Source: Promethearchaeota archaeon
GTDB lineage: Archaea > Asgardarchaeota > Heimdallarchaeia > Hodarchaeales > Hodarchaeaceae
DNA length: 32,000 nucleotides
Assembly (NCBI GenBank): GCA_048938105.1
Contig: JBHLMN010000005.1
Coordinates: forward strand, 207,036 to 239,035
Reading direction: 5' to 3'
A model generated the notes under the pieces. The model did not search any database. It was not told the origin of the DNA and worked only from the letters and a program-made list of their open reading frames with translations. How positions within the stretch are numbered: position 1 is the stretch's first letter; every line of letters starts with the position of its first letter. Both the position numbers and the translations under genes were made by a program. Shown here one piece after another: positions 1 through 32,000 of the stretch.

Positions 1-216
1 TTCTAATTTTTGATAAAAATAATAGTGTTCCTTAATCGAATGAAGTGATGGAAGTTTTAATTCCTCTTGCATTTTTTTGAGAGAATTCCATGTTGAATTT
101 AGAACTTCTTCTGATTCTTTGCCTTTTAAGCTTAACAACCGTCGTAGTTCTTCTTTCAGTTTTTTTTCTTCAAGTAATTGGATTTTGTCTATTGAAGAAC
201 TAGTTTTATTGTTCAT
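1..216 (-). CDS. hypothetical protein, N-terminal 72 codons only (continues past the left edge)
   Basis: Not in the ORF track. Own reverse-complement read from ATG at 216-214: MNNKTSSSIDKIQLLEEKKLKEELRRLLSLKGKESEEVLNSTWNSLKKMQEELKLPSLHSIKEHYYFYQKLE, open to position 1. Charged, coiled-coil-like, no recognisable family. Confidence 0.3.
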   Translation of the reverse strand, partial: MNNKTSSSIDKIQLLEEKKLKEELRRLLSLKGKESEEVLNSTWNSLKKMQEELKLPSLHSIKEHYYFYQKLE

Positions 217-536
217 GAATTCTCATCTACTAAAGAGCTAATGTCTTTCATTGAGATAATCGAAAGAAGAAAAACCTAGAGGTTGCTGAAAAGAAACAGT
301 AGATCAACCGAATACATCATCCTTGAGATGAAAGCATTTTTGATGAGGTAATAGAGTGGATATAACTGTTAGCAGTTAAGACTTATTATTCATATTAGAA
401 TGGATTACAATATCACTAATATTATATAAATCTTTTATTTATGGATACAAAAATCCATCCGACTTAATAAGCTAAAAATTTGATCGAAAGTTTAGATTTC
501 GAGTTCTGAAGCTAATAAATCCAATCGAATCCGTTT

Positions 537-1091
537 TCATCTAATATCTTTTGTTTGAAGATGGTCTTCATTTTCAATCTTTTTTAGCCATTCTCCTCTC
601 CAAAAAAAGAAACAAGATCGATCACAAGGACCATAAGACTCTGTCCCTTGGCAGATGAGTCCTTCTAAGATAAAAATGCCTTTACTTCTCTTTACACTTA
701 AGTCACGTTCATCGACAAATCTCAATACTGGTTTCATTACTCGCTGGATAGTTCCACAGTACTCTTCCATTTCATGCATAAACGCGCAACCCCTGAGTGC
801 TCCCCAACGGTCAAGGGTAGCTCTGATTTCTTCTTTAGATCTCACACGAACCAAATCTCCAGTTTTTAAGCTTTCTATTGTAAGATTTGAAGATGGGATT
901 GCTGGATTATTACTTCTCCTGAAAAATCTTGATGGTAGATTTATCACTTTCTTAATTCTCTGTTTCATACTGTGACTCAAGTGTTTTCTAAGAAACAGTC
1001 TTAGACGGATGCGAATAGGCCGATGAATCTTAATCTTCCCCTCAGACATTATGTTAATACAATGAAGTTGGCAATTATGAATTTTATTCAT
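537..1091 (-). CDS. conserved hypothetical Cys-containing protein
   Basis: 184-aa track ORF. The C-terminal ~110 aa look globular (GDLVRVRSKEEIRATLD ... GLICQG ... GPCDRSCFFFWRGEWLKKI). The N-terminus is Arg/Lys-rich, so the true start may be an internal Met (MSEGK or MKQRIKK). Confidence 0.5.
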   Translation of the reverse strand: MNKIHNCQLHCINIMSEGKIKIHRPIRIRLRLFLRKHLSHSMKQRIKKVINLPSRFFRRSNNPAIPSSNLTIESLKTGDLVRVRSKEEIRATLDRWGALRGCAFMHEMEEYCGTIQRVMKPVLRFVDERDLSVKRSKGIFILEGLICQGTESYGPCDRSCFFFWRGEWLKKIENEDHLQTKDIR

Positions 1092-1304
1092 GTAATAGCT
1101 CTCCTATTCTTCAAAACCGATATTATATTTAGATTTTTTACAAATGAGTACTATAAAACTCTTAATGTCATAGAATACGTTTTCCTATTATATTTATTTT
1201 CACTTCGAAGAGATTTTCGAGGGATAAATGAAACAATATTCAGAGGAGAAATTCTACATAATTGAGAATCAAATATATCTAAATGTCCAGATGGCATAAT
1301 AGAG

Positions 1305-2822
1305 TTACTTTAACAAAAATTTGGAGTCATCATCAGATAATATTCCTTTTTTTTTAAATGTGATCAATAAAATGCTAAGGAAGAAAAAAATATGTGAGAT
1401 ATCAGAGAATGGACTAGTATGATTAGATGTTGTTGTAGACATCTTTGAAGTGGTGTTATTACTTACTCCAGTTTTTGTTTCGGTAGATTGGCAGGATGGT
1501 AAACTATCAATATTTTTTTGTACTCCTTCAATAATGGTGATGTCAATGCTAGTGGAAGGTCCCGAGCCTCTCTCTTCAGGGGCAATTGGTGTATTTTCAG
1601 AGATGTAACTAGTGATTAGATACGCCTCATCAATTAATGAACCTGAAAATGACTCAGTTATTGTACTTGTTTCCAAATAATGTACGTTTTGATTGACATA
1701 CCAACCATGAGAATCATGTACAGCAAGGGAAATCCCAATCACATCCTGTGGGACCTTATTAATGATGACTGTAAAGTTATTCGGTGGAGCTTCTAGTTTG
1801 TGAATATAAAACGCATAATGATTGACAGAGATGGTTTTATTAGCTAGTGGTAGTTTATCCACTACTTCATAATTAGTGATTCGGGCATCAAATCCTTCAA
1901 ATCCAAACAGATTATTCTGAAAACCTAATTCATCTAGAGTAAGAGTAGTAATCCAGTTCATAAAAAGCTCATTAAATGTTATATCATAACCTGCTGCATG
2001 TAGAACTGTTTCAATTCCATGAGGGCCATCATCAGGTTCGGTTATCAGGTCTCGAAGAATATCTACCCCATATTTTTCAGCAATATAGAAAGCAAAAAGA
2101 TATGCACTTCCATAATCTTGGTCATCAGTCCAATATAATGGTGAATTTTCAGGATGAGGTAAATAAAAAGCAACTTGGGGAACGAGATTATTATATGGAC
2201 CTAAATACCCTGCATGATAAGTTGCATATTGAGCTAGTGCTTCCAAGGTAAATGGTGGTTCACCCCAATCATTATTAAACCAAATAAGATGATGAAATTC
2301 ATGAGCCATTGTTGCATATAACCAATCATGATGATAAAGTCTGTAACAAATGTAAATCATTTCACAAAGATTAGAAACATTATGTTCTATGTCATTAACT
2401 TCAGAATAGTAATTGTAATTGTCAAGAAATAAGATGTAGATTCTCGGATCACCATCGATATCTCCCATCGTCCCATTGGGATGGCCAGCCAGGTCAATTA
2501 TACGGGGATATATTACATTGTCAAATTCATAGCAAATTTCTTCCACCTTTGCCATGATAGAATTCTCTCCCAGTTTTGGTATACACTCTTCTTCCATATA
2601 AATGTAACACCAGTCACCAATTGCAAGTAACCTAGAGTTTACTTCCCAATATTCTTTTTTGATATAATTATATGTCCAAAATACTCGTTCTTCTTCAGGT
2701 TCCTTACTCATTGTTGAATTATTAAGAGTAATTGCTAAATTGACCTTATTAGTAACGATGGGGAGGGAGATAATAGTGGAGATCATACATAAAACGATAA
2801 TATGTGATTTAGTCATATACAT
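1305..2822 (-). CDS. secreted, C-terminally membrane-anchored zinc metallopeptidase (HExxH, gluzincin-like)
   Basis: N-terminal hydrophobic signal/anchor. Zinc site MAHEFHHLIW with a Glu about 20 aa downstream (EALAQY). Ser/Thr-rich stalk (TETKTGVSNNTTSKMSTTTSNHTS), then a C-terminal TM helix (IFFFLSILLITF) followed by KKKG. Confidence 0.75.
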   Translation of the reverse strand: MYMTKSHIIVLCMISTIISLPIVTNKVNLAITLNNSTMSKEPEEERVFWTYNYIKKEYWEVNSRLLAIGDWCYIYMEEECIPKLGENSIMAKVEEICYEFDNVIYPRIIDLAGHPNGTMGDIDGDPRIYILFLDNYNYYSEVNDIEHNVSNLCEMIYICYRLYHHDWLYATMAHEFHHLIWFNNDWGEPPFTLEALAQYATYHAGYLGPYNNLVPQVAFYLPHPENSPLYWTDDQDYGSAYLFAFYIAEKYGVDILRDLITEPDDGPHGIETVLHAAGYDITFNELFMNWITTLTLDELGFQNNLFGFEGFDARITNYEVVDKLPLANKTISVNHYAFYIHKLEAPPNNFTVIINKVPQDVIGISLAVHDSHGWYVNQNVHYLETSTITESFSGSLIDEAYLITSYISENTPIAPEERGSGPSTSIDITIIEGVQKNIDSLPSCQSTETKTGVSNNTTSKMSTTTSNHTSPFSDISHIFFFLSILLITFKKKGILSDDDSKFLLK

Positions 2823-3197
2823 GATATTTCACATAATCCATGAGACACAAATTGAATAAAAAAACATTAATAACATCTAATAGAAAAACTGTAGACTTTT
2901 TTAATCCTATAGATTGGTGCAAAATGTTTAATCACTATTCAGAAGGAAAAAAGTGTTCTAATTTAGAGAACAGGCTGTTTCATTCTATAGGACACATTTC
3001 TAGGCTTATTGTGATTTATCCTCTAGTAGATAGATAATAAGTATTTTTACAAAAATAATTTTCACATGCACCAAATATGGAAAATGAATCGCATAAGGTT
3101 AAATAAACGTGAAGTTGGCTACTTTAAATCTAAAAATATACTCCTAATTTTGTGTCGAAATATGTGGGAATACATTGAATCTTTGGAAGCTATTACG

Positions 3198-3587
3198 TTA
3201 TAATGGTAAATAGTGACGTATAGAAGCCACCAATAATTCAAAATCATCGAATTCAGCACTTCTGAAAGGCTTTAACAATAGTTTTTCCTTATATAGTTGT
3301 TCAAATTGTCTTTCTAGATATTGAGAGATAGCTTGAGTAATAAAATTCTTCTCTGTGACAATTAATACACAGGATACTTCGCGTCCTCTTGCTGTTATTA
3401 TGTTTTTATCACCGAAAGATATCTGGTTTCGTTTATGATACCAATTATCTGTAGTAATATTTCTTGATATAGAACAGACACATCCAGTATGTCGAAAAAG
3501 GCCAGATTACTCGCTAGAATTCAGAACAGAATCTTTCTCGGTGGTATTCTCTTTTTTCACCTCTCTTCTCATAAACTTCAGAATCAT
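3198..3587 (-). pseudogene. 130-codon frame interrupted by one in-frame TAA (3507-3509); possible decayed small alpha/beta protein gene
   Basis: Own read: ATG 3587, 26 codons, TAA, then 102 sense codons with no ATG/GTG and only late TTG, ending at TAA 3198-3200. Absent from the track because there is no usable start after the stop. Confidence 0.25.
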
Positions 3588-3598
3588 ACTTTACTCTC

Positions 3599-4465
3599 TC
3601 ATATAACCAGTAGAATAGCCCCAAATACCATGAATACCATACCAGGTATTCGTTCTTTGATCTCCTCCTTTAAAATTAACTTGGCTAGGAAGGCGGTTAC
3701 AAAAACTGATAATAATGATGCAGGTTCAGCAACTGTTACTTCTAATCCTACTATAGCAATTAATAGCATTACATATGCCCATCCATTTGATAGACCAGCT
3801 AGAATAATTGTTTTGAGGTTATTTCTAAAAGCAAGAATGCCATCATAATACCTTCTGGTAAAGATTGCTATTACAAAGAACATTAATCCAGCAAAGAAAA
3901 GGATTGAGAAAGCATAAACTCTTGAATCTATCGTTCTAATGGCATAAGTATCCACTGTTCTTCCAAGAGCTAAAAAGAATGAACCACTTATCATCAATAA
4001 CGATGCCCTTGATGTTTTTATCTTTTGGATTTTTTCGGTAATTTTTCCAGGATATAAGCAGAAAACTCCAATGAACATCGTGATCCCCCCTAATACTCGA
4101 AATACTCCTACATTCTCTCCTAGAAGAAATAAACCTAACACTAATAACCATAATAGTGATGAATTATAGAGAGGAGCAATTAACGAAGCGTCCTCCTCTG
4201 ACAAGGCTTTCACATAGGCAAAAAAACCAAAGGTGTAAATGATAGAACTGATAAATGCGAACTTTAAATCCTCTAATCCTGTAAGAAGTACTTCTATAGG
4301 GATGAACACAAAAATTGGTAATAAGAATAATGCTCCTGTTAAAAAGAAGATAGCACTGATTATTAACGAATCATATTCTTCAAGTTGTTTTAGAAAAATT
4401 CTTTCAGCACCTAACAAAAAGATCCGAAGTGATAGGGCAATAAATGAAATTATTACAATATCCAA
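3599..4465 (-). CDS. EamA/DMT-superfamily transporter (about 10 TM)
   Basis: 288 aa, almost entirely hydrophobic helices in two similar halves. Helix-end motifs typical of EamA repeats (LWLLVLGLFLLGE, FLAKLILKEE). Confidence 0.8.
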   Translation of the reverse strand: MDIVIISFIALSLRIFLLGAERIFLKQLEEYDSLIISAIFFLTGALFLLPIFVFIPIEVLLTGLEDLKFAFISSIIYTFGFFAYVKALSEEDASLIAPLYNSSLLWLLVLGLFLLGENVGVFRVLGGITMFIGVFCLYPGKITEKIQKIKTSRASLLMISGSFFLALGRTVDTYAIRTIDSRVYAFSILFFAGLMFFVIAIFTRRYYDGILAFRNNLKTIILAGLSNGWAYVMLLIAIVGLEVTVAEPASLLSVFVTAFLAKLILKEEIKERIPGMVFMVFGAILLVI

Positions 4466-4524
4466 ATCAAAATCTTCCTAAAAATCATCAATAAGTCACT
4501 AAAAGTTGACATATTAGGATTAGG

Positions 4525-4550
4525 AAAAAAAAATCGGTTGCATAAGCAAC
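4525..4550. promoter_or_regulatory. A9 run + GTTGC-ATAA-GCAAC palindrome (copy 1): operator candidate, or on the minus strand a hairpin + T-run terminator
   Basis: Read directly: AAAAAAAAATCGGTTGCATAAGCAAC. It lies 60-85 bp upstream of the EamA start (4465) and about 170 nt downstream of the HTH gene stop (4717). Near-identical block at 5511-5536. Confidence 0.5.
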
Positions 4551-4716
4551 TATGTTAAAAAGCAGTAATAAATGTCAACCAAAGCTTCTTAAAGGGGAAT
4601 AATTTCTGATTAAGTTATAAAAAATTGTCCATTTGAAAATTACTTACTATATGGCCATGCCTGTGATAAAATAATGATGTTACGTGGCTAAATCGGCAAT
4701 CAAAGATGCTAGGAAT

Positions 4717-5406
4717 TCAATTCTCGGCTGAACTTTTCTTTAATAAAAGATATGGCATTAAGGATGTGAATAACTTGTTTTCTGCTTTTCGTAAAGTCTT
4801 TTCAACAGCATATCTAGAAACCTTAAATTCGTCCGCAAGATCTTGAGTTCTAATTCTCCGTGGAATTTCATAATAACCTTTTTCAAAAGCTCCAATAAGA
4901 ATCAATAGTTGATGTACAGTCAAATCGCTGGTTAATTCTGCTATAGAAATCATTTGGGAGGGAAATATTCCTTCAGATTCTAATTCCTTTATGGAAATAA
5001 TCTTTGTTTTGGGATATGTTTGCAATACTTGTACCACTGAGGATAAAATGGAGTTATCTAAGCATACGATTTGATAATGGCTCCATCCTCCCGAATATCT
5101 TATTGGATAAATCGATATACCTCCCTGTTGTTGAATCTGTGAATTAATTGTTTTATCACAAAGACATTTCATACTAATATACGAAATTGTTGTCGGATTA
5201 CTATCAATCGTCGTAATTTTCCAATCATGAGTATTTGGATAAAGATTGTTGGCTATTTCCATATTTTTTTCGTTAATCTCACCTGGAATCATTAGTATAT
5301 CGAATTTTGAATTGCAGTATCCATAAATCTCTTTCATTAAGAAGGATTTTGAAAAATTAAGATGAGGAGAATCGTGTTGAATTTTAATCCGGAGTTCTAT
5401 TACCAT
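4717..5406 (-). CDS. HTH_10 (bacterio-opsin activator/Bat-type) transcriptional regulator
   Basis: The C-terminal segment LTVHQLLILIGAFEKGYYEIPRRIRTQDLADEFKVSRYAVEKTLRKAENKL matches the archaeal HTH_10 pattern (LT..Q...L..A...GY...PR......LA.......S......LR.AE.KL). The N-terminal ~160 aa is an uncharacterised putative sensor domain. Confidence 0.75.
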   Translation of the reverse strand: MVIELRIKIQHDSPHLNFSKSFLMKEIYGYCNSKFDILMIPGEINEKNMEIANNLYPNTHDWKITTIDSNPTTISYISMKCLCDKTINSQIQQQGGISIYPIRYSGGWSHYQIVCLDNSILSSVVQVLQTYPKTKIISIKELESEGIFPSQMISIAELTSDLTVHQLLILIGAFEKGYYEIPRRIRTQDLADEFKVSRYAVEKTLRKAENKLFTSLMPYLLLKKSSAEN

Positions 5407-5510
5407 AAATCAATCCCTATCTAGAAATTAATTTTCGATTCAAAAATCATGTCAAAGCGGCAAATCTACTAATTCTAATTCCTTAATCAATAATTATTTT
5501 TCAAGACTTG

Positions 5511-5536
5511 AAAAAAAAGCGGTTGCTTATGCAACC
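5511..5536. promoter_or_regulatory. A8 run + GGTTGC-TTAT-GCAACC palindrome (copy 2)
   Basis: Read directly: AAAAAAAAGCGGTTGCTTATGCAACC, followed by ATAATATAAG. It lies in the 508-bp divergent region between the HTH regulator (start 5406, minus) and the MttB homologue (start 5915, plus). Confidence 0.5.
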
Positions 5537-5881
5537 ATAATATAAGATTACTTAAAAGATTACATTCAAAAAAAGGTGAAACGTTAATTCATTCTGAGGT
5601 GCTGCTGGTTTTTTTAAGGTGAACATAATAAGAATTTGAGCTCTCTCTCCTCTCTTTAAGACTGGTTAGATATGAAAAAGGTATAAAAGTGGATTACTGA
5701 TAATGAAACAGTAAAACAGGACACATATACTATGAACCTTCGCTTTATTAACAAAGATAGGACGGACAGAATGAGAGAAATCTTCAGAATGAATTCTATA
5801 ATAGGTAATTCCAGAATCAAACTCTAGCAAATAACACACAAAATTATCATCACTTTCTCTTTTCTCTTACTTCTACGGAAA

Positions 5882-5890
5882 TTTTTATAA
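5882..5890 (+). promoter_or_regulatory. TATA-box-like element for the MttB-family gene (near-leaderless transcript predicted)
   Basis: TTTTTATAA centred about 29 nt upstream of ATG 5915. No Shine-Dalgarno in between. The spacing fits an archaeal TATA-to-TSS distance with a start at or near the ATG. Confidence 0.3.
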
Positions 5891-5914
5891 TGTCACGGAA
5901 TTCTTGGATTATTT

Positions 5915-7345
5915 ATGTTAAAATTGTCCATTTTAACCCAACAAGAACAAGATTCAATTCATACCGCTGCGTTAAAGGTATTAAAAACCGTTGGTTGTGA
6001 GATTCAAGACAAGAAATGGCTGAGTCTTTTAGCGAAAAATGGAGTAAAAGTCGATTATACAACTTCGAGGGTTTTTATAACTGATGAAGACATTGTTAAC
6101 TCCTCACTTGAATCTTGTGGTCACTCGATTAAATATGCAGCTAGAGATCCCCAAAAAGATTGGATTATAGGCCAAGGAGTGGCTAAAACCCATACACCAG
6201 AAGGTATAACTCATGTCATAGAATTGGAATCAAGATGTCACCGAGAAGCCCAATTATCTGATCTAGCAGATATTACAAAAATTTGTGACTTTCTTTCCAA
6301 TGTCGATGGTATAATTGATCCTGTTGTTCCTTATGATGTTCCTCCTGCTATACAAAGTGTCATAATAACAAAGACACTGATAGAAAATACAACAAAACCA
6401 ATTGATCCAGCAGGGATCGCTTTGAAGAAAGGATTTCCTTTTGTTATGCAGATGCTTACTACTCTCCTTGGAGATCGAGATATATCAGAATACAGCTTAG
6501 GTGTTGGTGTTACCGCTACAAGTCCATTATTATTTCCATTTGACCAATTAGATACCTATTGGCAAGGAATTGAGCTAGGATCATCCTGTGATGTAGGTTC
6601 GATGCCACAGGCAGGATCGACTGCTCCTGCCTCTCTAGCAGGAACATTAACGTTGTTTGTCGCTGAAATATTAATGGGACTCATTATGGGACAGATAAAA
6701 AAGCCTGGATTATCTCAATTTGTATTTGTACGACCGTGCCTTTCGAATCCACGTTTTGGGATATTTAATTCAGGTCCGCCCGAGGTTGGATTGCTCCAGG
6801 CGGCAGCCACTCAATTCTGTAAGGAAAAATACGGCCTTCTTGTTAATGCAGGTTGGGGTGTAAGTGATTCCCATTGTATTAGTCCCCAAGTAGCCTATGA
6901 AAAATGCTATATTTGGATGATGTCATTAGCTGCTGGTGCAGATATGATTTCGGGTGTTGGAGGCCTCGGTAGTGGGTTAATATCTTCTCCTGCACAAGTT
7001 GTTATTGATGATGAGATTATTGCTCACCTTAGACGAGGTGTTCAAGGAATTACCGTGGATGATTTCCATTTAGGCGTAGAGATGATTGAAGACACTGGTA
7101 TCGGGAACACATTTCTTTTTCATCCAAAAACAAGCCAGATTATTAGGGAAGAATGGCTATTATCTGAACTACCAAGTCGGAATTCTTTTAGTACTTGGCA
7201 AAATGCAGGTGCTCTAGATCTAATTAGTAGAGCAGAAAAGAAGGCAAAAGAAATTCTTGCGAATCATGAGGTAGAAGCATTGGATCCCAGTCTAGAAGAA
7301 GATCTTAACTGTATCCTTAAAGAAGCCAAAAGAACGTTACTATAG
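5915..7345 (+). CDS. mttB: MttB-superfamily (trimethylamine methyltransferase-like) methyltransferase, non-pyrrolysine type
   Basis: 476 aa. N-terminus LSILTQQEQDSIHTAALKVLKTVGCEI...KNGVKVD is typical of the MttB family (L...Q...IH.A.L.IL...G). Length is right for the TIM-barrel. The frame is uninterrupted, with no in-frame TAG. Confidence 0.8.
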   Translation: MLKLSILTQQEQDSIHTAALKVLKTVGCEIQDKKWLSLLAKNGVKVDYTTSRVFITDEDIVNSSLESCGHSIKYAARDPQKDWIIGQGVAKTHTPEGITHVIELESRCHREAQLSDLADITKICDFLSNVDGIIDPVVPYDVPPAIQSVIITKTLIENTTKPIDPAGIALKKGFPFVMQMLTTLLGDRDISEYSLGVGVTATSPLLFPFDQLDTYWQGIELGSSCDVGSMPQAGSTAPASLAGTLTLFVAEILMGLIMGQIKKPGLSQFVFVRPCLSNPRFGIFNSGPPEVGLLQAAATQFCKEKYGLLVNAGWGVSDSHCISPQVAYEKCYIWMMSLAAGADMISGVGGLGSGLISSPAQVVIDDEIIAHLRRGVQGITVDDFHLGVEMIEDTGIGNTFLFHPKTSQIIREEWLLSELPSRNSFSTWQNAGALDLISRAEKKAKEILANHEVEALDPSLEEDLNCILKEAKRTLL

Positions 7346-8156
7346 GAAAAGATACTGGACTCTAGAAATAAATTTTAAACCTTACATTAAGAAAATACTT
7401 GAAAAACCTAACTTTTCCTTAATCATTACTCTTTTAATAAAAAAACCATTTCTTAAACATGATTTGATTGGATGGACTACATAAACCAACTCTAGATGAA
7501 CACCACTTAATTCATCAAAAAGTGTCTGAATTCTTCTTATCATGATTAATTGACTTGAATCTTTAAGTATGCAAAAATTAATACTGTTGAAATTTTAGTA
7601 CTAAATTGAAATCAAGAATAGGAACATCAGGAATTATAAAACTCTATCTATCCTAGAATTATAGTTGATGTACTTATCTTCTAGCGAATACCATATGGTT
7701 AGCCTTATAAAGGAAGAAAGATTACATTGTAACTGAAAATATAATGATTAAAAATTCGAATAAACCTCAGAATGAAGGAGATATCACAGATATTATAGAA
7801 GTACTAGAATTTCTAAATTATGACGGTACAATAAGCTTTCATGATATAGATTCCACTGTAGCAGTTCATTAACATACAATATCATTTTTATAGTTAGGAA
7901 GGAGCATTTTTGCAGTTATTATCCCTACTGATTATGATTTTCAAATATAAATCTCTGGAAAATCCAATCTAGGCTTTCATAGCAGCTATACTCAATGTCA
8001 GAAAAAGCTGGATTATATTGTAATGGTAAATGGTGATACCAAAAGTATTAGGTAAATCTTCTTAAAATTACTCCAGAGGAAATTTAAGAAGCTCTTTGGA
8101 TTGGTTGTTCTCCTGATGTGAGAATTATCACATCATAAAGAGTTTAAATGCTGGAA

Positions 8157-9575
8157 TTAACCAGGGGGGATTAAAATTCTGACCTTTGATCCTTCATTCT
8201 TTGTAGCATCAATAAAAATATTCCCACCATGTTGATCAACAATACCTTTAGTTATTGTTAATCCTAAACCAAGGCCCCCTGCGCTATAACTTGTTACTCT
8301 AGAAATGAATGGGCTATAAACTTTGGAAATAATTTCAGAAGGTATTCCCTCTCCATGATCCTGAACAGTAATGTTTAATCCTTTTGTTTGCCATTTTATG
8401 ATTAGAACTACTGGCATGTCCCCAGGACTATGTTTACAAGCATTCTCTAAGAGATTAAAAATAGCTTGGGAAAGGCGATCGAAATCAAAAACTAGTGGAA
8501 AAGTGGATTTTAAGCTTGGATCAATACAAATATCTGGAACAATACGTGAAGAGTAGTTCCAAGTCTTTAGATCATCCAATAATGCAGTCTTAAATTCTTT
8601 AAAGGTCACTGGTCGCTTATTTACACTAAAGATTCCTTTTTCAATCTCAGAAAGAGTATATACATCAGTAATCAGTTTTTCCAAACGATGTACATTTCTG
8701 GTAAGAGTATTAAGTATCTTTTTTCCATAATCATCATTTTCTTTAGCTTTGTTTAATAAATAAGTACACCCTCTAATTACTGTTAGAGGGGTTCGGAGCT
8801 CGTGCGTCGTTACTTCAATAAAGCGATTTCGGAGTTTCTCTAGCAACATCTTCTCTGTTATATCGGAAAATACGGCAAGAACTCCCCAATGATTTCCGTG
8901 TGGGGTCTTCAATGATCCTAATGAGAGTATTACTTCCTTTAGAGTCGAATCTGCACAACGTACCCTGATATGGTGAGCAAATGACCCCATGTCTACATTT
9001 TCACTGATTTGAGTTTTTATGTCTTCTAAATCATCAGAGTAAATGAGGTCCAAAATATTATTTACTTTAATTTCATTTTTAAGTTCATAACCTAGCATTT
9101 TAGCAAGAAATTGATTTAGATAAAGAATATTTCCATTAGATTCTGCTATTATTACACCAGAGTTAATTGATTTTAAAAATTCACGATTTTGATTAGTAAC
9201 ATTTTCTAATACACTATGTAATTCAACAAATTCGCTAATATCTTGAATTATTCCATAGATATACTTATTTTCGAAAATACCAACTGTGAATTGAACAGGT
9301 ATAGTTTTACCATGATGAGATACCTCTAGCCTTATTGACTTTGGTTTGCTTTCATCTGAAATGGTCGAAGCGAGTAATTCTCCTTCCTGAACAAATATAC
9401 TGCCTATTTTTCTGCCACGAATCTCATCAAAATCAGACACTTGGTGGAGTTCATTAAATATATCATTAGCCCAAACTAATACTCTTGTGTCCAAATCCTG
9501 AACATAAATCGCATCTTTAGATTCTTTAAGTATTCTCTTGAAAATCTTATATTCTGTTAGAGATACTTGATTCAC
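8157..9575 (-). CDS. cytoplasmic PAS-domain sensor histidine kinase
   Basis: H-box TTHELRTPLTVIRG, N-box NLLENACKHS, G1 VQDHGEGIP, G2 GGLGLGLTITKGIV. Two PAS-like units lie N-terminal. No TM segment. GTG start with GGATGAG 8 nt upstream. Confidence 0.9.
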   Translation of the reverse strand: MNQVSLTEYKIFKRILKESKDAIYVQDLDTRVLVWANDIFNELHQVSDFDEIRGRKIGSIFVQEGELLASTISDESKPKSIRLEVSHHGKTIPVQFTVGIFENKYIYGIIQDISEFVELHSVLENVTNQNREFLKSINSGVIIAESNGNILYLNQFLAKMLGYELKNEIKVNNILDLIYSDDLEDIKTQISENVDMGSFAHHIRVRCADSTLKEVILSLGSLKTPHGNHWGVLAVFSDITEKMLLEKLRNRFIEVTTHELRTPLTVIRGCTYLLNKAKENDDYGKKILNTLTRNVHRLEKLITDVYTLSEIEKGIFSVNKRPVTFKEFKTALLDDLKTWNYSSRIVPDICIDPSLKSTFPLVFDFDRLSQAIFNLLENACKHSPGDMPVVLIIKWQTKGLNITVQDHGEGIPSEIISKVYSPFISRVTSYSAGGLGLGLTITKGIVDQHGGNIFIDATKNEGSKVRILIPPG

Positions 9576-9788
9576 AATAGGCTCATCCTAACATTAACAG
9601 CTTGAAGTGAGTTTGCACTAATCATAAGAATCAGTAAATTTATAATTTAACTTCTTTTTTGACAAAATAATTCGTCAATAAAGACTAATACAACTAATAA
9701 TATAAAAAAATATTATTTTATAATTGGAGATCCAACGATCATTTATACCGTTAATTTAAGATCTAAAATAATGGGTGTTTGTTAATTC

Positions 9789-10358
9789 GTGGCAATAATT
9801 GCAAAAATCTGCTTATGTGGCGATGGGGAGGTAGGAAAAACGTCGTTACGTAATAGATATTTAGGCCGAGGCTTTCAGAGTGATTACTTGCCAACTCTTG
9901 GTTCAGATTTTGTATCAAGAAAGGTTATGATAAAAAGTAGTTCAGAATCTAAAGAGATTCGTTTTCAAATCTGGGATCTAGCCGGTCAACCAGCATTTAA
10001 TCAAATTAGGCCCCTTTATTTTAAGCAAGCTGTAGGTTCCCTACTTATATTTGATATTACTAGACCAAAAACATTATACAATTTAGAAAGATGGGTGGAT
10101 GAACTCAACCAGAATTCTGGTTGTACAAAAATGGCAATAATTGTACTTGGCAATAAATCGGATTTAAAGGATGGAAGTACAAATCAGGTTACAAGAGAAG
10201 AGGCAAAAAAGTTCATTAAAAACCAGTTAACAAATCAATCTTATAATTGCATTGATAATACAATACCTTTTTTCGAAACTTCAGCAAAAACAGGTGAAAA
10301 TGTTAATCAAGCATTCGAAGAACTAGGATTAAAAATATATTCAAATTTTTATTATTGA
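9789..10358 (+). CDS. Rab/Ras-like small GTPase (Asgard-type), no C-terminal prenylation Cys
   Basis: G1 GDGEVGKT, switch I YLPTLGSDF, G3 WDLAGQ, G4 GNKSD, G5 ETSAK. GTG start. The C-terminus is ...KIYSNFYY with no CAAX/CC. Confidence 0.9.
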   Translation: MAIIAKICLCGDGEVGKTSLRNRYLGRGFQSDYLPTLGSDFVSRKVMIKSSSESKEIRFQIWDLAGQPAFNQIRPLYFKQAVGSLLIFDITRPKTLYNLERWVDELNQNSGCTKMAIIVLGNKSDLKDGSTNQVTREEAKKFIKNQLTNQSYNCIDNTIPFFETSAKTGENVNQAFEELGLKIYSNFYY

Positions 10359-10384
10359 CAATGATAAAGATTTGCTGAATAATA

Positions 10385-10510
10385 GAACTACTGAACAAAA
10401 TTTCCTTATGTGGAGAAGGAGGTGTGAGAACAATTTTCCCTATGATGTATATTTCTCTTACCTTATTTTTGGACTATCTTAACAAAAACGTATTTAAATC
10501 TGAATTCTAA
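10385..10510 (+). pseudogene. possible relic of a second small-GTPase N-terminus
   Basis: Own translation: IIELLNKISLCGEGGVRTIFPMMYISLTLFLDYLNKNVFKSEF*. KISLCGEGGV-RT aligns with KICLCGDGEVGKT of the upstream GTPase, with the P-loop Lys lost. F.DYL aligns with FQSDYLP. No start codon, stop at 10508-10510. Confidence 0.3.
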
Positions 10511-10511
10511 A

Positions 10512-10715
10512 TTAAATGATCGGTTCTACAGAGGAATTTTCAATTTTGTTGTGAGAAGACAATAGCACGTTTCCCCAAAGGGTCTGAACTTTGGAAACAC
10601 TAAGTTTTTTCCTTTGATAATATGATTCTTTATACTTTGCTATATCCTTCAGTTGATTGGGAAGTAATTGATGCCTATAAAACGCAATGATTATCGGATT
10701 AGTGGTGTCATGCAA
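10512..10715 (-). CDS. hypothetical small protein (67 aa), doubtful
   Basis: Track ORF only. No recognisable motif and no clear SD. Confidence 0.2.
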   Translation of the reverse strand: MHDTTNPIIIAFYRHQLLPNQLKDIAKYKESYYQRKKLSVSKVQTLWGNVLLSSHNKIENSSVEPII

Positions 10716-10841
10716 CTTCTAGCATCACTATTCCAAGGTCATCATATCAAGGGAACCAGAGAAATAATTTCTAAATCTGATCATCTTAAGTAATGAAGAA
10801 ATAGCATCGCACAATCTGCCCTATATTGTTGCTAGACATCC

Positions 10842-10868
10842 CAAGTTCACAAAAGGCTGGATTAACAC
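10842..10868 (+). repeat. 27-nt conserved motif, copy A (CAAGTTCACAAAAGGCTGGATTAACAC)
   Basis: Read directly. 24/27 identical to copy C and 20/27 to copy B. Intergenic, 30 bp beyond the stop of the minus-strand methyltransferase gene. Confidence 0.85.
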
Positions 10869-10897
10869 AAACAATTGGTAAAGAAAACAATAATAAA

Positions 10898-11473
10898 TTA
10901 GATTTTTTTGATTGCTTTTATGAAGAACCATTTTTCATGATTTTCTGTAATCTCAATGTGAAAATTGGTTTCAACGAGTGTTTTTTTTATTTCTGCTAAA
11001 CTACGATTCTTTCCTCTTGAACCATAGCCTGTTTTAATTTTTTTACCATTAGGTAGGATGATTTCTAGTTTTATAAGAAATAAATCTTTGTCATTAGATA
11101 TTTTTGCATCCCAAATCCAAAATTCTCCGTTATTCTTTAAAACACGATACACCTCTTCACATATTTTTCCAAAGGTCTCCATAGACATATACATTCCACT
11201 GAAAAATGTTGTAGCATTGTCAAAATGACCATCAGAATAAGAAAGATCAGTTGCATCAGCCAGAATCCAGTTTGCAGTTGGAGCATTAGGTTTTGCCTCA
11301 TCAATTTCGTGCTGATTCTTGTCTATAGCAGTAATTCTTTCATTTCCTATTTGGGCAATAATTCCTTCCCCACCTCCTCCGATATCAATCACTGAACCAT
11401 CTGGAATTGAATCAATAGTAATTTTGTGAGATGGTGTGAGAAAATACTTAATATATGGTATATATCTGCTCAT
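10898..11473 (-). CDS. class I SAM-dependent methyltransferase
   Basis: Motif I VIDIGGGGEGIIAQ, acidic post-I ITAIDKN, ADATDLSYSDGHFD, motif III LKNNGEFWIWD (Methyltransf_11-like layout). Confidence 0.8.
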   Translation of the reverse strand: MSRYIPYIKYFLTPSHKITIDSIPDGSVIDIGGGGEGIIAQIGNERITAIDKNQHEIDEAKPNAPTANWILADATDLSYSDGHFDNATTFFSGMYMSMETFGKICEEVYRVLKNNGEFWIWDAKISNDKDLFLIKLEIILPNGKKIKTGYGSRGKNRSLAEIKKTLVETNFHIEITENHEKWFFIKAIKKI

Positions 11474-11867
11474 TATTTCTCACACTGGGTATTTTACAAA
11501 CATACAAAGTTGTGTATGAAATTTACAGAAGTATCTTTTATAGTTACTCTTTCCTGCAAATTTCGTTCAACATGGAATCATGGATTGGTTAATGGATGAT
11601 TGGAATAGTAATTAGTAGTATTGGGTATTCTTGGGGTGTAACTACAAGAAAGCTGACTAGGCAATAGCTTTACGACTAATTTATCAGTTGATATCAAAAA
11701 TTAAATCGGATATTCCAATATGACGGGAGGATATATAAGTAAGAAAGTTTTTCAAGACATTCCAATCTAAAAGGCCAAATTATGTAAGAATCTTTGAATG
11801 GATACCAAAAATAAATAGCAAAAATGCATAAATAAATAGCAAAAGTAGAGAGAAGTAGGAAACTTCA

Positions 11868-12737
11868 ATGGTATTATTTGATATAATTTGGACAGAACTA
11901 CTGAGAGATCTGTTTCCATGGGCAGTTGACGCTTTCAAACTGATTACAGAACTTGGATCGAGCGCTATTTATCTAGCAATAATTTTAATCATTTTTTGGG
12001 GGATCGATAAAAGATTAGGTATGGTAACCACTTTTGTTTATATCGGTTCTTCTATATTAAATTATTGGGTCAAAGCCATTTTAAAATATCCTCGACCAGC
12101 TCCCAGTCAGTGGTTAACTAGTGCAGCGAACTATAGCCTACCTAGTGGACATGCCCAAAGTGCAACCACGTTCTATGGCTGGCTTACTCTAAAAATTAAC
12201 AGATGGTGGATGTTTATTATTGGAACAACTTTGATCATCCTTGTTGGGATTTCACGTATTTATTTAGGAGTACATTGGCTAGGAGATGTGTTACTTGGCT
12301 GGGGAATTGGAATAGTGATTATCATATTGGTTTGGCGCTTTGAAAATCCTATTAGTGATTATCTCTCCAAGTATAATACCTATCATCTATACATAGGCCT
12401 TGTGATTTTAGGAGGAATCGCTATGGTTCTTACTGAATTAATGCTCCCTGTCCCCACTGATAATTTTGGTGGCAGTGTAGGAATTGTTATTGGCATAGGA
12501 ATTGGTTTAGCCCTTGAAAAGAAATTTGTAAACTTCACAGTTAAAACTCCAGAAAAAGAGACATGGAAAATCTTTTTACGTATAAGTATAGGCTTAATCT
12601 TAGTCCTAGTTGTCTATTATGGTACATCTTTATTCTTAAGTTCTGAAGATGTTTTAACGGCAGCTCTTCTCTATTGTCTTATCGCCTTAGTTGGGGCTTT
12701 TGTCTGGCCTTTGATCTTCTCCAAGATAGACCTTTAG
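11868..12737 (+). CDS. PAP2-family membrane phosphatase (phosphatidic acid / polyprenyl-diphosphate phosphatase type)
   Basis: All three PAP2 motifs are present: KAILKYPRP (Kx6RP), PSGH, SRIYLGVHWLGD (SRx5Hx3D). Multiple TM helices. Confidence 0.85.
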   Translation: MVLFDIIWTELLRDLFPWAVDAFKLITELGSSAIYLAIILIIFWGIDKRLGMVTTFVYIGSSILNYWVKAILKYPRPAPSQWLTSAANYSLPSGHAQSATTFYGWLTLKINRWWMFIIGTTLIILVGISRIYLGVHWLGDVLLGWGIGIVIIILVWRFENPISDYLSKYNTYHLYIGLVILGGIAMVLTELMLPVPTDNFGGSVGIVIGIGIGLALEKKFVNFTVKTPEKETWKIFLRISIGLILVLVVYYGTSLFLSSEDVLTAALLYCLIALVGAFVWPLIFSKIDL

Positions 12738-12831
12738 ATAAAATTACATAATTATTACCTAATTTGCTAATGTCGGAAAAGGCGTGATTAAGATTATCAA
12801 TAAATCAAACGTATCATTGAATCACAGGTGA

Positions 12832-13161
12832 TTAATCAATTTCGTATTTTGAAGCTATTTTCACGATAAGAAATATAACAAACGCTATTATAATGAATGT
12901 GACCAATTCTCCGAGGAAATGGCCGATTAGAAAGTCAGCATTACCAATTGAATAAGTTATTTGATTCCAAGGGATATCTGTTGCACCAGGAAAGAGCTCA
13001 AAAATGGGCATGATGAGATCATTAACTAGTGCTTGAACGAGAGCGCCTAAATAGATGCCCATAATAAAAGCAACAGCTAATCCCAAAACTTTATAATTCT
13101 TGAGAAACTCTTTAAACTCTTGCAAAAGATTTTTTGGTTTTTCTTCAGTCTCAGTTGTCAT
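12832..13161 (-). CDS. mscL: large-conductance mechanosensitive channel MscL
   Basis: 109 aa. FKEFLKNYKVLGLAVAFIMGIYLGALVQALVNDLIMPI matches the MscL N-terminal helix/TM1 pattern. A second TM lies near the C-terminus. Confidence 0.8.
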   Translation of the reverse strand: MTTETEEKPKNLLQEFKEFLKNYKVLGLAVAFIMGIYLGALVQALVNDLIMPIFELFPGATDIPWNQITYSIGNADFLIGHFLGELVTFIIIAFVIFLIVKIASKYEID

Positions 13162-13451
13162 TTTTACACCTCAAAGAGAAAAAAACTAATCTATTACTCC
13201 CCTGCTATTATTAAAAAACTTTACTACTCTTTGGAATTGGACAATTTTATAACTTTTTGAGAAGCAGACATAAGAATTTATGACATTTATAGCAAGAACT
13301 CCTTATTTAAAAAGAGCACACACAGGTTTTTTATTGCGATTCGTCTCCAGAGATAAATTAAACTCATTCCCAACCTATAATCGATTAATACTAAAGGACC
13401 TAACCATTAAACTAGTAAGAACTGAAAAACAGATACATTCCAAGTTATAGA

Positions 13452-16232
13452 CTATTGCCATGAACTAATTCGATCCGCTTTTTCTACAAACCTTGCAGAT
13501 AAGCTCTTCGTACGAGCTTGTAGAAGAATTTGGCGGCCTTCCAGGGTTCGTGTATAAATAATCTCCATATTCCCGACATATTTAGCCCAATTTTTGCTAA
13601 ATTCTTGGGCATATTCCTTATTTGTTGCTAAGATAGTGGGAAGGCCTAAATAATCCTGTCGCCTGAAAATTCTAGCCCAGATGGACTTTCGTTTCAAGAG
13701 ATAACGGGGATTCTCAATCGGACTTAGGAGTTCCTCAAGCGCATCAAGAAAAACCGACTCCTCTCTTTTGGTACAATTTTGAATGTAACATCTAACTGCC
13801 CCCAAGTATGTCTCATCTTTTTCGGTTTTAATGATGATTTCTTTAAAGGATGTTTTGATTTTCCCAGTCTTGCACAGGGATAATAATAATGCAGTCGCAA
13901 CCTGCTTCATACTACCTTTCAAAGGACCATGTTTTAAAAAAAGCCATGTAGCTTTGAAAAAATAAGGTAAAAAGATCAAAAAACCGATAAAAAAGCCTAA
14001 TAGAAGGAGGAGTAAAAGAAAATCTAACTCTCCATAGAATCGTACATTACTCAATCCCCGAAGGTAGAGTGCAAGAAAGAATAAAGAGGTCATCATTCCC
14101 TGCCAAACAATAGCAGCTATAGTATTTGTAAAAACATAAAAACGGGGTAGACTCGCGGGGTGTGTTCTGACCCCATGCACAAGCTTATAGCCTTTATTTG
14201 ATTGTAAAGCTTTTTCCCAGTCTTCTACCATCTTGCTTCGATTAATAGCCATAGTCTTGGTCAATTGGTTATAATTTTTTAATTCCGTGGAGGTTATTGG
14301 AGGTTTTTTAATATTCAGACGTTCAAGTCCATTTGTAATGATAGGTTTATCAAAAGCAACCCCAAGAAAACCCTTGAATCGTCGTTTTAACATGTGAAAA
14401 TCACCTCCAATGGCATTTTGATCAGGAAGGAAACTAAGTCTAGCTTTCAACGAAGGTAAATCTAAACACACTAGATGCCAAATATTAGCAGTCTTCATTG
14501 GCTTGGTAGGATCAATTCTAATGGCTCTACCACGCATTTGATTACTAAGCATGTAAGAACCAACAAAAGAAGCTAGTACAAGAGAGTTGATTGAAGGTGC
14601 ATCCCACCCCTCTCCCAGGAGCGAAGTAGTTCCCACTAAGACATTCAACCCGCCTTCTGTGAATAATCGGGTGATCACTTCAACACGTTTCTTTTTATCT
14701 GCAGCCTTAAACCTTATTCGAAGATAATTGGGATCATGCTTCAATTCTGTAATTGTTATTCGATCCAAAGGGATTTTCTCATCCTCAATGATTTGGTTAA
14801 ATAAAAATTGACTTATTTGGGGAATGATTATAATTGATCCAGTCAACACTCCCAATTTTGGTTCATTCATTCCTCTTAAATCTGATTTTAGGAAATGTCG
14901 TATTTCTTCAAAGATAGGAATTACCCCTATCTTGTTAATCACTACCTCATCCTGGGGATTCTTGGGTAAATATTCTTTTCGAATATAATCTGTTAAAATG
15001 ACTTGTCGTAACGAATCCCTGAGATGGGTTGATTCTAAATCCACGATTTCAACTATAGACCTCAATTTCGATAGACTTTGTTTCAAAATGCGTTCTATCT
15101 CTTCAGCACCCTCTAAGTCTACTTTTCTTCGTTCAATCGCCCCCAAAGTTTTCAATTGATCGTGAATTTTAATTAAGAATGGGGGAAGATCATCTAAGGA
15201 CGAATAGGAATTAAATATCAGACCTGTGAATAAAATCTCCAACCACGCAAACGAGATTTTAGGTAAATCTTTTGGATCTGAATTTATAATTTGCAAAGTT
15301 TTCCTCGGAAGTACCACCCCAAGACAATTAAGATATACAAGCATACTGGAAAAAAAGGCTGGTTCTTCTAGGATAGATTCTATATGAATAGTTGGGTCTT
15401 CAATCCATGGGTGGGTGAGTAAAAAATCCTTAAGTGAATCATAGTGCTTAATACCTTCAATAAGATCCCAAACTCTGTTTCTAAAGCGCAATATTTCTGT
15501 TGATTCATCATCAGTTGGCGTGGAAAATAAAACATAATCTTGATGATAACAGAGATTCCTTTCTTTCACAAGCTCAGGAACACTGACTTCTGTGTCAACT
15601 GGACCGCATAATTGCGTATAACGTTCCCATTCTGTAGGTAGAACATCATACGGAGGTGTTGCAGTCAGCGCAACAATGGTGCTAGGGGCTAACTCCTGAA
15701 TTATTTTCCATAGGTTCATCCACCAGCTTCGTCGTAAATGATGGGCTTCATCGACGACTATAGTTCCGACGTTTTGATTTTTTAAGAGATTTATTACATT
15801 AATTTTCTGGGTTGATCGCTTTTGAGAATTTTTCTCCTCTATTTCCTCCTCTGGTTCTTCAATATCTTCATCAAGGCCACACATGGCGCTATAGAGACCT
15901 TGATATGTGGAGACGGTTAAAAATTTGGGTTCTTTAATTATATCAGATATCCAAGACGGTCTCTGTTGATTGGGAATAAAATTGGTAACAAATCGGTCGA
16001 CCCATTGATTTTTAATTGCGATAGTAGGTGCAAAAATAATAGTAGGTCTGTTGAGCCTTAAAATGACTTCTAAACCTAATATTGTCTTACCTGATCCTGG
16101 GGCTGCCACAATATGTAGCCGAGAATCATCTAAATATTCTTTCAACTCCTCTAAAATGCGCTTCTGATAAGGTCGCCAAGGATACAGAAATCTTAGATTT
16201 GGAGGAAATCGCTCCATAAGCCCTACATTCAT
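13452..16232 (-). CDS. SF2 (ResIII/DEAH-type) helicase with a C-terminal region containing two predicted TM helices
   Basis: RPYQKRILEEL, Walker A AAPGSGKT, motif II VVDEAHH, motif III LTATP, helicase-C GTTSLLGEGWDAPSINSLVL, motif VI QMRGRAIR. Then FTNTIAAIVWQGMMTSLFFLALYL and FLLLLLLLGFFIGFLIFLPYFF (encoded about 13950-14145), followed by a ~170-aa tail. Confidence 0.85.
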   Translation of the reverse strand: MNVGLMERFPPNLRFLYPWRPYQKRILEELKEYLDDSRLHIVAAPGSGKTILGLEVILRLNRPTIIFAPTIAIKNQWVDRFVTNFIPNQQRPSWISDIIKEPKFLTVSTYQGLYSAMCGLDEDIEEPEEEIEEKNSQKRSTQKINVINLLKNQNVGTIVVDEAHHLRRSWWMNLWKIIQELAPSTIVALTATPPYDVLPTEWERYTQLCGPVDTEVSVPELVKERNLCYHQDYVLFSTPTDDESTEILRFRNRVWDLIEGIKHYDSLKDFLLTHPWIEDPTIHIESILEEPAFFSSMLVYLNCLGVVLPRKTLQIINSDPKDLPKISFAWLEILFTGLIFNSYSSLDDLPPFLIKIHDQLKTLGAIERRKVDLEGAEEIERILKQSLSKLRSIVEIVDLESTHLRDSLRQVILTDYIRKEYLPKNPQDEVVINKIGVIPIFEEIRHFLKSDLRGMNEPKLGVLTGSIIIIPQISQFLFNQIIEDEKIPLDRITITELKHDPNYLRIRFKAADKKKRVEVITRLFTEGGLNVLVGTTSLLGEGWDAPSINSLVLASFVGSYMLSNQMRGRAIRIDPTKPMKTANIWHLVCLDLPSLKARLSFLPDQNAIGGDFHMLKRRFKGFLGVAFDKPIITNGLERLNIKKPPITSTELKNYNQLTKTMAINRSKMVEDWEKALQSNKGYKLVHGVRTHPASLPRFYVFTNTIAAIVWQGMMTSLFFLALYLRGLSNVRFYGELDFLLLLLLLGFFIGFLIFLPYFFKATWLFLKHGPLKGSMKQVATALLLSLCKTGKIKTSFKEIIIKTEKDETYLGAVRCYIQNCTKREESVFLDALEELLSPIENPRYLLKRKSIWARIFRRQDYLGLPTILATNKEYAQEFSKNWAKYVGNMEIIYTRTLEGRQILLQARTKSLSARFVEKADRISSWQ

Positions 16233-16623
16233 AGTAATTACTTTTATACCTCCTCCTCTTTATATATTTAAGTATATAAGAAAAATCTACTAACGATTTA
16301 AAGTTCCTTTACTTAGTACTATACTGGATATTTTTACTTAACTAATTTAATGTCAAAAAGGAACCCGTCCCTTCATGGTGGTTATTATTATAGAATAAAC
16401 ATCAAAATTTCGATATGGTGATCAGAAGTTATTCGCTGCCTATCCCTTCCTTGACAAGACAGAGATTTGGGTACACTTCCGATCAAAATAGGAAAAATAC
16501 AATAAAATCGAAAAATAGGGATTCTTCCCCAAGCAGGATTGGCTGCTAAAATCTTAATTTAAAAATAACTTTTAGATTCCTATATATACATGATCTAATT
16601 TAATACATATTTGAAGAGAGAAT

Positions 16624-17349
16624 TCATTCTTTAATCTCAGCTCCACAGTGAGAACAGAACTTTTGTGCCCCTTGTACAATCGCTCCACATTTTGAACACA
16701 CAATTGTATCCGTACGAGGGAGAATAGAACTACCATTAGTTACAGTCGGAGGAACCGCTTTGTGAGAGGAAACAAATTGTGTTTTAGGGGAGATTCCAAT
16801 TGTATAAATGGACTCGGTTTGTTTTCGGTAACGGAAGTATAGAAATCCAATTATGCCAGCTCCTCCGAGGACAACAATAATCACCACTAAAGCATACCAA
16901 GGGAAAACTGGATTATCAATAGGTTTTTTTGTGAAAGTAACGTTATCAGATATTTCAATCCTAATATTGTCCCGTTCGGTTTTAGAGTCAATTGTATATT
17001 TTGTTTTAGTCGTTTGGGAGAGCGTTTTTGAGTCCTCTGGCTGCATATCACCAAAGAAAAAGTCTACTGTCTTAGTCAATTCCTCAATTCCTTGGTAGGT
17101 CTCATAAAGTTCAATGTAAATCTTGATGTCTTCGTAATAATAGGAAGATTCAATGCAGCGGCATTCAACAGTTAAGGTTATATCCCAACGTTCACCATAA
17201 TGACCCTCTCCTTTAGCATTGCACGTTATATCAAAGTAGTATTTATATCCTTGAAAAGGTGAGCCTAAAACACTAACAGAAGAAAAGATAGTTATTATTA
17301 TGAATAAAACTAACTGAAAACTATTTTTTCTCATTTTAACCCTCTTCAA
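16624..17349 (-). CDS. single-pass membrane protein: signal peptide, ~130-aa ectodomain, TM, cytoplasmic tail ending in a zinc ribbon
   Basis: N-terminal LVLFIIITIFSSVSVLG. TM ALVVIIVVLGGAGIIGFLYF followed by RYRK. C-terminal CSKCGAIVQGAQKFCSHCGAEI (CxxC-x10-CxxC). Confidence 0.7.
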   Translation of the reverse strand: MKRVKMRKNSFQLVLFIIITIFSSVSVLGSPFQGYKYYFDITCNAKGEGHYGERWDITLTVECRCIESSYYYEDIKIYIELYETYQGIEELTKTVDFFFGDMQPEDSKTLSQTTKTKYTIDSKTERDNIRIEISDNVTFTKKPIDNPVFPWYALVVIIVVLGGAGIIGFLYFRYRKQTESIYTIGISPKTQFVSSHKAVPPTVTNGSSILPRTDTIVCSKCGAIVQGAQKFCSHCGAEIKE

Positions 17350-17655
17350 AACACAAATTGAATGAATTCTATAAATAACAACTGCTTAAAATCATGTACT
17401 ATATATTTTAAGCTGTGTTAAGCCAATCCCCGTTCTCTCTAACTTTTTAGAAAGACATTAGCTCTGCTGTTTATAGGAATGAAATTAGTTCCAGAAGACA
17501 CTGTTATTCTGCTGCTTCTGATACTTATTCCCACTTTTATATATTTGGATAAGAACATATTCGCTATTCGTCGTTTATTCAATGAATAAAAGTATCTTAC
17601 TTGATGTAATAGTCTTAATTTCCTTTAGGAAGAGAAAAGAATAATAACGATGTTC

Positions 17656-20600
17656 TCACATCTCTTCCTTCTTTTTTTGAAAATTGTGCTTAACCATAAG
17701 AAAAATCATTTCTCCCTGCAAAGAATCATTATCAATGGATATATTAGAATTTAACCATGATCCATCCCATAATTCAATCGAAACATTTTCTCCAGCAGAA
17801 ACCACCCCATTAATCGTTATACTATAAACTGGTTCATCTTGAGGTATACCAACTGCTTGATGTTCCCATTGTAAATGAAAATCATCAACCAAAAAAACAT
17901 TCTCTTCTGAACCATACAATATCTCTACTGCATTATTTACATCTAATGAAGAAGATAATGATGTTGCAGTCGAATTGCCATAATAAAGATAAATTACTTG
18001 ATTAGATGTAGATAAATCACCATCCAGCTCCACCCAGAACCGAGCATGTTTCCCAATAGTGCCATTAAGGAATCCTTTTGATCCCCATGCATACAGTTTC
18101 ACAAAATCAAAGTCTGATCCTGCAATATGCCACTCTGTATTATAAATTATAAGTTCCTGATCATATCCACCACGAGGAATAAGGCCATAATGCCACCCTT
18201 TTCCAGACACATAATCAAAAATCGTTTCTTCTAAGGTCCATATTTTACCATTCCAAGAATACTGAGCAAAATCTCTAGTTGGAGCTCCAATATATGCTGT
18301 AATATTAGTAGAATCATGAACAACAAAATCAATAGTAGGACTATTTCTATAAAATCCCTGATTCACTTCCTCTACAGCCGACCAAGATGAAGAAGTCTCA
18401 TTCCAATAACGAAACATAACCTTCTCTTGTCTTCCATCTATTATCCCCCACATAATATACGGATTTGAATTACTATCTACATGCACTGTTTCAGAAGCAC
18501 ATGGATCTGTTTCAGAATCATACACCCAGCATGAATACTGCTCAGTATTATTAATCATCGTTCCCATATCGTAATCAGAAGCATTAAACAGATGTCCTGA
18601 TGTTACATTTAAATAAGCATAAAAAATACTTTCATATTGAACAGATCGTGTGATATTATACCGTTTCCATACAAGATGAAGAATCTCTGGATTATTAGGA
18701 TCTAATTCACCCTGTTCTTGGTAAGGTCTTTCTGCATTTGCACCACCGTTTAGGTTCAAATCAATAATTGTTTGGCTATTACTCCACGTATATCCTCCAT
18801 CGGTGGAATTGCAATAAGCTATCACCAATCCTACACCTCCATAAATTTCACGATAATGTAAATGGACCACATCATTAGTAGAATCGTAAAAAAGATGTGC
18901 ATATGTTTGATCAGGACTCCCATCGTCTGATGTTCCCCATACGCCTGTCATATTCCCCTCATTCACATGAGTCCAACTTTGAATAGATTCAGGTGTTTGA
19001 GAAACATAGTGTTGAAAGTAGTCATTGTGGGAACCAGCAAACACATGAATATACCCATCATTAGTTACATAAACAGCAGGAGACCCATGACCATCAGTAT
19101 AACCAAGAACATTTTCACTAATATAAACCACATCTCCCCATGTGTCATTTTCATGGTCATAATAAGTAATATGTATATTCATATAATGTTGATTACTTGA
19201 TTGATCCAAGTCTCCCTGAAATACAAGATATGTTCGATTATTATAATAGTAAGCTGCTGGATAATTATAAGGATAATGTCCATGAAAAACAGAACTGTTA
19301 GTAAAATAGCGATAAGAACTATCTTCCTCATACGTCCTTTCAAGCCAATAATTAGGCAATGTCTTACCCTGATCATCAGTAAAACGAATATCATCAAAAT
19401 CCACTTGACACTTTCCATCAGTAAAAACGCGAATTCCATGATCTAAAGATGACTGAAAATAATCTCCATAGTAGACATCAAGAGGAATAACATAATTTTG
19501 ACCTGTTGAAACATCACGAGGTATAAATAACAATTTTCGATAATCCCACCCCTTTAACCATGATACTTTCTCAATATAAGTCACATTCACAAACGCATGA
19601 TGAGAATTCACATGTTCATACGCCTCCAATTGATTGTCAGTAGCAAGAGAATAAGATAGATACCGATCTAACGAAAATTGCACTCCAAAATAATTACCTG
19701 ACGACCAATCGGCTAAATTGACCTGATCTTGAAGCATATCGGTAATATCTGTTGTAATCCATTCCCCCGCATTCTTATTGAATGTATGATGAGCTATATT
19801 AGTATCTACAACCTCTGGAATTACTGAATCCCTCTCAAGAGGCCCAACATTACTCTCATTGATTCTTCGGATAGTAGCATCATATTCAATAAACTCTTGA
19901 ATTTCCCAAACAGTCACTGTGGCATATTGTATTGTTGAATATTGTGGAATAGCAAGACTCCAACGAAAATTTGAATACGCTCGCCCACGTTTGTCATCGT
20001 AACACAATCTTCCAATAGTTTCTTCCGTATGATGAGTCCATCCAGACTTGTATTGCCAATAATCATCATCCATCCCAGCTGCAATTGGAACGACAAGATT
20101 CCTAGATAACTCCTCCTGATAACTAATATTTACATACGCATGATGAGAATCTGGATGTGAATAATCTTCAAAACTATTACTAGCAGTTATTTCTGAAACC
20201 ATTATAAACCGAACTCCAAAATAATATTCTGACTGCCACCCAGCAAGATTTACCTGATCTTGCATCATTGCAGTAATATCAACAACCCTCCACTCATTTC
20301 CAGTTTTGTCCCATTCATAATCAACAGAATTTTGAGAAGTCACTACAGGCATTACGGTATCTGCCTCTAAAGAACCAACATTGGTTTCGTCAATACGCTC
20401 TACTATCGTATTACCAGTTGTACCATCCACAATTTCCCATAGTGTTAAAGTAGCTGATAATATAGTAACTCCCTGATTTAGATTAATCTGAAACCGCATC
20501 TGCCCAAAATTCGTTGCTATAGCTGAAAGATCCCCTACTCGTACTTCATCTGACGTAGTATAATGTGTATAAGCTCCCGCTTCCTCCTGATTTCCAAAAT

Positions 20601-21918
20601 CCATAAATGTAGAGGGATCATTTTGATTATTCCATTCTGTCAAAATCCAATCCGATGTCCGATCTGTACCAATAACTCTCATCTCATCTAAAGTACCATG
20701 CATGTCATTCTTTGGCCCACCCGTTACCCCAGCTAATCGAAGCTCTTCAGCCGTATTTTTCATGGCAATATAACTTCCACTCATCCGCCTAAAACTGGAA
20801 TTATCTTGACCATTTAGAAATACACTAAGACCTTCCTCTGTTGAATCACCGTTGTATACCCAATGAATTAAGTACCAATTTCCCACTTCCAAAGAATCAG
20901 AGCTATAAACACGTATATATGAAGAAGGAGAATCATGACCATAACATACAAGATATAATCTGCCATTAGACGAAAGGGTAGTGAAATATTCACGATTTGA
21001 AAAAGTTTTAGAAAAAATAATCTGCTCACGGTTTATCTCACTTGGTTTATACCATACACTTAAGGTAAAAGGAAAATCCTTTATTCCATTTCCAAATGAA
21101 AAGTCATCATGATCAGGAAGTTCAATGAACTTATCACTTCCATCGACATACTTTCCTCCTGCGATGTGTCCATCCGCATTCAGGGCACCATAATTCGTTC
21201 CATTATGATGATTTGTTGTGGAATCATCAAAATTGTATTCATTTAAATGCCATACCGCATGGTACTCATTATCCCAAACATTTTCCAAATCTTGTTGACT
21301 AGAAATAGTATTATTCCCATAATACATCAAAATTGTAGTATCACTACTTGTGGATAAAGATGGTATCCGAACCCATGCAGTTAATTCTCCATTTGTACCA
21401 TTATAGAATTCAATTTCATGATCTAACTGCGTTGTACCCTGATAAAACGCAATGTCATCTCCATCATCCTGTGCATAATCAGCTAAATCGGAATCAATAG
21501 TATTTATAAGAATAGTAAAATTTGTGTGACTGCCAGAACCACTAATATCATCAGAATCAAGTGTTATTTTTTTTCGATAATTCCACGTGTTAAAATATAA
21601 TCCTCCTGATATAAAGTTCCACATATCATCATCCGAATCATCCATTATCTCGGAAGATATTGTATGTTCTCCCACAAAAAACGGATTTTTCTCCGTAATA
21701 TTTTGAAATCCCCCATCTGACGATTCAGTATCACTATGATCGCCTGAACTTGAACTAGAATTCTCTGTACTGTCCGAAATAAATACTTTTGTATCTTTTA
21801 CATCTTCCATTGAACTAAGACTGTATAATATTAGCATACATACCAAAAAAACAGAAATTAAAACCAGCTTTTTTCTCCTATTACTCATTATCAACTCACT
21901 TTTTCTTCTCATTTTCAA
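17656..21918 (-). CDS. giant (about 1420 aa) N-terminally anchored surface protein: DUF2341-like + LamG/ConA-like + 2x ~160-180-aa repeat + DUF2341-like + BNR/sialidase-like beta-propeller region
   Basis: Anchor KKLVLISVFLVCMLILY. DUF2341 pattern WNYRKKITL...DGDDIAFY...WVRIPSL...ILMYYGN, and again WDYRKLLFIP...DFDDIRFTD. LamG pattern VWHLNE..DSTTNHHNGTNYG..GKYVDGSDKFIELP..FTLSVWYKP..WYLIHWVYNG..LSVFLNGQ. The track start is TTG at 21918; ATG at 21912 or 21888 (MSNRRKK...) are more likely starts. Confidence 0.85.
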   Translation of the reverse strand: MKMRRKSELIMSNRRKKLVLISVFLVCMLILYSLSSMEDVKDTKVFISDSTENSSSSSGDHSDTESSDGGFQNITEKNPFFVGEHTISSEIMDDSDDDMWNFISGGLYFNTWNYRKKITLDSDDISGSGSHTNFTILINTIDSDLADYAQDDGDDIAFYQGTTQLDHEIEFYNGTNGELTAWVRIPSLSTSSDTTILMYYGNNTISSQQDLENVWDNEYHAVWHLNEYNFDDSTTNHHNGTNYGALNADGHIAGGKYVDGSDKFIELPDHDDFSFGNGIKDFPFTLSVWYKPSEINREQIIFSKTFSNREYFTTLSSNGRLYLVCYGHDSPSSYIRVYSSDSLEVGNWYLIHWVYNGDSTEEGLSVFLNGQDNSSFRRMSGSYIAMKNTAEELRLAGVTGGPKNDMHGTLDEMRVIGTDRTSDWILTEWNNQNDPSTFMDFGNQEEAGAYTHYTTSDEVRVGDLSAIATNFGQMRFQINLNQGVTILSATLTLWEIVDGTTGNTIVERIDETNVGSLEADTVMPVVTSQNSVDYEWDKTGNEWRVVDITAMMQDQVNLAGWQSEYYFGVRFIMVSEITASNSFEDYSHPDSHHAYVNISYQEELSRNLVVPIAAGMDDDYWQYKSGWTHHTEETIGRLCYDDKRGRAYSNFRWSLAIPQYSTIQYATVTVWEIQEFIEYDATIRRINESNVGPLERDSVIPEVVDTNIAHHTFNKNAGEWITTDITDMLQDQVNLADWSSGNYFGVQFSLDRYLSYSLATDNQLEAYEHVNSHHAFVNVTYIEKVSWLKGWDYRKLLFIPRDVSTGQNYVIPLDVYYGDYFQSSLDHGIRVFTDGKCQVDFDDIRFTDDQGKTLPNYWLERTYEEDSSYRYFTNSSVFHGHYPYNYPAAYYYNNRTYLVFQGDLDQSSNQHYMNIHITYYDHENDTWGDVVYISENVLGYTDGHGSPAVYVTNDGYIHVFAGSHNDYFQHYVSQTPESIQSWTHVNEGNMTGVWGTSDDGSPDQTYAHLFYDSTNDVVHLHYREIYGGVGLVIAYCNSTDGGYTWSNSQTIIDLNLNGGANAERPYQEQGELDPNNPEILHLVWKRYNITRSVQYESIFYAYLNVTSGHLFNASDYDMGTMINNTEQYSCWVYDSETDPCASETVHVDSNSNPYIMWGIIDGRQEKVMFRYWNETSSSWSAVEEVNQGFYRNSPTIDFVVHDSTNITAYIGAPTRDFAQYSWNGKIWTLEETIFDYVSGKGWHYGLIPRGGYDQELIIYNTEWHIAGSDFDFVKLYAWGSKGFLNGTIGKHARFWVELDGDLSTSNQVIYLYYGNSTATSLSSSLDVNNAVEILYGSEENVFLVDDFHLQWEHQAVGIPQDEPVYSITINGVVSAGENVSIELWDGSWLNSNISIDNDSLQGEMIFLMVKHNFQKKKEEM
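19576..20589 (-). repeat. intragenic tandem duplication (two protein modules, 20119-20589 and 19576-20118) inside the giant surface protein
   Basis: Both units start QEE and end SHHA(Y/F)VN(I/V)(S/T)Y. They share (L/V)T(L/V)WEI, NVG(S/P)LE(A/R)D(T/S)V(M/I)P, GEW..(V/T)DIT.M(M/L)QDQVNLA(G/D)W and YFGV(R/Q)F. The period is 543 nt. Confidence 0.85.
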
Positions 21919-21936
21919 TTAAAGGTTTTTCTTTGA

Positions 21937-21963
21937 CAACTTCGTAAAAGGTTGGATTAATAC
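21937..21963 (+). repeat. 27-nt conserved motif, copy B (CAACTTCGTAAAAGGTTGGATTAATAC)
   Basis: Read directly. It lies 19-45 bp upstream of the start region of the minus-strand giant gene. Confidence 0.85.
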
Positions 21964-22223
21964 CATTCTCTTTTCTAGTAATTCAGGATTCTTATTCCTA
22001 TTTAGAATAAAACGACCTTTCCTTTTTTTTATATACGAATTCATTTATAATCATGCTAAAATATCTAATTCTTTTCTGTCAAGTCTAATTCACTTTATTA
22101 CTTATTTCGTGAGTTTTTTCTTTATAAGAAACTCATGTAATATACGTACCACATGCACTATTTAAAGCTTACGAAATACCCGTAACACCCGAAACTTGTA
22201 TAAAAGTGAATGTTCCATCGATA

Positions 22224-22373
22224 ATGATTGAAAATGTAAAACATTGCTTTGGTGTTCATAGTTCGAAAAAGCTCCATAGTTTTAATACATTTACATTTGT
22301 TTTCTCTGAAATTTCAGATTGTTTGGCAAACCATTCCCCGACAAAAGCGGGTTTGAAGGTCCCTTTGATATAA
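22224..22373 (+). CDS. micro-ORF 1 (49 aa), paralogue of micro-ORF 2
   Basis: Own translation: MIENVKHCFGVHSSKKLHSFNTFTFVFSEISDCLANHSPTKAGLKVPLI*. The C-terminal 33 aa are encoded by repeat copy 1. Weak SD (AAAGTGAA about 14 nt upstream). Confidence 0.25.
   Translation: MIENVKHCFGVHSSKKLHSFNTFTFVFSEISDCLANHSPTKAGLKVPLI
22275..22361 (+). repeat. 87-bp direct repeat, copy 1
   Basis: CATAGTTTTAATACATTTACATTTGTTTTCTCTGAAATTTCAGATTGTTTGGCAAACCATTCCCCGACAAAAGCGGGTTTGAAGGTC. 81/87 identical to copy 2, offset 187 bp. Contains a TATA-like TTTAATACA and the palindromes TCTGAAATTTCAGA and GTTTGGCAAAC. Confidence 0.9.
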
Positions 22374-22383
22374 TCTAGGTCAT

Positions 22384-22560
22384 ATGTTGAACTTCTTCAT
22401 AGAGTTGTACTTTGATGCAGGATTGGAAGTACCGTTCAGCTACTTCATAGATGAGTTTCGACATAGTTTTAATATATTTACATTCGCTTTCTCTGAAGTT
22501 TCAGACTGTTTGGCAAACCATTCCCCGACAAAAGCGAGTTTGAAGGTCACCCTGAAGTAA
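22384..22560 (+). CDS. micro-ORF 2 (58 aa), paralogue of micro-ORF 1
   Basis: Own translation: MLNFFIELYFDAGLEVPFSYFIDEFRHSFNIFTFAFSEVSDCLANHSPTKASLKVTLK*. AGGT lies 3 nt before the ATG. It falls just under the 60-aa track cut-off. Confidence 0.3.
   Translation: MLNFFIELYFDAGLEVPFSYFIDEFRHSFNIFTFAFSEVSDCLANHSPTKASLKVTLK
22462..22548 (+). repeat. 87-bp direct repeat, copy 2
   Basis: CATAGTTTTAATATATTTACATTCGCTTTCTCTGAAGTTTCAGACTGTTTGGCAAACCATTCCCCGACAAAAGCGAGTTTGAAGGTC. Confidence 0.9.
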
Positions 22561-22693
22561 TTCTATCTTGGTTAAATGAATTTTAATTCTTAAGTTGAAA
22601 TTTCTCAATCAAGAACCTACATTGTAAAAGCTATCTAAGTCGAATATCAAACTACTATATTCTTAGAAAAATTAGAATAAAAGGTGAAAAAAC

Positions 22694-22858
22694 ATGTCAT
22701 TTAGGAATGTTTCACGAAAAAAAATAGCACTTGCACTCCTGTTTCTAATAGTTTTAGGGATGGGTATCTGGGGGGGTGTCACTAACTTTTTTGACAGAGC
22801 TGCTACAATCGAACTGCTAAAAGAAAGACTTGGGTTGCTTGGTATCAACATAATATAA
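22694..22858 (+). CDS. small single-TM protein (54 aa)
   Basis: Own translation: MSFRNVSRKKIALALLFLIVLGMGIWGGVTNFFDRAATIELLKERLGLLGINII*. Strong SD AAGGTGAAAAAAC immediately before the ATG. Positive-inside N-terminus plus one TM. Confidence 0.45.
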   Translation: MSFRNVSRKKIALALLFLIVLGMGIWGGVTNFFDRAATIELLKERLGLLGINII

Positions 22859-23047
22859 CAAGTCTGTTCTTTGAAGAAAAAAGCCTAATATTAGTCGTTG
22901 CTTCTGGCGGAGGGAGTGAATTGTATTCCCGTCACATTGTTGGAATGATGGAAGACATTACAATCTTTACTATTGCATTGAGAAACATATTTATCAAGAG
23001 GCCTTAGTACTTTGAACCAAAATAACTTATATTGAGGTAAAATTATT

Positions 23048-25099
23048 ATGGAACCGCAAAAAACCATACTTTTACTCAATGCAAGTAACCTTAAGACTGC
23101 GTTGATGTATCCTTACGCGTTCGTTCAAGTTTCAGAGATTGCAGACAGATTTGGCATTCATACTGTCCGTAACGATATGTATGGGATTTCAGAAGACCAA
23201 TGGGAGGCCAATCTACAGAAGTTGCTTAAAAAAAAACTCTTCGATATGATATTAATTACATTGAGAAACACAGACACCTGTGATTCAAATGATTATCGTA
23301 AGCGGTCTAAGAATACTAATTACCACCAACAGAATGTTTTTCAACCACCTGAACCACTAAATTATTATCCAATCGACGCTACAAAACTTCTAATTCAAAT
23401 TCTTCGGAAACTAACTAATATTCCTATTGTCATTGGAGGATATGCTTTTTCAAAATTATGTTTGGTTATGCCAGAAAGGATAATGAAATACCTCCAACCC
23501 GATTATGGTGTCATTGGAGGGCCTGACGCCTTTTTTAAACATTTTGAAGACATATTAGATAGACAAGATTTAGATCAGATTGCCAATCTAGTCTATTATC
23601 ATTCAGGGGCTCTCCAAACAGGGCCACGCCAGTTTTTTCCCCCAGCACCCCGTCGTGAGTATACGGATGAAATCATTGCAGACCGACTGGTTTTCTATTC
23701 TAGGTTTCCAGGGGACAATGGAGAACTTAGCTCTGTTCCCATAGAAGCGGTTCGGGGTTGCGCAATGAAATGTTCATTTTGCTCAGAACCTTTAGTTGAG
23801 GGGAGAAAGGTACAACACAGAGATTTAGACGTAATCGAAGATGAAATCAACTTTCTTAGGAAGTATCGGTTGAATCAACTGTTTTTTATATGTTCTGAAA
23901 TTAACACTGACAGTAATGAATATCTGATGAACCTCGCAGATCGCATAATTGAAATTAACGAAGAGAGGGAGGAATACGAGAAAATATCATGGTACGTCCT
24001 ACATCTTATGACTCTCTCTACTGATGAATTGAAACACATCAGAAAAGCGGGTTTTCTCGAAGGTTCAAATGATGTTGTTTCTCTGGATGATAACAATCTT
24101 GCAGCAACTAAGGCTCCTCTAAGGACTAATCAAATCATCAGATTTTTTACTCAAGCAAAAAAACTGGTCAGGGAAGAGTTTAGACAAAATGGGAGAAAAT
24201 TTTACTCCTTAGAGGAACGTATATTCAGATATCCCCAGTCTTTGAACCCTGATGACTTTATGAATGCTTGGAATATCTTTCTCGGAAACATAGAAGTTAC
24301 CCCCAAAACTATCCGAACCACATTAAAAAGGGCAGATGAAGCCAAACTTAACCAATTCTTTGATTCTTGTTATGTTAATAAGGCAACAAGATTATACGAT
24401 TATATACATCCAACTGATGAAATATTAAAATACACATGGTCATCAGTCAACGGAATAGTCAAAAAATCATATAATGAACTGTATCCTTCTTTTGTATATC
24501 CTCCAGCACTTTTACGTCATTTTGGTAGTGATGAGGTTTTAGAAGAGTTTTTTGAATTGGTAGGAGATACTTACCTCTCGCTCAGACATCTCTTCAAGAA
24601 GGATTGGAATTGGTTTTTAGCTAATAATCTAGATTCAAAAACTTTCTTATTCTGGTGGAATTCATCAATTGAATCTCAATTTGATTTCAATAACTTTACA
24701 CAGATACCAGAGGTTCTGGATTTTCTCTCTTTTCTACGTAATAATCCTTCGGCAAATAATATCAACCTATTCTTCAATCCAACACCAGGTAGAAGGCCCC
24801 TAATGAATTTTGCAGCCAATATAGCTGTACAATTTGTGTTATTTTCTCAAGAAAAAGATCTTACTCCAATCATGCAGTATCTTGGCTTGCCTCCAAATCT
24901 TGAAGCCACTCTGAATCTTTCCCCCTACAAAGTTGCGGTGAAGTTCTTTGAACGTTATTCAAATAAAGATGAATTGTATTTAATCATAAATGAAAGTTCA
25001 TTTAACAAAGCTCTCTCTAGGTTCTTTGTTGATTACTTGATTTATCTCAATAATATTCCTTTCAAAGCTGAATATCAGATATTTTTTGTCCCTAGTTAA
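23048..25099 (+). CDS. B12-binding-domain (class B-like) radical SAM enzyme with a ~330-aa uncharacterised C-terminal extension
   Basis: N-terminal Rossmann-like unit (ILLLNASNLKTALMYPYAFVQVSEIADRFGIH ... DMILITLRN ... IPIVIGGYAF). CxxxCxxC cluster in VRGCAMKCSFCSE. No SPASM/twitch Cys cluster in the C-terminal part. SD GAGGT about 10 nt upstream. Confidence 0.85.
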   Translation: MEPQKTILLLNASNLKTALMYPYAFVQVSEIADRFGIHTVRNDMYGISEDQWEANLQKLLKKKLFDMILITLRNTDTCDSNDYRKRSKNTNYHQQNVFQPPEPLNYYPIDATKLLIQILRKLTNIPIVIGGYAFSKLCLVMPERIMKYLQPDYGVIGGPDAFFKHFEDILDRQDLDQIANLVYYHSGALQTGPRQFFPPAPRREYTDEIIADRLVFYSRFPGDNGELSSVPIEAVRGCAMKCSFCSEPLVEGRKVQHRDLDVIEDEINFLRKYRLNQLFFICSEINTDSNEYLMNLADRIIEINEEREEYEKISWYVLHLMTLSTDELKHIRKAGFLEGSNDVVSLDDNNLAATKAPLRTNQIIRFFTQAKKLVREEFRQNGRKFYSLEERIFRYPQSLNPDDFMNAWNIFLGNIEVTPKTIRTTLKRADEAKLNQFFDSCYVNKATRLYDYIHPTDEILKYTWSSVNGIVKKSYNELYPSFVYPPALLRHFGSDEVLEEFFELVGDTYLSLRHLFKKDWNWFLANNLDSKTFLFWWNSSIESQFDFNNFTQIPEVLDFLSFLRNNPSANNINLFFNPTPGRRPLMNFAANIAVQFVLFSQEKDLTPIMQYLGLPPNLEATLNLSPYKVAVKFFERYSNKDELYLIINESSFNKALSRFFVDYLIYLNNIPFKAEYQIFFVPS

Positions 25100-25169
25100 T
25101 TCAATTTAGAAGTCCTTTGGCTTAAAATGATAAATCCGAAAACTCATTCTTTGGCGTTAAGGTGAGGAA

Positions 25170-25397
25170 TTGAATTTATTAAAAATAGTAGGGGGTCTTA
25201 TAATCATATTAGGTGCTTGTATCACTTTAATAAGTCCCTTTATTTTGCTTGTTGGTCTCGGTATGTTAGAAAATACATCTGATACTTTTTTAGGATTTGA
25301 AATAACTCAATTCACTGGAATTGTGTTAGCAGGAGTGGTATTCATTGTTGGAGCTATCATAGTCCTCATTGGAAAAGGCCTCTGGGGACGAGAATAA
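25170..25397 (+). CDS. small membrane protein (75 aa, 2-3 TM)
   Basis: TTG start preceded by AAGGTGAGGAA. Sequence almost entirely hydrophobic (IVGGLIIILGACITLISPFILLVGLGML ... GIVLAGVVFIVGAIIVLIG). Confidence 0.6.
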   Translation: MNLLKIVGGLIIILGACITLISPFILLVGLGMLENTSDTFLGFEITQFTGIVLAGVVFIVGAIIVLIGKGLWGRE

Positions 25398-25563
25398 TCT
25401 CTATCTCTAAGAAACGTTTTCTAGAATAATTCCATTAAGACCAGAGACTCAGGGGACAAAATCTTTGTTAATGTTATTTCAAGGCATATAAAATACAAAT
25501 ATGTACATAATATTGATTTTTAAAGTCCGTTTTGATTAGTAAAATACATCACTTATTAATTAA

Positions 25564-26778
25564 ATGAATAAAGAAGGGTTAATGGTGGAGAAAACTGAAT
25601 CAAATTCTTTTGAGATTTTTCCTTACAGGTGGATTGTGTTAGTACTTTTTATGTTTGTTGGGATTCTTACCCAAATTATCTGGATAACCTTCGCACCAAT
25701 AATGAATGAAGTAACTAGTTATTATAATGTAACTAGTGACGCTATTTTGTTACTAGCTGCTAGCTTTATGATTCTCTATATTCCAGTGAATTTCCCTGCT
25801 TGTTGGTTAATAGATAAATACGGTTTAAAATGGGGAACTGGGATAGGTGTCATACTCACAGGTATTTTTGGCTTTCTAAGAGCATTTACAGGGACTAATT
25901 TTCTCTTTCTTTTATTTTGCCAGATAATGGTAGCTATTGGTCAACCTTTCGTTTTGAATTCATTTACAAAAGTTGCTGTCAACTGGTTCCCCGAGGAAGA
26001 GAAGGCTACTGCGACTGGTTTAGGAACTATGGCATTATTTATCGGGATAATAATTACGATGATTGCTACTTACCCCCTTTATGCGTTAAATGGTATAGAA
26101 TTTGTATTACTCGTCTATGGATTGTTGGCCTTGATTTCAATGATACTATATCTGTTATTTGTGAAAGATAAACCCTCACAACCACCCAATCCATATTTTC
26201 GGGAAAAAACGTTCCAAACTAAAGGAATGAAGAATTTATTCAAAAATAGAGATTTCAACTTACTCATCTTTCTATTTTTTGCTGGTTTAGGAATATTCAA
26301 CGCTTTATTGAGTGCTATTGATGATATTTTCATTAGGTTCTCTCCTGATACTGGGATAATTGGGGGATTGATCATATTGGGTGGAATTTTTGGTGCAGTT
26401 ATCCTTTCTTCTCTATCAGATAAATTCGGTAAGCGTAAAATCTTTTTGAATGTTGCTTTGATTGTAAGTACACCTTTAGTACTTCTCCTAGGGTTTACTG
26501 GTTCTGAGGATTTTATATTAACAGTAATATTAGCTTTTATCTTTGGTTTCATATTAGTACCGGCATTACCCGTTGGATTAACGTATGCAGCTGAAATAAC
26601 CCATCCTGTACCAGAAGAAAGCTCCAATGGTGTGTTAATGATGTTTGGTCAGTTAGGAGGGATAATATTCCTAATTATACCAGAAATGATTCTATTTGCA
26701 GCTGTCTTTGGAATAGCAGCCATTTTGAGCCTTTTAATGAAAGATTCAGATGCCTATCAGGTGAAAAATGACCAATAA
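25564..26778 (+). CDS. MFS transporter (12 TM), FLVCR/MFS_7-like by N-terminal pattern
   Basis: YRWIVLVLFMFVGILTQIIWITFAPIMNEVTSYYNVTSDAILLLAASFMILYIPVNFPACWLIDKYGLKWG resembles the FLVCR-type MFS N-terminus as I recall it. About 12 predicted TM with a central loop. An alternative start is ATG 25582 (MVEKTES). Confidence 0.85.
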   Translation: MNKEGLMVEKTESNSFEIFPYRWIVLVLFMFVGILTQIIWITFAPIMNEVTSYYNVTSDAILLLAASFMILYIPVNFPACWLIDKYGLKWGTGIGVILTGIFGFLRAFTGTNFLFLLFCQIMVAIGQPFVLNSFTKVAVNWFPEEEKATATGLGTMALFIGIIITMIATYPLYALNGIEFVLLVYGLLALISMILYLLFVKDKPSQPPNPYFREKTFQTKGMKNLFKNRDFNLLIFLFFAGLGIFNALLSAIDDIFIRFSPDTGIIGGLIILGGIFGAVILSSLSDKFGKRKIFLNVALIVSTPLVLLLGFTGSEDFILTVILAFIFGFILVPALPVGLTYAAEITHPVPEESSNGVLMMFGQLGGIIFLIIPEMILFAAVFGIAAILSLLMKDSDAYQVKNDQ

Positions 26779-27193
26779 CTTGTTTTAACCTAATCCATTT
26801 CTGAATACTCGGATATGTGTTTGATAGCCAAATCCCTATAATAATGGTTAAAATGAGAATAAAATGATTTAAATGGCGATTATTGAAGAAACAAAACAAC
26901 TGGAAAAGATAATTTCTAATACTAGTTATTTAATCGTTTTCTTATAAAAAAATATATAATTAAGAATATATCTCATCTCAAATAACCTTTTAGAATCAAT
27001 ATACTCAACCAATCCTAGATGAGATTAAAAAAGAAATACATTAACAAGCATTCATCTTTTCTCCGTTAAATTAGTGATAACTTATGGGGCTGCCTTCGTG
27101 AGTTCTAAAAGAGTCAAATCTCGCTCTAATGAAATCTTAACCTTAGCTTATACTTTTAAAACTTATACAAAACGATTTAAGCGATCCTTCTAC

Positions 27194-28300
27194 ATGATTC
27201 TTGACCGAAAGAATCCTATACAGCTAAAACAATTCCCAGATGAATTTCTCAATGCATTTAATAATGTAAAAACCCCTGGAGTTGCGTTAAAACATTATTA
27301 TAAGTTAATTTTACTGTTATTCTTAGCTAGAAATGACTTCACCGATTTAAGTAAAAATGAAATCGATGTAATTTTCACGGAGGTTGGAGTTGAATTATCA
27401 ATAGATGTGTGGAAGAAATTAACAGGGCACCTAAGCAATAATTCTGACAATCTTATATACAAAATGAGGTTGGGGAAAGACACCAGATTATTATTTTCCT
27501 CTAATAAAGATTTAATTAAGATAATGGAGAGATTAATTTCAAATTCTCAATCTAGTGAACCTCCTCACGACTATTCATTAGCAATATTTAGTAAAACGGC
27601 TCCTAAGGATAAGAATAACGTTGATTATTGCTTAGATTTTTCTAACTATTTCAAAACAGGGATGCCTTCAGAGGATCAATGGTTAAGCATTGAGGATGAA
27701 ATAACGACAGCAATTGAAAATATCTATGAAACTCATTTTGACACAACCCTTCTATTAAAAGAATGTAAGCCTCATACTTCTCTTGCTTTCATTCTAGGCC
27801 ATTCGGTTAATTATTTTGAAAGTCTAAAGTTATTTATTTATCAGAACGGTCAATATTGGGAATACGAAAAGATAAATGAGAATATTTATGCCTCTAATCA
27901 CTGGACTCTTTCTACTAAATACAGAAAACCTGTAAATGAAGATGAAATAAACGTCATGATAAGTGTTAGTGACCCAATTATACGATATGTTGAAAAATAC
28001 CTTCAAAAAGATAAAGAAAAGACAAAATTCACAATTCACTTTTCAATCAAACCAGAACCACAAGTAAACAGTATTACTGATCAAAATGATGCGTTGAAGA
28101 AAATTGATGCTATTTACACATACCTTACACGGCTTAAAGCAAAAATCCCTTATATAAAGATTCACCTATTCTTATGGGCTCCTGTAGCTTTCATAGTATT
28201 ACTTGGAATGAGACTTGCCTCGGTAGCCCGGGTTCAATTATATGAGTTTGACCAAAAAGCAGGAAATTTTGTGCCTAGCATTTTACTAGATCGATATTAA
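27194..28300 (+). CDS. SAVED-like (tandem CARF-like, cyclic-oligonucleotide sensor) domain protein with uncharacterised helical N-terminal domain
   Basis: C-terminal half has two units with the hhhxxPxxhhhxhG...hxhY(E/Q) pattern: KPHTSLAFILGHSVNYFESLKLFIYQNGQYWEY and IHLFLWAPVAFIVLLGMRLASVARVQLYEFDQKAGNFVPSILL. The track ORF begins at GTG 27074; the first ATG (27194, MILDRKNP) is preferred. Confidence refers to the domain call; the CDS itself is about 0.85. Confidence 0.55.
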   Translation: MILDRKNPIQLKQFPDEFLNAFNNVKTPGVALKHYYKLILLLFLARNDFTDLSKNEIDVIFTEVGVELSIDVWKKLTGHLSNNSDNLIYKMRLGKDTRLLFSSNKDLIKIMERLISNSQSSEPPHDYSLAIFSKTAPKDKNNVDYCLDFSNYFKTGMPSEDQWLSIEDEITTAIENIYETHFDTTLLLKECKPHTSLAFILGHSVNYFESLKLFIYQNGQYWEYEKINENIYASNHWTLSTKYRKPVNEDEINVMISVSDPIIRYVEKYLQKDKEKTKFTIHFSIKPEPQVNSITDQNDALKKIDAIYTYLTRLKAKIPYIKIHLFLWAPVAFIVLLGMRLASVARVQLYEFDQKAGNFVPSILLDRY

Positions 28301-28611
28301 CCTTTATTTTTCAACAAATGCCATTAAAACACCGTTTGAATTCCTAAAGATGGTTAAATCTAATTTCTTGTATTTTTCGCACAATGTCGCACTTTCATGA
28401 ACTTGAAAGAATTAGCTTATTTTCTCTTGAAAAGTAATTTAATAAGTTTATTTTCCATTTAAGTTACTAATTTAATTTATTTTATAGTCTTAAAGTTGCA
28501 CTTATTTGCACTGCTTGTTTAAAACCATAAAATTTAAATACAATTCCGAAAAAGAATATCCTTGACCATAAATCAATGGTCAATATAAGTTTGACTACAA
28601 AGGTGAAAAGC

Positions 28612-28674
28612 ATGACAGAAAAAGAGAAGAAACCAAAAACTAAAAAACCCCGAGCTAAGAAAACAAAGAAATAA
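28612..28674 (+). CDS. polybasic micro-ORF (20 aa)
   Basis: MTEKEKKPKTKKPRAKKTKK*. AAAGGTGAAAAGC immediately precedes the ATG, the same SD block as the next micro-ORF. Confidence 0.25.
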   Translation: MTEKEKKPKTKKPRAKKTKK

Positions 28675-28720
28675 CTTGATAAAATCTTAGTAAAACAACT
28701 AATAGAAAAAGGTGAAAGAT

Positions 28721-28843
28721 ATGAAGAAAGCTCCAAAGAGGAAAGTTCCTCAGAAGAAACCAATCTATGAAGAAGAGGAAGAAGAGGAAGAAGAGGACTG
28801 GGAAGACGAAGACGACGAAGATTGGGATGATGAGGATAATTAA
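28721..28843 (+). CDS. bipartite charged micro-protein (40 aa): basic N-half, poly-acidic Trp-containing C-half
   Basis: MKKAPKRKVPQKKPIYEEEEEEEEEDWEDEDDEDWDDEDN*. AAAGGTGAAAGAT immediately precedes the ATG. A stem-loop follows 30 nt after the stop. Confidence 0.4.
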   Translation: MKKAPKRKVPQKKPIYEEEEEEEEEDWEDEDDEDWDDEDN

Positions 28844-28872
28844 CCTTTTACATTAAAATAGAATATAATACT

Positions 28873-28906
28873 AGGTGATTTTCCCTCTAATAAAGGGAAA
28901 TCACCT
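28873..28906. terminator. 13-14 bp imperfect hairpin between convergent genes
   Basis: AGGTGATTTTCCCT-ctaataa-AGGGAAATCACCT (one bulged T), followed by TTTAATT. It sits between the plus-strand micro-ORFs and the minus-strand tautomerase gene. Confidence 0.45.
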
Positions 28907-29085
28907 TTAATTCTCAAATAAAAGTTTTTTCAAGTCCCTCAATTATTTTTATAATATCATACTCTTTTTCTGGTAAGATCGAAGACATTATCTCTCCTAA
29001 TATCTCATCAAGACAATTAGAATTTATATTCACATTCAATCGCTATTGATAGTCCTATTTTCTATCGTTATTAATTCATTTTGAA

Positions 29086-29292
29086 TTAGATTGGTGGTTT
29101 TGAATCTTTTCGAGACTCAGTTGCGGGTTTTCCCTCAATACCCCAATGAGCTTTAGGGATTTCGTGAATAATGACTTCAACGGCATGAGAGGGAATTCCA
29201 ATTTTTACGAAGACATTCGTAATACCTTCAATTATTTCCTTAATTCTCTCTTCAGAGAATCCTTTCCAAATATGGACATGGATAATAGGCAC
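29086..29292 (-). CDS. 4-oxalocrotonate tautomerase family protein
   Basis: 68 aa. MPIIHVHIWKGFSEERIKEIIEGITNVFVKIGIPSHAVEVIIHEIPKAHWGIEGK: catalytic Pro-1 and the beta-alpha-beta layout typical of 4-OT. Confidence 0.85.
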   Translation of the reverse strand: MPIIHVHIWKGFSEERIKEIIEGITNVFVKIGIPSHAVEVIIHEIPKAHWGIEGKPATESRKDSKPPI

Positions 29293-29442
29293 ATTACATC
29301 ACCTCATCAAATTTGTTATTCGTTATTGATCTAAGATTCTTTTGTTTTTGCTTTATCTTTTTTGATTTCAATAATATTTAAGACTTTAGACCTTATCAGG
29401 AACAAAGAGACAAACAATGATTGAAAAATTATTTTTATTTGC

Positions 29443-29469
29443 CAACTTCGCAAAAGGCTGGATTAACAC
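29443..29469 (+). repeat. 27-nt conserved motif, copy C (CAACTTCGCAAAAGGCTGGATTAACAC)
   Basis: Read directly. It lies inside a 22-codon ORF (29417-29485, MIEKLFLFANFAKGWINTLKIL*), about 150 bp upstream of the minus-strand tautomerase start. Confidence 0.85.
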
Positions 29470-29943
29470 TTTAAAAATCTTATAACACTAAATTTTGTTG
29501 GTTACATCTAATACTGTTCCCTTCATTATGGACAAATATTCCTAACGGAATATCAATCAATAGATGTCAACCCCCAAATTTAATATGTAAAATGCCAGTA
29601 CTCCAATCCAACTTATATACGAAAAGACGGATAACCATTCAATGAAGGGAATAATTGCATCAACAAATAAGATCCCTAGAAAAAATCCCAGAGAATGAGT
29701 TTGATAGTTATTTTAGCACATTAAAAATCCCCTATTAACAATTCTTTTTTATAGACAAAGAATCTCTCTCTACAGTTAATTCTAGGCACAAAGAAATCAA
29801 GGAACTATTATTCAAATCGCATGAAAAACATAAAACAATGGTAGATATAATTAGAAATTCGACTCATCTGGCCATTTTTGGAGCATTTCCGATGGATTGA
29901 GAAAATAATGTAAGAATCCCCCAAATATACACAACAACATCAA

Positions 29944-30894
29944 TCAGATTGCCCAATTATCTGTTGCATTTTTATAATTAGGATCATCCCAATTATTTGT
30001 GGCAGGAAAATTGACATAAGAAGGAAAAGGCGGCCAATCCGATTTGGGATTGAAATCAGTTCGTATGATCTTTCCTTTGTTCCAAAAAGAATGAAACTCA
30101 TCTGAATAATAACCTGTAACAAACATTGATTCTCGCTCTAATGAAGGATAATAACTCTCTTTTTCACGGTCATCTTGATTAAACGCAACAAAACATAATG
30201 GCTTGATGAGCTGCCCCTCAATCTCTCCTGTTTGATAGGTTTGACGAGTATGCATAAGAGAAATCCCATAATCATCTACAATTGGTAATAATTCTTCAAT
30301 TATGTCAGGAAACACATGAAAACTCATAAGAACTATAATAATCCTTCCTCTTAATTCACCAATTGTTGGCCAAGTGCTTCCAGACACACCGTATTGTTCT
30401 AGATATTCTTCCTTGGTATAAAGCTTTTCCCGCCTTCTGGGCTGTTTTCTCAATTCAAGTGCGTTGGCTATTTGCTCATTAAATCGAATAAGGCCGTATC
30501 TTGTGTGAGGACGATTATTTCTACCTTGGAGATCCCTTTTTATATCCAAAAAAATAGTGATAGGTACATGATTTGGTTTGCTTTTTGACCAGTTATATAT
30601 TACTTCTAACCAATCTTGAAAATTATTATTCCGTGGATTGCCAGGAGCTTTATGATTTACTTCATGTCCAGGGGTCCAATGTCCGACCTTAAAGTTACCT
30701 TTACCACGAAAAAGTTTCAGAAGAGTTAAAAATCTCTTTATTCTCTCAAATAGCGTCCAACTATCATGAATGTCTAGCTCAAAGCCTCGGATTCCATAAT
30801 CAAGCTGACGTATTAATGACCACCGATAGGAATTATGGGTTGTCATAAAAATGCTTTTATTATAAGGTTGATTATCAGATATTCCATCAGTCAT
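29944..30894 (-). CDS. PLC-like phosphodiesterase (PI-PLC X-domain-like / PI-PLC-C1-type)
   Basis: N-terminal FMTTHNSYRWSLIRQLDYGIRGFELDIHD matches the THNSY...(L/Q)LD.G.R..ELD.H signature of PLC-like phosphodiesterases. No signal peptide seen. Confidence 0.6.
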   Translation of the reverse strand: MTDGISDNQPYNKSIFMTTHNSYRWSLIRQLDYGIRGFELDIHDSWTLFERIKRFLTLLKLFRGKGNFKVGHWTPGHEVNHKAPGNPRNNNFQDWLEVIYNWSKSKPNHVPITIFLDIKRDLQGRNNRPHTRYGLIRFNEQIANALELRKQPRRREKLYTKEEYLEQYGVSGSTWPTIGELRGRIIIVLMSFHVFPDIIEELLPIVDDYGISLMHTRQTYQTGEIEGQLIKPLCFVAFNQDDREKESYYPSLERESMFVTGYYSDEFHSFWNKGKIIRTDFNPKSDWPPFPSYVNFPATNNWDDPNYKNATDNWAI

Positions 30895-30997
30895 TAGTTT
30901 TCACCTTTAAATCTTAGGAATGGATGAAAGATAGATATAATACATTACATAGCACTTTATAATATCTTCGCTTATCTTATGAATAGACTTCTCCTTC

Positions 30998-31387
30998 TTA
31001 GCTGCCAACATAAGCAACAACATCAATTTGGATTAATATCCGATCATCTAAAAAATCAGTAATGAAAGTTGTTCGTACGGGAAAATCAGTTTTAAATTGG
31101 TTCCTGTAGATGCTAACCATCTTTCTGAAATCTTCTTTGTTCTTTATTAGAACTGTCGTTTTGATAACATCATCGAGAGATGCATCCGCATGAGCAAGAG
31201 ACTTTTTTAATTCTTTGAATGTATATTCTGTCTGGGATTCAATATCTGTAAGTAATTTCCCTTCTTCATCTACTATTGCACCATGATAACTCGTATAAAT
31301 GAAATTCCCTGCCTTAACATATGTACAATGGGTGAATCCAGTTTCTGGGTGTAAATTAACAAATTTTACTTCTCCTTTATCCGTCAT
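30998..31387 (-). CDS. ridA: RidA/YjgF/UK114-family protein
   Basis: 129 aa. ...AGNFIYTSYHGA...QTEYTFKELKKSLAHADASLDDVIKTTVLIKNKEDFRKMVSIYRNQF..FPVRTTF...LIQIDVVAYV fits the RidA fold pattern. Confidence 0.8.
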   Translation of the reverse strand: MTDKGEVKFVNLHPETGFTHCTYVKAGNFIYTSYHGAIVDEEGKLLTDIESQTEYTFKELKKSLAHADASLDDVIKTTVLIKNKEDFRKMVSIYRNQFKTDFPVRTTFITDFLDDRILIQIDVVAYVGS

Positions 31388-31473
31388 TTTTTGAATATCT
31401 CCTTCGTTTTTGATAGTATAACTATAATGTTGGTCATCACCTTGATAGAGCAGGTTTTATTAAACTAACGAAT

Positions 31474-31995
31474 TTATTTCATGATTACATCATTAAGTTC
31501 TTGAAGAAAGGAATCAAGAAATTGCTGCATCTCTGGTCTGGGTTGTGACTGAGTGATAGATGTCCCCAGTGGTTGAAATTGATATTTTTGTATTGATGTT
31601 TCTATAATAAGAAAGGGATAATATTCTGGCGTATGACCTAGCATATCCCATCGAATATTGGTGATTTGATACTTAGAAATAGTTTTAAAACGGTTGAATT
31701 TCCAGAACTCTCTTCCGACGTATATTTTATCATTCTTTACGATTATCACAAATCGAGAGAGAAGAATTACACAAACCAAGGTTGTAAATATAATCCCAAC
31801 TGTACTGACTCCTAAACCTAATGTAAAGGAAAAATTATGCTGAAAAGCTGAAATTAACTCTGTAATAAAGAAGAAAAAGAAGGCAATGACAATTATAGGA
31901 CTAACTATTCTTGGAACATAACTTTTGTTTATAGGAGAACTAACAACGATTTTCGTTTGACTTGAAGATTTCTTAGTTTCAAACGAGAACAACAT
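31474..31995 (-). CDS. hypothetical membrane protein (2 TM + soluble C-terminal domain)
   Basis: 173-aa track ORF. Two hydrophobic helices (IVSPIIVIAFFFFFITELI, VGIIFTTLVCVILLSRFVIIV), then a ~90-aa domain. No family recognised. Confidence 0.55.
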   Translation of the reverse strand: MLFSFETKKSSSQTKIVVSSPINKSYVPRIVSPIIVIAFFFFFITELISAFQHNFSFTLGLGVSTVGIIFTTLVCVILLSRFVIIVKNDKIYVGREFWKFNRFKTISKYQITNIRWDMLGHTPEYYPFLIIETSIQKYQFQPLGTSITQSQPRPEMQQFLDSFLQELNDVIMK

Positions 31996-32000
31996 GGGCC

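Follow-up and report, generated by a model that had tools for sequence, protein, structure and literature searches.

A gene of an Asgard archaeon encodes a C-terminal SAVED sensor joined to an N-terminal probable DNA-binding winged helix (wHTH) in one polypeptide. We put the probability at about one in two that this wHTH-SAVED protein is a ligand-gated transcription factor controlling an adjacent cassette of two micro-ORFs, similar in principle to Csa3 but built on SAVED. As the fusion constantly adjoins this cassette, it looks like a signal-controlled gene switch and not like a classic defence enzyme. A preliminary description of the locus had left three options, namely a stand-alone second-messenger receptor, a new type of effector or a nucleotide-responsive transcription factor; the evidence favours the last. 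The analysis covered a stretch of DNA of 32,000 nucleotides (hereafter the window), whose relevant features are listed in the table.

Table. Features of the wHTH-SAVED gene and of its downstream cassette (positions in the window)
Feature	Position	Strand	Basis and remarks
wHTH-SAVED gene	27074..28300	+	408 aa from GTG 27074; ORF list and homologues
Conserved GTG/TTG start of the gene	27098	+	400-aa form, as in the NCBI annotation
Long basic N-terminal helix (aa 3-35 from 27098)	27104..27202	+	AlphaFold, pLDDT 89-92 for residues 11-40
Predicted wHTH, ArsR/SmtB-like topology (aa 48-147 from 27098)	27239..27538	+	Model, Foldseek, invariant residues
SAVED sensor domain (aa 151-406 of the 408-aa ORF)	27524..28291	+	NCBIfam, Pfam, PADLOC and PDB profiles, Foldseek
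Box 1, triple direct repeat GCAC-N6-GCAC-N6-GAAC, 10-bp phasing	28379..28402	+	Motif count, alignments
Box 2, GCAC-N6-GCAC, 119 bp downstream of box 1; 21 nt separate its end from the TATA-like box	28498..28511	+	
Archaeal TATA-box-like element of the cassette promoter, TTTAAATA	28533..28540	+	Alignment
Hairpin TTGACCAT-N6-ATGGTCAA, predicted 5' end of the transcript	28562..28583	+	8-bp stem by folding
Basic micro-ORF, 20 aa, MTEKEKKPKTKKPRAKKTKK	28612..28674	+	GGTGA at 28602-28606, 5-nt spacer
Acidic micro-ORF, 40 aa, MKKAPKRKVPQKKPIYEEEEEEEEEDWEDEDDEDWDDEDN	28721..28843	+	GGTGA at 28711-28715, 5-nt spacer
Terminal hairpin AGGTGATTTTCCC...GGGAAATCACCT	28873..28906	+	Folding, alignment

The 14-16 homologues of the protein are 400-408 aa long and share a conserved N-terminus. 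Across the family, residues 9-40 show conservation at the protein level, which rules out M41 as the start codon; since this applies to the whole stretch of the first 40 residues, translation starts at the GTG at 27098 or at the GTG at 27074. Both domains are under purifying selection, with dN/dS values of 0.08-0.20 in the N-terminal and SAVED domains alike; the value for SAVED is about 0.1, which would be indirect support at most for the binding of a cyclic oligonucleotide. About 16 members, some with no more than 41% identity, all keep an intact frame. The family itself amounts to about 16 proteins, all of them from Asgard MAGs belonging to a few sediment MAG series. Among 1.84 billion representatives, the N-terminal region was found in 3 clusters, solely fused to the present SAVED domain. 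In related genomes the gene is conserved about as well as the ordinary genes next to it. Neither family members nor cassettes were found on viral contigs, on which ground a viral or mobile origin was rejected.

By sequence and by fold alike, a genuine SAVED domain makes up the C-terminal ~250 aa. The preliminary description had judged this end SAVED-like, which holds, and had given it ~190 aa, which is too short. It had also proposed a search with the Pfam SAVED profile and a comparison of a structure model with Cap4 and CalpL, and both gave clear matches. PF18145 aligns with residues 232-403 (E=7.1e-22, 78.5 bits for a cut-off of 26.2) and NCBIfam NF033611 with residues 151-406 (E=5.5e-29, 101.5 bits for a cut-off of 33), the latter covering model positions 5-260 of 261. 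Many PADLOC models of SAVED effectors align residues ~120-404 with the SAVED half of Cap4-type proteins, some of the Cap4-like alignments extending into residues 84-120, and the alignment with Lon-SAVED models is confined to the SAVED part (residues ~180-405). Profile matches to the PDB were obtained with Cap4 (6vm5 and 6vm6). By Foldseek, the SAVED model matched Cap4, Cap5 and CalpL, with a best E-value of 7.5e-11 for Cap4. This region, modelled with a pLDDT of ~65-79, displays two CARF-like Rossmann lobes in a single chain. The two peptide stretches initially read as tandem units both fall within its strand/Gly-loop/helix units (E225-229/H235-245 and E360-366/H371-381). Word-indexed protein searches for a deeper alignment returned the same 14-15 proteins and none further; the model of the full-length protein was consequently poor (pLDDT 52).

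The N-terminal ~150 aa are confidently modelled as a long basic helix followed by a winged helix of ArsR/SmtB topology, which is the probable fold of this region. It was modelled separately, two divergent members being included, and AlphaFold gave it a pLDDT of 81 and a pTM of 0.75. The predicted winged helix comprises helices H48-57, H64-79, H86-96 and H102-109, a β-hairpin wing (residues 120-133) and a last helix H137-147. An invariant W105-K106-K107-x-T109 motif lies on the putative recognition helix H102-109, and the net charge reaches +9 in residues 1-60 and +11 over the 150 residues. The idea that the first ~180 aa are helical and possibly a winged helix has thus gained a confident model, with the correction that the part outside SAVED spans ~150 aa. 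Almost all top PDB matches of the model in Foldseek were winged helices of the ArsR/SmtB type, none of them significant (best E=0.14, probability 0.85, TM 0.54 to the target). The nearest solved structures (HlyU, NolR, SqrR, SmtB, CzrA and BigR) have the α1-α2-α3-αR-β-hairpin-α5 topology that is predicted for the present region. The present protein differs from them by its additional long N-terminal helix, the lack of a sequence-profile match and the non-significant Foldseek E-values, and by its sensing through a fused SAVED domain, whereas ArsR/SmtB proteins use metal or sulfur sites. At the sequence level, no HTH family was consistently matched by Pfam profiles across 10 members at E<=10, and searching the N-terminus against the PDB with a sequence profile gave 0 matches at E<=10. 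A match to Myb_DNA-binding (E=0.0026) occurred in one member and was not reproduced in the others. In agreement with the preliminary description, profile searches detected neither a nuclease nor a protease, TIR or TM motif in the protein. A degenerate Cap4 nuclease at the N-terminus was rejected, as the fold is helical with one hairpin and nuclease profiles do not match.

The genomic neighbourhood is devoid of the usual partners of SAVED proteins. Neither CD-NTase/SMODS, Cap2, Cap3 nor Cas10 was found in the window (Pfam and PADLOC, ORFs of at least 100 aa), and cyclase, Cas10 and CRISPR were also absent from ~10 kb to its left and ~3 kb to its right. None of the related loci carries CD-NTase/SMODS, Cap2 or Cap3. 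The window contains no CRISPR-like direct repeats, so that a CRISPR array was ruled out; the empty Pfam, PADLOC and repeat searches bear out the first impression that no cyclase, Cas10 or CRISPR array is present in the 32 kb. It contains no tRNA and no Rfam match either. With no signal-making enzyme in ~45 kb around the gene, the ligand may be other than a cyclic oligonucleotide. Metallophos and NTP_transf_2 proteins encoded near the gene in two loci (L003/L004) were rejected as signal synthases: they are mutually unrelated and are absent from the other loci. Flanking genes vary from locus to locus. When neighbourhood conservation was compared across loci, as had been suggested at the outset, the micro-ORF cassette proved to be the sole conserved neighbour.

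The cassette is located 3' of the wHTH-SAVED gene in every locus with sufficient downstream sequence. It is made up, in this order, of direct-repeat boxes, a TATA box, a 5' hairpin, two micro-ORFs each led by GGTGA and a terminal hairpin. It is unannotated and multi-copy, copies being found also 8.5 kb away and in tandem. In two branches that are 41% identical, P0015/L011 has the full cassette; in P0016/L012 the boxes are of a variant GAAC/GCAC form, and there is only one micro-ORF, which is basic and of another kind. The motif GCAC-N6-GCAC occurs 2 times in 32 kb for 0.05 expected, and in ~218 kb of related loci it is confined to cassettes and always paired. The two boxes are spaced 118-119 bp apart in 8 cassettes; in L011 the spacing is 109 bp, exactly one helical turn shorter. 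The composite box element has one occurrence in the metagenome collection, adjoining a family member. The boxes are the sole sequence-invariant non-coding elements of the interval and are situated between the gene and the promoter; no box was found upstream of the wHTH-SAVED gene itself. As for the TATA-like element, the TTTAAATA block is invariant in a 5-locus alignment, and the same octamer or a near variant is present in 10/10 cassette copies examined.

While the boxes conserve their sequence, the nearby 5' hairpin conserves structure only. In L004, L008b and L011 the stem is formed by other sequences, and in L013 it contains a G-U pair. Such pairing maintained despite sequence change fits an RNA structure better than a protein operator. 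The TTGACC...GGTCAA palindrome was accordingly set aside as an operator: its sequence varies among loci with almost the same recognition helix, and pairing, including G-U, is kept. The terminal hairpin (-17.7 kcal/mol, z=-3.55 relative to shuffled sequences) is conserved in position and stem in the DNA alignment and probably forms the 3' end of the cassette transcript or its terminator. The cassette had no Rfam match and was discarded as a known RNA.

The two charged micro-ORFs that had been noticed directly downstream of the gene are real and conserved. Both are found in 8/8 cassettes analysed, each with GGTGA, a 5-nt spacer and a start codon. The basic micro-protein is a polylysine peptide of ~20 aa; the acidic one, of ~40 aa, has a basic head and an acidic tail of D, E and W residues. 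The variants of the basic micro-ORF that were searched for are absent from 15 billion called proteins, the acidic micro-ORF is annotated nowhere and has no Pfam family, and neither micro-protein could be assigned to a known family. A codon-position test revealed a third-position bias that is only weak, on account of their low complexity. We take them as coding because of the fixed arrangement of GGTGA, 5 nt and start codon, and of the retention of the ORFs across divergent loci.

In our preferred reading, that of a one-component regulator, we infer ligand binding, oligomerisation, recognition of the boxes by the protein, direction of regulation and the roles of the micro-proteins. The SAVED domain would sense a nucleotide signal, a cyclic oligonucleotide or a relative of one, supplied by an enzyme encoded at another locus, and the basic helix and the winged helix would bind DNA. 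The targets would be the GCAC direct repeats upstream of the cassette TATA, of which box 1 offers three half-sites and box 2 two, and the extra cassette copies elsewhere in the genome would provide further targets. Binding would turn on the transcription of both micro-proteins, activation being favoured by the position of the boxes upstream of the promoter. ArsR-type dimers usually bind inverted and not direct repeats, which is a point against this reading, the conserved DNA motifs near the present gene being direct. OmpR/PhoB-type winged helices bind head-to-tail on direct repeats with a phasing of ~10-11 bp, upstream of the promoter and after a signal-induced reassembly of their sensor. We use them as a working analogy and claim no homology, since they are bacterial, have a phosphorylated receiver as sensor and belong to an unrelated wHTH subtype. 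By analogy with other SAVED proteins, a ligand-bound SAVED oligomer or filament might align several winged helices in one orientation, which would suit tandem direct repeats. Ligand-driven assemblies comprise the CalpL filament (PDB 9eyi title), the Cap5 tetramer (PDB title) and the TIR-SAVED superhelix (PMC9704534).

The adjacency of gene and cassette is circumstantial, and another factor could read the boxes. The protein would then be a SAVED-gated DNA-binding regulator for which the cassette is not a target, and the adjacency would reflect another functional link; the micro-proteins might, for example, bind or modulate the SAVED protein or be co-inherited effectors or antidotes. Indeed, the strict linkage proves association and not regulation, cassette copies also lie 8.5 kb off and in tandem, nothing connects the recognition helix with GCAC, and the SAVED gene lacks a box of its own. 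We nevertheless hold this explanation to be rather unlikely: genes of transcription factors commonly adjoin their targets, the boxes stand out as the only invariant non-coding elements and separate the gene from the promoter, and their tandem half-sites agree with an assembly in which, as one would expect of a SAVED oligomer, all subunits face the same way.

The majority of the SAVED proteins characterised so far act as defence effectors that become active when they oligomerise (PMC9704534). Given this and its strongly basic N-terminus (+11), the protein could be a non-enzymatic effector that would polymerise on DNA, by means of its winged and basic helices, upon binding a cyclic oligonucleotide and block replication or transcription globally, in an abortive-infection-type response and not by control of particular genes. 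This is improbable for a gene that lies outside a defence island, is linked to neither a cyclase, Cas10 nor a CRISPR array, shows roughly the same conservation as its ordinary neighbours and is absent from viral contigs; the linked cassette and the specific repeats would also be left unexplained. The match of the model to the viral SAVED ring nuclease 9r8s (E=1.2e-7, TM 0.53 to the target) and the lack of an effector enzyme domain raise yet another explanation, according to which SAVED would be a sponge or ring nuclease removing cyclic oligonucleotides for turnover or anti-defence, the winged helix serving for localisation or autoregulation only. Here again the cassette linkage is not accounted for; the closest profile and structure matches are moreover Cap4-type receptors, the context is not viral and the N-terminal domain is as constrained as SAVED, which makes this function very unlikely. 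Finally, a functionless remnant of a CBASS Cap4-type effector, decaying after the loss of nuclease and cyclase, as the best PADLOC matches (Cap4-like, some reaching residues 84-120) and the missing cyclase might suggest, is hardly credible, being largely refuted by the selection analysis of both domains, by the intact frames of divergent members and by a well-folded, mostly helical N-terminus that is not a truncated α/β nuclease.

The proposed ligand-gated transcription factor can be compared with known systems. Csa3 is a CARF-wHTH transcription factor responsive to cyclic tetra-adenylate and found in type I-A and type III CRISPR loci (PMC8699464; PMC9704534). Both proteins combine a nucleotide sensor of the CARF superfamily and a winged helix in one polypeptide, with transcription and not catalysis as output, an output that is proposed in the present case. 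In contrast to the dimeric CARF of Csa3, SAVED has its two CARF-like lobes fused in one chain; the domain order is reversed, with the winged helix N-terminal and the sensor C-terminal, so that the protein is not a member of the Csa3 family. It also lacks a CRISPR-cas context, its candidate sites are tandem direct repeats and its winged helix has no sequence similarity. In the CalpL/CalpT/CalpS cascade of type III CRISPR, ligand binding to a SAVED-Lon protease leads to filament formation and to the release of a sigma factor (PDB 9eyi title; PMC9704534). There too a signal sensed by SAVED ends in reprogrammed transcription, as we propose here, but the Calp cascade reaches it indirectly, by way of a protease and of an anti-sigma/sigma pair, whereas here the probable DNA-binding domain is fused directly to the sensor, the protein has no Lon domain and the window has no cas genes and no CRISPR-like repeats. 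Cap4 (6vm5, 6vm6, 6wan and 7yib) is the closest SAVED protein by profile and fold, including the lobe with the motif HLF-x-x-A-P-x-x-F-x-x-x-LG-x-x-L. It carries a PD-(D/E)xK nuclease of ~220 aa in place of the ~150-aa helical and winged-helix region, and the present locus has no CD-NTase, Cap2 or Cap3 nearby. The NCBIfam equivalog model for Cap4 gave 26.6 bits, against a cut-off of 160.

To our knowledge, SAVED and CARF sensors are known almost wholly as switches for destructive defence enzymes that adjoin the cyclase producing their signal. The present case departs from this pattern: SAVED is fused to a predicted DNA-binding domain, the gene is under purifying selection, no cyclase is linked, and a distinct promoter architecture and two micro-proteins that lack annotation go together with the gene. 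Our analysis also reveals these micro-proteins as an extremely charged pair, conserved and multi-copy, that gene callers miss. We tentatively suggest, at odds well short of even, that a wHTH-SAVED protein, responding to a cyclic-oligonucleotide-type messenger from an unlinked enzyme and switching on a multi-copy cassette of two oppositely charged micro-proteins, constitutes an undescribed circuit in a narrow Asgard lineage. If true, this would be a new output for SAVED signalling, in place of the customary nuclease, NADase, protease or pore effectors, within a compact and testable system of one protein, ~160 bp of DNA and few candidate ligands; nucleic acids, chromatin, the cytoskeleton or membranes are possible targets of the charged peptides.

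The open reading frame that a preliminary description had singled out as an orphan SAVED sensor is real (see table), and its SAVED domain is borne out by several searches. Pfam PF18145 matches aa 232-403 (E=7.1e-22, 78.5 bits against a cut-off of 26.2) and NCBIfam NF033611 matches aa 151-406 (E=5.5e-29), covering nearly all 261 model positions. About 30 PADLOC SAVED effector models, the best being Cap4-type endonuclease effectors, align to aa ~120-404 through their SAVED halves only. The profile of the family matched the sequences of the Cap4 crystal structures 6vm5 and 6vm6, and Foldseek with a low-confidence full-length model returned Cap4, Cap5, CalpL, 3TM-SAVED and a viral SAVED ring nuclease (best E=7.5e-11). 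The domain extends over about 250 aa instead of the ~190 aa first proposed; the peptides then quoted are strand/Gly-loop/helix cores, one per lobe. Translation starts at GTG 27098 (the 400-aa form of NCBI) or GTG 27074, M41 being ruled out because residues 9-40 are conserved at the protein level. Purifying selection acts on the N-terminal and SAVED halves alike (dN/dS 0.08-0.20), which largely rules out a decaying remnant.

The N-terminal region has no recognised domain in the libraries searched (Pfam, NCBIfam, PADLOC and a PDB sequence profile). Exhaustive HMMER comparison of its profile with 1.84 billion representatives matched only 3 clusters, all ~400-aa proteins of identical architecture. 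We modelled residues 1-150 (numbered from 27098) with AlphaFold after adding the sequences of P0015 and P0016, from loci L011 and L012, whose branches share only 41% identity with the window protein. Mean pLDDT was 81 and pTM 0.75, with pLDDT of 84-94 in most blocks of residues 11-150. The predicted topology is that of ArsR/SmtB winged helices, so that what had been described as "possibly winged-helix" now has a confident model. None of the Foldseek E-values against the PDB was significant (the best was 0.14, with probability 0.85 and target-normalised TM 0.54); the top 50 structures are almost all ArsR/SmtB-type regulators (including HlyU, NolR, SqrR, SmtB, CzrA, BigR and PagR) or archaeal/viral winged helices. 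The motif W105-K106-K107-x-T109, on the putative recognition helix, is invariant across the family, and the N-terminal 150 residues carry a net charge of +11.

The family is tiny and narrow. Searches of a 5.8-billion-cluster database returned the same 14-15 proteins each time, the homologues are all from Asgard MAGs, and five loci among GTDB species genomes carry the gene. Most members share 64-89% identity. Other genes common to their contigs are 86-87% identical, showing that these contigs belong to close relatives. Source records label them Thor-, Hod-, Heimdall-, Hermod- and Promethearchaeota, and these mixed phylum-level labels are probably unreliable or inconsistent. The window (G+C about 32%) also encodes an HTH_10 regulator, an MttB homologue and a Ras-family GTPase; small GTPases of the Ras/Roc family are typical of Asgard archaea. 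Its strongest GC skew (-0.16 to -0.28, 17-22 kb) coincides with the 1420-aa ORF.

As first described, the window holds no signal-making partner: Pfam and PADLOC searches of every ORF of at least 100 aa found no CD-NTase/SMODS, Cas10, Cap2/Cap3 or cas genes, and repeat scans found no CRISPR-like repeats. Cyclase, cas genes and CRISPR are likewise absent from ~10 kb to its left and 3 kb to its right. The genes flanking the SAVED gene differ in every related locus and include no cyclase. Two Metallophos proteins near the gene do not recur in the other loci. At L004, a 920-aa protein that fuses a Pol-beta-type nucleotidyltransferase motif (GGYARGE...DLDMLL) to a Metallophos domain was rejected as a conserved partner, being missing from the other loci. 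In the P0015 locus alone, an archaeal histone gene was seen immediately 5' of the SAVED gene, with a HEPN_RiboL-PSP protein ~2.4 kb 3' of it. No family member or cassette was found on viral contigs.

Despite these reshuffled flanks, an unannotated cassette lies 3' of the SAVED gene in every locus with sufficient downstream sequence, so the two charged micro-ORFs noticed in the preliminary description are conserved neighbours. Both micro-ORFs have the GGTGA-5 nt-start layout in all 8 cassettes analysed. GCAC-N6-GCAC occurs twice in 32 kb, against 0.05 expected, and in ~218 kb of related loci it is confined to cassettes and paired every time. Boxes 1 and 2 are 118-119 bp apart, or 109 bp in divergent L011, one helical turn less. 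Box sequences are invariant between cassettes, as would be expected for protein recognition. The 5' hairpin changes in sequence and keeps its stem, through compensatory pairs in L004, L008b (a copy in L008) and L011, and in L013 through a G-U pair; this persistence of pairing fits an RNA element. A single instance of the composite element, with its 27 fixed bases, turned up in the metagenome collection, and it too lies directly 3' of a family member. The cassette is a multi-copy unit in these genomes, since L001 and L008 hold extra copies, distant and tandem respectively, complete from box pair to terminal hairpin. In the P0016 locus, a single 40-aa basic micro-ORF, MPKRKMAEKAARRIQSHADRTNTNQGFKARARSAADRNKK, replaces the pair; it is the only micro-ORF annotated, as a hypothetical protein. 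A K/R-rich ORF overlaps the acidic micro-ORF in every locus; consisting of out-of-frame GAA/GAG repeats without a GGTGA of its own, it most probably does not represent a gene.

Features of the window and related loci
Feature	Position	Strand	Details
Ras/Roc-family small GTPase	9789..10358	+	E=9e-42
1420-aa ORF	17656..21918	-	DUF2341, LamG-like, BNR_4 domains
683-aa protein	23048..25099	+	sole Pfam match Radical_SAM, 27.2 bits vs gathering score 29.5
SAVED-gene ORF	27074..28300	+	408 aa counted from first GTG
Long basic helix (AlphaFold)	aa 3-35		
Helices and strand (AlphaFold), in order	H48-57, H64-79, short strand, H86-96, H102-109		
Beta-hairpin, then helix (AlphaFold)	aa 120-133, then H137-147		
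Box 1	28379-28402		direct repeat GCAC-N6-GCAC-N6-GAAC
Box 2	28498-28511		direct repeat GCAC-N6-GCAC
TATA-like box	28533-28540		TTTAAATA; 21 nt past box 2
5' hairpin	28562-28583		pairing kept across loci
Basic micro-ORF	28612-28674		20 aa, MTEKEKKPKTKKPRAKKTKK; GGTGA, 5-nt gap, ATG
Acidic micro-ORF	28721-28843		40 aa, MKKAPKRKVPQKKPIYEEEEEEEEEDWEDEDDEDWDDEDN; GGTGA, 5-nt gap, ATG
K/R-rich ORF	28725..28850	+	frame +2 vs acidic ORF
Terminal hairpin	28873-28906		strong, z=-3.55
Second cassette copy	L001 20145..19600	-	8.5 kb from first, opposite strand
Nucleotidyltransferase-motif/Metallophos fusion	L004 5204..7966	-	920 aa; ~4 kb from SAVED gene
Tandem cassette copy	L008 12010..12570		two copies in L008
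Histone gene	L011 1454..1684		
HEPN_RiboL-PSP protein	L011 5761..6402		
P0016-branch cassette variant	L012 1857..2222		GAAC-N6-GCAC boxes, spacing likewise 119 bp

None of about 15 billion called proteins corresponds to the basic micro-protein, in the variants searched, or to the acidic one; no Pfam family matches them, and no Rfam family matched. In the acidic one, the junction K-K/R-P-I/V-Y-EEEE is invariant in close relatives and missing from the divergent L011 copy, while repeated D-W-D/E units form the tail in all copies (window, L001, L003, L004, L008, L011, L013). WASP/cortactin-type proteins bind Arp2/3 via acidic tryptophan motifs, which this tail appears to resemble; the likeness is only a lead because the sequence is of low complexity. 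We speculate that the oppositely charged pair may be a nucleic-acid- or membrane-active peptide with its neutralising partner, or chromatin modulators.

The evidence favours a nucleotide-responsive transcription factor, one of three options raised in the preliminary description, whose overall interpretation is supported. We give a probability of roughly one half to the combined model of a one-component, ligand-gated transcription factor controlling the cassette; its steps beyond architecture and linkage are what we infer. SAVED would sense a nucleotide messenger produced elsewhere, and the winged helix would recognise the GCAC repeats and control the cassette promoter, several DNA-binding domains in the same orientation sitting on tandem half-sites phased by 10 bp. 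OmpR/PhoB, which act on direct repeats, provide a working analogy. The two boxes precede the TATA box, a position commoner for archaeal activators (such as Ptr2) than repressors, which would favour activation. Ligand-induced SAVED assemblies are indicated by PDB titles (CalpL filament, Cap5 tetramer) and by the TIR-SAVED superhelix (PMC9704534).

The window protein belongs neither to Cap4 nor to CalpL, since it lacks the nuclease domain and CD-NTase context of the former and the Lon domain and CRISPR context of the latter. The proposed mode of action resembles that of Csa3, a CARF-wHTH regulator responding to cA4 (PMC8699464), but the protein is not a Csa3 member because sensor and domain order differ. 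Uncharacterised CARF clusters commonly carry HTH fusions (bioRxiv 10.1101/2024.04.23.590562), and a survey of Asgard defence lists CBASS and leaves SAVED unmentioned (PMC11291487). None of the papers searched mentions an HTH-SAVED fusion or a SAVED-Asgard link; the foundational SAVED paper or the CARF-superfamily classification may list such a fusion. This predicted wHTH-SAVED module of Asgard archaea, whose functional steps we infer, has clear boundaries and is amenable to experiment; the unannotated micro-protein cassette that accompanies it was unexpected.
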